Shown here piece by piece: positions 1 to 64,000 of a stretch of 64,000 bases of DNA. Position 1 is the stretch's first letter. Each line of letters begins with the position of its first letter. Location of the stretch: the IMG/VR virus record IMGVR_UViG_3300005613_000004. The stretch is one strand, 5' to 3'. The notes beneath the pieces are model-generated. The model had not been told where the DNA came from. It saw nothing but the letters and a program-made list of their open reading frames with translations, and did not search any database. The DNA comes from a virus. The position numbers and the translations under genes were made by a program.

Positions 1-1539
1 TACTATAACACCGATGGATCTTATAATAACTTCTTTGGTGCTTATGCAGGATTCTGTAACACCACTGGATATCATAATAACTTCTTAGGTAATTATGCAG
101 GATACTATAACACCGATGGATGTTATAATAACTTCTTTGGTGCTAAGGCAGGATACTATAACGACACTGGAGGTGAAAATAACTTCTTTGGTCGTAATGC
201 AGGATACTATAACACCACTGGATGTTATAATAACTTCTTTGGTTCTGAAGCAGGATACTATAACACCACTGGATGTCATAATAACTTCTTAGGTTTTCGT
301 GCAGGACACTATAACGAGACTGGAAAATATAATAACTTCTTAGGTAATTGTGCAGGATACTATAACACCGATGGATGTGGTAATAACTTCTTTGGTTATG
401 CTGCAGGATACTATAACACCACTGGATGTTATAATAACTTCTTTGGTTCTGAAGCAGGATACTATAACACCACTGGATGTCATAATAACTTCTTAGGTTT
501 TCGTGCAGGACACTATAACGACACTGGATCTTATAATAACTTCTTTGGTTTTTATGGAGGATACTGTAACACCACTGGATGTCATAATAACTTCTTTGGT
601 GCTTATGCAGGACGTTATAACACCACTGGACGTTTTAATAACTTCTTAGGTCGTTGTGCAGGATACTATAACACCACTGGAAGACATAATAACTTCTTTG
701 GTGATTATGCAGGATGTTCTAACACCGATGGATGTCATAATAACTTCTTTGGTGATTTTGCAGGATACTATAACACCGATGGATGTCATAATAACTTCTT
801 TGGTTCTGAGGCAGGATCCGAAAACACCACTGGATGTTATAATAACTTCTTTGGTGCTAAGGCAGGATACTATAACGACACTGGATCTTATAATAACTTC
901 TTTGGTTTTTGTGGAGGATACTGTAACACCACTGGATGTCATAATAACTTCTTTGGTCATTGTGCAGGATTCTCTAACACCACTGGAAGTGATAATAACT
1001 TCTTTGGTCGTTATGCAGGATGTACTCAAACTGCAGGTAATAATAATATTGCTATTGGTTGTAATGTCCAACTACCAAATACAACAGGAAGTAATCAATT
1101 AGCAATTGGTGTTGGTAATAGTTCTTGGATTAATGGAAATTCAAGTTTTAATGTTGGTATTGGAACTACAAATCCAGCAGAAAAACTGGATGTTAATGGT
1201 AATATTGCAATCAATCAAACAATGGTTGTTGGTTCTGCAACTTCCTCACTTTCAACCATAGTATCAACACCAATTCATATTGGACTTTCTACAACAATAT
1301 ATCGTTCTATTGAATACAATATTCAAGCTTCGGAAGGAACAAATTTCCATGCCACCAAAATACTTGCAATTCATGATGGAATCACTGCATATCATTCTGA
1401 ATATGGAACTATTTTTAATAATTCTTCGGTTGCATCGTTTGATGTTGATATCTCTGGAGAAAATATTAGATTAGTTGCTGTTGGAGCAACATCTGATCAA
1501 ACGAATTATGTGATTAATTTTTCTGCAACAAAAATTTAA
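1..1539 (+). CDS. Tail fibre/adhesin-like virion protein with 14-aa repeats (5' truncated by window edge)
   Basis: Frame +1 reads YYNTDGSYNNFFGAYAG... from base 1. 42-nt repeats run to about 1020, then a GIGTTNP linker and a C-terminal domain (the ORF-track 1222..1539 portion) ending in TAA at 1539. Confidence 0.8.
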   Translation, partial: YYNTDGSYNNFFGAYAGFCNTTGYHNNFLGNYAGYYNTDGCYNNFFGAKAGYYNDTGGENNFFGRNAGYYNTTGCYNNFFGSEAGYYNTTGCHNNFLGFRAGHYNETGKYNNFLGNCAGYYNTDGCGNNFFGYAAGYYNTTGCYNNFFGSEAGYYNTTGCHNNFLGFRAGHYNDTGSYNNFFGFYGGYCNTTGCHNNFFGAYAGRYNTTGRFNNFLGRCAGYYNTTGRHNNFFGDYAGCSNTDGCHNNFFGDFAGYYNTDGCHNNFFGSEAGSENTTGCYNNFFGAKAGYYNDTGSYNNFFGFCGGYCNTTGCHNNFFGHCAGFSNTTGSDNNFFGRYAGCTQTAGNNNIAIGCNVQLPNTTGSNQLAIGVGNSSWINGNSSFNVGIGTTNPAEKLDVNGNIAINQTMVVGSATSSLSTIVSTPIHIGLSTTIYRSIEYNIQASEGTNFHATKILAIHDGITAYHSEYGTIFNNSSVASFDVDISGENIRLVAVGATSDQTNYVINFSATKI

Positions 1540-1547
1540 GATAAATA
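1540..1547 (+). promoter_or_regulatory. T4-type late promoter (GATAAATA)
   Basis: One mismatch to TATAAATA, about 35 nt upstream of the fibre gene start at 1583. Confidence 0.55.
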
Positions 1548-1582
1548 GAAAAAAGTAATCTACCAAAAGGGGATAGTGAACC

Positions 1583-4500
1583 TTGGCTGATCAGAATTTT
1601 AGAATAAAGCGCGGTTTAGAAGTAGGTGTAGGGGGAACAGTATTACTTACTGATTCGAATGGCAATCTTGGTATTGGAACTACAAATCCAAATGTAAAAC
1701 TACAAATTAATGGTGTTCTTGGATTTGGAACTGCTTATGATGGGGATGAAGAAGTTACTTATACGAATATAAGAATTGGAGATGAAACCACTGGTAGTGG
1801 TGGATTTAATAACATTTTTATGGGTATTGGTGCGGGAAACAGTAACACCACTGGAGATAATAATAACTTCTTTGGTTATCTTGCAGGAAACTATAACACC
1901 GAAGGATCTTGTAATAACTTCTTTGGTTTTGGTGCAGGATTCTCTAACACCACTGGAAGTAATAATAACTTCTTTGGTGCTTATGCAGGAGTCTCTAACA
2001 CCACTGGAAGTAATAATAACTTCTTTGGTGGTTTTGCAGGATACTATAACACCACTGGAAAATATAATAACTTCTTTGGTTCTGAGGCAGGATACTATAA
2101 CGAGACTGGAAAATATAATAACTTCTTAGGTAATTGGGCAGGATACTATAACACCGATGGATGTCATAATAACTTCTTTGGTTCTGAGGTAGGATACTAT
2201 AACGAGACTGGATCTTATAATAACTTCTTTGGTTTTTGTGGAGGATACTGTAACACCACTGGATGTCATAATAACTTCTTTGGTTCTGAGGCAGGATACT
2301 GTAACACCACTGGATGTAATAATAACTTCTTAGGTCGGTGTGCAGGATACTATAACGACACTGGATGTCATAATAACTTCTTAGGTAATTGTGCAGGATA
2401 CTGTAACGACACTGGATGTCATAATAACTTCTTTGGTAATAATGCAGGACGTTCTAACACCACTGGATGTCATAATAACTTCTTTGGTACTGAGGCAGGA
2501 TGCTCCAATACCGAAGGAACTTATAATAACTTCTTTGGTCGTAGGGCAGGATACTATAACACCGATGGATCTTATAATAACTTCTTTGGTGCTTATGCAG
2601 GATACTGTAACACCGATGGATGTTATAATAACTTCTTTGGTCGTTGTGCAGGATGTTCTAACACCGCTGGAGGGTATAATAACTTCTTTGGTAATTATGC
2701 AGGATGTTCTAACACCAATGGAAGTTATAATAACTTCTTAGGTACTTGTGCAGGATTTTCTAACACCACTGGAGACGATAATAACTTCTTTGGTTATTAT
2801 GCAGGAGCCTGTAACACCACTGGATATTATAATAACTTCTTTGGTGGTAATGCAGGATACTATAACACCACTGGATGTTATAATAACTTCTTTGGTAATT
2901 ATGCAGGATACGAAAACACCACTGGATCTTATAATAACTTCTTTGGTCGTTATGCAGGATGTACTCAAACTGCAGGTAATAATAATATTGCTATTGGTTG
3001 TAATGTCCAACTACCAGATACAACAGGAAGTAATCAATTAGCAATTGGTGTAGGTAATACTTCTTGGATTAATGGAGATTCAAGTTATAATGTCGGGTTT
3101 GGAACTACAAATCCATCTGGAGCTGCTGATTCTAATAATACTTCAATCCTTAATGCCGGTATTGTTACTGCTAACTTCTATTATGGTGATGGAAGTAACT
3201 TAACTAATGTTGGTGGTGGATTTGAACAAGATGCAGACGGAAACTTAATTGCCGGTGCCGATGCTGGTGGCGGATACGATCCTTCTACTAATAATGCTTG
3301 TTTTAACATCATTTTGGGATGTTGTGCAGGTAATAGTATCACTGAAGGAGATTATAATAACTTCTTAGGTTTTGCTGCAGGACTCTCTAACACCACTGGA
3401 AGTGATAATAACTTCTTAGGTCGGCTTGCAGGACTCTGTAACACCACTGGATGTCATAATAACTTCTTTGGTGCTTATGCAGGACGTTGTAACACCACTG
3501 GATATGGTAATAACTTCTTTGGTCGTAGGGCAGGATGTTGTAACACCACTGGATGTCATAATAACTTCTTAGGTCAACTTGCAGGATGTTCTAACACCAC
3601 TGGAAGTTATAATAACTTCTTTGGTTTTGGTGCAGGATTCTCTAACACCACTGGATGTGATAATAACTTCTTTGGTGCTTATGCAGGAAATTGTAACACC
3701 ACTGGATCTTGTAATAACTTCTTTGGTGGTGATGCAGGATTCTGCAACACCACTGGATGTGATAATAACTTCTTAGGTGGTGATGCAGGACGTTCTAACA
3801 CCACTGGATGTCATAATAACTTCTTTGGTCAGTGTGCAGGATTTTCTAACACCACTGGATGTAATAATAACTTCTTTGGTCTTTTTGCAGGATGTTCTAA
3901 CACTGAAGGAGATCATAATAACTTCTTTGGTGTTGAAGCAGGACGTTGTAACACCACTGGAAGTCGTAATAACTTCTTAGGTCGGCAAGCAGGACTTTCT
4001 AACGAAACTGGAACTAATAATAACTTCTTAGGTACTTATGCAGGATTCTGTAACACCACTGGATCTTGTAATAACTTCTTTGGTCGGTTTGCAGGACGTT
4101 ATAACACCTCTGGATGTCATAATAACTTCTTTGGTGCTTATGCAGGACGTTGTAACACTACTGGATGTTATAATAACTTCTTGGGTCGTCAGGCAGGATT
4201 CTCTAACACCACTGGAGATTATAATAACTTCTTTGGTCAGTGTGCAGGATTTTCTAACACCACTGGATGTCATAATAACTTCTTAGGTTTTCGTGCAGGA
4301 CGTTATAACACCGATGGATGTTATAATAACTTCTTGGGTCATTATGCAGGATTTAATAACACCACTGGATGTGATAATAACTTCTTTGGTCGTTGTGCAG
4401 GATGTGATAACACCACTGGATATAATAATAACTTCTTTGGTCGTTGTGCAGGATTCTCTAACACCACTGGATGTCATAATAACTTCTTAGGTTTTCGTGC

Positions 4501-5464
4501 AGGACGTTATAACACCACTGGAGGTGATAATAACTTCTTTGGTAGTTATGCAGGATGTTGTAACACCACTGGATGTAATAATAACTTCTTTGGTTCTGGG
4601 GCAGGACGTAATAACACCACTGGATGTAATAATAACTTCTTTGGTTTTAATGCAGGATTCTTTAACACTACTGGAGGTAAAAATAACTTCTTAGGTCAAC
4701 TTGCAGGACGTTCTAACACCTGTGGATCTTATAATAACTTCTTTGGTTCTGAGGCAGGAAGTTCTAACACCTGTGGATGTTTTAATAACTTCTTTGGTAG
4801 TGAGGCAGGACGTTGTAACACTACTGGAGATCATAATAACTTCTTTGGATATGGTGCAGGATTCTCTAACACCACTGGATGTCATAATAACTTCTTAGGT
4901 CACTGTGCAGGACGTTTTAACACCACTGGATGTCATAATAACTTCTTTGGTCAGCTTGCAGGATGTTGTAACACTACTGGATCTTGTAATATTGGTATTG
5001 GTCCAAGAGATTTCTTTAGTGGAGGAAGAGCAACCTCTGACAATCAAGTTATTATTGATAGTGGAACTGGTAATGCTGCATGTTTCAGTGGTTCATTCTC
5101 TGCTTGGGGCAATACATCTGATTGTAGAGATAAGACCAATATTAATGATCTTGGTGTTGGTAGGACATTCCTTGGACAACTGAGACCAATTAAGTTTGAT
5201 TGGGACTTTAGAGATGAGGACAGGAGAAACACAAACACTCAAGGAACTACAGAAGCTGGTTTCCTTGCACAAGAATTACAAGAGGTGGTATCCAATAATA
5301 ATGCTGAGTATTTGCGTTTGGTTGATGAAAGTGATCCAGAAAATCTTGGAATTTATAAGACCAATCTAATTCCTGTAATAGTTAAAGTAATACAAGAACT
5401 TAATCAAGAAAATGAAAACTTGAAATCTGAAATTGAAGCAATCAAACAACATCTGGGTTTATAA
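1583..5464 (+). CDS. Long tail fibre protein, 1293 aa: two arrays of Cys-rich 14-aa repeats and a C-terminal intramolecular chaperone (peptidase S74-like) domain
   Basis: TTG start. NNFFGxxAGxxNTTG repeats resemble YadA-head-like beta-rolls. The C-terminus 'SDCRDKTNINDL..LRPIKFDW..GFLAQELQEV..IPVIVKVIQEL' plus a coiled coil is typical of S74 chaperones. Confidence 0.85.
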   Translation: MADQNFRIKRGLEVGVGGTVLLTDSNGNLGIGTTNPNVKLQINGVLGFGTAYDGDEEVTYTNIRIGDETTGSGGFNNIFMGIGAGNSNTTGDNNNFFGYLAGNYNTEGSCNNFFGFGAGFSNTTGSNNNFFGAYAGVSNTTGSNNNFFGGFAGYYNTTGKYNNFFGSEAGYYNETGKYNNFLGNWAGYYNTDGCHNNFFGSEVGYYNETGSYNNFFGFCGGYCNTTGCHNNFFGSEAGYCNTTGCNNNFLGRCAGYYNDTGCHNNFLGNCAGYCNDTGCHNNFFGNNAGRSNTTGCHNNFFGTEAGCSNTEGTYNNFFGRRAGYYNTDGSYNNFFGAYAGYCNTDGCYNNFFGRCAGCSNTAGGYNNFFGNYAGCSNTNGSYNNFLGTCAGFSNTTGDDNNFFGYYAGACNTTGYYNNFFGGNAGYYNTTGCYNNFFGNYAGYENTTGSYNNFFGRYAGCTQTAGNNNIAIGCNVQLPDTTGSNQLAIGVGNTSWINGDSSYNVGFGTTNPSGAADSNNTSILNAGIVTANFYYGDGSNLTNVGGGFEQDADGNLIAGADAGGGYDPSTNNACFNIILGCCAGNSITEGDYNNFLGFAAGLSNTTGSDNNFLGRLAGLCNTTGCHNNFFGAYAGRCNTTGYGNNFFGRRAGCCNTTGCHNNFLGQLAGCSNTTGSYNNFFGFGAGFSNTTGCDNNFFGAYAGNCNTTGSCNNFFGGDAGFCNTTGCDNNFLGGDAGRSNTTGCHNNFFGQCAGFSNTTGCNNNFFGLFAGCSNTEGDHNNFFGVEAGRCNTTGSRNNFLGRQAGLSNETGTNNNFLGTYAGFCNTTGSCNNFFGRFAGRYNTSGCHNNFFGAYAGRCNTTGCYNNFLGRQAGFSNTTGDYNNFFGQCAGFSNTTGCHNNFLGFRAGRYNTDGCYNNFLGHYAGFNNTTGCDNNFFGRCAGCDNTTGYNNNFFGRCAGFSNTTGCHNNFLGFRAGRYNTTGGDNNFFGSYAGCCNTTGCNNNFFGSGAGRNNTTGCNNNFFGFNAGFFNTTGGKNNFLGQLAGRSNTCGSYNNFFGSEAGSSNTCGCFNNFFGSEAGRCNTTGDHNNFFGYGAGFSNTTGCHNNFLGHCAGRFNTTGCHNNFFGQLAGCCNTTGSCNIGIGPRDFFSGGRATSDNQVIIDSGTGNAACFSGSFSAWGNTSDCRDKTNINDLGVGRTFLGQLRPIKFDWDFRDEDRRNTNTQGTTEAGFLAQELQEVVSNNNAEYLRLVDESDPENLGIYKTNLIPVIVKVIQELNQENENLKSEIEAIKQHLGL

Positions 5465-5544
5465 TTATCTCTAAATGTGGTATGATGTAAAAAATGATAA
5501 TCACTATTATGTCACTTTGAAAAAATTGTCTGTCAAATCAATTC

Positions 5545-5552
5545 TATAAATA
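5545..5552 (+). promoter_or_regulatory. T4-type late promoter TATAAATA
   Basis: Exact consensus, 65 nt upstream of the sulfotransferase start. Confidence 0.7.
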
Positions 5553-5617
5553 TTTCTATGCACTCGAAATGAATGATCGAGTTATTCATCTGTAAATTTA
5601 TTTGAAAATATAACTTC

Positions 5618-6517
5618 ATGAATAAAACATTTTATTTTATGGCAGGTCTCCCACGATCAGGGAGCACAATGCTTTCATCAATTTTGAATCAGAATCCAAG
5701 ATTTTACTCAGGTCCATCAAGTCCAGTATTGGGACTTATGTTTGCTATAGAGCATAATCTTAGGGGGAATGAATTATATTCTGGATATCCAAAACCAAAT
5801 CAAGCTTCGGAACTCATTGGTAGTGTTCCATATCATTTTTATAGTGATGTGAATAAACCTGTCGTATTTGATAAAAATCGTGCATGGACCGCAAGAGTTT
5901 CTTATATTGAAGGATACATTGGACAGCAGGCAAAGATTCTTGTTCCAGTTCGTAGAGTGGATGAGATTCTGACCTCAATTCTCACAATGGTTCGTCGCAA
6001 TTCTTTTCAAGAAGGTCAGGAAAGAGTTAATTTTGTTGATGAACAACTAATTAAAACTAATACACCTATTAATGACTATAATCGGTGTATGTATCTTCTT
6101 AATGATGGTGGTATTATTTACGAATCATTAAATGCCATTTTAGAGGGATTTAAACAAAATGTGCGTGACAAAATGCACTTTGTGGACTATAATGAATTGG
6201 TTGATGATCCTAAGAAAACAATGGAAAATATCTATAATTTCTTAGGTGAAGATTATTATGAACATAATTTTGATACACTTTCCAATGTTAATAGGGAAAA
6301 TGATCTGAGCACTTATGGATTGAATGATATGCATGAGGTTCGTCCCCAAGTCAAAAAAACTTCTCCACCTCCATCGTCAGTTCTCCCTCCGGAAATTATC
6401 AACCTCTATGAACAAAATAAAAACAGACTCGAATTTTGGACAACTCCTAATATTGTTAAGTTTAATCCAAAAGTAAAAGCACCTCTCACAAAATCCAATT
6501 CAATTATTTTAAAGTGA
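5618..6517 (+). CDS. Sulfotransferase family protein
   Basis: N-terminal PAPS-binding loop 'GLPRSGSTML', 'DKNRAW', and 'VDYNELVDDPKKTMENIYNFLG', typical of Sulfotransfer_3-like proteins. Confidence 0.85.
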   Translation: MNKTFYFMAGLPRSGSTMLSSILNQNPRFYSGPSSPVLGLMFAIEHNLRGNELYSGYPKPNQASELIGSVPYHFYSDVNKPVVFDKNRAWTARVSYIEGYIGQQAKILVPVRRVDEILTSILTMVRRNSFQEGQERVNFVDEQLIKTNTPINDYNRCMYLLNDGGIIYESLNAILEGFKQNVRDKMHFVDYNELVDDPKKTMENIYNFLGEDYYEHNFDTLSNVNRENDLSTYGLNDMHEVRPQVKKTSPPPSSVLPPEIINLYEQNKNRLEFWTTPNIVKFNPKVKAPLTKSNSIILK

Positions 6518-7413
6518 TGACAAAAACTAAGTATTGTATATTTCATGTTCAGGGTGGATTTGGAAAGCATATTGCAGCAACAGCAGTAGCTAAGTGCATC
6601 AAAAATAATTATCCAAGTAGACAACTCATTGTTGTTGGTGTATGGACTGAAATTTTTCAGAATCTTCCATATATTGATAGAGTATATCAGTTAGGTAATA
6701 CTAGTTACTTTTATCAAACTTATGTAAATAATCAAGATTCTTTGCTTTTTGCAAATGAACCTTATTTTACTACAGATCATATCCATAAAAAATTGCCTTT
6801 AGTTCAAACTTGGTGCAAAATGTATGGACTTGAATATCGTGGCGAAATGCCTGAAATCAAGTTCAATCCCTTGCAAAAGAAAATTTCAAAGGATGTTTGG
6901 ACTGGTCGTGCAAATAATAAACCAGTCATGCTCATTCATACCAATGGTGGGATGTATAATGAGCAAAGACCTTATCTATGGGCAAGAGATATGCCTGTAG
7001 CACTTGCACAAAGATTGGCAGATCATTATTCGAAAGATTATCACATCTATCAAGTTAAAAAAGCATCTAGTGAGGCATTGAAAGGTGTAGAAGTTATTCA
7101 AGATCCTATGAGTAATATGGAACTAGTTAGTGCTGTGCTTAATAGTGATAAGAGAATTTTGATTGATAGTTGCCTACAACATGCTGCAGCAGCACTTAAA
7201 CTTCCTTCAGTGGTACTATGGAATGGAACTAGTCCAAAGGTCTTTGGATGGGATATGCACACTAATATACAAGCAGAAAAACCTGCTAATTTTAAACTTC
7301 CAAATAGTTACCTGTTTGACTTTGACTTTACGGGTGTGGAAGCAGAATATCCTTATGTTGATGAAGATGAAGAAATCTTCGACTTTGATAAAATCGTAGA
7401 AGCAGTTGGATAA
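6514..7413 (+). CDS. Glycosyltransferase, GT9/heptosyltransferase-like (GT-B fold)
   Basis: 'GGFGKHIAATAVAKCIK' resembles the GT9 GxGD helix. 'IDSCLQHAAAALKLPSVVLW' resembles DSGxxHxAAAxxxPxVxLF. ATGA overlap with the upstream gene. Confidence 0.7.
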   Translation: MMTKTKYCIFHVQGGFGKHIAATAVAKCIKNNYPSRQLIVVGVWTEIFQNLPYIDRVYQLGNTSYFYQTYVNNQDSLLFANEPYFTTDHIHKKLPLVQTWCKMYGLEYRGEMPEIKFNPLQKKISKDVWTGRANNKPVMLIHTNGGMYNEQRPYLWARDMPVALAQRLADHYSKDYHIYQVKKASSEALKGVEVIQDPMSNMELVSAVLNSDKRILIDSCLQHAAAALKLPSVVLWNGTSPKVFGWDMHTNIQAEKPANFKLPNSYLFDFDFTGVEAEYPYVDEDEEIFDFDKIVEAVG

Positions 7414-7419
7414 AAAATC

Positions 7420-7662
7420 ATGAAATTCACAGTATATTCTAAAGATAATTGTCCTTATTGTTATAAAGTAAAGCAAGTATTGGAATTGACTGGTAGTAAT
7501 TTTGAGACACAAACTCTTAATGAAGATTTTACACGTCAAGATTTTTATGATAAATTTGGAAGAAATTCTACTTTTCCTCAGGTCACATGTGATGATAAAA
7601 ATATAGGAGGATGTATTGAAACAATCAAATTTCTCAGAGAACGACAAGTCATTAAGTCATGA
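7420..7662 (+). CDS. Glutaredoxin
   Basis: CPYC active site, 'TFPQV' cis-Pro motif, 'IGGC'. Confidence 0.92.
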   Translation: MKFTVYSKDNCPYCYKVKQVLELTGSNFETQTLNEDFTRQDFYDKFGRNSTFPQVTCDDKNIGGCIETIKFLRERQVIKS

Positions 7663-7831
7663 CCTAAATAAAGGTGAAGACCACAAAAATCGTGGCGTTG
7701 ATTTTTTTCTCAATGGAGGTAAAAGAAAGCAAGTCCAACCATTTCATATCATCTTCGAAAAGATGGTTTGCTTTCTAAAACGGGAGTTTACCATTTATTT
7801 CGAATTTTCTATCAAAATACGGAAAAGGTAA
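7616..7831 (+). CDS. Hypothetical protein (start uncertain)
   Basis: 71-aa ORF overlapping the end of grx. No recognisable motif. Confidence 0.45.
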   Translation: MKQSNFSENDKSLSHDLNKGEDHKNRGVDFFLNGGKRKQVQPFHIIFEKMVCFLKREFTIYFEFSIKIRKR

Positions 7832-7853
7832 GTAGTATCCCGGAGTAAGAAAA

Positions 7854-8087
7854 ATGTTAGCAGTTAGTTTAGTTTTTGGTTCATTTTTAACCATTCTATT
7901 TCTGATACTGGGACTTGTAATCGGATGGACAGCAAGAGAATATATGATGAACTATCGGGAAGTACCAAGACCTCACCCCGAAATGTTTGATGAGCAGGGT
8001 AATTTAATTCCTGATGAGGTAATTGCATTTAACTTTGAAAACTATCATGACAGTATCACAGACGAAGAAGACGAAGACGACAACTAA
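7854..8087 (+). CDS. Small membrane protein with N-terminal TM helix and acidic tail
   Basis: GGAG RBS upstream; hydrophobic 'LAVSLVFGSFLTILFLILGLVIGW'. Confidence 0.75.
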   Translation: MLAVSLVFGSFLTILFLILGLVIGWTAREYMMNYREVPRPHPEMFDEQGNLIPDEVIAFNFENYHDSITDEEDEDDN

Positions 8088-8649
8088 AACAACCAGTGTT
8101 AAAAACGATACTAGTTTAATTCTTCCTAATAATCCATTTGCTTTTGAAGTTTTAAATTTAGTATCAAAACAAAGATCTAAAGTTAAAAAAATTGAAGTTC
8201 TGAAAAAATATGAAGAACCTTCATTAAAAACTATTTTAATTTGGAATTTTGATGACACTGTGATTTCTTTACTTCCTCCTGGAGAAGTTCCTTATTCTGG
8301 ATTTGAAGACCAAGCAAAATCTAATGGTGGATTGAGTACCAAGATTGCAGAAGAAGTTCGTCGAATGCACTCGACAGATTCTTTTTCTTTGGGTTCTGGT
8401 GATAAAAATGGACATACTACGATTCGCAGAGAATCGAAACATTTTTATCGTTTTGTAAAGGGTGGAAGTCCTGGATTGAGTGCTATTCGTAGAGAGACAA
8501 TGTTTATTAATATTCTCGAAGGTCTTCATCCATTAGAAGCAGAAATTCTTTGTCTTGTAAAAGATAAAAAACTTTCTGAAAAATATAATATTACTAAAGA
8601 ACTTGTCGCTGATGCGTATCCAGATATTACTTGGGGAAATAGAAGTTAA
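8047..8649 (+). CDS. Conserved cyanomyophage-type hypothetical protein
   Basis: Long ORF in operon context. ATG at 8047 chosen over the track start at 8023. Confidence 0.75.
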   Translation: MTVSQTKKTKTTTKTTSVKNDTSLILPNNPFAFEVLNLVSKQRSKVKKIEVLKKYEEPSLKTILIWNFDDTVISLLPPGEVPYSGFEDQAKSNGGLSTKIAEEVRRMHSTDSFSLGSGDKNGHTTIRRESKHFYRFVKGGSPGLSAIRRETMFINILEGLHPLEAEILCLVKDKKLSEKYNITKELVADAYPDITWGNRS

Positions 8650-8651
8650 TT

Positions 8652-8906
8652 ATGAAAATTCTTTATGAAGATTGTGATCCAGATAAGGCACAAGATAAAA
8701 CCTTACCTTACACTGCTTATTTGGTGGAGTATAAGATAAATGGTGAAACTCATTATGATCTTGCAGTAGGAAAAAAAAGAGTTGACATTTTTGATGCATA
8801 CTGGGATAAGTATAGAAATGATTTTGTGACCATGAATCAGAGTGAGGGTAGAGTTAATCCTAAACTATGGGGCATTAAACCACCCGAAACCAAAAAGCGA
8901 AAGTAA
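8652..8906 (+). CDS. Hypothetical protein
   Basis: 84-aa ORF directly downstream of the previous gene. Confidence 0.75.
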   Translation: MKILYEDCDPDKAQDKTLPYTAYLVEYKINGETHYDLAVGKKRVDIFDAYWDKYRNDFVTMNQSEGRVNPKLWGIKPPETKKRK

Positions 8907-8970
8907 TTTCAAAAATATCAGGAAAAAAATTCCGGTAAAAATTTGACCTGTAGGGTCGATTATAAAAAAC

Positions 8971-8999
8971 TTGACTATATAGAGTATAGGGTCTATAAT
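8971..8999 (+). promoter_or_regulatory. Sigma70-type promoter driving the riboswitch module
   Basis: TTGACT (8971-8976), 17 bp, TATAAT (8994-8999). Predicted +1 near 9005-9006, just before the aptamer. Confidence 0.85.
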
Positions 9000-9005
9000 A
9001 GACTC

Positions 9006-9263
9006 ATCGTTCATCACCTTCGGGTGACGCAAGTAAGTCGCGGAACGGAGCGTTCATCTTATGATTGAAATACTATTATTGGCACATATGTATCAGAAAC
9101 CTCAAATGACTTGTCAGCAAGTCATCGAGGTGGCAGAAACTGTGATGGAGTCTCCATATATGACTCCCAAAGATAAGAAAAATTTTTTCTTTAACTTATT
9201 TGGTAATCACATGAATATGGATTGTATCAAAAAATCATAGGACGCAAACGACTGAAGGAACGG
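9006..9263 (+). ncRNA. Glutamine-I (glnA-motif) riboswitch-like RNA, double/nested architecture
   Basis: P1 CGUUC/GAACG occurs twice. P2 UCACC-UUCG-GGUGA, junction C-GCA, E-loop AGUA(9032-35)/GAA(9254-56), P3 AGUCG/CGACU. This matches the known glnA aptamer pattern CGUU..P2..GxA-AGUA..GAA-G..AACG. Confidence 0.8.
9061..9240 (+). CDS. 59-aa ORF nested inside the riboswitch P2 loop
   Basis: Hand translation: MIEILLLAHMYQKPQMTCQQVIEVAETVMESPYMTPKDKKNFFFNLFGNHMNMDCIKKS*. It is below the ORF-track size cutoff. Confidence 0.65.
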   Translation: MIEILLLAHMYQKPQMTCQQVIEVAETVMESPYMTPKDKKNFFFNLFGNHMNMDCIKKS

Positions 9264-9322
9264 AACTCGGATCACCCTTAAGGGGTTAAAGGAGAAAAAT
9301 CCATTCTTTTAGGAGACCTACA

Positions 9323-9487
9323 ATGAACACACTTAATCTCATCAAAAAAAAGATTGAAAGATCAGCACGTCTGCATGATGCACAAATTCTTCACACTACA
9401 TATCGTGGTGTAAAGTATGAGTGTAAGCAAGAAGATAACGAATTGCATGGCACTTTCTGTTATCGTGGTCAAAATTATACGAAATAG
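9323..9487 (+). CDS. DUF4278-like / GS-inactivating-factor-like YRG peptide (54 aa)
   Basis: AGGAG RBS at 9311-15. MNTLNLIKKKIERSARLHDAQILHTTYRGVKYECKQEDNELHGTFCYRGQNYTK has two YRGxxY motifs. Confidence 0.75.
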   Translation: MNTLNLIKKKIERSARLHDAQILHTTYRGVKYECKQEDNELHGTFCYRGQNYTK

Positions 9488-9522
9488 AGAGAACCTTCAA
9501 AGTTTTCTCTGAACAAATCTAT

Positions 9523-9550
9523 AGGGGGGAATTGATATCCCTCCTTTTTT
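9523..9550 (+). terminator. Rho-independent terminator
   Basis: AGGGGGGA-ATTGATA-TCCCTCCT hairpin followed by a T run. Confidence 0.8.
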
Positions 9551-9581
9551 ATGCTAAAATGTAATCAAATAATAGAGTATT

Positions 9582-9767
9582 ATGGAGAAAGAAAGACTTA
9601 AACTGATCGTTAGAAATCTTGAATTGCTTGTGGATTCACTGAAAGCGGAAGTATATTCTGATGTGGATGCATATAAAACGTCTGCAGACAATTCTAAACT
9701 TCCGGGGATGATTCCAACACTCGATTATGATGAAATCTTTGAGGATGATGATGGATACCCAGACTAA
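9582..9767 (+). CDS. Hypothetical protein
   Basis: 61-aa ORF starting an operon. Confidence 0.7.
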   Translation: MEKERLKLIVRNLELLVDSLKAEVYSDVDAYKTSADNSKLPGMIPTLDYDEIFEDDDGYPD

Positions 9768-9930
9768 AATAAAGAAATCAAAAGAACTCGTAAAATTACT
9801 TGAAAGACTTATAAAGCAAGATCATCTTTATACTGAAGAACGTATTATTGAAATGAAAAATACTCTTCGTAGTGCAAAAGAAGAGATTGAAAAAATGGAA
9901 AAAGAAAACTCTAAAGGATTTGGAAAATGA
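9751..9930 (+). CDS. Hypothetical coiled-coil protein
   Basis: ORF overlapping both neighbours; ATG at 9751 chosen. Confidence 0.65.
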   Translation: MDTQTKIKKSKELVKLLERLIKQDHLYTEERIIEMKNTLRSAKEEIEKMEKENSKGFGK

Positions 9931-10580
9931 ATGTAAAATTAATTAGTGTTACCCCTGATGCTGAAAAAACTATGGGGTATGTTGCGAGGGTATCAAACCC
10001 AAGTAATCAAACAAATCCTAAGGTTGCTGGATTGCTCAAATATTGTGTGAATCATCAACACTGGTCTGTATTTGAGCAGGCATTTATGACACTTGAGATT
10101 GAGACCACAAGAGGTCTGGCAGCACAAATTTTGCGACATAGAAGTTTTACATTTCAAGAGTTTTCTCAAAGGTATGCTGATAGTTCTTTATTAGGAGATA
10201 CTATTCCTCTCCCAGAACTTCGTCGTCAGGATACAAAAAATCGTCAAAATTCTATTGATGATATTGACCCCTTTGTTAAACAGAAATATGAGATTTTGAT
10301 GCAACATCATTTTAGAGATGCTATGGCATTGTATCAAAAAATGCTTGATGAGGGTATTGCAAAGGAATGTGCTCGTTTTGTACTTCCTTTGGCAACACCA
10401 ACACGTCTTTATATGAGTGGATCTTGTCGTAGTTGGATTCATTATATTGCACTTAGGGAAAAATCAGGAACTCAAAAAGAACATATGGATATTGCCAAAG
10501 AATGTAAAAAAATCTTTGCCGAGCAATTTCCAATTTGTGCCGAAGCACTTGGAGGTTTGGATGTAGATTGGGTATTGTGA
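9927..10580 (+). CDS. thyX: Flavin-dependent thymidylate synthase
   Basis: ThyX signature RHRSFTFQEFSQRYA; 'HQHWSVFE'; 'ECARFVLPLAT'. Confidence 0.96.
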   Translation: MNVKLISVTPDAEKTMGYVARVSNPSNQTNPKVAGLLKYCVNHQHWSVFEQAFMTLEIETTRGLAAQILRHRSFTFQEFSQRYADSSLLGDTIPLPELRRQDTKNRQNSIDDIDPFVKQKYEILMQHHFRDAMALYQKMLDEGIAKECARFVLPLATPTRLYMSGSCRSWIHYIALREKSGTQKEHMDIAKECKKIFAEQFPICAEALGGLDVDWVL

Positions 10581-10637
10581 TGTGAAGATCTGTGAATAGA
10601 TCTAAATAATTTTATATAATTTTCGGAGGTGGAAATT

Positions 10638-10886
10638 TTGGCAACATATCCTGTAGTTCATAAAGAAACTGGTGAACAAAAAGAAGTAATTTTAAGTGTT
10701 TATGAATGGCCAAATTGGTGCAATGAAAATCCAGATTGGAAGAGAGATTGGTCTGATCCATCAACTTGTCCTCAACCGGGTGAAGTTGGAGAATGGAGAG
10801 ATAAACTCGTTAATAAAAATCCTGGATGGAACGATGTTCTTGGAAGAGCAGCATCAATGCCTGGAGCAAAAGTTAAAAAGATTTGA
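10638..10886 (+). CDS. Hypothetical protein (TTG start, MATYPVVHKETGEQKEV)
   Basis: GGAGG upstream. The ORF track starts at 10629. Confidence 0.7.
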   Translation: MATYPVVHKETGEQKEVILSVYEWPNWCNENPDWKRDWSDPSTCPQPGEVGEWRDKLVNKNPGWNDVLGRAASMPGAKVKKI

Positions 10887-10889
10887 GAA

Positions 10890-11657
10890 ATGACTAGAAG
10901 AAAAAGATCGTCGGCAAAAGAAGATCAACCAATCGGAGTTGGTCTTACATCAAAAAACGAAAAAAAGAATAAATCACCATATGCTGATTACTTAAGAGAT
11001 GATATAGAACCAAAAACAGATAATCAAAAAAAATTTTTTGATCTGTATGCGGAAGAAAAACATCTAGTTGCTTATGGATGTGCCGGAACAGGAAAAACAT
11101 TTATTACTCTTTATAATGCACTTCGTGATGTTTTAGATGTAAATACACCTTATAGGAAAATCTATCTTGTTAGGTCTCTTGTAGCAACTAGAGAGATTGG
11201 ATTTCTTCCTGGTTCTCATGAGGATAAAGCAGATATATATCAAATTCCATACAAAAATATGGTAAAGTATATGTTTGAATTTACTCCTGGTGCTGATACC
11301 GAAATGCTTTATGGTAATCTCAAATCACAGGAAATCATTAAATTTTGGAGTACATCATTTCTTCGTGGTACTTCACTTGATGATGCAATTATTATCGTAG
11401 ATGAATTTCAAAACTTAAATTTTCATGAATTAGATAGTATTATTACTCGTGTTGGTGATAATAGTAAGATTATGTTTTGTGGAGATGCGATGCAATCAGA
11501 TTTGCAAAAAACAAATGAAAGAAATGGTATCGTAGATTTTATGAATGTCTTGCGTAAAATGCCATCTTTTGGTATGATTGAATTTGGTATTAATGACATT
11601 GTTCGTTCTGGAATTGTCAGAGAATATATCATTGCAAAAATGGAAGCAGGTTTTTGA
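10890..11657 (+). CDS. phoH: PhoH-family ATPase
   Basis: Walker A GCAGTGKT, 'GFLPG', 'FLRGTSL', 'IIVDEFQN', 'CGDAMQSD', 'DIVRSGIV'. Confidence 0.95.
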   Translation: MTRRKRSSAKEDQPIGVGLTSKNEKKNKSPYADYLRDDIEPKTDNQKKFFDLYAEEKHLVAYGCAGTGKTFITLYNALRDVLDVNTPYRKIYLVRSLVATREIGFLPGSHEDKADIYQIPYKNMVKYMFEFTPGADTEMLYGNLKSQEIIKFWSTSFLRGTSLDDAIIIVDEFQNLNFHELDSIITRVGDNSKIMFCGDAMQSDLQKTNERNGIVDFMNVLRKMPSFGMIEFGINDIVRSGIVREYIIAKMEAGF

Positions 11658-12337
11658 TGTTTAATCATATTGATATTAAACTTCCCAGTTTAGAGAGGGA
11701 GACTATTGACGGAGTTCGTTATTATTCTGTCCCTGACGAAGAGGAACTTCTTAAACTAGTTTCTATTACATCAGTGACTAGTCATTTCAATAAAGAGATC
11801 TTTGTAAAATGGCGTAAAAAAGTTGGAAATGAGGAAGCAGATCGTATTACCAAGGCTGCTACAAGTCGTGGTACTGATATGCATACTCTTGTTGAGGATT
11901 ATCTACATAATCGGAATTTATCTGATGTTCAACCTATTTCCGAATTCTTATTTAAGATTTCCAAAAATGATTTAAAAAAAATAAATAATATTCATGCTTT
12001 GGAAGGTTCGCTATATAGTAAGCAGTTAGGTATTGCCGGAACTGTTGATTGTATTGCGGAATACGAGGGTGAGTTAGCAATAATTGACTTTAAAACTTCA
12101 AAGAAACCAAAACCACGAGAGTGGATCGAACACTATTTTGTACAGTGCATGGCATATGGTTGTATGCTGTATGAATTGACAGGTATTTCTGTCAAAAAAC
12201 TTGTAATCATTATGGCCTGTGAAAATGGAGAATGCGTCGTCTATGAAGAACGAGACAAATCAAAGTACATCAAACTTCTTTCCGAATATATTAGAAAGTT
12301 TGTTAGAGATAAATTGGAACTCTATGGAACCGAATAA
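11654..12337 (+). CDS. PD-(D/E)xK exonuclease (phage exonuclease A-like)
   Basis: 'SITSV', 'RGTDMH', 'AGTVDCIAE', 'IIDFKTS', 'QCMAY'. Confidence 0.88.
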   Translation: MMFNHIDIKLPSLERETIDGVRYYSVPDEEELLKLVSITSVTSHFNKEIFVKWRKKVGNEEADRITKAATSRGTDMHTLVEDYLHNRNLSDVQPISEFLFKISKNDLKKINNIHALEGSLYSKQLGIAGTVDCIAEYEGELAIIDFKTSKKPKPREWIEHYFVQCMAYGCMLYELTGISVKKLVIIMACENGECVVYEERDKSKYIKLLSEYIRKFVRDKLELYGTE

Positions 12338-12584
12338 AGAATTAGAAAATGCAATTCAAAGTAAATTTCTAACACCTGCAAAATTTGCAATAGAAATTGA
12401 AAAAATTGTTGCCGAAGAAAATATTAATTATATTGATGCAATTGTTCATTATTGTCAAGTGAATGATCTTGAAATAGAATCGGTAACAAAACTAATCTCA
12501 AAACCACTCAAAGAAAAATTGAAGTGGGATGCTACAAGACTCAACTTTATGAAAAGAACTTCGAGAGCAAAATTGCCTTTATGA
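12324..12584 (+). CDS. gp33: Late-promoter transcription co-activator
   Basis: 'FAIEIEKIVAEENINYIDAIV..KLISKPLKEKL', positioned before gp59. Confidence 0.88.
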   Translation: MEPNKELENAIQSKFLTPAKFAIEIEKIVAEENINYIDAIVHYCQVNDLEIESVTKLISKPLKEKLKWDATRLNFMKRTSRAKLPL

Positions 12585-13180
12585 AAGTGAAACCATTTGA
12601 GGTCTATCAACATTATTTGTCATTAAAAAATCACTTTACAAATCCAAAATATGACTTCTTCAAATATGGTGCTAAAACTAGAGCATCTATTACATCTTTC
12701 AATAAAAGACGTGATAGATATTGGTTTGAAAAAACCAGTCGTAAATATGATAATGAAGAAGTCGTAAAATTTCTTGTATCAAATTTTGCTGCTACCGATA
12801 ACCCACAAAACTTGTGGATAGGAGAAATCATCAATTCTGGAGAAAGAACATATTCAGATTGGATAAAGAGGCAACAGAGTTTGACATACTTATTCAAAGA
12901 ACAGAGTGATGAATTATTCTCGAACAATAAATTGGAAAATGTATTCGATTGTTCGAGAGGACATCCAATTCTATTAAAAAGATATCTTGGTGGAAATATA
13001 AGTCTTGAAACTTTAGTTATATTTGAAAAAATTTTTTCTTTTAAGAATAATTTCGACAAAAAACTAAATGACCCTATATGGGAAAATGTCAGTCTTAAAA
13101 TTTCAAAGTACAAACCCTTTCTAAATAATCTTGATATGTTCAAGTATAAAAAGATTTTAAGGGATATTGTAGATGAGTAA
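12581..13180 (+). CDS. gp59: Helicase loader
   Basis: 'YLSLKNHFTNPKYDFFKY..SFNKRRDRYWFEK'; gp33-gp59-gp32 synteny. Confidence 0.9.
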   Translation: MKVKPFEVYQHYLSLKNHFTNPKYDFFKYGAKTRASITSFNKRRDRYWFEKTSRKYDNEEVVKFLVSNFAATDNPQNLWIGEIINSGERTYSDWIKRQQSLTYLFKEQSDELFSNNKLENVFDCSRGHPILLKRYLGGNISLETLVIFEKIFSFKNNFDKKLNDPIWENVSLKISKYKPFLNNLDMFKYKKILRDIVDE

Positions 13181-13505
13181 CTTTTTTGAATCTGAAATCA
13201 TTCAGGAAGAACTGAGTGAAATAAACAGAATGCAAGAAAAAATTTATGGAAGTCTTATGTCTTTCAGTGCAATGTCTAATGAAGAAAAACTTGAACATAT
13301 TGATTTACTCACAAACTTGCTTGACAAGCAAAAAGTGATGTATACTAGACTTTCTCTTTCAGAAGATCCTCAAGCAATTGAGATGAAAGAGAATCTCCGC
13401 AAATCTGTTGCTCTGATGGGTTTTCCACCAGAGACTGATATGCAAACTTTATTTGATAGTATGAATTCAACTATTAAGTCTCTCAGAGAGTATGTTGACG
13501 GTTGA
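13173..13505 (+). CDS. Conserved cyanobacteria/cyanophage-type hypothetical protein (DUF1825-like)
   Basis: 'FFESEIIQEEL..LLDKQKVMYTRLSLSEDPQA'. Confidence 0.7.
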   Translation: MSNFFESEIIQEELSEINRMQEKIYGSLMSFSAMSNEEKLEHIDLLTNLLDKQKVMYTRLSLSEDPQAIEMKENLRKSVALMGFPPETDMQTLFDSMNSTIKSLREYVDG

Positions 13506-13523
13506 AGCAATCCTTGTTATACT
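13495..13523 (+). promoter_or_regulatory. Sigma70-type promoter for gp32
   Basis: TTGACG, 17 bp, TATACT. Confidence 0.75.
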
Positions 13524-13568
13524 ATCTAAGTAAATTCAACAAATCCAAACAAATCCGAGGTAATCCGA

Positions 13569-14528
13569 ATGTCTTTTGCTGACCTTAAGAAGCAATCTAA
13601 ACTTGGCTCCCTGACTCAGAAATTGGTCAAAGAAGTCGAAAAAATGAATAATGCAGGTAGTGCAGGCGATGATCGTCTGTGGAAACTTGAAGTTGATAAA
13701 GGTGGTAACGGTTATGCAGTTATCCGTTTCCTTCCTGCACCTGAGGGAGAAGATCTTCCTTTCGTAAAACTGTATTCTCATGCCTTCCAAGGTCCTGGTG
13801 GTTGGTATATTGAGAACTCTCTGACTACTCTGGGTCAGAAAGATCCTGTGTCTGAGTATAACACGATGCTGTGGAACAACGGTACTGATGCTGGCAAAGA
13901 TCAGGCACGTAAGCAGAAACGCAAACTGACTTATATTGCAAACATCTATGTAGTCAAAGATCCTGCTAATCCTCAGAATGAGGGTAAGGTAATGCTCTAT
14001 AAGTTTGGTAAGAAGATCTTTGATAAGATCACTGCTGCTATGCAACCTGAGTTTGAGGATGAGGAAGCAATCGATCCGTTTGACTTCTGGCAGGGCGCTA
14101 ACTTCAAACTGAAGGCAAAGAATGTTGCCGGTTATCGCAACTATGACTCTTCTGAGTTTGCTCGTCAAGATTCACTATTGGACGACGATGATGCGATGGA
14201 AGCAATCTGGAAGAAAGAATATTCTTTGGAAGAGTTTACTGGTGCAGATCAATTCAAGGACTATGATACTTTGAAGAAGCGTCTTGATTATGTTCTTGGT
14301 ATTAAGGGTACTCCCAACTTTCAAGACCAAGAGAGTATTGAGGAAGAAGAGGAGTTTCGTGCTCAAAATCGTGGAGATTCCAGTCCTATGCCTCAAAGCA
14401 TGAAAGATGAATTGAACTCTCTAAGTAGTGATAATGGTGGATTTAACGACCCCGATATTGTGCCAAAGAGTTCCGAAAACGATGATGATGATACTCTATC
14501 TTACTTTGCAGCATTAGCAGAAGGTTGA
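13569..14528 (+). CDS. gp32: Single-stranded DNA-binding protein
   Basis: 'NGYAVIRFLPAP', 'WYIENSLTTLG', 'KFGKKIFDKI', acidic tail ending 'LSYFAALAEG'. Confidence 0.96.
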   Translation: MSFADLKKQSKLGSLTQKLVKEVEKMNNAGSAGDDRLWKLEVDKGGNGYAVIRFLPAPEGEDLPFVKLYSHAFQGPGGWYIENSLTTLGQKDPVSEYNTMLWNNGTDAGKDQARKQKRKLTYIANIYVVKDPANPQNEGKVMLYKFGKKIFDKITAAMQPEFEDEEAIDPFDFWQGANFKLKAKNVAGYRNYDSSEFARQDSLLDDDDAMEAIWKKEYSLEEFTGADQFKDYDTLKKRLDYVLGIKGTPNFQDQESIEEEEEFRAQNRGDSSPMPQSMKDELNSLSSDNGGFNDPDIVPKSSENDDDDTLSYFAALAEG

Positions 14529-14530
14529 GT

Positions 14531-15196
14531 TTAGTTGGGGATTGTGACTTTAGTATTTTCGGTACGAATTAGTGATTCATTAATGTATTCTGAAGATAAT
14601 CCATAAGTCATAATCTCCCTCATATCATTCAAAAATTGTTGTAGATATTCTCGTTTTAGTAAAAAGATAGAAGATTTTTCATTATTTTTACGTGTTTCAT
14701 ATGTCCAGTTAGTGATTCCTATCCTAATATCACTACCAGATAAAGAAACATTAGAACCATTATCACTATAATTTAAAGTAAAATCTTCATCAACATCTTT
14801 ACCAGCAGAAAGAATTAATCTATTTTTCGAATCTTTAATTTCTTTTGTCTCATAGTGACGAATATTTGATAAGTTTTCAACACCATATTTTTCTTCTGCA
14901 TATCTGTATAATTGGTAATTAGATAATGGCCATTCATCTCTTACATTAATGATACCGGCAGTTATTAAAACAACCCAATCAAGTTGATCACTGCCATAAA
15001 ATTCCTCTGCAACAATATCAGGTCTTGCACCTTCAGGTATTTCATACCTATTAAAAAGTGTGAAGACATTCTGTAAGTCATCACGTAACTTGTTTCTCCT
15101 GAATAAGTTTTTGACTGTTAGATAGTCTTTAGATGAAATTGCATCAGACAAAAATGACTGATATTCTAAATCTGGTAGTTCTCTAAAGTATCCCAT
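14531..15196 (-). CDS. gp53: Baseplate wedge subunit
   Basis: 'YFRELPDLEY', LysM-like 'RPDIVAEEFYG..LDWVVL', 'WPLS'. Confidence 0.88.
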   Translation of the reverse strand: MGYFRELPDLEYQSFLSDAISSKDYLTVKNLFRRNKLRDDLQNVFTLFNRYEIPEGARPDIVAEEFYGSDQLDWVVLITAGIINVRDEWPLSNYQLYRYAEEKYGVENLSNIRHYETKEIKDSKNRLILSAGKDVDEDFTLNYSDNGSNVSLSGSDIRIGITNWTYETRKNNEKSSIFLLKREYLQQFLNDMREIMTYGLSSEYINESLIRTENTKVTIPN

Positions 15197-15198
15197 TT

Positions 15199-16299
15199 TT
15201 AGTATCCTACTGTGGTATCTGTCTCAGCATAATCAACATCATAAATTGGTTGAAGTTCTTTAAATTGTAATGTCATTATCATTGATATTGGCTCACCCTC
15301 CTCATAAGTAGCATAAGTACCTTCTCCAGTATAATTCACCGCCATATTTTCCAAAAAGCACTGCTTAAATCTATTTAAGTATGGATGGTTTTCAGATCCT
15401 TTTTTATACGACAATTCAAAGACACTTGGTGTACCCAAATAAGTAGCACTAACATTAGAACCAGCACCACTTGTTGTTGTCTTTGGCGCCATATATTGTT
15501 TAAACACTCTTATAATATTTTTAACTTCTTCTGATTCATCTGAAGTTCTAGGAGTAAATTTAAAAGAAAACCCAAATCCACGTAATGTTGGACCATTAAA
15601 TAAAAGTTCCATATTTGGATTAAATATTACTCCCTGTTCCCTTGCAAGTAATTGATTTATGGATACATTTCCACCAAAAACTGCAATTGCCTGTGATGCA
15701 AAATATTTTGTTGCCAAAGATTGCAGTCCTGCTGTTCCTCCAAACGCATCTAATTTGTTTTCTAATGCCTCTTCAACTTTACCTTTTGCAGCTGCTGCCG
15801 TATCACTAAAATTTTGAGTAAATAAACCCTGCCCTACATCCATAACCTCCGTAATTCCCTTAAGTGCCGTTGCAGTAATCGTATTCATATTTGAGTCTGA
15901 ATATGATACTGTATTGCCATCTTGAACATTTGATGGCATAGGTAAAATTATATCTTGCAATATACTTTTACTACTTTTTTCATTTTGCCTCCTTGTTGAA
16001 TCACTTACAAGTCCTCCTCCTATTGGTTCATAATCAAGCACTTTTATATGTAAATAATCAGTATTTTCATTCAATACTGCAAGGGGATATCTCAATATTT
16101 GTTTATTTTTTGGATTTTTCTTTTTTGTTTCTCTTCTTTTAAATTTTTCTAAGTCAAGTTTGTATTCTACATTTTCGGCAGGTATTTGTTTCGGAACACT
16201 TAATTGCCCAGTGCCAATTTCTACAGATTCTTGAAAATCAGGTCCTCCTCCGACCTCCGTTCCTATTAGGGGATTAGAATTTGCATATGGGATTTCCAT
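15199..16299 (-). CDS. gp48: Baseplate tail-tube cap
   Basis: 'LPMPSNVQDGN', 'NPNMELLFNGPTLRGFGFSFKFTP', 'F.ELQPI'. Confidence 0.85.
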   Translation of the reverse strand: MEIPYANSNPLIGTEVGGGPDFQESVEIGTGQLSVPKQIPAENVEYKLDLEKFKRRETKKKNPKNKQILRYPLAVLNENTDYLHIKVLDYEPIGGGLVSDSTRRQNEKSSKSILQDIILPMPSNVQDGNTVSYSDSNMNTITATALKGITEVMDVGQGLFTQNFSDTAAAAKGKVEEALENKLDAFGGTAGLQSLATKYFASQAIAVFGGNVSINQLLAREQGVIFNPNMELLFNGPTLRGFGFSFKFTPRTSDESEEVKNIIRVFKQYMAPKTTTSGAGSNVSATYLGTPSVFELSYKKGSENHPYLNRFKQCFLENMAVNYTGEGTYATYEEGEPISMIMTLQFKELQPIYDVDYAETDTTVGY

Positions 16300-16319
16300 T
16301 TATATTTTTCCCTTTTTAG

Positions 16320-16712
16320 TTATTTAGATCGAACTTTAGCAAAACCGAGTTCTATGACATCGGACATTTCTTCTGGATAGATTTCGTAGAGTCCACCAAT
16401 GATTTGATTGTAATCATATTGCCTTCTATCACCCCAGTGGAAGTTAATCCCACGAAATCCCCAAGTATAAACATCAGTCACACCTACGAGAGGATGTTGA
16501 TCGTATTGAATTCCTGGTGTTTTTGCATTATAAAAGAATGTATAATATTTATCAACTTGTGGAATTTTTCCACCTTCAGACAAAACACTGATGAGTTCTG
16601 TCATAATATCATCAACTTTTTCTGTGCCAATCAAACCACGAACAACACCACGCACACGATTTTCTTGATCATCTGTTGGATTTCTTCTTTGTTTGAGTGT
16701 CTTTCTTGGCAT
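16320..16712 (-). CDS. gp2: DNA end protector-like protein
   Basis: 'YYTFFYNAKT..YDQHPLV..GFRGINFHW', adjacent to gp4. Confidence 0.7.
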   Translation of the reverse strand: MPRKTLKQRRNPTDDQENRVRGVVRGLIGTEKVDDIMTELISVLSEGGKIPQVDKYYTFFYNAKTPGIQYDQHPLVGVTDVYTWGFRGINFHWGDRRQYDYNQIIGGLYEIYPEEMSDVIELGFAKVRSK

Positions 16713-17149
16713 TACTTAATACCGAGTTCGTTTTCTGTAAGAACTTTAAACTCATAACCACGATCTAAACACCATTCTTTAGCAGCATTCCATTTTGCCT
16801 GATTTTTGGCATATTCAACAACTTCATAGATATAACCCTTTGTCTTTCTCTTTTGGACTTTGGGTTCAATACACTGCTTATATGGTTTAATCTCAATAAT
16901 CATTTTTTTAATCTTACCATTATTCTCTTTAACCTTGATATAAAAATCAGGGAAGTATCTGTGGTATCGATTATCAACTGGAGAACGATAGGGGACAATA
17001 ATTTCTTCACTCCCCCATTCTAAAATATTTTCATTCATATCACAATCTCTCATAAATTTACGCTCCCATAAGGAACGATAAATGATATTGTTTGGATCAC
17101 CTTTATACTTTCTAGGATAAGATGGTTTGTAATATCCCTTATATGACAT
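16712..17149 (-). CDS. gp4: Head completion nuclease
   Basis: 'YKGDPNNIIYRSLWE', 'RYFPDFYIK', 'IEIKP', 'AKWNAAKEWC'. Confidence 0.92.
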   Translation of the reverse strand: MSYKGYYKPSYPRKYKGDPNNIIYRSLWERKFMRDCDMNENILEWGSEEIIVPYRSPVDNRYHRYFPDFYIKVKENNGKIKKMIIEIKPYKQCIEPKVQKRKTKGYIYEVVEYAKNQAKWNAAKEWCLDRGYEFKVLTENELGIK

Positions 17150-17189
17150 CTAAATAACTAATAATAAAGTAGTCGTATAGGTATTTATA
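17149..17189. promoter_or_regulatory. Overlapping divergent late promoters
   Basis: TCTAAATA on + (17149-56) and exact TATAAATA on - (17182-89), between divergent structural operons. Confidence 0.7.
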
Positions 17190-17190
17190 G

Positions 17191-17970
17191 ATGGCAATAC
17201 CACCAATTAGAAATAATTTGGTAAGAGATGCTAAGGATATTTTTGGTAAAATATCACAATCAAATCACTATGAGGTGAGTTTTTCTTCTCTAAAAACTCC
17301 TATATTAAATCATATTAAAACAAGATTTGGAACTGACTTAAAAGATTTTACATCTCGTAAGGCTGGACTTCTTTGTTCTGATGCATCTCTTCCAACAAGT
17401 GGATTTGCAACTGCAGAAACAAAAGGTGATTTTATAGGAATACCACAAGAGTTTGCTCATACGAGATTATATACTGATATCGATTTCACTTTTTATGTTG
17501 ATGATTGTTATGAGAATATAATACTTTTTGAGGGATGGATAGATTATATTTCAAGTGGAAGTGGAATTAACGAAGATGATTTAAGTTACTATAGAAGAAT
17601 GAGATTTCCAGAAGGACCTAATGGATATAAAATAGAAACAATGTATATTACTAAATTTGAAAGAAACTACAATAAAACAAAAAGAAAAATATGTTATCAA
17701 TTCAAGAATGTATTTCCTAAGACGATGACATCGATTCCAGTTTCTTATGGAACTGCGGACTTACTCAAAGTTAATGTGACATTTAATTATGATCGTTATA
17801 TTGTGAATCACAAAGGCAATAACTCAAAACCAAGTCCTAATGAATCTCCACCAGATGATAATTCTTTAAACAAATTTAATCCAAATGCTCAATCTCTTCT
17901 TTCCTTTGAGGAATATGTAAATAGATCACCGATAAATCTAAGACCATATCCTCTAGAGGAACTACAATAA
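17191..17970 (+). CDS. Tail-tube-like protein / baseplate tail-tube initiator (gp54/gp19-like)
   Basis: 'LLCSDASLP', 'TRLYTDIDFTFYVD', 'NVFPKTM', 'LKVNVTFNY'. Confidence 0.7.
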   Translation: MAIPPIRNNLVRDAKDIFGKISQSNHYEVSFSSLKTPILNHIKTRFGTDLKDFTSRKAGLLCSDASLPTSGFATAETKGDFIGIPQEFAHTRLYTDIDFTFYVDDCYENIILFEGWIDYISSGSGINEDDLSYYRRMRFPEGPNGYKIETMYITKFERNYNKTKRKICYQFKNVFPKTMTSIPVSYGTADLLKVNVTFNYDRYIVNHKGNNSKPSPNESPPDDNSLNKFNPNAQSLLSFEEYVNRSPINLRPYPLEELQ

Positions 17971-17996
17971 ATAACAATACTTATAATTGAAAGATT

Positions 17997-18719
17997 ATGC
18001 CTTTACCCAAGATTAATACTCCTACTTATGAGTTGGAATTGCCTTCTACTGGAAAAAAAATTAAATATCGTCCTTTCTTAGTTAAGGAAGAGAAAGTTTT
18101 ATTATTGGCATTAGAATCTGAAGATATGAAGCAGATTTCTAATGGAATAGTTCAAATTTTGAATGATTGTATTCTAACGAGAGGTGTTAAAGTAGAATCT
18201 CTTGCCACTTTTGATATTGAATATATTTTTCTTAATGTGCGTTCAAAATCTGTAGGGGAAAATGTGGAAGTAAATATTACCTGCCCTGATGATGGTGAAA
18301 CGACTGTAGAAATGTCAATTGACATCGATTCAATTAAGGTTAAAAAGAATAAGGATCATAAGAACATCATTAAGTTGGATGATGAGTATTCAATGAAATT
18401 GAAGTATCCTTCTTTCGATCAATTTATTGATAATAATTTTGAAGTAAGTGATAATTCAAGCGATGTGAGCAAATCACTTGATATGATTACTTCTTGCATT
18501 GAGATGGTATATAATGAAGAAGAAAGTTGGGAAGCAACTGACTGTTCAAAAAAAGAATTGACAGAATTTGTTGATCAACTAAACAGTAAGCAGTTTAAAC
18601 AAATTGAAACTTTCTTCACCACAATGCCAAAATTGTCTCATTTAATTACTGTAAAGAATCCTAATACAGGAGTTGAATCTGAAGTTGTACTTGAGGGTCT
18701 GGCAAGTTTTTTCAGCTAA
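17997..18719 (+). CDS. gp26: Baseplate hub subunit
   Basis: 'MPLPKINTPTYELELPSTGKKIKYRPFLVKEEK', 'RSKSVGE', 'LEGLASFF'. Confidence 0.92.
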   Translation: MPLPKINTPTYELELPSTGKKIKYRPFLVKEEKVLLLALESEDMKQISNGIVQILNDCILTRGVKVESLATFDIEYIFLNVRSKSVGENVEVNITCPDDGETTVEMSIDIDSIKVKKNKDHKNIIKLDDEYSMKLKYPSFDQFIDNNFEVSDNSSDVSKSLDMITSCIEMVYNEEESWEATDCSKKELTEFVDQLNSKQFKQIETFFTTMPKLSHLITVKNPNTGVESEVVLEGLASFFS

Positions 18720-18721
18720 GT

Positions 18722-18901
18722 ATGGCTCATACTAATCTTGAGTCATACTATAAAATTAATTTTGCTATGATGCAGCATCATAAATACTCATTAACAGAGT
18801 TAGAAAATATGATTCCGTGGGAGAGAGAGATTTATCTTGCTTTACTCCAACAATATATCGAGGAAGAAAATCTAAAGGCACAACAGCAGAATGGAATCTA
18901 A
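18722..18901 (+). CDS. gp51: Baseplate hub assembly catalyst
   Basis: Hand translation MAHTNLESYYKINFAMMQHHKYSLTELENMIPWEREIY..., directly after gp26. Confidence 0.85.
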   Translation: MAHTNLESYYKINFAMMQHHKYSLTELENMIPWEREIYLALLQQYIEEENLKAQQQNGI

Positions 18902-20432
18902 CATAGAAGTAAAAACTCCTAAATTAAATATTTCTAACATCAAAAGTCCCCTGACTGATGGGGGAAATAGTTTGGGTAATGTTGGGCAAGGAGGAACTTC
19001 CAAAGTAGGAACTCTTGCAAAGATTGTAAGAAAGAATAGAATATCAATCAACTCTATTGCAAAGTCTCAAGAAGTTCAAGATGAAAAAATAATAGAACTA
19101 AAAAATATATCGCAAACCAAAAATAAAAAGCAAGATAAAGGCAAAAATAACTTTAATACTACTCTTTTAGAAACAAATAAAATTCTTGTAGAAATTCAGA
19201 AGCAACTTGAACAGCATTTCAGTAATCTAGCAAAGGAAGAGAAAGAAAAGCAACAAACTTTAAAGAAAGAGAAGTCCAAAAAAAGATTTGGAATGGAAGA
19301 AGGTGCTTTAGAAAGTGCAAAAAGAATAGGAAGTGCATTAGTTAAAACAACATCAAAAATATTATCACCAGTTAAAGGATTTTTTGATAAAATATTAGAA
19401 TTTCTTGGATTTCTTGCTGCAGGATTTTTAACTAATGCAGTATTTGGTTGGTTATCTAAAGAAGAAAATCGGAAAAAACTACAAAAGTTTTTCAATATAT
19501 TGACACAAAATTGGAAATTATTTGCAAAAATATTGGCAACCTTTGCTGCTTTAAAGATAGGTGCATCTCTTCTTGGAGGACTTAGTGTTCTGAAAGCATC
19601 ACTTTTTCTTCTTAAAACATTATTCATGAACCCATTATTTTGGAAAGCACTTTTAGCTGTTGGTGTTGGTATTCTTGCATTTAAAGCAGGAGAAGCTCTT
19701 TACAAGTCTGTTCGTGGAGGAGTTACTGGGGGTCAATCTTTTAATAAGGCGTATGATGTTTTGAATGCGAGGTTAGACGATGCTGGTCTTAAAATTGATC
19801 TAATGGGTCGAGCATCTGCCGATACAGGAGATGGACTGACAAGGACTTATGACTTGACTCCAGAACAACAAGCAATTGTTGATGATGTTAAAGAAAAAAG
19901 AGAACAATTAAAAAGTTTGAAGTCTCAAATGGAGGCTGATATGGAAAAAGCAGCCTCTAAAGTAGAATATCAAGGATGGACAGGTAGTGCAAAAGATGGG
20001 TTGAACCAAACTTCAAATTTGAAGGAACTTGAAAGAAATAAAGTTAGAAAACAATATAATGATAAAATTCTTAAAATTGTTCTTCCAGAATATACTAACA
20101 TAGAACCAAGGGAAATGGGTGGTCCTGTAATGGCAGGAAGGACATATCTCGTAGGTGAAAAAGGTCCAGAATTATTCTCCCCAAATATTGATGGTTCTAT
20201 TGTCAATAATATGAGAACTGAAAAAATATATAATATGATTTCTAACAATCCTAAAAGAAATAGAAAAGTAAATATTCAAACAATGGATCTTCCTCCGATT
20301 ACAGTACCGATGGGTGGAGAAGGTTCTACATCTTCTCCTTCTCCTGCTCCTTCAGTTCCAACAATATCTTCTAGAAACATATTAGATTCTATGAGAAATG
20401 AAACACCAGGAATTTATGGGATATATGTATAA
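18891..20432 (+). CDS. Baseplate hub / tape-measure-like protein
   Basis: Coiled-coil and hydrophobic segments; motif 'GGPVMAGRTYLVGEKGPELF'; synteny after gp51. Confidence 0.6.
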   Translation: MESNIEVKTPKLNISNIKSPLTDGGNSLGNVGQGGTSKVGTLAKIVRKNRISINSIAKSQEVQDEKIIELKNISQTKNKKQDKGKNNFNTTLLETNKILVEIQKQLEQHFSNLAKEEKEKQQTLKKEKSKKRFGMEEGALESAKRIGSALVKTTSKILSPVKGFFDKILEFLGFLAAGFLTNAVFGWLSKEENRKKLQKFFNILTQNWKLFAKILATFAALKIGASLLGGLSVLKASLFLLKTLFMNPLFWKALLAVGVGILAFKAGEALYKSVRGGVTGGQSFNKAYDVLNARLDDAGLKIDLMGRASADTGDGLTRTYDLTPEQQAIVDDVKEKREQLKSLKSQMEADMEKAASKVEYQGWTGSAKDGLNQTSNLKELERNKVRKQYNDKILKIVLPEYTNIEPREMGGPVMAGRTYLVGEKGPELFSPNIDGSIVNNMRTEKIYNMISNNPKRNRKVNIQTMDLPPITVPMGGEGSTSSPSPAPSVPTISSRNILDSMRNETPGIYGIYV

Positions 20433-20435
20433 GAT

Positions 20436-21938
20436 ATGGAAAATCAAGTAAAGCAACTTAAAATTAATGTAACGAATATTAATAGTTTTCTCATGAAATC
20501 TAATAAGGATTATATTAAGTTGAAAAAGAAAAATAAAAAGATTATATATGAGCAAAAAGAATCGATTAAAAAAATAAATAAAGAAAAGAAAATAGAAAAA
20601 AATTCACTTAAATCACCTCTATCTGGAGTTGCGGAAGTTGCTAAAACTCCTATGAGTATTTTTGATAAGATTTTTAATTTTGGTATATTATTGTTAGGAG
20701 GATTTTTAGCAAATGCTCTTCCTGGTATTATAAAGAAAGTGGAAGAATTTAAAGAAAAACATAAAGAAACGATAAATTCTGTTGTTGGAATTTTATCTAA
20801 TATAAAAGATGGTATTGTTGGATTATTTGATTCTTTTACTGGACCAGCTGCAAAAGAAGGTGCATTTGATAATATTGCAAAATTTAGTGATGATGGAAAA
20901 TTAATCGGAGGAGCACTTAAAGAAGTAGAAAAAGCATATGATGGACTCGATCGTCTTATTGTTGAAGTAGATAAGGCACTAGGTGGAAAAACAACTCTTG
21001 CCAAGAAAGATGGAGTTGAAGGTATAAGAAGTCAAAGAACTGGTATTTTTACTCCCAAACAATTTACTCCAGAAGAAAGGAAAAGATATGAAGCAACAAG
21101 ATCTGCAAGAAATATTCCTACTTCTGGGTCTACTGAAGAAGACTCACAGTTTCCGGAGGATAGTAATAGACGAAATGATCACTCTTCAGGATCTGGAGGT
21201 GGAGTAGGAAGTAGTATCCCATATACTCCAGGAAAGGGTAAGTCTGGTAGAAAAATATTTTTGCATTGGAGTGCAGGTGGTTATAATGATGCTGCTAATG
21301 CATATCACTCAATAGTATTGGGGGATGGAGAGGTTGTTCGTCATACTCCATATGATCAAGATAAGTACAGTCATACTGGAGGAGGAAATACTAATTCTGT
21401 AGGTTTAAGTATTGCTGCAATGGCAGGAGCAACGGAAAATAATTTCGGTAGTTATCCAGTTAAAGACATCCAAATACAAAAAATGGTACTGGAAGCAGCA
21501 AAACTTGCTGTTGATTGGGGATGGAGTGAGTCAAATATCAGAAGTAATGTGAGAACACATGGTGAATGGGAAAGATATGCAACAAAAAATGGAATTCTTC
21601 CAGGAAAACCTCAAAGGTGGGACTTGGATAAATTATATCAGTCCGATCCAAATGTTGACTTAAGTAAGGAATTGAGTAGTGGAGGCGATCGTCTTCGAGA
21701 TATGATTATAAAGGAATTTAATAATTTGAAAAAAAACAAAAATAATGAAAGAAATAATATTAAAATTCCTCCAAATTCTAAGTTAACTCCTGAACAGATT
21801 ATTTCACCAAAAAAACTCAAAGAAAATAATATTATTTTAGAACCAGTTTCATCTGGCGAAGAAGAAAATGAAACATTTATATGGTTAATTACACAACCAG
21901 TAATTCCTATCAATCCTTACAACCAATTTAAAAAGTAA
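20436..21938 (+). CDS. Baseplate-associated protein with N-acetylmuramoyl-L-alanine amidase (Amidase_2-like) domain
   Basis: 'IFLHWSAG..YHSIVLGDG..HTGGGNTNSVGLSI..THGE' Zn-amidase motifs. Confidence 0.75.
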   Translation: MENQVKQLKINVTNINSFLMKSNKDYIKLKKKNKKIIYEQKESIKKINKEKKIEKNSLKSPLSGVAEVAKTPMSIFDKIFNFGILLLGGFLANALPGIIKKVEEFKEKHKETINSVVGILSNIKDGIVGLFDSFTGPAAKEGAFDNIAKFSDDGKLIGGALKEVEKAYDGLDRLIVEVDKALGGKTTLAKKDGVEGIRSQRTGIFTPKQFTPEERKRYEATRSARNIPTSGSTEEDSQFPEDSNRRNDHSSGSGGGVGSSIPYTPGKGKSGRKIFLHWSAGGYNDAANAYHSIVLGDGEVVRHTPYDQDKYSHTGGGNTNSVGLSIAAMAGATENNFGSYPVKDIQIQKMVLEAAKLAVDWGWSESNIRSNVRTHGEWERYATKNGILPGKPQRWDLDKLYQSDPNVDLSKELSSGGDRLRDMIIKEFNNLKKNKNNERNNIKIPPNSKLTPEQIISPKKLKENNIILEPVSSGEEENETFIWLITQPVIPINPYNQFKK

Positions 21939-21943
21939 ATAAA

Positions 21944-23194
21944 ATGGCAAATAGATCAAGTAGTTCAATTTATGAAAAACTATCCATCACAAAAGGTGAT
22001 ACAGAAGTCAATCTCATAGGAAAGGTTGTTGGGTTTGATTATTATGAAAGTTTATTGTCTCCAAATGTGACGGCAACGATTGGATTTATTGATACTGGCA
22101 GTACTCTAAAAGACGAAAGTAAAAATATTTTCGGAACAATTTATAATACATTGCCAATTACTGGTGGAGAGGAGATTAAATATAAAATTGGACCACTTAA
22201 GGGAAGTCTTTTCAATAACGCAACAATTAATCCAAATCAAGAATCGCAGAGAGAATCTGTGGTTATGAGTTTAATTTCTAAAGAAGGGATAGAAAATTAT
22301 AACATTGCAAATTCTAAAAAGTATAATGGAAATATTTCAGATTCTGTAAAAAAGATTTTGCAAAGTTCTTTCAATGTTCAAGAATCAAACTTAGATTTAG
22401 ATAAAACTAGTAATGGTTATTCATTTGTTGGTGCTAATGATAATCCATTCGAATTGATAACAGATCTCGCATCTATGTCAACATATGCAGAAGGAAATCC
22501 TGGATTTTTCTTTTATCAAACTAGAGAAGGTTTTAAATACAAAGCAATTGATAATCTAATCAAACAAGAACCAAAGGAAACTTATTATTACTATGGGGCA
22601 ATGAGAGATGGTCTAGAAGATGATCGTAATAATAATAAAATAATTTCATTTTCTGTACAAAAAAATCAAAACATTGTAAATGCAATGAAGTCTGGTGTCT
22701 ACGAGACTAGAAATATATTTACAAATCCTCTTACACTAGAAGTCACAGAATTCATTTTTAAAATTGAAAATAATAAGTTAACAACAACTTTAGGAAGAGA
22801 TATTGATTATTCTCCTGTAAAATCAAACAATTATTATTCAAGAACATTCTCTTCAATGTTAGATGTTGGTTCATTTAGTTCTGGAATTGATGTTAATCTT
22901 AATAATGATCCTAGAGAATATCTTTCAAAAGCAGCAATGAGATATAATCTACTAATGAGTCAGAAGATAGATATAATGATACCATCAAATTTAAATCTGG
23001 TAGCTGGTGATATTATAAAATGTGAATTTGAAAAATTGTCCGATGATAAAGTTATCAGTCCTTTTGATATAAATCAAAGTGGAAATTATTTAATCTTAGA
23101 TCTCTGCCATCATTTTGATACAAAGAGATCTTTTACATCTTTAACTCTTGTTCGTGATTCTTTTGGAGCATACACTAGTAAAAATAAGAAATAA
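21944..23194 (+). CDS. Baseplate hub protein (gp27-like)
   Basis: Position in the hub cluster; 'GFFFYQTREGFKYKAID', 'SGNYLILDLCHHF..TLVRDSFG'. Confidence 0.6.
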   Translation: MANRSSSSIYEKLSITKGDTEVNLIGKVVGFDYYESLLSPNVTATIGFIDTGSTLKDESKNIFGTIYNTLPITGGEEIKYKIGPLKGSLFNNATINPNQESQRESVVMSLISKEGIENYNIANSKKYNGNISDSVKKILQSSFNVQESNLDLDKTSNGYSFVGANDNPFELITDLASMSTYAEGNPGFFFYQTREGFKYKAIDNLIKQEPKETYYYYGAMRDGLEDDRNNNKIISFSVQKNQNIVNAMKSGVYETRNIFTNPLTLEVTEFIFKIENNKLTTTLGRDIDYSPVKSNNYYSRTFSSMLDVGSFSSGIDVNLNNDPREYLSKAAMRYNLLMSQKIDIMIPSNLNLVAGDIIKCEFEKLSDDKVISPFDINQSGNYLILDLCHHFDTKRSFTSLTLVRDSFGAYTSKNKK

Positions 23195-23802
23195 TGAAAA
23201 ATAGTTTAACCACAGAAAATAGAATACCATTTCTAGCTACAGTAGTTGGATTTGATTATCAAAAAGAACAAGCATCTGGTGAAGGGTGGGGATGGAGATA
23301 TAAGATTGCAATTCATGATTTTTATTCATCAAGTTCTGCAGAGATTAATGATAATAATATTGAATATGCAATTTGCATTCTTCCTTGCACTGCTGGTAGT
23401 GGAGGAGCAAATCGAGGACAATCAGTTAAAATAGTTCAGGGAGATATTGTTACTGGTTATAAGATGGGAGGAAAGAGAGGTATTGCTTTTATTGATGGGG
23501 TAATATCCAGATCATCTTTGGGTGGTGAATCTACAGTTAAGTTTGGTTTGGGAAGATTTGACGCAAAAAGTGGTTTCTGGAATAAAAATCAACCAAAAAA
23601 TATTTTTGAAAAAAGTGAAGTAAATTCTAGTGAAGGTGTTTGTACTCCAAGAGCACTGAATACTGGTTCAGGTTCTGATAAGTCCAAAGGAAGAGCAATT
23701 CCTGCTGATAAACTTCAAGAAATAGGAATCGATGCATTTTCTGCTGTAGCATCTGGAGAATTTGTAAAACCAATTGTGGCTACTGCATCAGATTTTTTAT
23801 AA
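23194..23802 (+). CDS. gp5 N-terminal OB-fold-like baseplate protein
   Basis: 'WGWRYKIAI..YAICILP..GSG' and synteny. Confidence 0.55.
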   Translation: MKNSLTTENRIPFLATVVGFDYQKEQASGEGWGWRYKIAIHDFYSSSSAEINDNNIEYAICILPCTAGSGGANRGQSVKIVQGDIVTGYKMGGKRGIAFIDGVISRSSLGGESTVKFGLGRFDAKSGFWNKNQPKNIFEKSEVNSSEGVCTPRALNTGSGSDKSKGRAIPADKLQEIGIDAFSAVASGEFVKPIVATASDFL

Positions 23803-23829
23803 TAAATATCAGCACGGAGGATATAAATT

Positions 23830-25359
23830 ATGAGTTGCTCTATATCAGAATCAAATACAACAGGACAAACGATCATACAAGCAGATCCCTGTAAAGATAA
23901 TACTTTTGCGAAAATAGAAGCATATTTAAATAACTTTTTTGATAAGATTACGAGAGTAGGTAATGCAATATTAAATCTTTCTAATGAAATTAACTCTGTT
24001 GTTAATTTGATTAAGAGTACGATTACTGGATTTGTTAATAAAATTCTTGGTTCTTTAAGTGAAGCATTATCCAAACTTATCCAGAAGGGGATTAATGCCC
24101 TTACTAAACTTCTTACTTCTACTGGTGTTGGAATTCCTGTAATTATTGGAATTGAGAAACCATTAATCCCTCTTGCACAAAAACTTTTTGATGGTATATT
24201 TTGTGCATCAACAAAGGTACTTGAAGGTGCAAAAGACGTATTAACAGATTTGATTACTGGTGCAGTTAAAAATGTTTTGAATGCGGGGCAGTGTGTTGTT
24301 GAGCAACTAATAGGTGCATTTACAAATAATCTTGTAAATATTGTTGATTCAATCGTAGGTCCACTACTTGCTCCAATCGCAAATATTTTGAATGGATTCG
24401 GAAAACTTATTTTTGGATTTAATATCAAAGATTTTTTACTCACTGGAATTAATGCAATTAGAAAGATTGCAAATCTTTTTGAGTGTGATGAAAGTAAAAT
24501 TTGCCCTGCAAGTAGTAAATATAAAATTGATCAAGGATTATTAAAAGATTTAAGTGAAGAAGATGAAGGTAGTATTTGGAATACTATTTTTAGTGGAACT
24601 GCAATCTCTCAGGGGGCAACAAACCTCGTAACTGATTTTGAGAAAAAATATGGTAAATGGAATATTTTTGGAGCACCATTAAGTGAAACTGGTGGTATTG
24701 GTCCTTGCCAGTTTGGAAACATTATTAAGTGTGGAGCACCAACAGTTAGTTTCTTTGGTGGAGATGGTATAGGAGCTGCTGGTGAAGTTATTCTTGGAAA
24801 TATTATTGATAATGTTGATACAGAAGATGCTGTTGGTTCTATATTGAAAGTTGGAAGTATTGTTGGAGTGAACATGACTCGACCGGGAAGTGGATATACA
24901 AGATCACCAATTGTAACTTTTCAAGATAGTTGTAATAAGGGATATGGTGCATATGGTCGTGCAATCGTTGATCAAAATCCATCATCACCAACATTTGGAC
25001 AAGTCACTTCTGTTGTGATTACAAGTGAAGGTGAAAATTATCCTGCAGATATTGATGAACTACCACTTTATATTACTGATGTCATAATTGAAAATGGGGG
25101 ACAGAATTATTCAGATGAAGAATTAATATCCGTAATCGGTGCTGAAGATGATGTTGTGAATATTATTGCAAATACTTTTGAGATTGAAGTTACCGAAGGA
25201 AGAATTACTAATGTTTCTACTATTCCTGGTGTTGCATATAATGGATTACCAGACCTAAATATTCAAAGTATAAGTGGTTTTGGGGCAGTATTAAGACCTA
25301 TTATGTCAGTTGTAACACCACAAACTGAAGTTATTCAAGTTATTGATTGTGTGAGTTAA
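23830..25359 (+). CDS. Baseplate/tail structural protein
   Basis: 509 aa; 'GSGYTRSPIVTF', 'ENGGQNYS' beta-rich repeats; late promoter-like ATAAATA upstream. Confidence 0.6.
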   Translation: MSCSISESNTTGQTIIQADPCKDNTFAKIEAYLNNFFDKITRVGNAILNLSNEINSVVNLIKSTITGFVNKILGSLSEALSKLIQKGINALTKLLTSTGVGIPVIIGIEKPLIPLAQKLFDGIFCASTKVLEGAKDVLTDLITGAVKNVLNAGQCVVEQLIGAFTNNLVNIVDSIVGPLLAPIANILNGFGKLIFGFNIKDFLLTGINAIRKIANLFECDESKICPASSKYKIDQGLLKDLSEEDEGSIWNTIFSGTAISQGATNLVTDFEKKYGKWNIFGAPLSETGGIGPCQFGNIIKCGAPTVSFFGGDGIGAAGEVILGNIIDNVDTEDAVGSILKVGSIVGVNMTRPGSGYTRSPIVTFQDSCNKGYGAYGRAIVDQNPSSPTFGQVTSVVITSEGENYPADIDELPLYITDVIIENGGQNYSDEELISVIGAEDDVVNIIANTFEIEVTEGRITNVSTIPGVAYNGLPDLNIQSISGFGAVLRPIMSVVTPQTEVIQVIDCVS

Positions 25360-25361
25360 TT

Positions 25362-25922
25362 ATGGGACAAGAATCTAGAACTTATGATGTATTTGGACCA
25401 AAATTAGTTATTGAAACTGGAAATCCTCAGATAGGTACTCCGGGAAGAGAATCATTTAAAATGATGTCTACGACTGATTCTGGAATTCGTTTTGTTCAGT
25501 CACATACTGAAAGTGGTATGTCGAAGATCATGAGTGAAGGTTCAATGCAATTTGAAGTTGGTGCTTCAGATTTAGTTAATCCTGAACAAAATACATTTCA
25601 ATTTATATCTCATAAAGGTGATTTTTCCGTAAATGTTGATGGTGGACATATTAAAATTCATGGAAAAGCAATTACTATTGAAGCAACTGAACAACTTGTA
25701 ATGCAATCTCCGAAAATACAAATTGGATATGAAGAAGAGCACAAAACAAAAGATATTAAAATTCTTGGTCAGAATGTAGACATACGAACTACAAAAGGAA
25801 CTCTTGCCGATTCTTTATTAAGCAGTTCTTTCTTAAAAACATTTGAGGGAACTCTAATTGCAGATTTAGCTCTTGCGGCATCAGGTTCTCCAATTCAAGC
25901 AGCACTTAATATTGTAACCTAA
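25362..25922 (+). CDS. gp5 C-terminal spike-like structural protein
   Basis: Beta-strand-rich 'HIKIHGKAITIEATEQLVM'. ATG after AATT chosen; the track starts at 25347. Confidence 0.5.
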   Translation: MGQESRTYDVFGPKLVIETGNPQIGTPGRESFKMMSTTDSGIRFVQSHTESGMSKIMSEGSMQFEVGASDLVNPEQNTFQFISHKGDFSVNVDGGHIKIHGKAITIEATEQLVMQSPKIQIGYEEEHKTKDIKILGQNVDIRTTKGTLADSLLSSSFLKTFEGTLIADLALAASGSPIQAALNIVT

Positions 25923-25923
25923 A

Positions 25924-33495: not shown

Positions 33496-36400
33496 TTGCC
33501 CCTTAACAAGTTAGATAATTTCATCAAAAACACTGAAGGTCGTATTTTATATGTAAGTCCAGCAGATCTGGATGCGACTGATAGTATCGGCAATACAGGA
33601 AATTCACTTGCTCGTCCATTTAAAACCATCCAAAGAGCATTAATTGAATCAGCAAGATTTTCTTATATAAAAGGAAATAATAATGATGAGACTGAAAAAA
33701 CTACGATTCTTTTGATGCCTGGTGAGCACGAAATTGATAATCGTCCAGGATATTTCATTTTTCAGAGTGGGTCAGAAGCTAGAGTAACTTCTCCCGATGG
33801 GACTGTTAATAATGAAAATGCATCAAACTATCTACCACTAACACTCAATTCTAATTTTGATTTAAATCAATCTGATAATGATTTAGTTAAGTTCAATAGT
33901 ATCAATGGTGGAGTAATTGTTCCGAGAGGAACTTCTATTGTTGGTCTTGATTTAAGAAAGACCAAAATTAGACCAAAGTATGTTCCTAATCCCACTGATA
34001 ATACACCAAACTCTGCTATTTTCAGAATTACTGGTGCATGTTACTTATGGCAGTTTTCGATATTTGATGGGAATGAATTTGATACTGTTTATACACAGTA
34101 TGATAGTTCCACAATTAAATCTTCTCCGACATTTTCACATCATAAATTAACTTGTTTTGAATATGCTGATGGTGTTAATAATGTAATTTCAAATAGTGTT
34201 GATCTAAATCTTACTGATTTGGAAATGTATTATGCTAAATTATCCATTGGATATGGTACAGGATCTGGAAATCCTGCAAGAGATATTGATGATAAATTTC
34301 CTAGTGATCCTGAAGGATTTGCTCCACAAAGACCCGAATTTGAAATTGTTGGTGCATTCGGATCTGACTCTTTAACAATCACTGATATTGAATCTGGATC
34401 TGGTGGAGTTCCATCTAATTTGATTACCGTAACTACAGAACTCCCTCATGAATTAAATGCGGGAACACCAATTCGTATTACTGGTGTAAGTGATAATGCA
34501 TATAATATTTCTACAAAAGTAGTTGAAGTCGATGATACAAATAATAATGTATTTTATTATAATATTTTATCTGATCCATCTTTTATTACTCCACAACCAT
34601 CAATTTCTGGAAATGAAAGAGTAACCATTGAAACTGATACAGTTTCTGGTGCATCTCCATATATTTTCAATATCTCTTTGCGTTCTGTATGGGGTATGAA
34701 TGGAATGCATGGAGATGGAAGCAAGGCAACTGGTTTCCGATCAATGGTTGTTGCACAGTTTACTGGAGTATCTTTACAAAAAGACGATAGAGCATTTGTG
34801 AAATATAGTCCATCAAATAGAGATTATAGTGATAATATTGAAATTACACCCACTTTTGGTGCAGATTTATCGGCAGAATCATCTTCTTCTGGTACAGCAT
34901 ATCATTTAGATTCTCAGGCAATTTATAGAAGAGGTTGGGACAATACACATATTAAGGTAACTAATGATGCAATCATGCAGATTGTTTCTGTCTTTGCGAT
35001 TGGATACAATAACCACTTCCTTGTAGACACTGGTGGTGATGCTTCAATTACAAACTCAAACTCTAACTTTGGTCAATTATCTTTAGTATCAAAAGGATTC
35101 AAAAAAGAAGCATTTGAAAAAGATAACAAAGCATATCTCACCCACATCATTCCACCAAGAGCGATTACATCAGAAGAAGAGGATATCGATTGGTTAAGAA
35201 TTGATATTGATAAAACTTTAAGTGTTGCAAACAATACGAGATTATATATTGATGGATTTGAAAATGAATCTATAAAACCACCCATATTAAGTCAAGGATA
35301 TCGTATCGGTGCAGCAGTAAATGATAAACTTTTCTTAGATATTGATGGCACTATAAGATCTGCAAATATTTTGATGTCTAATGCATCTGGTAGTTCCTCA
35401 TTCAGAAAAGTATCAGTAAGTCAACCAAGTTCAAATATATTTACTGCAAATGGACATGGATTTACAAATAGAGAAAAAGTAATTATCATTAGTGATGATG
35501 GAGATTATCCAGAAAACTTAGACACAAATACTGTCTATTATGTAATTTTTGTTGATGCAAATAGATTCAAATTAGCAGGATCTGAACCGGAAGCAGAAAA
35601 TGGTGAAGAAATTACTGTTTATAAAGGCACTAATTTAAGTGTCATTAGTCGTGTCTCTGATAAAGAATCTGGTGATGTGGCACATCCAGTTCAATATGAT
35701 GGAGATCAGTGGTATATCAATACAGATGCAAATAGTGAAATTTATCAAAATCTTACGAGTGGAATATCTGAACCAACATTTGTCAGAAGAATTGAAGACA
35801 ATAGAAGTTTAGATGAAAAGATTTATAAATTAAGAGTTGTTGTACCAAGACAATTTACAAATGGTAAAACTCCAGAAGCAGGATTTATTATTCAAGAATC
35901 TAGTTCTACAGGAGCGGTAGATGCGTCTGAGTTTACGGATACTACTATCACTAGAGATGATGTAGAATTTAAACGCAATCCAAGATTTATTAGTACTTGC
36001 TCTCGTAGTTCTTCTACTGTTACAGTTATCACTGAACTTCCACATAATCTCAATGTTGGAGATTCAGTTCTTATCAAAAATGTAACTGATAGTACTATTA
36101 ATACTGGAGTTGGTACTTTTAATAAGGGATATAATGGAACATACACTGTTTCCACAATTGATGATGATTTGACCTTTAAGTATACTACAACCCAGACACC
36201 GGGTAGTTTTACAAATGATACTTCTGTAAGAGATACTGATCTTCCAAGATTTGAAAGAAATAATTTACAATCAAATCTTTATGTCTATAGAAATGAAATC
36301 ATTAATGAATATGATGATGGACAACAAAGTGGTGTTTATCACATTTATGGATTAAAATCTGATGAAGCAATTGAAACAGAATTTACAAATTTAGAATATA

Positions 36401-39042
36401 GTCAAAATGTCGTTAACCTGTATCCACAACTTGATAGGGATAATGAAGATGACAATCCACTTTCTGCAAACTCTTATGCAAAAAGATCTCCTATTGGTGA
36501 AGTTGTAACTAATGATCTCAAGAAGAGTATTACTAGAGAATCTGTCGATTCTTTAATTACAAATTTTGGAATAGGTCTTGATATTTCTTCTGTCTCCAAT
36601 TCTGCTACAAGTGCAGATATTACATTTACAAGAAGACATGGATTTGCCGGTATTGTAACGGGTAATTATTCAGCACTTACGGCAAATTTTACTCCAGGAA
36701 CTTATCAAAATACAAAAATATTTAATAACTCTGGTTTAACACAATGGAATGGTGCAACAGCTACCATTGTTGTTGCTGGTGGTGGTAATATTAGTAATGT
36801 TACTATTGTTTCCAATGGTTCTGGTTATTCTGCAGGAACTTATTATCTTGATGAAAATATCATTGGCAATGGTAACAATAATCAATTCACTATTACTTCT
36901 TCAGGTATTTCAAGTTCTATAGGAGATGTTATTCAATTTACTGGAGCAGGAAAACCTGATACTTATCATCGTATTACTGCTGTAGGAAGTGATACTCAAA
37001 TTTCTATTGCAAAAACATCTGGTGATCCCACAATAGATAATTCTCAATATGCAATTTTAATTTCTCCAAGTGCTGAAATTGATACAAATACTTATACTTC
37101 AGATATTTCTACAATCACTACTATTTCTCCACACTCATTAAGTGCAGGAAATAGATTTAGAATTATTGATAGTAATAATAATAATCAAGGTGATTTTATT
37201 ATTGAAGAAGTTATTGGTATCAATACATTTACATATAAGTCAACAAATGACCTTGGGGCATTAAGCAATGGATACATTCTAAAGCATGGTCTTTCTGCAA
37301 ATAAAGGAATATCAGATTCTTCTAATGAAAATCTTGATTCAAGATCATTATATTTTTATGATAAAGAAACTCTTACTCTTAATGAATCAGTTACATCATC
37401 TGACACATCATTTAAAGTTTCGAGTGCTGGCATTGGAACTGCATTAAGATTTCCGTTAGGATCTTATATTCAGGTTGGTAGAGAGATTATGAGGGTGTCT
37501 TCCTCCTCATTAGGTGGTATCAATGATGATGAAATTAGTGTTATTCGTGGTGTTTTATCTACAAAAGCAGATTCATATGCGAACGGAGAATTACTTAAAA
37601 AAGTAAATATTCCTGCTATTGAATTCCGCAGACCATCTATCATTCGTGCTTCTGGACATACATTTGAATATCTTGGATATGGTCCTGGTAATTATTCAAC
37701 TGCACTTCCACAAGTACAGGATATTACTTTAACCGAAAGAGAAGAATTTTTAACGCAATCTCAAGAAAGGTCTGGTGGAATTGTTGTTTATACCGGTATG
37801 AATAACAAGGGTGATTTCTTTATCGGAAATCAGAAAAAGTCTTCTGCAACTGGTGAAGAAATTACATTTGATACTCCTATCCCAACAATAACTGGTGAAG
37901 ATCCATCAAGATTGAGTGCAGTTTTTGATGAAGTTACAATTAAGGAAAGATTAGTTGTAGAAGGTGGTTCTTCCAATCAAGTTCTTTCACAATTTGAAGG
38001 ACCTGTTAATTTTAGTTCAGAAGTGAGATTTTCTGATAATGTTAGAATTGTTGAAACTGAAGATTCTACAAGTTCAACATCAGGAGCACTTATAGTTTCT
38101 GGTGGTGTTGGTATTGGCAAAACACTTAATGTCGAAGGAAAAGCAAACATTGGAAACATAGGAATTGATACAAACACTATCAGTTCAACTAATACTAATG
38201 GAGACATCAATATTGATCCTATTGGTACGGGTGAAGTTAATATTTCCTCTAATACATCAATTACTGGAATTTTAAATATCGACAATGTACGTATTGATGG
38301 TAATACCATTGACGTAACGAACACTAATGGTGATTTAAATCTTAGTGGAAATGGAAGTGGTTCTGTTAATGTAACTAGTGACTTAGATATCACTGGTAGT
38401 TTGAATGTAACTAGTGACTTAGATATCACTGGGAATTTGGGTATAGGTGGTTCGGCTACAATAGGGAACGATAGAGACACGGATACTCACACAGTCAATG
38501 GTTCTTTTACTATCAATGGTCGTGGTAGTGGATTTGTAGTAATGGGACAGGATACTAATGGTGGTTCAATAGAAATTTTAAGATCAAGTGGATCTTTTAT
38601 AGACCTTAAAAGGTCCGAAAATGAAGATTATAATGTTAGATTAGATAATTTTACAAGTAGAGAACTAAAAATTAGTGCTGAAGGAAGTAATACTGCAGAA
38701 TTAAAAGTTACTGGAGATATTACTGCCTTTGCTTCTGATGAAAGATTAAAAACTGATATTAAACCTATAGAAAATGCTCTTACTAAGACATTATCTTTGA
38801 ATGGATTTACATATAAGTTTAATGAAATTGGTGAGAAACTCGGTTTTAACTCAAATATTACTTATTCTGGTGTATCTGCACAAGAAGTTCAGAAAGTGTT
38901 GCCTGAAGTAGTTAAACCGGCTCCTGTTGATGAGAATTACATTACAGTTCAATATGATAAAGTTATTCCACTCCTAATAGAAGCAATCAAGGAACTCTCT
39001 AATAAAGTAGAAAGACTTGAGAGGCAGTTGGAAGATAAATAA
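33496..39042 (+). CDS. Large virion structural/fibre protein (1848 aa) with C-terminal S74-like chaperone
   Basis: TTG start. 'LYVSPADLDATD', 'IVGLDLRKT', 'SGHTFEYLGYGPGNYSTALP', 'SDERLKTDIKPI..GVSAQEVQKVLPE..VQYDKVIPLLIEAIKEL'. Confidence 0.85.
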   Translation: MPLNKLDNFIKNTEGRILYVSPADLDATDSIGNTGNSLARPFKTIQRALIESARFSYIKGNNNDETEKTTILLMPGEHEIDNRPGYFIFQSGSEARVTSPDGTVNNENASNYLPLTLNSNFDLNQSDNDLVKFNSINGGVIVPRGTSIVGLDLRKTKIRPKYVPNPTDNTPNSAIFRITGACYLWQFSIFDGNEFDTVYTQYDSSTIKSSPTFSHHKLTCFEYADGVNNVISNSVDLNLTDLEMYYAKLSIGYGTGSGNPARDIDDKFPSDPEGFAPQRPEFEIVGAFGSDSLTITDIESGSGGVPSNLITVTTELPHELNAGTPIRITGVSDNAYNISTKVVEVDDTNNNVFYYNILSDPSFITPQPSISGNERVTIETDTVSGASPYIFNISLRSVWGMNGMHGDGSKATGFRSMVVAQFTGVSLQKDDRAFVKYSPSNRDYSDNIEITPTFGADLSAESSSSGTAYHLDSQAIYRRGWDNTHIKVTNDAIMQIVSVFAIGYNNHFLVDTGGDASITNSNSNFGQLSLVSKGFKKEAFEKDNKAYLTHIIPPRAITSEEEDIDWLRIDIDKTLSVANNTRLYIDGFENESIKPPILSQGYRIGAAVNDKLFLDIDGTIRSANILMSNASGSSSFRKVSVSQPSSNIFTANGHGFTNREKVIIISDDGDYPENLDTNTVYYVIFVDANRFKLAGSEPEAENGEEITVYKGTNLSVISRVSDKESGDVAHPVQYDGDQWYINTDANSEIYQNLTSGISEPTFVRRIEDNRSLDEKIYKLRVVVPRQFTNGKTPEAGFIIQESSSTGAVDASEFTDTTITRDDVEFKRNPRFISTCSRSSSTVTVITELPHNLNVGDSVLIKNVTDSTINTGVGTFNKGYNGTYTVSTIDDDLTFKYTTTQTPGSFTNDTSVRDTDLPRFERNNLQSNLYVYRNEIINEYDDGQQSGVYHIYGLKSDEAIETEFTNLEYSQNVVNLYPQLDRDNEDDNPLSANSYAKRSPIGEVVTNDLKKSITRESVDSLITNFGIGLDISSVSNSATSADITFTRRHGFAGIVTGNYSALTANFTPGTYQNTKIFNNSGLTQWNGATATIVVAGGGNISNVTIVSNGSGYSAGTYYLDENIIGNGNNNQFTITSSGISSSIGDVIQFTGAGKPDTYHRITAVGSDTQISIAKTSGDPTIDNSQYAILISPSAEIDTNTYTSDISTITTISPHSLSAGNRFRIIDSNNNNQGDFIIEEVIGINTFTYKSTNDLGALSNGYILKHGLSANKGISDSSNENLDSRSLYFYDKETLTLNESVTSSDTSFKVSSAGIGTALRFPLGSYIQVGREIMRVSSSSLGGINDDEISVIRGVLSTKADSYANGELLKKVNIPAIEFRRPSIIRASGHTFEYLGYGPGNYSTALPQVQDITLTEREEFLTQSQERSGGIVVYTGMNNKGDFFIGNQKKSSATGEEITFDTPIPTITGEDPSRLSAVFDEVTIKERLVVEGGSSNQVLSQFEGPVNFSSEVRFSDNVRIVETEDSTSSTSGALIVSGGVGIGKTLNVEGKANIGNIGIDTNTISSTNTNGDINIDPIGTGEVNISSNTSITGILNIDNVRIDGNTIDVTNTNGDLNLSGNGSGSVNVTSDLDITGSLNVTSDLDITGNLGIGGSATIGNDRDTDTHTVNGSFTINGRGSGFVVMGQDTNGGSIEILRSSGSFIDLKRSENEDYNVRLDNFTSRELKISAEGSNTAELKVTGDITAFASDERLKTDIKPIENALTKTLSLNGFTYKFNEIGEKLGFNSNITYSGVSAQEVQKVLPEVVKPAPVDENYITVQYDKVIPLLIEAIKELSNKVERLERQLEDK

Positions 39043-39058
39043 CTAAAAAGTATATAAT

Positions 39059-40738
39059 ATGGCAAATATACGAAAGTCATTTAATTTTAAATCTGGACTT
39101 CAAGTTGATAGTAATAATTTCGTAGTTAATTCAAATGGTTTAGTAGGAATTGGCACTTCAATTCCCACAACATATCTTTTAAATGTTTATGGTGATATAA
39201 GATCTACTGGAATAGTCACATCATCTGAATTATTTACTGGAGTGGGAACTATTACCAATTTATCAGCAACTAATGCAGATATTGGTATTATTACAGCATC
39301 TCAATTACAACTTGGATCTAATGAACTAGTTGATGAATTAATTGGATATGCTCGAACTACTTTTATCACTGATAATTCTGGAATAGGACTACATACAACA
39401 TCAAAACTTGGTATTAATACAACAATAAGTCCCGGAACAACCGATCCAGAGTTTAGTGTTTTTGGTGATGTAAATATCACTGGAATTGTCACTGCCGAGT
39501 CTTTTGATGGAAGTTTGAATGCTACAGATTTAACATCTGGAACTATTGACAATGAGAGATTTCCATCCAATATCAATGTTACTGGAATTATTACTGCTTC
39601 TTCATTTGAAGGTAATTTAACTGGAGATGCAACTGGATTATCAGGAACACCAAACATTACGGTTGGTATAATAACTGCTGAAAGCATTGTTGCCACTGGA
39701 ATTATTACTGGCAGTAGTATTGATGTTAATACTGGTTCTATTACTGGTGGTAGTATTGATGTGAATACCGGTTCTATTACTGGTGGTAGTATTAATGTCA
39801 CTGGAATTATCACTGGTAGTAGTATTGATGTTAACACTGGTTCTATTACTGGTGGTAGTATTGATGTTAGTGGAATTGCAACAGTTTCTACATTGAATTC
39901 TACAAAAATATCCTCATCAAATATTAATGCATCAAGTTACATTGGTATAGGAACTGATGATTCAAATTATGAACAACATATACGTAAAAATGGAAATGCG
40001 ATTTTAAAAATTACAAGTGATGAAAATGAAGCAATTATTGCTATTGGAAGGAGCACATCAACATCAGATGCAAATAATAATAATACTTTAATAAAAGTTG
40101 GAACTGTTGGTGGACTATACCCATACAGCTCTTTTGATTCTTTGAATATCATAAATCAAGGAGATGGCAATTTCAATTCTTATATTGATAGTAATGGAGT
40201 AGACAATTATTTCATGTGGTTACGTGGCACTAATGTTCCATTACTAACATTAACTCGTGATGGAAATCTTGGGATTGGAATTACAAATCCAACACACAAA
40301 TTAAATGTTCAAGGCATTTCTACCTTTACGGGTGATGCACATTTTGATACTAATGTAACCATAGGTAGTTTATTAACTGTTGATTCTATTAATGTTTCTC
40401 AATCTTTAAATGCAGATGTAACTGGAAATTTGACTGGGAATGTAACTGGAAATCTAACAGGTGATGTAAATGGTGATGTATTGGGAATTTCTACATTTAA
40501 TGATATTCAATCTGGTCGTGTCGGTATCGGTACTACACTTCCAAGATGTGCTTTGGATATTCTTGACTCCACTTCAACTAGCAAAGGATTTGTACTCCTA
40601 CCATTTCAAGATACTTCTAATCGAAATGAGATAGGTGCTGGTTCAACTATTGAGGGGTCATTAATATACAATAGAGATAATAACAGATTTGAATATTTTA
40701 ATGGAACTGATTGGGTTGGTTTATCTACGGAGGCATAA
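39059..40738 (+). CDS. Tail fibre-like virion protein
   Basis: GIGT repeats, 'TGSITGGSIDV' repeats, C-terminal 'GSLIYNRDNNRFEYFNGTDW'. Confidence 0.75.
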   Translation: MANIRKSFNFKSGLQVDSNNFVVNSNGLVGIGTSIPTTYLLNVYGDIRSTGIVTSSELFTGVGTITNLSATNADIGIITASQLQLGSNELVDELIGYARTTFITDNSGIGLHTTSKLGINTTISPGTTDPEFSVFGDVNITGIVTAESFDGSLNATDLTSGTIDNERFPSNINVTGIITASSFEGNLTGDATGLSGTPNITVGIITAESIVATGIITGSSIDVNTGSITGGSIDVNTGSITGGSINVTGIITGSSIDVNTGSITGGSIDVSGIATVSTLNSTKISSSNINASSYIGIGTDDSNYEQHIRKNGNAILKITSDENEAIIAIGRSTSTSDANNNNTLIKVGTVGGLYPYSSFDSLNIINQGDGNFNSYIDSNGVDNYFMWLRGTNVPLLTLTRDGNLGIGITNPTHKLNVQGISTFTGDAHFDTNVTIGSLLTVDSINVSQSLNADVTGNLTGNVTGNLTGDVNGDVLGISTFNDIQSGRVGIGTTLPRCALDILDSTSTSKGFVLLPFQDTSNRNEIGAGSTIEGSLIYNRDNNRFEYFNGTDWVGLSTEA

Positions 40739-40742
40739 TAAA

Positions 40743-41813
40743 ATGACATTACAAAACACTGGATCAATCTCATTTACAAATATTTCTAATGAATTTGGAA
40801 ACCAAGGAAGTATTGGTGCATATAGATCAACTCAATCTATTGGTGGGAGAAATTGGCCTCTTGATGAAGGATTTCCTACATCTGGTGCAGTATCTTTCTC
40901 AGATTTTTATGGAAAACGGAGAAATATTATAATTGATTGCTATACTAGTGGTGGAAGTAGAGTGAATGCAGGAGACCGTGCCAGGACAACAGTGGGAGGT
41001 GGTCCTACGAATGTAACTGGTTCACGACTTATCATTTATGTCAATAATACATTTAAAGGAAATAAAGGGGGAAATTCTAGAACGAGATATTCATTAAGAA
41101 CGGGAGGATTTGCCAATGCTGCAAAAATGGATATTATTTTAGGAAATTCTGCAAGAATTTTAGGTGCAGGAGGAAATGGTGGTGCTGGTGGAACACGTAA
41201 CGAAAATGGAGCTAATAGTGGAAAATCTGGAGAACCTGGACAAAGTGCATTAGCACTTGATAGAAATGTTGAAGAAATAGTATTGAGTAGTGGAGCAATT
41301 ATCAGAGCAGGTAGTGGTGGTGGCGGCGGTGGCGGCGCTGCTGCCGGAGAAAGAGATAATAGCAAAGAACAAGCCGGAGGTGGTGGAGGTGGAGGTGGAT
41401 CTGGAACTCCGGCAGGAAACGCAGGAGCAAAAGCAGGGGAAGGATCCGCAGCAGGAAATGCAGGAAATTCCACTAAAGGTGGTAATGGTGGAAAAGGTGG
41501 AGATGCTGGTGGCAACGCTTTTGGTGGAGGAGGTGGTGGTGGTGGATCATGGGGTGCAAGTAATGGTGGAGAAGGTGGAAAAGGTGGCGAAAATGATGAT
41601 AATCAAGCAGAAAATGGTGACGACGGAAACACTAGTGGTACAGGAGGAGATGGTGGTAAAGGTTTAGCAAGAGGAAGTGGACAGTCGGAGAAAGATGGAG
41701 GATCCGGAGGTGCTAGTGGATACTCAATTACTTCAGTATCTGGTGTTGTAATTCCAACACCATCGGGAGGAACCGTTCAAGGACCCCGTGCAAGTGGGGG
41801 AGGAATATCATAG
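40743..41813 (+). CDS. Glycine-rich fibre-tip/adhesin-like protein (gp38-like polyglycine architecture)
   Basis: 'GSISFTNISNEFG..GAVSFSDFYG', then 'GAGGNGG' and poly-Gly runs. Confidence 0.7.
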   Translation: MTLQNTGSISFTNISNEFGNQGSIGAYRSTQSIGGRNWPLDEGFPTSGAVSFSDFYGKRRNIIIDCYTSGGSRVNAGDRARTTVGGGPTNVTGSRLIIYVNNTFKGNKGGNSRTRYSLRTGGFANAAKMDIILGNSARILGAGGNGGAGGTRNENGANSGKSGEPGQSALALDRNVEEIVLSSGAIIRAGSGGGGGGGAAAGERDNSKEQAGGGGGGGGSGTPAGNAGAKAGEGSAAGNAGNSTKGGNGGKGGDAGGNAFGGGGGGGGSWGASNGGEGGKGGENDDNQAENGDDGNTSGTGGDGGKGLARGSGQSEKDGGSGGASGYSITSVSGVVIPTPSGGTVQGPRASGGGIS

Positions 41814-41840
41814 ATAGATAGATTAGAATATTATAATATT

Positions 41841-42452
41841 ATGGAAAAAATAGAAGTTGTAATATATGAATCTCCTTTTCCGCATATGATTGTGGAAAAT
41901 TTTTATAATAAAGAAGAATTGAATCTTATTTGGGAAGAATTAAATTTTTATACAAAACCAGGAAAATTTTTAGAAGCAAAATATTATGGTGGAATAGTTG
42001 ATTACACAAATTCTAAAGCACTTCATTTGGATTCATTATATGATGATAAGTATAGATCAATTTCAAATATTTTAACTGTAAATAGAAAATTATTTAATTG
42101 TGGAGTATTGGATCATTTCTCAAATATACATCAGTGTTGTATCTTAGCAAATAAATCTAATTATGATATCACTAAAGTTAGATACTATCATGATGGAGAA
42201 TATTACGACCCTCATACCGATAGTTCAATGCAATTTTTAGCATTTTCATACTTTTATAGAGAACCAAAAAAATTTGTAGGAGGAAATTTAGTATTCCCAC
42301 AATATGATCACGAGATTATATGTAATAATAATTCTACGATTATCTTTCCTGGATGGGTAGAACACGGAGTTTCTAAAGTTGAAATTAATGAATCCGATTA
42401 TTTTGATGGATTTGGTCGTTATGCAATTACTTCATTTTTTGGATGTAAGTAA
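41841..42452 (+). CDS. 2OG-Fe(II) oxygenase
   Basis: HxD 'YDPHTD', 'FVGGNLVF', 'IFPGWVEHGV', 'GRYAIT'. Confidence 0.88.
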   Translation: MEKIEVVIYESPFPHMIVENFYNKEELNLIWEELNFYTKPGKFLEAKYYGGIVDYTNSKALHLDSLYDDKYRSISNILTVNRKLFNCGVLDHFSNIHQCCILANKSNYDITKVRYYHDGEYYDPHTDSSMQFLAFSYFYREPKKFVGGNLVFPQYDHEIICNNNSTIIFPGWVEHGVSKVEINESDYFDGFGRYAITSFFGCK

Positions 42453-42458
42453 ACAGAC

Positions 42459-43028
42459 ATGATAAATCAGAATTTTATATCAATTTATGATGATATTTTA
42501 TCAAAAGAATACTGTGATATTATCATCAATGAATATGAAAATAATACAGAAAGACATCAAAAAGGTTTAGTTGGGAATGGCAAGATTAAATCAGAAATTA
42601 AAAAATCTACAGATATTAATTACTCTATAAATGAAAAATGTGATACTGTCTCAATTATCTTAGATACTTTAGAAATTGCCATGGATGAATATAAAAATAA
42701 TTATCCTGATGTAGATATGATTAATAAATGGGGTATTGAAACAGCATTTAATGTGCAGAAATATAAACCAGGTGAAGGATTTTTTTCTACTCATTGCGAA
42801 TCTGTGGATCTTGTCTCATCAAATAGGGTTCTTGTTTGGATGTTTTATTTGAATGATGTTTATGATAATGGTGGAACTAGATTTCCTACTTATGATCTCA
42901 CTATAAATGCAAGAATGGGTAGATTAGTTGTTTGGCCTGCATATTGGACTCATCAACATCATGGTATTTCAAGTGAAACTGAAACAAAATACATTGCTAC
43001 AGGATGGCATGTATTCAAAGAGTCTTGA
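42459..43028 (+). CDS. 2OG-Fe(II) oxygenase (prolyl-4-hydroxylase-like)
   Basis: 'QKYKPGEGF..HCE', 'WMFYLNDV..GGTRF', 'WPAYWTHQHHG', 'KYIATGW'. Confidence 0.88.
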   Translation: MINQNFISIYDDILSKEYCDIIINEYENNTERHQKGLVGNGKIKSEIKKSTDINYSINEKCDTVSIILDTLEIAMDEYKNNYPDVDMINKWGIETAFNVQKYKPGEGFFSTHCESVDLVSSNRVLVWMFYLNDVYDNGGTRFPTYDLTINARMGRLVVWPAYWTHQHHGISSETETKYIATGWHVFKES

Positions 43029-43053
43029 CAGGACTCTAAAAACCCTGTAGACT
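43025..43053 (+). promoter_or_regulatory. Sigma70-type promoter
   Basis: TTGACA, 17 bp, TAGACT. Confidence 0.6.
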
Positions 43054-43170
43054 ACCTTTGTCTGGGTTGAAGATGAGATTCTAAGTTATTAAAGACAGTT
43101 CTAGAACCGTCCACTGGGTCGCACTGGGGACGGTTTTCTGCTATAATAACAAGGTATTCGACAGGAACCG

Positions 43171-44364
43171 ATGCCCATCACACTGCGTCCTCACCAGCAA
43201 GATGCTTTGGATGCAATGCTGGTCAATGAGAAAGGTCAGATTGTGATTCCGACTGGTGGTGGTAAAACTCCAGTTATGTTCCACGATTTGATTGTCAACT
43301 GCCAGTATATTGACAATGGTATGACTACCGTTGTTGTTGCTCCTCGTATTCTGCTGGCAGAACAACTTTGCTCTGAGTTTCTGGAGCACATTGATACTAC
43401 CAACACTCACATTATGCACGTTCATAGTGGTGAGACTCATCACTTTAGCAGCACGAATCCTTCAAAGATTCATTTGTTTGCTAACACTGCACGAACTGCT
43501 GGTGAGAATGTTATTATCTTCACCACCTATCATTCTCTGCATCGTCTGATTGATGCAGATATTGAAGTCAACACCATTTACTTTGATGAAGCGCACAATT
43601 CCGTTCAACGTAACTTTTTCCCTGCTACGGAACACTTTGCTTTTGATGCTGATCGTTGCTACTTCTTCACTGCTACTCCTAAGCACTCTGTTACTATTTC
43701 CAAACCAGGGATGAATGATCCTGAGATCTACGGTAAAGTTATTTGTAATGTTCCTGCTCCTAAGTTGGTAGAAGAAGGTTATATCCTTCCTCCTAAGGTT
43801 GTTGTGAAGCAACTGGATATGGTACAGGACAAGCAGATGATTGCCGATCGTGATTCTCAGAATCTTCTTGACACCATCGATGAAAATGCACTGGATAAGA
43901 TTCTTATCTGTGCTCGTTCTACCAAGCAGATTATCAAACTTCTTGCAGAATCTGATTTCCGTAATGAACTTACAGAACGTGGTTATTCTGTGATGTATAT
44001 TACTTCTAAGACTGGTGCTATTATTGATGGTCAGAAGGTCAATCGTGAGGTATTCTTTGACACTCTGAATACTTGGGGCAAGGATTCTTCTAAAAAGTTT
44101 GTGGTTCTTCATCACAGCATTCTGTCTGAAGGTATCAACGTTTCTGGTCTGGAAGCAGTTCTGTTTATGCGTAATATGGACTACATTGGATTGAGTCAAA
44201 GTATTGGACGGGTTATCCGTCTGGGAGGATCTCAGAAGACCTTTGGATTGATCTGTGTGCCCGTTTATGATAAAGTGGGTATCAGCACCGCCAAGTCCGT
44301 TCAGGCAGTCGTTGACACCGTGTTCAAGCAGGGACAACCTGCCATCTCCGTTATCCGTCGTTGA
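43171..44364 (+). CDS. SF2 helicase (DExH/ResIII-like)
   Basis: Q motif 'LRPHQ', Walker A 'PTGGGKT', 'FDEAH', 'FTATP', 'LSEGINV', 'QSIGRVIR'. Confidence 0.92.
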   Translation: MPITLRPHQQDALDAMLVNEKGQIVIPTGGGKTPVMFHDLIVNCQYIDNGMTTVVVAPRILLAEQLCSEFLEHIDTTNTHIMHVHSGETHHFSSTNPSKIHLFANTARTAGENVIIFTTYHSLHRLIDADIEVNTIYFDEAHNSVQRNFFPATEHFAFDADRCYFFTATPKHSVTISKPGMNDPEIYGKVICNVPAPKLVEEGYILPPKVVVKQLDMVQDKQMIADRDSQNLLDTIDENALDKILICARSTKQIIKLLAESDFRNELTERGYSVMYITSKTGAIIDGQKVNREVFFDTLNTWGKDSSKKFVVLHHSILSEGINVSGLEAVLFMRNMDYIGLSQSIGRVIRLGGSQKTFGLICVPVYDKVGISTAKSVQAVVDTVFKQGQPAISVIRR

Positions 44365-44367
44365 CCT

Positions 44368-44985
44368 ATGAAAACCACTATTGATTTGGTTCAGGAACTT
44401 CGTTCTCTTCCTGATGCCATTTACCAAAATTTCTGCAATCAGGCAAAGATGGTGGCATTGGAGTACCCTTCTGCACACGGAATTGACTGTTTTGCACGCG
44501 GTGAAACGATTGAATTCGGTTTCATTGATATTGTGGGGCAGTATATTGACCTGAAACCTAACAAGAAAGAAGATTTCAACGATCCTGATGGTCAGTACTA
44601 TCTAGAGCACCTGACTGACGTGAAAACGCAAGGAAATGGGTTTTTACCACGTAAGGACAAAAAAGCTTTGTTTTATTCTAAACAATGGGACATTAAGAAA
44701 ACCGCTAGTGGTGCATCACAGTTTGAATCTAAGGCACACTCTTATATCTTAATTGATCCGATTTGTGCTCGCATTGCAGTGGTAGATACTAGTGTTTTCT
44801 ATCGCAAACCATTTCGCAATAACTCTGCACGTATTTCATTCAGTGTAAAACCACAGGATGTTTATATGATCTATGATGGTATCAGCAGTGTGATTGATAC
44901 TTCGATTGTTCCTGATCCTAATGCAATCTATCGTGAGATTTGGAAGAAAGCAGGAGATAAACTAGAAGCACTGACCACCTGCTGA
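44368..44985 (+). CDS. Hypothetical protein, possible PD-(D/E)xK restriction-like endonuclease
   Basis: 'RGETIE..NDPDG..TDVKTQ' motif spacing. Confidence 0.5.
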   Translation: MKTTIDLVQELRSLPDAIYQNFCNQAKMVALEYPSAHGIDCFARGETIEFGFIDIVGQYIDLKPNKKEDFNDPDGQYYLEHLTDVKTQGNGFLPRKDKKALFYSKQWDIKKTASGASQFESKAHSYILIDPICARIAVVDTSVFYRKPFRNNSARISFSVKPQDVYMIYDGISSVIDTSIVPDPNAIYREIWKKAGDKLEALTTC

Positions 44986-45054
44986 ACTGGCACACTGCTT
45001 CCCCACACCACTCCAACTCTGCTATAATACTTAAGTAATCAAGGGAACAACCCC

Positions 45055-45198
45055 ATGAAATGCAAAGTCAAACTCTATGTTGCTGGCACGGTTTTCACTG
45101 AGACTGTTTATGCTCGTGACTATCAAGAAGCCCGTCAAGTTGCATTGGCACGTAATCCTAACGCACAAGTTGTAAGTGTGAATGCCAGTTTCTTCTAA
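45055..45198 (+). CDS. Small hypothetical protein (47 aa)
   Basis: MKCKVKLYVAGTVFTETVYARDYQEARQVALARNPNA..., behind an early promoter cassette. Confidence 0.7.
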   Translation: MKCKVKLYVAGTVFTETVYARDYQEARQVALARNPNAQVVSVNASFF

Positions 45199-45443
45199 TG
45201 TCTGTGTTTCTTAAACCACATATAGAAACTCCGGGAATCCTCAATCCAAAGATTGGGGATCCTTTGGGGTATGTATCCAATGATGGGACATGGGCTGCTA
45301 TTCCTTTCGTAAATGGTAAAGAATTTGCAATTATACATAACGGTGAGCATGTGCATCAAGCAAAAACTTATAAGCAGGCACTTGCATATATTAAAAAATC
45401 GTCCAAAGTAAAGAAAACATCATCTCTTGAAAAGTTTCTATGA
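45198..45443 (+). CDS. Hypothetical protein
   Basis: ORF track; stop/start overlap. Confidence 0.7.
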   Translation: MSVFLKPHIETPGILNPKIGDPLGYVSNDGTWAAIPFVNGKEFAIIHNGEHVHQAKTYKQALAYIKKSSKVKKTSSLEKFL

Positions 45444-45495
45444 AAGTGATTTCAAATCCAACTATCAAAAGTAAGGTTTTATTTAAAAATTTAAA

Positions 45496-46173
45496 ATGAC
45501 AAACTACATGTATCCCAACTTTACTATCATAGATAATTTTTTGGATGATCCAGATGCTGCCGTAGAATTGTCGAAAAATTTAAAGTGGACTTCCACTTCA
45601 GATGGTAGATGGCCTGGAGAAAGATCTGAAAAACTTCATGAAGTTAATAAAACATTTTTTAACTATGTTTGCAATAAAATCTATAACATTTTTTATGAAT
45701 CGCAACCAAATTATTGGAATACTTCTCTAAATTTTCAGAGAATAAAACCATTTCATACTGATCAGTATGACAAAAAGAATCGTGGATGGATTCACATGGA
45801 CAATGGTTGTCATTTTGGAGGAATTATATATCTCAATAAAAATCCAGAACCTGATACAGGAACTTCCATGTATCGTATGAAAGATGGTTATTCCATGCAA
45901 CATAGTATGAGTGTTAAACAAAATCTTTATATTGGTAATATGAGTTCTGAAAATGATGAACAATATTATAAGACATTCGATGAAGTAAATGGACAATACT
46001 TAGAAACTGTTAAAGTTGAAAATGTATATAATAGATTAGTTTTCATCGATTCCAGAACTTATCATGGAGTTCAAACGTTTGGAACAAAGGAAAGATTAAC
46101 ACTATGTTTTTTTGGGAATGACATTGGAGGTAAAATGCAACCTATGCTTAGACAATCAAATTGTGTTAAATAA
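45496..46173 (+). CDS. 2OG-Fe(II) oxygenase-like protein
   Basis: 'IIDNFLDDPD', 'WPGERS', 'IHMD', 'IIYLN', 'YHG', 'RLTLCFF'. Confidence 0.75.
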   Translation: MTNYMYPNFTIIDNFLDDPDAAVELSKNLKWTSTSDGRWPGERSEKLHEVNKTFFNYVCNKIYNIFYESQPNYWNTSLNFQRIKPFHTDQYDKKNRGWIHMDNGCHFGGIIYLNKNPEPDTGTSMYRMKDGYSMQHSMSVKQNLYIGNMSSENDEQYYKTFDEVNGQYLETVKVENVYNRLVFIDSRTYHGVQTFGTKERLTLCFFGNDIGGKMQPMLRQSNCVK

Positions 46174-46204
46174 TGCAAGAAAATAATTTAAAAAAGTCCT
46201 TAAT

Positions 46205-46447
46205 ATGACTTATCAGGCAGTAATTTATTCTGATGGCAATCAAGAATGTCAAAGAATGATTCATCTTCTTCGCAATTTTGGTTGGGAATTGCATGAATAT
46301 TTTTTAGGTATTGATTTTAGTGATAGACAGTTTCGTATGGAGTTTGGATCAGAAGCAACATATCCACAAATTGCCATTAATAATAAGCATATTGGTGATA
46401 TGAAAGAAACTTTAAACTATATGAAAGAAATTGGGATGTTTCAATGA
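46205..46447 (+). CDS. Glutaredoxin-fold protein with degenerate active site (QEC instead of CxxC)
   Basis: 'ATYPQIAINNKHIGD'. Confidence 0.65.
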   Translation: MTYQAVIYSDGNQECQRMIHLLRNFGWELHEYFLGIDFSDRQFRMEFGSEATYPQIAINNKHIGDMKETLNYMKEIGMFQ

Positions 46448-46866
46448 AAAAGAATGATACCGTGGAGTACATTGGATGCTCTCAAGAACAAATTAATTGG
46501 GGCAATAATAATGATCCACGGTCAGTTCTTGTCATTGGCAAAGAATATATTGTCGAAAAAGTTATTGTTCATTCTCAACATACAAAAATAAAGTTATATA
46601 ATAAAGTGGGGATGTTTAACTCAGTTTGCTTCAGAGTTAAAAATTCGCAGTTAAATAACTCTTTACAGTATATTACAAAAATGGATCCATCTAGTATAAC
46701 ATTATCAACACCATCAAAGTCATTTGCTTATGAACAGCAGGCTAGAGAAATTGAAAAATGTTCTGATTTAGAAGAACTTCGTAATATTTGCAAATGCTAT
46801 GTTAAACTTTATTATAAGCAACAAGAAACATTAAAAGGACTGGGAATTCCAAATGAAACTAATTGA
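46444..46866 (+). CDS. Hypothetical protein; the C-terminal 61 aa (from ATG 46681) is possibly NblA-like
   Basis: Two-part sequence with an internal ATG preceded by TAAATA. Confidence 0.55.
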   Translation: MKKNDTVEYIGCSQEQINWGNNNDPRSVLVIGKEYIVEKVIVHSQHTKIKLYNKVGMFNSVCFRVKNSQLNNSLQYITKMDPSSITLSTPSKSFAYEQQAREIEKCSDLEELRNICKCYVKLYYKQQETLKGLGIPNETN

Positions 46867-47062
46867 AAAGTCAGATCCTCAATATTTTGAGGTTACATCT
46901 GATGAACCATATGATAGACACAAGTACAAGTTGACTTTACCTCATGGTCGTACTATAATCTTAGAAAGTTATGAACAAGTTCAATCCATGTGGTTTCAAA
47001 GTATACACAATTGGAAGGGTGCAACAATTGAAGTAATTGATCGTAAAAAAGGATTTCAGTAA
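46853..47062 (+). CDS. Hypothetical protein
   Basis: ORF track; operon overlap. Confidence 0.65.
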   Translation: MKLIEKSDPQYFEVTSDEPYDRHKYKLTLPHGRTIILESYEQVQSMWFQSIHNWKGATIEVIDRKKGFQ

Positions 47063-47072
47063 ATTTGAAATT

Positions 47073-47216
47073 ATGACTAATAAAAAATATACAACTAAAT
47101 CTGGTGACACTTGGGAGTGGGAAGAAACCGAAGAAATTCGTAAGGCAGTAGAACAACTGCACAATACTATTCGTGAACTTGAGACAAAAGCACCTGATTA
47201 TGGAGTTGGTAAATGA
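47073..47216 (+). CDS. Small hypothetical protein
   Basis: Hand-read 47-aa ORF with ATGA overlap to the next gene. Confidence 0.55.
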   Translation: MTNKKYTTKSGDTWEWEETEEIRKAVEQLHNTIRELETKAPDYGVGK

Positions 47217-47425
47217 AACTATTGACACTTGAAGATTATCAAAAAGCAGGAGAAACATTTTGGCCAAAGTATTGGTATGTTGCTAAAGAACTTGGTGAAG
47301 ATGCTAAAACTGAAGATATTTTGAAAGTTATGGAAGCAGTTGGTGGTGTTGCACTAAAACTGGCACTTGAAGAAAAAGATGGTCCTTTTGGGTTTAATAA
47401 AAAGGAAAAGGATACTAATGACTGA
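47213..47425 (+). CDS. Hypothetical protein
   Basis: ORF track. Confidence 0.7.
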   Translation: MKLLTLEDYQKAGETFWPKYWYVAKELGEDAKTEDILKVMEAVGGVALKLALEEKDGPFGFNKKEKDTND

Positions 47426-47654
47426 ACATCCAGAAATTACTGAATATGAATGGATTGATAATTGTTTCCGTGTATGGGAGACGAGATTTGGTCTTTGGTC
47501 TAGTGAAACAAAAGAAGGTCGTAAAATGCTCACAGGATTGACAAAAGAATCAGTTGTTAAAATGACACGATGGCATCTTAAATGTGAGCAAGAAGGATGG
47601 CCAGAAGGTAGTGTACGTGTCGTAGGATCTGCTAGTGTAGGAGGTAAATTGTAA
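47418..47654 (+). CDS. Hypothetical protein
   Basis: MTEHPEITEYEWID...; AAGGA RBS. Confidence 0.65.
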   Translation: MTEHPEITEYEWIDNCFRVWETRFGLWSSETKEGRKMLTGLTKESVVKMTRWHLKCEQEGWPEGSVRVVGSASVGGKL

Positions 47655-47833
47655 TGTACGAAGAATTAAATTGTTTTGAAGAAGCACTCAAGCATTTTGG
47701 AACAAGAGTTGAAATTATTACTGCTATGGAAATAGCACGTAAATTAACTGCTGAAGATGCCTATCAAATGATCAAGAATGAACTGAAAGAAGTTAAAAAG
47801 TGTCGCAAACAATTTCAGAATGATGACTGCTGA
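47654..47833 (+). CDS. Small hypothetical protein (59 aa)
   Basis: MYEELNCFEEALKHFGTRVEII..., hand-read. Confidence 0.6.
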   Translation: MYEELNCFEEALKHFGTRVEIITAMEIARKLTAEDAYQMIKNELKEVKKCRKQFQNDDC

Positions 47834-47984
47834 TTCACTTAAAATACATCAGAATGATGATGGATCTTATAGCATGGAATGGGACAAAGAAGATCCTAAC
47901 TGGAAGTGGCTCAATGGGTTGACAAGCAAGGAAATTCAATCTATCATAGAGGAAGCAATCAAAGATTATTCAAATGACATCTGA
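47823..47984 (+). CDS. Small hypothetical protein
   Basis: MTADSLKIHQNDDGSYSMEWDKEDP..., hand-read. Confidence 0.55.
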   Translation: MTADSLKIHQNDDGSYSMEWDKEDPNWKWLNGLTSKEIQSIIEEAIKDYSNDI

Positions 47985-48405
47985 CTCTGATTATAAAAAA
48001 TATTCTTTAGAAAAATTTGATGAATGGTTTCTAGATGCTCTTAATTGTGATGAAATTTCTCCGAAGGACATCTATGATACGATTACAAAATCTTTGCATA
48101 GTAGTATTGAGTATCATAAAAAGCAATTAGATAAAACCAACGAACTTCTTTCACTTTTGAGTAAAACTTCATCCCCTATTTCTAATGAAGAGAATATCAC
48201 TATTGCGACAAAGAAGGACATTGATGATTTTTGGAATTGTCAAAAAGATTTTAAAGATGAAATAGAATTAACTGGTGAAATAGAATTAATTGAAGAAATA
48301 GAATTGGCTAAAGAAATCGAATTCATTAAACAATCAGGTGGATTTGAATGGACTCCAGAATCGAAACACTCTAATTATTATTACGAAACTGATAGGAACA
48401 AATAA
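47974..48405 (+). CDS. Hypothetical protein
   Basis: ORF track. Confidence 0.65.
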   Translation: MTSDSDYKKYSLEKFDEWFLDALNCDEISPKDIYDTITKSLHSSIEYHKKQLDKTNELLSLLSKTSSPISNEENITIATKKDIDDFWNCQKDFKDEIELTGEIELIEEIELAKEIEFIKQSGGFEWTPESKHSNYYYETDRNK

Positions 48406-48630
48406 ATGGCACTTACAAAACAAGTAGAAGAATCACTCAATGAAGCACAGGGTAATCTAAGAAATGCCCTACATTGGGCAGCAAAGAATGAAAGACCAAT
48501 GGTATGTTCAGTCATTGCAGATATGATTCAAAGAATTGATACTGTTATTCATACAGATTCTATTTTGGATAAACTAGAAAATCGTGAACCGGGAGATTCT
48601 GGACTATTTGGTCCTTCTTTTGAAGAATGA
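48406..48630 (+). CDS. Hypothetical protein
   Basis: ORF track. Confidence 0.7.
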   Translation: MALTKQVEESLNEAQGNLRNALHWAAKNERPMVCSVIADMIQRIDTVIHTDSILDKLENREPGDSGLFGPSFEE

Positions 48631-48864
48631 TAAATTAATCTAGAAGAAAATACTGCAAAAAATCTATGACTCTTCCATTCGATGGTAAAAAATTGACCGA
48701 AAATGAAGAAAAAAGCATAAAAAATGCAATAAAAGAATCGGATATCCGTGCTATTCACCCTGAAAGAATGGAAGCTTTTGCTCAACATTTAGTTGAAAAA
48801 CTAAAGTCAACTTTTCATAATGCAAAAAATCAATAATAAATAAGTATCATAACAATACAGAACC

Positions 48865-49080
48865 ATGGAAAAATCCATCGAAGATCATATTGAAAAGGAC
48901 AAACAAATTTTAGAAAATCCTACTATTTCACCACAACAACGTCGTCATATTGAATCTGAACTTCATGATTTGGAAGAATATCATGAACACAATCCCAATG
49001 ATCATCATGACCCAACACCATTAGAAATGTATTGTGATGCCAATCCTGATGCAGATGAATGTAAAATTTATGAGGACTGA
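48865..49080 (+). CDS. cp12: CP12 Calvin-cycle inhibitor
   Basis: C-terminal 'LEMYCDANPDADECKIYED' matches the CP12 CxxxPxxxEC motif; the phage-type N-terminus lacks the first Cys pair. Confidence 0.9.
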   Translation: MEKSIEDHIEKDKQILENPTISPQQRRHIESELHDLEEYHEHNPNDHHDPTPLEMYCDANPDADECKIYED

Positions 49081-49162
49081 ACCACTTTAAGAACTGTCCA
49101 CTCTGCCCCCTGACTCTGCCCCACTCTGCCCTATAATAACAAGGTAATCAAGCAAAGGCACC

Positions 49163-49567
49163 ATGGGCACCCGTTCCCGCATTGGCATTGAACTCAAGGA
49201 TCAGAGCATTCTGAGTGTATATTGTCACTATGATGGTTATCCTTCCTTCAACGGTCGCATCCTGCGTGATAACTTTGATACCATTGAGAAAGTAAAGGAA
49301 TTGATTGATGGTGGTGATATGTCCTGCACTTGGACTAATGCAGGTTGGAACAATGAAACTCTGCCCGAAACTGGCCCACTATACTACTCTTCCCGTGGTG
49401 AAGATTGCCCTCCTCGTCTTGATAAAGATATGGAAGAGTTTTTCTCTATGGGTGAAGAATACTCTTACATCTTCCGCAATGGTAACTGGTTTGCCTATGA
49501 TATGCACCAGTTTGGAAATAATGTAGCACCTGAACCTGTGGAGATCCCTGTTGGTCCAGTTGCATAA
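49163..49567 (+). CDS. Early hypothetical protein
   Basis: 'MGTRSRIG..YCHYDGYP..EEYSYIF'. Confidence 0.8.
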   Translation: MGTRSRIGIELKDQSILSVYCHYDGYPSFNGRILRDNFDTIEKVKELIDGGDMSCTWTNAGWNNETLPETGPLYYSSRGEDCPPRLDKDMEEFFSMGEEYSYIFRNGNWFAYDMHQFGNNVAPEPVEIPVGPVA

Positions 49568-49635
49568 GTGTCACAGAGCATCCTGAAACCCCATCAGGAT
49601 GCCCTATAATACATTCATACACAAGGGAACCACCC

Positions 49636-49833
49636 ATGACCATTGACACTGAAACTAAAAAAGTTCTTGATGATCTTTTGATTCGTATTGCTCAAGAAAA
49701 CTTTCCAAGTGTCGAAACATTAGAAGTCAGAAACTCTGATAGTCTGGATTTTCATGAAGTTCATGTGGAGTCAATCAGAGACGCACTTAAGGATGCTTTC
49801 ATTGCTGGTTTGTCGAGTGGCATTCAGTTGTGA
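49636..49833 (+). CDS. Early hypothetical protein
   Basis: 'LEVRNSDSLDFHEVHV..LKDAFIAG'. Confidence 0.75.
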   Translation: MTIDTETKKVLDDLLIRIAQENFPSVETLEVRNSDSLDFHEVHVESIRDALKDAFIAGLSSGIQL

Positions 49834-49910
49834 CGATTGAGGAACTTGCACAGCAGGGCATCTGCTGATCGCATTTCTACCCTATACTAACTTCAGTTCA
49901 AACAAAGGAC

Positions 49911-50372
49911 ATGACTGCTACTGCAACCCGTCAGGATTTCTCTGATTTCTGTGCTCAACGTGATGCACAGAATACCATCCAACTGAATGTCACAAAGTGG
50001 TGCTATATGCTGTGTGATGCACTGCTGAAAAACTACATTGATTACAGCATCAAGTCTCATGAACGTCATTTATTTCGTGATTTTGATCAGACTTCTGTTG
50101 ATTATCATGAAGCATGTATTGAAGACCTAAAGAATGGTCAGTGTGGTTATGAGTTTACTGTAGAGTCTGGACGTAAGTATCACAAAATCATGATGAGTGC
50201 CAATGGTTCTCTCTCCGTTCATGCTTTTGTTGATAAGAAGACTGGTGAAGTGTATAAACCTGCCAGTATCAAGTCTCCTGCGAAAGGTGTACGTTTTGAT
50301 CTACGATTGATTGAACAACGTGAGTGGTTGTTGGAGAATGCAACCTGGCACGGGTCCTATCTTTACAAATGA
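49911..50372 (+). CDS. Early hypothetical protein
   Basis: 'GRKYHKI..SVHAFVDKKTGEVYKPAS'. Confidence 0.8.
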   Translation: MTATATRQDFSDFCAQRDAQNTIQLNVTKWCYMLCDALLKNYIDYSIKSHERHLFRDFDQTSVDYHEACIEDLKNGQCGYEFTVESGRKYHKIMMSANGSLSVHAFVDKKTGEVYKPASIKSPAKGVRFDLRLIEQREWLLENATWHGSYLYK

Positions 50373-50572
50373 ACTACAATAGAGAACAACTGATTGATGC
50401 ACTTGTGGCAGAGTGGGAGCATCTCTGCCATGATGATTGTGATCTTGAGAAGGATTATACTCCAGAAGAGTATCGTCTCAAACTTGAGTGCTATAGTGAT
50501 GAAGATTTGATTGAAGAGACTTTTACTGGTGATGGTTATACACTTGATGAATACATGGAGGATTATGGATGA
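50369..50572 (+). CDS. Early hypothetical protein
   Basis: ATG at 50369. Confidence 0.65.
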   Translation: MNYNREQLIDALVAEWEHLCHDDCDLEKDYTPEEYRLKLECYSDEDLIEETFTGDGYTLDEYMEDYG

Positions 50573-50630
50573 CTGCTAAGGAGAAACTTATCTTTATCGG
50601 TTCTTTTATTTGGTTAATGCATTGGGGAAC

Positions 50631-51107
50631 ATGTCTTTCATCTCTCATTCTGGATACGGTTATTCTAAAAGGCTCTGTGAGGATGTTACCTCCTGGTTTC
50701 TGAACAAGTATTATCCACGTCATAAGATTGATGTGGATATTGTTCATCGTGGATTGAAACGTGAGAGTGTGCTGGGTTATTGTGATATTATTGGTCTTTC
50801 TTATCGACCAAGACACTTCCTGATTGAACTTCAGACCAATATGTGTAAGGAGATTTATATAAAAATCCTTTTGCACGAACTGACCCATCTGGCACAGTGG
50901 GTGGATGGTTCTCTGCGGTTTCGGCATGGAAAAATGTGTTATTGTCAAGAACCGGTCGAAAATTATGATTATGAGTATCAACCTCATGAAATTGAGGCAC
51001 GGGATAGTGAAACAATCCTATATGATCTGTATATGAGTGATAAAGAGGGTGTGCCAGTCAAACAGGTGGCACAGTGGTCGTTTCAGAACCGTCTGACTGC
51101 CCTATAA
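50631..51107 (+). CDS. Zincin-like metallopeptidase (HExxH)
   Basis: 'ILLHELTHLAQW..QPHEIEA'. Confidence 0.75.
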   Translation: MSFISHSGYGYSKRLCEDVTSWFLNKYYPRHKIDVDIVHRGLKRESVLGYCDIIGLSYRPRHFLIELQTNMCKEIYIKILLHELTHLAQWVDGSLRFRHGKMCYCQEPVENYDYEYQPHEIEARDSETILYDLYMSDKEGVPVKQVAQWSFQNRLTAL

Positions 51108-51133
51108 TAAGTTCATACCAAACGAGGTACACC

Positions 51134-51421
51134 ATGATCACAGTGAATCTGACTGAGCAACAACTCTCACTCCTCGAAGAACTTGTAGGTGAAAAGTTCA
51201 ATGAAGTTGCACAGGCATGGTTGCCTGCTAGTGAAACAAAAGACATGAACAAACTTTGTTATGATACTTTGCTGAATCTTCGTTGTGTTCGTATGTCTAA
51301 AGAGTTTGATGAAACTTATGCTAACTGGGACAAAAATTTCTATTCTTTTGATAAGAAAGAATTCTTGCGTGAGGTTGGTCTTGTGACGGATGAGGAACTG
51401 GACCAGCAGGGCATCTGCTGA
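51134..51421 (+). CDS. Early hypothetical protein
   Basis: GAGG RBS, behind a cassette promoter. Confidence 0.65.
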   Translation: MITVNLTEQQLSLLEELVGEKFNEVAQAWLPASETKDMNKLCYDTLLNLRCVRMSKEFDETYANWDKNFYSFDKKEFLREVGLVTDEELDQQGIC

Positions 51422-51467
51422 GTCCATCCTACTCTATAATAAAGACATCAACGCAAGACAAGCACTG

Positions 51468-51656
51468 ATGCAAACAACGACTGCAACTTATCAAATTGAA
51501 GTCACAACAGATGAAGGATATTTGTCCTTCATCAAAGTGATGCCAACCAAACCAAAAACACACAAAGGAGTTAAATCACAGAACACAAAGTTATCAAAAT
51601 GGGTAGAAAAACAATACCCCAACTTTACATCCTACGAAATTTCTCCTCTCGACTGA
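51468..51656 (+). CDS. Early hypothetical protein
   Basis: Behind a cassette promoter. Confidence 0.6.
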   Translation: MQTTTATYQIEVTTDEGYLSFIKVMPTKPKTHKGVKSQNTKLSKWVEKQYPNFTSYEISPLD

Positions 51657-51805
51657 TGATTTTAGATCCAACTAATTCTCAACACATTGATTTTAACGAT
51701 TGGTTAGCACAATGCCCTGTGCAATGGTTTAAGTTAGATTCAGATGATGACCAACAAAGTTATCAATTTATCATCGACACATCAGAAGATGATGATGAGG
51801 ATTGA
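51656..51805 (+). CDS. Small acidic hypothetical protein
   Basis: Stop/start overlap. Confidence 0.55.
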   Translation: MILDPTNSQHIDFNDWLAQCPVQWFKLDSDDDQQSYQFIIDTSEDDDED

Positions 51806-51848
51806 TTACAATCATTCACATTAACTTTCAACAACTCACTCTCTACTG

Positions 51849-52049
51849 ATGAACATTTTTCCTCTTGATGATCAACTGGTGATGTTAATTGACCGATTGA
51901 ATAATGCGGTTAATGTTTGTTATGAAGCACCTGAAAATGAGGATCAGGGTTATCCTTATGCAACAGGATATTCACGGTCTGCGATGACTGATGTGGCAAA
52001 CGATTTGAGCAAAATTGTTAAACAAATGCGAGAGGAGGTGGACGGTTGA
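51849..52049 (+). CDS. Hypothetical protein
   Basis: ORF track. Confidence 0.65.
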   Translation: MNIFPLDDQLVMLIDRLNNAVNVCYEAPENEDQGYPYATGYSRSAMTDVANDLSKIVKQMREEVDG

Positions 52050-52121
52050 TCGAACTGTCCACTATCGGTTGAAACCGACCCGTTTTCCTGTATTATATAA
52101 GAGTCAAAGGGATTTCACTTC

Positions 52122-52388
52122 ATGCAACTGACTAATTCTGCTACTATTGTTGACTTCTTCCCTGAGGCATTTATTGCCGAGGCATGTGAGGAGAAAGGTA
52201 TGAAAGTTGTGATCAAACGTTTCATCAAACGTGTTACTTTCCGTGCCACTGGTCAAAAATCTTATAGTGTGATTGGTATGATTGATGCCAAGCACGAATG
52301 GGCATCACGAATTGCAAAAGGTGCTGAGGTTACTGGTTACAATACTGAAAAGATGCCTTCTTCTGAATACATGCCCCTTTATTGCTGA
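52122..52388 (+). CDS. Early hypothetical protein
   Basis: Behind a cassette promoter. Confidence 0.7.
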   Translation: MQLTNSATIVDFFPEAFIAEACEEKGMKVVIKRFIKRVTFRATGQKSYSVIGMIDAKHEWASRIAKGAEVTGYNTEKMPSSEYMPLYC

Positions 52389-52404
52389 TTTTGTTTTTTC
52401 AATT

Positions 52405-52560
52405 ATGGAAACCGTAACACCAATCACCAATTCAAATCTTTGGTATCTTTGGTATGAAATCATCAAACAAGATGCTCCTGAAATTATGGATGAATTTATT
52501 GAAAATACTGCATCAAAAATGGAACTCACTGTTGATTATTTCACTCAGGAGTTTCTATGA
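52405..52560 (+). CDS. Small hypothetical protein
   Basis: ATG at 52405. Confidence 0.55.
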   Translation: METVTPITNSNLWYLWYEIIKQDAPEIMDEFIENTASKMELTVDYFTQEFL

Positions 52561-52706
52561 AAGAGAGGGAGAGACTTATTATTGCTATTCAACAATTGTC
52601 GAATCTGATTTCTCTTTTAAAAGGGAATGAAGAGGAGCAATATATAAACATCAAACTCACCAGTGTGTATTATGAACTCCAACGACAAATTTCTTTATAT
52701 CATTGA
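52557..52706 (+). CDS. Small hypothetical protein
   Basis: Hand-read 49-aa ORF. Confidence 0.5.
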   Translation: MKERERLIIAIQQLSNLISLLKGNEEEQYINIKLTSVYYELQRQISLYH

Positions 52707-52914
52707 TTATTGGGTGCCATTTCCATCATCTGAATATGGTGGATTGATTAACCTAATTGCAGAAAATGATCAACAAGCCTTTGATCTTCTTATATCTGAA
52801 AAATCATTTGATGATCGTCATGGGCACTTGATTATGGAAAGAGTCATCAATGCTCAAAAGTTTCGGTTGGCGGATGATTATGAATGTGATATAATTGATG
52901 CATTTCTTACATAG
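52672..52914 (+). CDS. Hypothetical protein
   Basis: 'YIIDYWVPFPSSEYGG'. Confidence 0.7.
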   Translation: MNSNDKFLYIIDYWVPFPSSEYGGLINLIAENDQQAFDLLISEKSFDDRHGHLIMERVINAQKFRLADDYECDIIDAFLT

Positions 52915-52943
52915 TTGACAGATGATTATGTGAGTAGTATAAT
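52915..52943 (+). promoter_or_regulatory. Sigma70 consensus promoter
   Basis: TTGACA, 17 bp, TATAAT. Confidence 0.85.
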
Positions 52944-52968
52944 TAACTTGTTTTGCATTAAAAGACTA

Positions 52969-53127
52969 ATGAATGAACGTTATCAAATTGAAGAAGAGGG
53001 AACAAGTGGATGGTTTATTGTTGATGATAAATTTAATCTGACAAAAGAACAGGCTAAGGAAAGTTATAATTTGTTAGTTTTAGAAGGATATAATCCAAAT
53101 CGTCTCAAAATTGTTCGTACAAAATGA
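52969..53127 (+). CDS. Small hypothetical protein
   Basis: ATG at 52969, behind the promoter. Confidence 0.6.
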   Translation: MNERYQIEEEGTSGWFIVDDKFNLTKEQAKESYNLLVLEGYNPNRLKIVRTK

Positions 53128-53417
53128 TTGAACTTCCTCCTGATTTCATACATTCTGCACCTGAAGGATATAGTTATGAAGTTATCAAATTCAAACGTAA
53201 TGTTTCTGGTATCTGGATTGTTAATCACAGGAAGTTTTCTTATACAGATACACCTCCAAAAAGTATATGGGGATTCTGGTGTAGTAAAAAGAAAAAATAC
53301 TATTCACCTATTAACTCCAAAACAATTGGTAAAGAAGTCATTATAACTGATACTACTGCATTTACTGCAATGCAACTTAATCTTAATCCATTAGAACGAT
53401 GTATGTACCAAAATTAA
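53124..53417 (+). CDS. Hypothetical protein
   Basis: ORF track. Confidence 0.7.
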   Translation: MIELPPDFIHSAPEGYSYEVIKFKRNVSGIWIVNHRKFSYTDTPPKSIWGFWCSKKKKYYSPINSKTIGKEVIITDTTAFTAMQLNLNPLERCMYQN

Positions 53418-53617
53418 ATGATTATGTAAAATGGAATAAAATTCATTTCCCAGTAGAAGGATGGGTTTATTTTATTGATAATGATTATATTACAATTGAG
53501 ATCGCAGTTAAACCAAAGAATTGTAATAAAGGTACATCACATCAAATGGACCATACTTTAGTTTTATGTCATAGACAATATTGGAATGAACTGATTTATG
53601 TGAAGAGTAGAGATTAA
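53399..53617 (+). CDS. Hypothetical protein
   Basis: ORF track. Confidence 0.65.
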   Translation: MYVPKLNDYVKWNKIHFPVEGWVYFIDNDYITIEIAVKPKNCNKGTSHQMDHTLVLCHRQYWNELIYVKSRD

Positions 53618-54318
53618 ACATATTTCCACATGTATCCTTTCCAAGTATAACGTCCATTACTTTTAAGTGCTCTGTAAAGACCACTTTTATCATCAGTTCC
53701 AACATCTCTTAATGCTGCGGCACAACTTTCAAAATAGTATTCTTTCCATGATTGTTTGTGTATTGCTTTAATAGGACGTTTTCTTGTTTTACCATCTACA
53801 CGTTTCCAACGATAACCATATGCTTTATATCCATGTTTTAATGCACGTATGATGTTAGTGTAACCAGTATTCTTTCCTGATACTTCTAATGCAGCTTCTT
53901 TAATACTATCCCAATAAACTTCTTCTCCAGTTTCTACATTTAATCCCATAATTTCAATACCAGTTCCTTTACCATTACCTCTGTATTCTGGATTCTGCCA
54001 ACCAATTAATTTCTTTTCTTTTGGTTCTTCTATTATAATTTCTTCTTCTATTTCAGTATCAACATCATATGCATTCAATTCTTTAATATAGTATTCTTTC
54101 TTTTCTTCTAACTCTATTTCAATACAATCACATATCTCTTTAGGCATAAAATTATGATTTTTATGTTTTCTCATTTCTCTATGTAAGAGTAAAGGTGACA
54201 TTCTCATTGCACTATCAATGTGTTGTTTCCATACTTTATTGATTGCTAATGTTGTCGCACCCACATAAGTTGTTCCATCTACTTTGTTGATTAGTTGGTA
54301 GATGATTCCCTGAGACAT
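53614..54318 (-). CDS. GIY-YIG homing endonuclease with NUMOD1-like DNA-binding repeats
   Basis: 'GIIYQLINKVDGTTYVGAT', 'E..YIKELNAY', two 'WDSIKEAA / FESCAAA..GY.W' modules. Confidence 0.82.
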   Translation of the reverse strand: MSQGIIYQLINKVDGTTYVGATTLAINKVWKQHIDSAMRMSPLLLHREMRKHKNHNFMPKEICDCIEIELEEKKEYYIKELNAYDVDTEIEEEIIIEEPKEKKLIGWQNPEYRGNGKGTGIEIMGLNVETGEEVYWDSIKEAALEVSGKNTGYTNIIRALKHGYKAYGYRWKRVDGKTRKRPIKAIHKQSWKEYYFESCAAALRDVGTDDKSGLYRALKSNGRYTWKGYMWKYV

Positions 54319-54493
54319 GGTTTTTTGTATTGAAGTGTCGTATAATATGTATTATAGAGTTTGCTCATGTGTTATGTTATTAGGATAAATCAGTCCCTGA
54401 GAACCAATATAAATAATGGGTTTTTTGTAGTTGAAGTAACTCCGGATATACTTGTGAGTAACTGTCAAGTAACCTCTGAGGAACTTTCTGTCT

Positions 54494-54577
54494 TTATCTC
54501 CTAAACCTCCGATCTTATCTCCTAAACCTCCGATCTTATCTCCTAAACCTCCGATCTTATCTCCTAAACCTCCGATC
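54494..54577. repeat. Perfect tandem repeat, 4 x 21 bp
   Basis: TTATCTCCTAAACCTCCGATC x4 in an intergenic region. Confidence 0.95.
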
Positions 54578-54703
54578 TCATGCAACCTAAGTCCGCAGGC
54601 TATCACACTCAGAGCACTTTGTCAATACCCCCCCACGAAAAAATTACAAAACCCACACATAAATTTTATGAATCTTATAAATATTGCTTATAAGAGACCC
54701 CCC

Positions 54704-54732
54704 TTGACGTGTGGCGGGTGATCGGTTATAAT
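54704..54732 (+). promoter_or_regulatory. Sigma70-type promoter
   Basis: TTGACG, 17 bp, TATAAT. Confidence 0.8.
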
Positions 54733-54762
54733 AACAAAGTACGAGATTCACCTACGAGACCT

Positions 54763-54951
54763 ATGTACGAGCACGACTACGAGTTTTCATACGAGTATAA
54801 CAACGAGTCTTATTCATACAATCTCGACGAGATGTGTGAGTACGCATCACAAGATATGCAATATAACATACAAGATTCATACGAGATTGATGATGAGTAT
54901 GCACGAGATTCATGTGATTACAACGAGATGGCATACAGACATTATGCATAA
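54763..54951 (+). CDS. Tyr/Glu-rich small protein overlapping the ACGAG repeats
   Basis: MYEHDYEFSYEYNNESY...; coding status uncertain. Confidence 0.45.
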   Translation: MYEHDYEFSYEYNNESYSYNLDEMCEYASQDMQYNIQDSYEIDDEYARDSCDYNEMAYRHYA

Positions 54952-55018
54952 CATATAGTGCTTGCGAGCATTATACATCTATGCTACAATACGTATTATC
55001 ATCACACGAGATTCACAC

Positions 55019-55177
55019 ATGTACACACAAGCACACAAACGTATGGTGAATGTAACACTTAATATCGAGTGTTATGAAGATCTAGACTTGGAGAATATCA
55101 ATTGGAATGATATTCTTGGTCTAGAAGGAGATGAGAATGTTGATATTAGCATCAAAGAAGTAGCAGATATCTTTTAA
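55019..55177 (+). CDS. Small hypothetical protein
   Basis: ATG at 55019. Confidence 0.55.
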   Translation: MYTQAHKRMVNVTLNIECYEDLDLENINWNDILGLEGDENVDISIKEVADIF

Positions 55178-55181
55178 ATTA

Positions 55182-55270
55182 CCAGTTCCCCAACTGTCAC
55201 ACGATGGTATTAGAGACCCTTATATAAGGCTTATAGAGAGTACTTATGAGTGTGACAGTTGGGGAACTGG
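55182..55270. repeat. Perfect 21-bp inverted repeat with 47-nt spacer
   Basis: CCAGTTCCCCAACTGTCACAC (55182-202) and GTGTGACAGTTGGGGAACTGG (55250-270). Confidence 0.9.
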
Positions 55271-55369
55271 CCTAAAACCCCTTGTAAACGCATTCGTGAT
55301 GGTTTATATTGGATTCGTGGTCGGGAAAGTAACATTTTTCTAACCACAAGTTGTTAACACTAACTGATC

Positions 55370-55651
55370 ATGAACTACACTCTCGAACAACTTCAAGAAC
55401 GAGTCAACACTTTGATCGAATTGCAGGGTAAAGATGCACCTTGTGCCGCATGGATTTACACCAAAGAAGATTGTCATCTGAAGGATGAAGATGGTGAGTT
55501 TGATTATGATAATGTTGTAGAAGATGCTGAAGTTCTTGAACGAATCTTCGATGATGTTGGCAACATTGATTACATCTATCAGGTAATTCAGGAATGTGTT
55601 GATGAAGTGACTGAAGAGCAACTTATGCAACAACAACAGGAGTTAGTTTAA
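55370..55651 (+). CDS. Early hypothetical protein
   Basis: ORF track. Confidence 0.7.
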   Translation: MNYTLEQLQERVNTLIELQGKDAPCAAWIYTKEDCHLKDEDGEFDYDNVVEDAEVLERIFDDVGNIDYIYQVIQECVDEVTEEQLMQQQQELV

Positions 55652-55740
55652 ACAATATGTGCCAATAGTTTTAGTGGCACAGTAAATGAGCACTGTGCCC
55701 AGAATCGTGTATTGTAGTTATGTCGTCAGGAATTCATTCA

Positions 55741-56007
55741 ATGCAAACTCTCTACAAAGTGATTGGTTTCGGTGAGAATGAGTTTGGTTTCTTCAATCAA
55801 AAGGCAGTAAGTTCTACCATTGGTTATGCTTCAGGAATCTACAGTGGAATGATTAATGACCCCGACTATATGGGTGCAGTGATTATTAAACAGGAGCATG
55901 AATCCTGGCAAGTGATCCTGGAGTTTGGCACTGAGAATATGTCAATCGAATGCGACACTTTTATGAGTTTCAGTGTCAAGAAAGCACCTGCCCTTGTGAT
56001 GGTCTGA
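55741..56007 (+). CDS. Early hypothetical protein
   Basis: ATG at 55741 after AGGA. Confidence 0.65.
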   Translation: MQTLYKVIGFGENEFGFFNQKAVSSTIGYASGIYSGMINDPDYMGAVIIKQEHESWQVILEFGTENMSIECDTFMSFSVKKAPALVMV

Positions 56008-56093
56008 CCATGTGACGGTCTGCAAGGTGTCCACTGTTTCCCCCACACCGTCCAATCCCGTGTATATTAAAAGAGTCAAAGCAAACGACACCA

Positions 56094-56285
56094 ATGAGCC
56101 CCAACTTCATCGAAACCAAGAATGTTATGACCCTCAAGGAGGGAATTGCACTTGTTGAAGCAAAAGGTTACACCTACCAAGGTATCAACGACCGTTACAA
56201 TCACTGCTACTATCTCCAATTCCGTTCTCCTGAGGGCATTAATACACTCCTCAGCAAGTGGGATATTGAGAACGACAACTTCTGA
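56094..56285 (+). CDS. Early hypothetical protein
   Basis: Behind a cassette promoter. Confidence 0.6.
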   Translation: MSPNFIETKNVMTLKEGIALVEAKGYTYQGINDRYNHCYYLQFRSPEGINTLLSKWDIENDNF

Positions 56286-56365
56286 GACAGTTGGGAGAGT
56301 GTCCACCATTCTCCCACAGCACCCCAGGATCGTGTATTGTATTCAAGTCGTCAGGAATCGAATCG

Positions 56366-56536
56366 ATGAAGACCATTCGGATTCAAGTTGAAACTTATGA
56401 CGGTTGTCGAACAATTTGGTATGAAAAGTCACGATTGAAGAATCCAACTGATGCAATTTGTAAGCGTGTTAATGAGCAACTTGCTGGATTGAATATTAAG
56501 CGAGTTGAAGTTAGTTTGGCTCCCGATACCGTGTGA
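56366..56536 (+). CDS. Early hypothetical protein
   Basis: ATG at 56366 after AGGA. Confidence 0.6.
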   Translation: MKTIRIQVETYDGCRTIWYEKSRLKNPTDAICKRVNEQLAGLNIKRVEVSLAPDTV

Positions 56537-56615
56537 CGGTCTAGAAGGTGTCACAAGGGGGATTGCGGAATCCCCCGATTGCTGCAATACTATCAATGTC
56601 GTCAGGAGTTCACCA

Positions 56616-56819
56616 ATGATTGTTCCTTTCTCTGAAGTTTGCGTTGGTTGTTCACTTGTTCTCAACAGAGAAGCAGGTGTGAAAGTATCATCTCGCACCG
56701 CAGATATTATTGTCGGTGAAGTCAATGGCAAGTCTATTTGGAAGAAAGTATGGGTGAAGCAGAAACAAGATGTAGTCATTGCTGATCCTAACGGCAATGG
56801 AATTGTCCTCACATTCTGA
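56616..56819 (+). CDS. Early hypothetical protein
   Basis: ATG at 56616 after AGGAG. Confidence 0.65.
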   Translation: MIVPFSEVCVGCSLVLNREAGVKVSSRTADIIVGEVNGKSIWKKVWVKQKQDVVIADPNGNGIVLTF

Positions 56820-56847
56820 ACACTAACTGTCCTTTTGCTATTTGATT

Positions 56848-56982
56848 ATGTTTGACGAAACTTGGACTGAGATTGTTGAAGCACCGGGTGAAATCTTCGA
56901 TGTCATTGAATATAAAGAAGAATGGGAGAAAGATGATAAGTTTGACGTAGAATCTTACATCAAAGGAAACACTGACTATTGA
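56848..56982 (+). CDS. Small acidic hypothetical protein
   Basis: Hand-read 44-aa ORF. Confidence 0.55.
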   Translation: MFDETWTEIVEAPGEIFDVIEYKEEWEKDDKFDVESYIKGNTDY

Positions 56983-57014
56983 TGTCTTTCGTATCAACTT
57001 TCTCCTATTCTAAA

Positions 57015-57173
57015 ATGAACACTAACCTGGAAATGCTGACTGCTCGTGAACAACTGATGGAGGATATTGATTGTATCATCACTGAATACTTTCAGGGTAT
57101 CGATGATGCTGAACTGAATCAAGTTACAGAGATTCTCTGTGATGCCGTCTGCCGTAACTTTCCCACTAACTGA
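57015..57173 (+). CDS. Small hypothetical protein
   Basis: ATG at 57015. Confidence 0.6.
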   Translation: MNTNLEMLTAREQLMEDIDCIITEYFQGIDDAELNQVTEILCDAVCRNFPTN

Positions 57174-57178
57174 CAACA

Positions 57179-57379
57179 ATGCAATTCCAAGTTACTGAAA
57201 TCGAGTTTGATTTTGATGATGAATTTGGACCTTATCCTGAAGAGGAAAAACAGGGTGCAATCAATCAAACGATAACAACAATTTGGGAAGCAGATGATGA
57301 AGATGATCTAATCGAAGAGATCACATCTGCATCAGGTTGGTGCATCAAGTCCATCGATTACCGTCACATTCTTAACTGA
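57179..57379 (+). CDS. Hypothetical protein
   Basis: 'WEADDEDDLIEEITSASGWCIKSIDY'. Confidence 0.7.
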   Translation: MQFQVTEIEFDFDDEFGPYPEEEKQGAINQTITTIWEADDEDDLIEEITSASGWCIKSIDYRHILN

Positions 57380-57384
57380 AACTC

Positions 57385-57558
57385 ATGAACCGTTCCGAAC
57401 TTCAAGATCAACTTATTCAACAAATCCTGGATGATATGGACATCAAAACAATGATGGCAATGTTGTATGATATGATGGATGAGAGTTATGATAAGTATTC
57501 TGAGAAAGAATTGATCGCAGAGGTAGAAGAATACTATCCACATATTCTGGAGGATTAA
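57385..57558 (+). CDS. Small hypothetical protein
   Basis: Hand-read 57-aa ORF. Confidence 0.6.
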   Translation: MNRSELQDQLIQQILDDMDIKTMMAMLYDMMDESYDKYSEKELIAEVEEYYPHILED

Positions 57559-57665
57559 TGTCACAAACTGAGTCGGGCGCCCGGACCAGTTGGATAAGTG
57601 TCACACAAAATGGGCACGACCCCCAAAATCGTGTATTGTATAGAAGTCGTCAGGAAAGAAACGCA

Positions 57666-57902
57666 ATGGCAACTCCAATCTTCACTCTCTCTCCCGAAAT
57701 GCAACAGTCTTGGGATTATGTCATGGGTCAAATGTTGTCCTTCGTTAATGACACAAATGCCGATGTAGATAGTGCCTATGATTTTGTATGTGAGCAACTG
57801 GATATTGATTCCTTTGTTGATAACGAAGCAGCATGGAATGACTTCTACACTTACTGGGAAGCAGCAGACAATCGTAACTGCACACAATACAACTTTGCCT
57901 GA
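57666..57902 (+). CDS. Early hypothetical protein
   Basis: ATG at 57666, behind a cassette promoter. Confidence 0.65.
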   Translation: MATPIFTLSPEMQQSWDYVMGQMLSFVNDTNADVDSAYDFVCEQLDIDSFVDNEAAWNDFYTYWEAADNRNCTQYNFA

Positions 57903-58162
57903 TGATAAGTTACACTGACCCCTGCACAATCGCACTTCAAACTGACAATCAACTTATGGCAATTCACGAAACCAAGTTTATTATCTCCGGTCGTTTTGAA
58001 CGTCCTAACGGTCACATTATGCGTGATGAGTTAGGTTACATTGCTACCACTAAAGAGGAGGCAATTGCTACATGCCAACGCAACAATCCTAACTTTCACA
58101 TTCACACTGTGAGAGAGGATCATAGTGTACCTGAAGTCGTGAAATTGCAACCCCTTTGGTAA
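57902..58162 (+). CDS. Hypothetical protein (start uncertain)
   Basis: ORF track. Confidence 0.55.
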   Translation: MISYTDPCTIALQTDNQLMAIHETKFIISGRFERPNGHIMRDELGYIATTKEEAIATCQRNNPNFHIHTVREDHSVPEVVKLQPLW

Positions 58163-58195
58163 CACTAACTCATTCATTCCTTCATTAACATCATC

Positions 58196-58357
58196 ATGCG
58201 TTATTCTGTTCACTGTCCATCTGCACCCTACGAAAATTCTTCTTTTGTTGATATCGACGATGCATGGAGTTTGTGTTTAGATCTCTCTGAAGAATTTGGT
58301 TATGCCGAAGTTCGTCAGGGTGATCATCTTCTAGGAAGTTACACAAACGGTCAGTGA
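58196..58357 (+). CDS. Small hypothetical protein
   Basis: Hand-read 53-aa ORF. Confidence 0.55.
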   Translation: MRYSVHCPSAPYENSSFVDIDDAWSLCLDLSEEFGYAEVRQGDHLLGSYTNGQ

Positions 58358-58692
58358 GTTTCTAACATCAACAATACTTACAAATCATGCTCGAATTTCT
58401 TCTTTCTGTTGCAACTTTGGTCGGTCAGGTTGATATTAATGCAACACAAACTCAATATGAGTTTTTGAATAACGACAACGTGATTACGACCATTGTTGTT
58501 GATAACTACACTCCATGAGTTTCTAACACTAACCGTATCGGTTCTCAAGTATTTTTATTATTGAGAACCGCGGCCGTAGGTGGGCAGTCGGCAAAGTGGC
58601 ACAATTTTTTGGCACGACCCCCAAAATCGACTATCTTAAGGAAGTGGAGGGGACAGCACCCCTCACGACCTCAGTCCTTTCTCTTCTCTCTC

Positions 58693-59040
58693 ATGCGTAA
58701 GATCGAATCCGAAATGATTGCTGCCGTTAAAGGTAACATCAACTGGAGCAAAGATAACACTTCCGTTATCATTGAAGATGGCGTTTCTAAGGTGTATCTT
58801 CATGGGAACAAAATTGCCGAGGTTGGTGATAACTTCCTCAAATTGTTCGATGGTGGATGGCAATCTAACACCACTAAGTCACGTTTGAATGCACTTCTCT
58901 CTGAGTTTGGTTACACTTGCGGAACAAAACGTGAGTATATTTTCCAGAAGCAATTTGAGTGGTTCATTCAAATGTTCGACCTGACAGAAGAGGCAATGCG
59001 GACTATTCCTTTCACCGACGGAATGCGTCTGGCAGGATGA
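58693..59040 (+). CDS. Early hypothetical protein
   Basis: 'VYLHGNKIA..GGWQSNTTKSRLNALL'. Confidence 0.75.
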   Translation: MRKIESEMIAAVKGNINWSKDNTSVIIEDGVSKVYLHGNKIAEVGDNFLKLFDGGWQSNTTKSRLNALLSEFGYTCGTKREYIFQKQFEWFIQMFDLTEEAMRTIPFTDGMRLAG

Positions 59041-59092
59041 CAACTTTGGGGGTTAAATTCCCCCTCAATTGTCTTCACCTTTCTTCTTCATT

Positions 59093-60007
59093 ATGACTCA
59101 AAACCTTCACATCGAACACCCCGAAGATACCATTCTCACAGGTGATCTTTCTGTCTTAGATTCTTTCCTCTCTGAGGGTCATCTTTCGGTCAAGATTGAT
59201 GGTGCTCCTGCTATTGTTTGGGGGACGAATCCTGCTAATGGAAAGTTCTTCGTTGGCACCAAATCTGTCTTCAACAAAGTTAAAATCAAAATCAATCATT
59301 CTCATGAAGAAATTGATCAGAACCACGTCGGTGAAGTTGCAACAATTCTGCACGATTGTCTTGATTGGTTGCCTCATACAGATGGCATTTTCCAAGGGGA
59401 TTTTATCGGTTTCGGTGGATCTGATGAATATACTCCCAACACAATCACATACAAGTTTCCAACAGTAATCGACCAAAATATCATCGTTGCTCCTCACACT
59501 TACTACACTGCAGAGAGTGACTTAAGGGATGCAATTGCACACCCGATGAAGTTCACTATCACCGACACAGTTTACTGTAAGTTCGTGAAACCCGTGGCAC
59601 GTATTTTCACTGGTGATTATGATGCCTGTGCGGGTGACTTTGGTGATCTTTCTGAAGTCATTCAGTTTGCTAAGGTAATGGCACAAACTGTGACCTTCGT
59701 GGATGATAAACAAGCAAAGAAGATTAAGCAACAATTGAATAAGTGTATTCGTGAAAATGCACCGATTGATGATAATGCTTTTGACTGTGATTACACACTA
59801 ATTGCATTCTGGAAATTAGTGCAATCTATCAAAGATGATGCACTCTATCTCTGCCGTAATAATGGTCCTGAAGCATACATCGGTCAGGATCGAATTGACT
59901 CCGAAGGTTATGTCTACTCCAATGAGTTCGGTACATTTAAGTTGGTCAATCGTCAGTCCTTCAGTGTTGCTAACTTCAACAACACTAAGTTTAAAACAGT
60001 ATCATAA
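59093..60007 (+). CDS. Conserved hypothetical protein with a KxDG nucleotidyltransferase/ligase-like motif
   Basis: 'HIEHPED', 'SVKIDGAP', 'FQGDF', 'EGYV', 'FKLVNR'. Confidence 0.65.
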   Translation: MTQNLHIEHPEDTILTGDLSVLDSFLSEGHLSVKIDGAPAIVWGTNPANGKFFVGTKSVFNKVKIKINHSHEEIDQNHVGEVATILHDCLDWLPHTDGIFQGDFIGFGGSDEYTPNTITYKFPTVIDQNIIVAPHTYYTAESDLRDAIAHPMKFTITDTVYCKFVKPVARIFTGDYDACAGDFGDLSEVIQFAKVMAQTVTFVDDKQAKKIKQQLNKCIRENAPIDDNAFDCDYTLIAFWKLVQSIKDDALYLCRNNGPEAYIGQDRIDSEGYVYSNEFGTFKLVNRQSFSVANFNNTKFKTVS

Positions 60008-60256
60008 GTCCATTCGTTCGTGAATCACCAGTTGGGGGGTATGTGCCCCCCTTATGTGTTGCCCGCCGTGCGTGATGCCCCCCCGTATATAAAAACCCCT
60101 AACTTCCCTAAGCTATAAACGACCCAATTAGACCTTTAAATATGAAATTCAAAGTTTTTTTTACAGTCCATAAAAAAAATCCGAGTATAAAAAAATCATC
60201 AAAAAGGTTCGATATTTAAAAATTCATATATAAAATCGAGAATAAAAAATATAGAG

Positions 60257-60427
60257 ATGGAAAAAAATCCGCAGGAAAATTTCACGACCATAGAGATCGA
60301 TCCAATAAGTGGGGAGCACTATATAAAAATTCCCGAGTGGATTTGTGATGAGAAGGGATGGTATGAGGGAGTAGAAGTAAACATCGAGGTTGAGAATGAT
60401 TGTATTATAATTCGTGATATTGACTGA
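60257..60427 (+). CDS. AbrB/MazE (SpoVT)-like small DNA-binding protein
   Basis: 'HYIKIPEWICDEKGWYEGVEVNIEVENDCIIIR' resembles the AbrB pattern I.IP..I...LG...G..V.I.......I.I. Confidence 0.6.
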   Translation: MEKNPQENFTTIEIDPISGEHYIKIPEWICDEKGWYEGVEVNIEVENDCIIIRDID

Positions 60428-60448
60428 TTATAGATAGAGTGTTATGAT
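60420..60448 (+). promoter_or_regulatory. Sigma70-type promoter
   Basis: TTGACT, 17 bp, TATGAT. Confidence 0.7.
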
Positions 60449-60470
60449 ACTGAAGTAACGACACTGAATT

Positions 60471-61232
60471 ATGGCAAAAGGATTTACTGTAAAAGCAAAG
60501 ACTCCACAAAAGTCTGATAATACTGAATCAGAATGGGATTACGATAGAGCAAAAGAAATGATAAAGGGTAAGGCTATTGTTTTTTGCCTACCTGGTAGAG
60601 GAGTATCTTATACTTATCTCAAAAGTTTTGTACAACTTTGTTTCGATTTGGTACAAGCAGGAGCAAGCATTCAAATTTCACAAGATTACTCCTCAATGGT
60701 CAATTTTGCACGTTGCAAGTGCCTTGGAGCAAATGTTCTCAGAGGACCGGATCAGATTCCCTGGGATGGAAAACTGAAGTATGATTATCAATTATGGATT
60801 GATAGTGATATTGTTTTCAATACTGAAAAATTCTATCAACTGGTTTTGATGGATCAAGACATTGCTGCTGGATGGTATTGTACTGAAGATGGAAAGACAA
60901 CATCCGTGGCACATTGGTTAGAAGAAGATGACTTTCGTAACAATGGTGGAGTCATGAATCATGAAACAATTGAGAGTATTTCAAAGCGTCGTAAGCCGTT
61001 CACTGTAGACTATACAGGATTTGGGTGGTTATTGATTAAGCACGGAGTCTTTGAGCACACTGAAATGAAGTATCCATGGTTTGCACCCAAGATGCAAGTC
61101 TTTGAGTCTGGAGAGGTTCAGGACATGTGTGGAGAGGATGTAAGTTTCTGTCTGGATGCAATCTCAGCAGGATTTGAGATTTGGTGTGATCCTCGTATTA
61201 GAGTTGGTCACGAGAAGACAAGAGTTATCTGA
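60471..61232 (+). CDS. GT-A-fold glycosyltransferase-like protein
   Basis: 'SSMVNFARCKC', DxD 'WIDSDIVF', 'VDYTGFGWLLI', 'GEDVSFC', 'DPRIRVGHEK'. Confidence 0.7.
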   Translation: MAKGFTVKAKTPQKSDNTESEWDYDRAKEMIKGKAIVFCLPGRGVSYTYLKSFVQLCFDLVQAGASIQISQDYSSMVNFARCKCLGANVLRGPDQIPWDGKLKYDYQLWIDSDIVFNTEKFYQLVLMDQDIAAGWYCTEDGKTTSVAHWLEEDDFRNNGGVMNHETIESISKRRKPFTVDYTGFGWLLIKHGVFEHTEMKYPWFAPKMQVFESGEVQDMCGEDVSFCLDAISAGFEIWCDPRIRVGHEKTRVI

Positions 61233-61396
61233 TGAAAGATCAGACAGAATATACAATTCTCTATCAGGGAAAAGTTTTGCATAAAAACTTGACGGAGGAA
61301 GAATATTTTGATATTATGGAGGACCTTTCGGTAGAGTATTATCAGAAAGGTTCTCCAAGACCTCAAGATCTTGAAACAAAAATCATTAAAGTATAA
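61232..61396 (+). CDS. Small hypothetical protein
   Basis: Hand-read 54-aa ORF. Confidence 0.6.
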   Translation: MKDQTEYTILYQGKVLHKNLTEEEYFDIMEDLSVEYYQKGSPRPQDLETKIIKV

Positions 61397-61404
61397 GGAG
61401 TATT

Positions 61405-61554
61405 ATGGCAGTTCGTTCTAAGGTTGGTTTGATTCGTGATGGTTTTGTGTCTGGTAAGCCTAAGAAATCTCGTCAAGGATCTGGTAAGCATACAAAGTAT
61501 GCTGCTACTTCTCGTAATGGAAAGCGTAAGGCTTATAGGGGTCAAGGACGTTAA
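61405..61554 (+). CDS. Small, highly basic protein (49 aa)
   Basis: AAGGAG RBS; MAVRSKVG..GKPKKSRQGSGKHTKYAATSRNGKRKAYRGQGR. Confidence 0.75.
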   Translation: MAVRSKVGLIRDGFVSGKPKKSRQGSGKHTKYAATSRNGKRKAYRGQGR

Positions 61555-61654
61555 AATAGCACGTTGGATACATAAAAATGGTAAGTCAAAACCTGACAAA
61601 CGATGTAAAGGTATTTTGACACCTAAAAAATCCGCAAAACGCAAGAAGAAAAAA

Positions 61655-64000: not shown

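Follow-up and report, generated by a model that had tools for sequence, protein, structure and literature searches.

A probable glutamine riboswitch of cyanophages with one aptamer core nested inside another

Two glutamine aptamer cores joined by one helix

The window analysed here is a 64,000-nt stretch of the virus record IMGVR_UViG_3300005613_000004, the source of which is a T4-like cyanomyovirus. Between 9008 and 9263, in the leader RNA of a small operon, it carries two sets of glutamine aptamer core sequences, and the element that they form is probably a glutamine riboswitch in which one of the two cores is nested inside the other. In the fold predicted from the sequence and shown by covariation, the outer aptamer forms the three-way junction canonical for glutamine-I (P1 9008-12/9258-62, P2a 9014-27, P3 9036-40/9249-53). 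The inner aptamer, likewise predicted and shown by covariation, would be circularly permuted and stand in place of the P3 loop (P1 hairpin 9043-55, capping pair G9048:C9245, P2b 9057-66/9233-42). It would use the far end of the shared P3. Two independent covariation signals, one from P3 and one from the long-range capping pairs (hereafter, linchpins), support this nested topology. The region matches 380 phage records, nearly all of them Synechococcus or Prochlorococcus phages, and since the layout is kept in about 400 homologues, with the P3 and linchpin pairings both covarying, it is far beyond chance.

The features of the locus, named according to the nested fold, are as follows.

8971..8999, + strand: sigma-70-type promoter (TTGACT 8971-76, 17-nt spacer, TATAAT 8994-99; 11/12 consensus matches)
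9008..9012, + strand: outer P1 5' strand CGUUC; partner 9258-62; invariant in 109/109 compact homologues
9014..9027, + strand: P2a hairpin of 5 bp (9014-18 with 9023-27) with a UUCG loop, read from the sequence
9028..9035, + strand: outer J2/3 CGCAAGUA; C9030 is the outer linchpin base (partner G9263), AGUA the E-loop 5' half
9036..9040, + strand: shared P3 5' strand AGUCG; partner 9249-53, from covariation
9043..9055, + strand: inner P1 hairpin (GAACG, loop GAG, CGUUC); G9048 is the inner linchpin base (partner C9245)
9057..9066, + strand: P2b 5' strand UCUUAUGAUU, containing the ORF start codon 9061-63
9061..9240, + strand: 59-codon ORF enclosed by P2b (AUG in the P2b 5' strand, UAG in the P2b 3' strand)
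9233..9242, + strand: P2b 3' strand AAUCAUAGGA, containing the ORF stop codon UAG 9238-40
9243..9248, + strand: inner J2/3, CGCAA (9243-47) and A; C9245 is the inner linchpin base
9249..9253, + strand: shared P3 3' strand CGACU, from covariation
9254..9263, + strand: E-loop 3' half GAA(G), outer P1 3' strand GAACG (9258-62) and outer linchpin base G9263, from linchpin counts and the Rfam alignment
9306..9315, + strand: CUUUUAGGAG, Shine-Dalgarno site of the downstream gene and complement of CUGAAGG 9252-58; putative expression platform
9323..9487, + strand: putatively regulated gene, 54-aa DUF4278/IF17-like protein with two YRG motifs (Pfam PF14105, phrog_545)
9523..9551, + strand: intrinsic terminator closing the transcription unit

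When the sequence was re-read, all of the elements named in a first-pass annotation of this DNA were found in place. Among them is the near-consensus promoter just before CGUUC, from the position of which the transcript would start at about 9006; most homologues have this promoter before CGUUC as well. As that annotation also held, there are two full core sets (CGUUC, P2, CGCAA, GGAACGG) and a single, split P3 and E-loop, with a local P3 in neither half. An A separates CGUUC from P2 in each unit (unit 1: 9008-12, then P2a; unit 2: 9051-55, then P2b). Within unit 1, CG lies between AGUCG (9036-40) and GAACG (9043-47), which G9048 follows, and the linker AG separates the end of this unit at G9048 from the CGUUC of unit 2 (9051-55).

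Homologues and their architectures

The homologues were obtained from four degenerate-pattern scans of IMG/VR (up to 120 loci taken per scan, with at least 120 in each of three), which together with three annotated phages (S-CAM9, syn9 and Sf-FS3) and the window gave 399 parsable elements, hereafter the listed loci. Two of the scans targeted the linchpins, one with G at the unit-1 J2/3 position and the other with a base other than G after the first GAACG, leaving the other three linchpin positions free. The elements were picked by sequence patterns and are related by phylogeny, and all locus counts given here are counts of non-independent events.

Four architectures were distinguished among the 398 listed homologues by the length of the two P2 hairpins. 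The window type, with a short P2a and a long P2b, was found in 156; both hairpins were short in 145, both were long in 60, and P2a was long and P2b short in the other 37. The 109 distinct compact elements were aligned with MAFFT (hereafter, the compact alignment), and CGUUCA, CG(C/G)AA and GGAACG were invariant in both of their cores.

The shared P3 helix covaries

That the first half of the element (AGUA-AGUCG) pairs with the second (CGACU-GAA) as one shared P3 had been proposed from the window alone, and a lack of AGUCG/CGACU covariation was named in advance as evidence against it. Covariation was found, and it bears the proposal out. The strands after AGUA and before (G/A)AAG, which are 9036-40 and 9249-53 in the window, were complementary in every class of the 399 listed phage and virome loci, with more than 25 strand combinations and no disruptive class. 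The AGUCG/CGACU type of the window was present at 96-97 of the listed loci; the AGUCA/UGACU and AAUCG/CGAUU types are fully compensated, and G-U intermediates exist. A large group has P3 helices of eight positions (AGCCGACU/AGCCGACU, AGCCGACA/UGCCGACU, AGCCGACG/CGCCGACU, GGACGACG/CGCCGCCC and others), in which two internal positions are conserved C·A/A·C mismatches, and the 8-bp covariation types include AGCCGACN/NGCCGACU.

In the 109 compact elements, the pair-counting tool gave AU 77, GC 24, CG 3 and GU 3 for the proximal pair of P3 and GC 40, UA 33 and AU 11 for the distal pair, the latter with no unpaired case; the end pairs had 3-4 pair types each. In the same alignment, the four counted pairs of P2a all had changes on both sides and were 100% paired, and the base of P2b covaried and was also 100% paired. 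The whole structure outscored 500 of 500 column shuffles and every slid control.

The length of P3 ranges from 5 to 9 bp among the homologues while the linkers stay constant, which would suit a connector helix between two junctions. The same variation makes it unlikely that the two pockets face each other in a fixed geometry, as had been suggested at first. If the cores are nested with a shared helix, they cannot fold independently.

Linchpin pairs distinguish nested from side-by-side cores

Both CGUUC strands and both GAACG strands were invariant in every homologue among the matches listed, and therefore the P1 strands cannot discriminate between a nested and a side-by-side arrangement. Assigning the P1 partners directly from P1 variants was considered and set aside, there being no variation to use, and the linchpin positions were used instead. 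On sequence alone, the identical P1 strands make the pairings of an ordinary tandem riboswitch equally possible. Such a riboswitch would have its own P1 in each unit (9008-12/9043-47 and 9051-55/9258-62), with AGUCG/CGACU as a bridge between the aptamers, and would be doubly pseudoknotted with a glutamine-II-like unit 1. The local P1 of unit 1 could also form first during transcription. We consider this arrangement quite unlikely, mainly on account of the linchpins.

The linchpin joins the third base of J2/3 (CGx) to the base directly 3' of GAACG. If the J2/3 base is called x1 in unit 1 and x2 in unit 2, and the base after the first and second GAACG is called y1 and y2, respectively, the states at the 399 listed loci (x1,y1,x2,y2) were as follows.

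C,G,C,G: 217 of 399 loci; uninformative
G,G,C,C: 102 of 399 loci; fits nested only
C,C,G,G: 51 of 399 loci; fits nested only
C,A,U,G: 8 of 399 loci; fits nested only
G,C,G,C: 2 of 399 loci; uninformative
Single-mismatch variants: 19 of 399 loci; mixed

The nested pair x1-y2 (C9030:G9263 in the window) was Watson-Crick at all 399 listed loci, and the nested pair x2-y1 (C9245:G9048) at 380, with G-U at 2 more and with C-G, G-C and U-A states. The side-by-side pairs x1-y1 and x2-y2 were Watson-Crick at only 221 and 224 of the 399 listed loci, essentially the uninformative ones. At the 161 listed loci in states G,G,C,C, C,C,G,G or C,A,U,G, at least one side-by-side linchpin was mismatched (both in 153), whereas both nested pairs were Watson-Crick throughout. 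The compact alignment gave the same picture: the outer linchpin (column 41 with 125) was CG in 68 and GC in 41 elements, thus paired in 109/109, whereas the side-by-side linchpin (column 102 with 125) was 45% paired in the 109 compact elements, and an own P1 with its own capping pair was not found for the separate units. The inner linchpin column is split across gap columns in this alignment (A1), and that pair was counted by script. The swapped states were seen with 16 and 6 different P3 types, among them the AGUCG/CGACU of the window, the own linchpins of which (C,G,C,G) are uninformative on topology. A P3 of 5-9 bp with constant linkers would also be hard to fit to the tandem arrangement if each of its P1s had to reach along the whole of P3.

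Where structures have been solved, the J2/3 strand occupies the groove of the P1 that it caps and is tethered via P2 to the CGUUC strand (PMC6698751). Given the linchpin swaps and this tethering of J2/3 to its P1, the simplest reading is that the first CGUUC and the second GAACG form the outer P1, and the first GAACG and the second CGUUC the inner P1 hairpin; the P1 partners would thus follow from the linchpins and the connectivity of the strands. The linchpin and P3 covariation thereby substantiates the permuted inner aptamer with the GAACG-GAG-CGUUC hairpin as its P1, which the first-pass annotation had put forward, and its view that the junction C matched by G after P1 is a compensated version of the known G-C pair agrees with the linchpin covariation.

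A three-unit arrangement was seen at one listed locus only (L083), where the P3 strand of the first unit, AGCCGACU, has no partner. This first unit was considered as a stand-alone aptamer with a mini-hairpin, which was rejected because AGCCGACU is the usual 8-nt P3 strand. The locus looks like a recombinant and is uninformative on topology.

The glutamine-I covariance model takes compact homologues as one aptamer

At the gathering threshold, the Rfam scan of the whole window returned three tRNAs only and no glutamine riboswitch match. At relaxed thresholds, RF01739 (glutamine-I) matched 9006-9051 with 30.1 bits against a threshold of 35 and with P3 missing, and RF01704 (glutamine-II) gave 24.4 bits against 33 on 9005-9054, a match that speaks for the tandem arrangement. 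Because P2b encloses the 59-codon ORF, the window stays below the RF01739 threshold. Compact homologues with the P3 type of the window exceeded it (L282 46.8, L010 41.0 and L051 40.3 bits). With both P2 hairpins short, as in 145 of the 398 listed homologues, they are natural equivalents of the construct lacking 9067-9232 that had been suggested for a check with the glnA model, and they pass it. The compact homologues thus lie above the gathering threshold and the window itself below it.

RF01739 takes the whole 86-97 nt compact element as one aptamer, in which the first CGUUC is paired to the last GAACG and P3 holds an insert of 48 nt. This alignment agrees with the P3 and swapped-linchpin covariation in upholding the outer canonical aptamer proposed earlier. 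Some homologues are divided by Rfam into two adjacent matches (L243), as a tandem riboswitch would predict. No glutamine-II pseudoknot helix was found directly 3' of GGAACGG; the local CGC/GCG pairing proposed there is lost when the linker changes.

The MFE fold of 9004-9270 recovered the inner hairpin, P2b and part of the outer P1, and mispaired P2a; MFE folding cannot model the E-loop or the triplex and was left out of the evidence.

Both cores retain the conserved pocket positions

The outer aptamer has the marks of glutamine-I. Its P1 (CGUUC/GAACG, 9008-12/9258-62) closes a three-way junction with P2a, and CGCAAGUA (9028-35) and GAAG (9254-57) flank P3, providing J2/3 and an E-loop of AGUA with GAA. 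The long-range capping pair is present in both cores (C9030:G9263 and C9245:G9048). The inner junction follows the canonical order (P1 hairpin, A, P2b, CGCAA-A, P3, CG, P1) and departs from the canonical core twice: A and CG replace GUA and GAA, so that it has no E-loop, and P1 is closed by a loop of 3-6 nt, the first base of which is the capping partner.

The ligand contacts in both glutamine-I and glutamine-II are C1:G of P1, CG of J2/3 and C of GAACG (PMC6698751). All of these positions of the two solved classes are invariant in the inner core of the 109 compact homologues, and glutamine-II likewise has no E-loop; the inner core therefore likely binds glutamine, and both pockets would bind L-glutamine.

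Alternatively, the fold is nested and the outer aptamer alone senses glutamine, with the inner junction as a scaffold that holds P3 and gates the embedded ORF. Singlet glycine riboswitches carry a 'ghost' aptamer, which is comparable to this scaffold role. The missing E-loop, the shorter J2/3 (CGCAA-A) and the position of the inner linchpin base within a 3-nt hairpin loop, which in the window may strain the pocket, are all consistent with an inner core that does not bind, as are the published tandem constructs without cooperativity, as far as they are described in PMC5066625, which cites Ames & Breaker 2011. The invariance of the named contact positions (PMC6698751) would be unexpected for a mere scaffold, and so would an inner linchpin that covaries via C-G, G-C and U-A; the E-loop, moreover, is dispensable for binding in glutamine-II. 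On balance, sensing by the outer aptamer alone seems unlikely, and two glutamine-binding cores are the preferred reading.

Small genes are held inside the P2 hairpins

What the first-pass annotation had treated as a 166-nt insert in P2b is the 59-codon ORF, which it left out. Where a P2 is long, a small ORF lies inside it. Those of syn9 are annotated as gp196 and gp197, and the P2a hairpin of syn9 and Sf-FS3 holds an ORF of 66 aa. An intact ORF of 49-64 codons starting in the P2b 5' strand was found in 212 of the 217 long-P2b homologues among the matches listed. Its stop is U(G/A)A, made up of the last P3 base and the first two E-loop bases, in 201 of the 217, an overlap that may explain the G or A at that E-loop position, and is UAG inside the P2b 3' strand in 8 listed homologues, the window included. 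Metagenome contigs from the same waters have a 7-11 nt loop in place of 9059-9240, exactly at the P2b stem.

GGAG at 9047-50 is likely the Shine-Dalgarno site of the embedded ORF; the linker AG, which makes GGAG ten bases before AUG, occurs only in the ORF-bearing homologues among the matches listed. Since the putative ribosome-binding site (9047-50) and the AUG (9061-63) both lie within elements of the inner aptamer, folding of the latter should bury them. Translation of the embedded ORF would in turn melt the sensor, and sensing and translation would thus compete.

The start and stop of the ORF inside aptamer helices, with the stop at the P3/E-loop border in the great majority of long-P2b homologues, could also be read to mean that the element mainly controls the embedded small ORFs as a structured leader or coupling device, with a vestigial likeness to a glutamine sensor. 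This reading appears extremely improbable, as the 145 of the 398 listed homologues that have no ORF in either hairpin keep both cores intact, and compact forms exceed the Rfam threshold.

The downstream gene and a candidate expression platform

The gene at 9323-9487, 60 nt downstream of the element, is of the gifB/DUF4278 kind that follows glutamine-I riboswitches. Its product matched phrog_545 with an E value of 7e-30 and PF14105 (DUF4278) with an E value of 1.4e-4 and 22.6 bits, just below the curated cut-off of 25.3. Both classes of glutamine riboswitch are known to control DUF4278/IF17-like genes, and they act as ON switches (PMC6212724, PMC6698751).

The candidate platform pairing is between CU(G/A)AAG(G), comprising the P3 3' strand and the E-loop half, and its complement CUU(C/U)AG(G) at the Shine-Dalgarno site; these stretches are 9252-58 and 9306-12 in the window, the latter overlapping AGGAG at 9311-15. 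In all 77 listed cases of an AAAG-type E-loop, the stretch at the Shine-Dalgarno site is CUUUAG or CUUUGG, and C is found opposite only with the GAAG type. About 100 homologues among the matches listed have other sequence before the Shine-Dalgarno site, and the expression platform folds no better than shuffled sequence (z -0.6). A platform step at 9306-15 may be proposed from this complementarity: folding of the outer aptamer would take up CUGAAGG (9252-58), which would otherwise be free to pair near the Shine-Dalgarno site (9306-15), and high glutamine would turn on the IF17-like gene (9323-9487).

A further step, which we put forward as a possible but doubtful model, is a device with two outputs. 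With glutamine bound at the two ends of P3, the IF17-like gene would be turned on and the gene within the inner hairpin off, and translation of the latter would feed back by melting the sensor. The response in vivo would be made sharper by the coupling via P3, even if constructs studied in isolation appear non-cooperative. If true, such an architecture and logic would be undescribed for any riboswitch class.

Relation to known riboswitches

The outer aptamer shares P1, P2, J2/3, E-loop, P3 and capping pair with glutamine-I (the glnA RNA motif, RF01739; for example the Synechocystis gifB leader, PMC6212724; Ren et al. 2015 as summarised in PMC6698751). The gene partner is of the same DUF4278/IF17-like kind, and the mode of action, an ON switch in glutamine-I, is probably the same here. 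Unlike glutamine-I, the element has a second, circularly permuted core in place of the P3 loop; its capping pair is C-G where the Rfam glutamine-I consensus has G-C, one of its hairpins encloses a gene, and in the window it scores under the Rfam threshold.

Glutamine-II (the Downstream-peptide motif, RF01704) has the same ligand-pocket nucleotides, a C:G capping pair (C19:G41 in its structure) and, like the inner core, no E-loop, and it is found before DUF4278 genes in marine picocyanobacteria (PMC6698751). It is however an H-type pseudoknot with a helix formed by the sequence directly 3' of GGAACGG, whereas no such covarying local helix is present here. Like tandem glycine riboswitches, the element places two homologous, structurally coupled amino-acid aptamers before a single expression platform. 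The two aptamers for glycine are side-by-side neighbours joined by tertiary contacts, whereas here one core would lie inside the other and share a Watson-Crick helix with it.

The published 'tandem' glutamine aptamers (Weinberg 2010, PMC2864571; Ames & Breaker 2011 as cited in PMC5066625 and PMC7161355) are, as far as those citing accounts describe them, the same RNAs as those analysed here. The 2010 glnA alignment (PMC2864571) holds ocean-metagenome sequences with the same linker, for example GGAACGGAUCGUUCA, in which only a few nucleotides separate the cores and there is one expression platform. It treats the cores as two separate side-by-side entries with unpaired P3 columns, whereas the shared P3 and swapped linchpins imply nesting. 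Two or three glutamine aptamers a few nucleotides apart on one platform, with no benefit identified, are described in the papers citing Ames & Breaker 2011 (PMC5066625, PMC7161355), and in Ruff 2016 (PMC5066625), which cites the same work, tandem glutamine aptamers are stated to bind non-cooperatively in vitro. Cooperative binding by the two pockets, which the first-pass annotation had suggested, is not supported. We found no mention of a shared P3, nesting, permutation or genes within P2 in the accessible literature, a comparison that covers Ames & Breaker 2011 through these citing papers. The layout as a whole had been taken at first to be undescribed; the tandem arrangement was in fact already published, and it is the nested topology that appears undescribed so far.

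If true, nesting with a shared helix changes the reading of the in vitro tandem results and supplies a testable model. A 2017 survey reported only two glutamine riboswitches in cyanophage genomes (PMC5473149), whereas 380 phage records and at least 120 loci in each of three virome scans were matched here; the nested layout would be common in cyanophages. Nesting and genes inside the hairpins push the score of the standard model under its threshold. The distribution suggests that, early in infection, many cyanomyoviruses may read host glutamine as a measure of nitrogen status and use it to control a likely homologue of the glutamine-synthetase-inactivating factor. Circular permutation in a natural aptamer, and the enclosure of genes by aptamer helices, would also be of general interest for RNA design.

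The element was also looked for in genome contigs, where at least two of the matches listed were real and the rest nearly all chance; one of the real matches lies on a contig of 7 kb from a single-cell assembly of Prochlorococcus.

Genes enclosed by the P2 stems

The stem of the inner, circularly permuted aptamer (P2b) encloses a 59-codon ORF (window 9061-9240), for which no Pfam or PHROG family match was detected. The equivalent ORFs in the homologues belong to several families, for example, gp197 of syn9 is assigned to phrog_504. The stop codon of the P2b ORF is U(G/A)A at the border of P3, the helix common to both aptamers, and the E-loop in 201 of the 217 homologues among the matches listed, so many of these proteins have a C-terminal ...WDAND, and the coding sequence of this tail is the aptamer core itself. 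The outer-aptamer hairpin (P2a) likewise holds a gene in syn9 (gp196, L002:600-800) and Sf-FS3 (L003:590-800), with a product of 66 aa (phrog_6471). A compensatory change in the P2 pairing preserves the helix (UCCUAUG/CAUAGGA vs UCUCAUG/UGUGAGA).

Variation in P3 and P2

In the long form of P3, eight positions are formed by AGCCGACN with NGCCGACU, and two symmetric C·A/A·C mismatches are retained in most sequences (94 of 109 at columns 50/112 and 70 of 84 at columns 53/109 of the MAFFT alignment of distinct compact homologues). The strand of this P3 is nearly self-complementary, and the conserved mismatches could form a protonated wobble, take part in a tertiary contact, or mark a site of dimerisation. 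A three-unit element was found only at L083:6480-6830 among the matches listed. It is probably a recombinant of two P3 types, because the P3 5' strand of its unit 1 (AGCCGACU) has no downstream partner.

A near-identical 22-nt hairpin, UUCGCUAUUCGCAAAUAGCGAA, was repeatedly seen in many divergent elements (e.g., L244:5916-6016 and L321:5538-5638), where it serves as P2 in the inner or the outer aptamer, depending on the homologue. The hairpin appears to be a conserved or exchangeable module.

Flanking features

An additional element (window 9264-9310) separates the aptamer from the Shine-Dalgarno site and is also present in S-CAM9, syn9, and Sf-FS3, which are of the same lineage. In this lineage, the order is GGAUC, a hairpin, (G)AGAAGGUUAA, and UCCAUUC, whereas the platform in most homologues is shorter (~20 nt). 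Other features of the window and of related virome contigs, where other known cyanophage RNAs (manA RNA, PhotoRC-II RNA, and a group I intron) occur near the element, are as follows.

9532-9560, second promoter-like site (TTGATA, 17-nt spacer, TAAAAT, TG extension)
32722-32995, three-tRNA gene cluster (32722-32795, 32835-32906, 32911-32995; Rfam scan)
L367:1566-1770, L137:1640-1839, L282:2684-2774 and 3805-4007, L244:11262-11350, sites of those other cyanophage RNAs (Rfam scan)

The promoter-like site overlaps the terminator tail, and the next small ORF downstream is at 9582.

Follow-up and report, generated by a model that had tools for sequence, protein, structure and literature searches.

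Can a complete protein-coding gene be housed within the ligand-sensing domain of a riboswitch, and, if it can, what would become of sensing when the gene is translated? The question is raised by a short locus in a T4-like cyanomyovirus (IMG/VR record IMGVR_UViG_3300005613_000004), of which a stretch of 64,000 nt, hereafter called the window, was analysed. A preliminary description of this DNA had placed an ORF inside a hairpin loop of a glutamine riboswitch, with its start codon base-paired to its own stop region. The locus matches 381 phage records, and in relatives two small CDS are annotated at this position (syn9 gp197 and gp198, 'T4-like GC 430/937').

Organization of the locus

The features of the locus are collected in Table 1. 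In the reading that we favour, and which we hold as a whole to be probable rather than secure, the locus is a single short transcription unit running from the promoter at 8971-99 to the terminator at 9523-45, and its leader is a predicted double glutamine riboswitch of the glnA-RNA type ahead of an IF17-like (DUF4278) gene. Within the glutamine-sensing fold would lie a second, nested gene, whose translation and the folding of the RNA would exclude one another, with expression of the downstream gene coupled to the outcome. The context of the promoter -10 element is kept in relatives, and the transcript should start a few nt upstream of the first CGUUC.

Table 1. Coordinates of the predicted elements of the riboswitch unit in the window.
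Feature	Position	Strand	Remarks
Sigma-70-type promoter	8971..8999	+	-35 at 8971-76, -10 at 8994-99; 11/12 consensus matches
Outer P1, 5' strand (CGUUC)	9008..9012	+	fits the Rfam RF01739 consensus
Outer P2 hairpin, short, ORF-less	9014..9027	+	compensatory differences relative to L013
Outer junction CGCAAGUA, proposed 5' strand of shared P3 (AGUCG, 9036-40) and C9041	9028..9041	+	
Inner P1' hairpin (GAACG 9043-47, GAG loop, CGUUC 9051-55)	9042..9056	+	formed in the MFE fold
Inner P2' stem, 5' strand	9057..9066	+	contains AUG 9061-63
Nested gene, 59 codons and UAG	9061..9240	+	open frame, codon-position signature, dN/dS, alignment
Inner P2' stem, 3' strand	9233..9242	+	contains UAG 9238-40
Inner junction CGCAAA, 3' strand of shared P3 (CGACU, 9249-53), GAAG, outer P1 3' strand (GAACG, 9258-62)	9243..9262	+	
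Switching sequence CUGAAGGAA	9252..9260	+	can pair within the aptamer or, alternatively, with the pre-SD element; MFE partner 9304-12
Pre-SD element (9304-12) and, overlapping it, the downstream gene's Shine-Dalgarno AGGAG (9311-15)	9304..9315	+	
Downstream gene, 54 aa	9323..9487	+	syn9 gp198 family (phrog_545), DUF4278/IF17-like
Intrinsic-terminator-like hairpin followed by U-run	9523..9545	+	end of unit

A little downstream of the riboswitch unit is a 217-aa ORF (9927-10580) with a ThyX-type RHRSF..QE.SQRY motif (flavin-dependent thymidylate synthase); in relatives, td or talC are similarly placed. Elsewhere in the window, ARAGORN finds a 90-nt tRNA-Ile (UAU) at 32083-32172, which was missed by the Rfam tRNA model at its gathering score and which adjoins three ordinary tRNAs.

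A protein gene in the hairpin loop

Re-extraction of the ORF from the loop of the inner hairpin gave the same boundaries as first described, i.e. an ATG at 9061-9063, a TAG at 9238-9240 and a product of 59 aa. When IMG/VR was searched for exact copies of the RNA's 22-nt 3' core, at least 120 contigs matched, and 127 loci were listed. In 110 of these listed loci there is an insert of 147-196 nt that has the same 5' strand, carries an ATG at its start and is in frame with the core. Nine others have a plain hairpin of 16-31 nt in place of the insert, and the remainder are truncated or variant. One check proposed at the outset was whether homologous loops are open frames, and they are: of the 101 unique homologous inserts taken from IMG/VR, every one keeps the nested frame open, the other five frames being open in only 0-3 of 101 each. 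Entropy at codon positions 1, 2 and 3 of these inserts is 1.06, 0.56 and 1.40, respectively, and insert lengths preserve the frame with the core. The window's own subfamily comprises 12 sequences of 42-97% identity, with a median dN/dS of about 0.20 (dS being saturated), and invariant Cys and Glu columns are present in alignments A1-A4.

From its open frames, codon-position signature and dN/dS, the nested ORF is, as far as comparative sequence data can tell, a genuine protein gene under purifying selection. The opposite reading, a non-coding structured RNA loop in which the ORF is accidental, could draw on the loop interior folding better than shuffled sequences (z -2.65 in the window, mean -2.85 across tested inserts, although the downstream ORF does so too) and on the window protein being without a Pfam or PHROG family match, but it is contradicted by the 101/101 open frames, the codon-position pattern, the dN/dS of 0.2, the conserved protein columns and the profile matches, and its probability is negligible. 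The ORF also differs from the leader peptide of an attenuator, in which sequence matters only via regulatory codons, in that the protein is conserved and has a predicted four-helix fold.

Both the nested (9061-9237) and the downstream (9326-9484) ORFs fold better than dinucleotide shuffles, with mean z of -2.85 and -2.19, respectively, across relatives. Excess structure in the ORF interior was considered as a folding aid and set aside, as the gap between -2.85 and the -2.19 of the control is too small and the data are non-independent.

Identity and topology of the riboswitch

The 5' unit of the window (9008-9047) scores 30.1 bits against the RF01739 model (E 1.8e-4), below the gathering threshold of 35, and the Rfam scan gave no RF01739 match for the ORF-bearing unit of the window. 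ORF-less relatives with identical cores, in which both hairpins are short, score 43.6-46.4 bits, above the gathering score, while Rfam misses the loci that carry an ORF, one of which is nearly identical to the window. The failure of Rfam to recognize the ORF-bearing unit is put down to the 176-nt insert and not to the core. Both cores have P1 strands that align to the Rfam consensus (5' strands at 9008-12 and 9051-55, 3' strands at 9043-47 and 9258-62). Covariation in P2 is seen at pair 4 of the inner stem, in the replaced stem of locus L183 (see below) and in the compensatory differences of the outer P2 relative to locus L013, with which the 5' half of the window is collinear. The position is also that of a leader, with the promoter just upstream and a DUF4278-like gene downstream. 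The helix names and the presumed ligand pocket used here follow the Rfam consensus and general background on the class. The glutamine-II riboswitch (Downstream-peptide motif, RF01704) was considered and rejected, as against a threshold of 33 bits it reached 24.4 in the window and 25.9 in L013, in both cases below RF01739 on the same stretch.

How the two units may be arranged is suggested by the Rfam alignment of L013, in which the first 5' half joins the last 3' half and the second unit appears as an insert inside P3. Applied to the window, this nested reading, already implicit in the term 'inner P2' of the preliminary description, gives an outer P1 (9008-12/9258-62), a shared P3 (9036-40/9249-53) and an inner P1' (9043-47/9051-55). 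No local P3 was found in the window; going by the Rfam alignment, the partner of 9036-40 is 9249-53, on the far side of the inner unit. Variants of the shared P3 are one-sided A-to-G changes that keep a G-U pair (on the 3' side at 14 loci, on the 5' side at 4), and no double compensatory change was seen among the loci compared. Five loci (L134, L140, L141, L148 and L155) form a core class with GCCGACU in both units, the canonical sequences being AGUCG and CGACU, and this variant class does not obviously fit a shared helix. Overall, the nested topology is, short of proof, better supported than a tandem arrangement; the ORF hairpin is identical under either.

It could be argued that insertion of the gene destroyed the aptamer, and that the flanking pieces are decaying remnants that no longer sense anything. 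The blindness of Rfam to ORF-bearing units and the demanding long-range closure of a 166-nt loop would be compatible with such a relic, but the 5' and 3' pieces have been kept to the nucleotide in more than 100 loci despite saturation of synonymous sites in the ORF, and both the covariation of the stem and the in-frame insert lengths speak against decay, so that we regard a relic as very improbable.

Among 185,579 bacterial species genomes the 22-nt core was found in only 3 MAG contigs, and there was no sign of a host version. One of these contigs (L163, JBJBBP010000001.1), assigned to a Synechococcus MAG, is of phage size at 194 kb and carries the phage-type core; its size suggests a mis-binned complete cyanomyovirus. 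The L013 contig, with its ORF-less double glutamine riboswitch, also carries a PhotoRC-II RNA (RF01717, 57 bits) at L013:1021-1116.

Pairing of the start and stop regions

The stem that encloses the nested ORF (9057-9066/9233-9242) is found as first described, with ten contiguous pairs of which one is G-U. In the window, the stem takes in the whole AUG, paired to CAU, together with the U and A of the UAG. MFE and centroid folding of 9000-9330 both recover the 10-bp stem, which has a pair probability of 0.9-1.0 in the isolated window unit and a mean base-pair probability of 0.8 over 107 units. Native arms pair at -12.3 kcal/mol and swapped arms at -9.6 kcal/mol; beyond the shared 5-bp base the values are -5.3 and -4.2 (p = 2e-4, uncorrected for relatedness). 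By these comparisons of sequence, the arrangement is beyond chance.

A further check proposed at the outset was whether start/stop pairing is conserved across the family, and this holds in part. Across 99 inserts, stem pairs 1-4 are close to 100% paired, with pair 4 covarying (C-G 72, U-A 21, U-G 5), and the A of the AUG is paired in 85. The U and G, on the other hand, are paired in register in only 40/99 and 33/99, respectively, and the whole AUG is paired in just 23 of the 99 inserts. In addition, the stop codon is outside both stem and core in L183 and L022. The variable position of the stop and the unconserved pairing of the AUG make selection for start/stop pairing as such doubtful. What is invariant in the alignments is an AUG within the 5' strand, 3-5 nt past a P1-type strand; a stop codon within the stem is common and not universal.

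Two divergent loci illustrate the range of arrangements. In L183 the stem is 11 bp long and of wholly different sequence, with the AUG fully paired, and the nested ORF ends about 60 nt upstream of the 3' stem strand. The spacer between this stop and the 3' strand has its own hairpin, and the nested ORF of this locus (L183:505-800; truncated by the gene caller) has a clear signal-peptide-like N-terminus. In L181 the nested ORF crosses the whole 3' half in another frame and stops at the UAG of the downstream SD element. At this locus (L181:35-265) the stop is 12 nt upstream of the downstream AUG, and the core sequence CUGAAG is changed to CUAAAG, a perfect match to its CUUUAG pre-SD element.

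The amber codon and the DAND tail

Past the amber codon of the window, the frame continues as D-A-N-D-stop (9241-9255) through the conserved core. The ending '...WDAND*', which the preliminary description gave for small cyanophage ORFs, proved to be real, as UGG followed by DAND and UGA occurs in 75 of the 101 unique inserts, and the TAG of the window is position-homologous to the TGG of these relatives. Codons found at this position in the 101 inserts are TGG (75), TAG (8), AAG (6), CAG (6) and GAG (2). The choice of codon follows stem pair 4, C-G accompanying UGG and U-A accompanying NAG; with U at pair 4, UAG is the sole codon that also keeps the A of the AUG paired. The amber codon arises because the complement of the stem is read in frame, with U at pair 4 giving UAG and C giving UGG. 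On this sequence evidence the amber is what the stem dictates, and C at the same pair gives the WDAND proteins of most relatives. The DAND tail, similarly, is no more than the translation of the invariant RNA core in this frame, and is dispensable.

Occasional decoding of UAG 9238, which would give a 64-aa protein with a DAND tail as in relatives, had been suggested as a possibility. Four open codons do follow the UAG, ending at the same UGA as in WDAND relatives, but the invariant RNA core would keep this tail open in any case, so that it says nothing in favour of read-through. Each of the 12 sequences in the window's subfamily terminates at TAG, sister lineages have sense codons or TAG at the same site, and the residue there is variable (W, Q, K, E or stop). 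There is no suppressor among the 4 tRNAs (Ile, Met, Val, Leu) of the 64-kb window, in which TAG also ends other long ORFs (5 of 54). Read-through is, then, hardly to be expected.

Slots and the proteins they encode

The two hairpin loops do behave as slots, as proposed, and all four combinations were observed: both empty; first empty and second with an ORF (the window); both with ORFs (syn9 gp196 and gp197, and many contigs); and first with an ORF and second empty (L018). The outer P2 of the window is such an empty slot, and gp196-type ORFs fill the same slot in syn9 and many others. In first-slot ORFs, too, the start codon belongs to the 5' strand and the stop codon to the 3' strand or the core.

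The further proposal, that the slots accept exchangeable cargo, is not borne out. Profile comparison gave 86% for the window type against the WDAND type and 87% for WDAND against the 64-aa type (a value raised in part by the tail they have in common), and 52% and 32% in comparisons to the first-slot family. A common architecture is also evident, in which a hydrophobic N-terminus is followed by a Cys at about position 12-25, then by helices and by a further Cys close to the C-terminus. As all of the encoded proteins look like members of one superfamily, this is not a free cargo slot; the profiles and the shared architecture point to a single diverged superfamily of small proteins, for which the likeliest history would be duplication of a hairpin-plus-ORF module, with losses.

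The nested protein of the window has the hydrophobic N-terminus previously noted, conserved Cys residues at C18 and C55, and an AF2 model with four helices (pLDDT 72). A word-based homologue search found a single near-identical protein, and an exhaustive profile search found 24 relatives, several of which have the RNA-encoded DAND tail. Among these relatives of the window type are classical signal-peptide-like N-termini as well as DAND tails, and from such N-termini, seen in the relatives only, the nested protein is possibly exported. The window protein had no PHROG match at E <= 0.01, while syn9 gp197 matches phrog_504 at 1.3e-30. The single Pfam row, PH_FAN (20.2 bits, below cut-off), was taken as a chance match. 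A Foldseek search of the AF2 model against PDB returned nothing below E = 3, and the ESM Atlas returned unnamed viral clusters only, at 0.8, which is chance level.

Of annotated proteins, the closest in kind are syn9 gp197 (T4-like GC 430, phrog_504) and gp196 (phrog_6471), which occupy the same slots, are of the same size and share the hydrophobic N-terminus and two Cys. In hhalign comparison with the window subfamily, the gp197 type reached 86% and the gp196 type 52%. The window protein differs from both in having no direct PHROG match, and in ending at a UAG without the WDAND tail.

Translation signals and the downstream gene

An SD-like GGAG (9047-50) is located in the inner P1' hairpin, 10 nt upstream of the nested AUG, a spacing at the long end of the usual range. 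The linker GAG that completes this motif is present in 120 of 128 ORF-bearing units and in 2 of 12 empty units, an association of linker with slot occupancy that has an odds ratio of 75 (Fisher p = 4e-9, lineages not being independent).

In front of the downstream gene, nearly every locus has a pyrimidine-rich pre-SD element whose sequence, with C/U alternation, complements the core segment, and in the MFE fold of the window 9252-60 pairs with 9304-12. The switching sequence at 9252-60 also holds the UGA that terminates nested ORFs of the WDAND type. The 54-aa downstream protein belongs to phrog_545 (E 6.7e-30) and matches PF14105 (DUF4278) at 22.6 bits, under the cut-off of 25.3. The protein (9323-9487) has two YRG-type motifs. 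DUF4278 has been tied to glutamine riboswitches, and in cyanobacteria these switch on IF17-like genes, i.e. they are of ON polarity (PMC6212724). From the phrog_545 match and the near-cut-off DUF4278 match, the downstream gene is a candidate for a phage IF17-like regulator of the host glutamine synthetase.

Proposed competition between folding and translation

It was originally argued that glutamine binding would lock away the nested start codon, and that translation would melt the aptamer. The geometry agrees with this, in that initiation at 9061 and the folded aptamer should be mutually exclusive. A 30S subunit at AUG 9061 would occupy the 5' strands of P1' and P2', and at the far end of the ORF a ribosome terminating at 9238, or in relatives at the UGA, would sit on the 3' strand and the core. 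Translation of the nested gene and the glutamine-binding fold should therefore exclude each other. From the same geometry we infer a competition between folding and translation that is coupled to the downstream IF17-like gene; ligand binding, exclusion in vivo and the polarity of the output are likewise predictions.

The two states may be envisaged as follows. In the closed fold, stabilized by glutamine, the nested AUG would be hidden, and 9252-60 would be drawn off the pre-SD element at 9304-12, turning the IF17-like gene on. In the open fold, the nested gene would be translatable, and the downstream SD would be masked except for transient unmasking by terminating ribosomes. As the UAG of the window halts ribosomes 15 nt before the UGA type, a weaker transient opening would be expected here. 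Closure of the 166-nt loop (176 nt between the strands of the conserved 5-bp stem base) may be slow in vivo relative to ribosome loading.

Carried further, the arrangement could be a two-output, translation-gated riboswitch, in which the open state yields the nested two-Cys protein and the closed state the IF17-like regulator, and in which ribosomes moving along the nested gene provide a second input, able to veto or reset sensing, the module having been duplicated and diversified across cyanomyoviruses. We offer this fuller version tentatively, as something that may be true but is rather less probable than its negation.

The chief rival to the favoured reading is that a real gene and a working riboswitch merely share a site: the loop would be a permissive location within reach of the same early promoter, and any interference between the two would be tolerated and unselected. 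This fits with several of the observations above. Both slots can be empty with the riboswitch and downstream gene kept, the empty versions being canonical RF01739 matches; pairing of the whole AUG is not conserved; the stop may be in the stem, in the core, 60 nt upstream or in the downstream SD; and the DAND tail can be dispensed with. Against it, every subfamily and both slots have the AUG within the stem, 3-5 nt past a P1-type strand. The presence of the SD-like GGAG, which overlaps the inner P1', goes with occupancy of the slot, and most ORFs stop on a UGA within the very segment that masks the downstream SD. Physical exclusion would also follow from ribosome footprints regardless of selection. 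We consider such passive cohabitation unlikely, though it is the alternative to be taken most seriously, and retain the reading in which nested translation, folding and the downstream gene are coupled.

Comparison with known systems

The type 1 glutamine riboswitch (RF01739), as in the leader of Synechocystis gifB/IF17 (PMC6212724), is among the closest known systems. The P1 sequence and the junction/E-loop core are alike, the RNA in both cases precedes a DUF4278 (IF17-like) gene as part of its 5' leader, and the potential pairing of a core segment with the ribosome-binding region in the phage locus fits translational control of the glutamine-ON kind. The phage locus differs in having two interlaced cores, with the second unit inside P3, and in that one or both P2 hairpins enclose a complete protein gene, to which the family model is blind. 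Tandem glnA RNAs are similar in having two ligand-sensing cores per leader, expected to sharpen or combine responses. They have been published as side-by-side units, whereas here the better-scoring reading is nested, a helix is possibly shared, and the hairpins are coding.

Group I introns of T4-type phages carry homing-endonuclease ORFs in peripheral loops. There too, an ORF is looped out from a hairpin of a structured RNA, distant halves pair, and translation and folding can interfere. In the present case, however, the RNA is a predicted metabolite sensor rather than a ribozyme, the start and stop codons are inside the stem, and the encoded product is a small two-Cys protein, neither a nuclease nor a mobility factor. 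In trp and erm leaders, and in the long-range masking of ribosome-binding sites in RNA phages, movement of ribosomes on an upstream ORF remodels the pairing of a downstream ribosome-binding site. In the phage locus, by contrast, the product of the upstream ORF is not a sensor peptide but a conserved protein that has evolved under purifying selection, and the competing structure would be a ligand-binding aptamer.

Full-text literature searches returned cyanophage glutamine riboswitches as list items only, along with mentions of tandem glnA RNAs. No ORF inside an aptamer is described in the literature searched, and long P2 inserts might be mentioned in Ames & Breaker 2011 or Ren et al. 2015.

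Implications

Riboswitch aptamers are usually treated as compact non-coding domains, and both family models and annotation assume as much. Hundreds of abundant marine phages have a predicted sensor of the present kind, with conserved halves that lie 180-450 nt apart around one or two nested genes, and such sensors escape standard scans. Surveys that forbid long inserts will undercount such riboswitches, and 'hypothetical' genes such as syn9 gp196 and gp197 gain an overlooked regulatory context. If the competition is real, ribosome occupancy and a metabolite would jointly set the fold of the RNA, so that one sensor would have two reciprocal protein outputs. The downstream gene being similar to IF17, an inactivating factor of glutamine synthetase, such an arrangement would bear on how cyanophages read the nitrogen status of their hosts.
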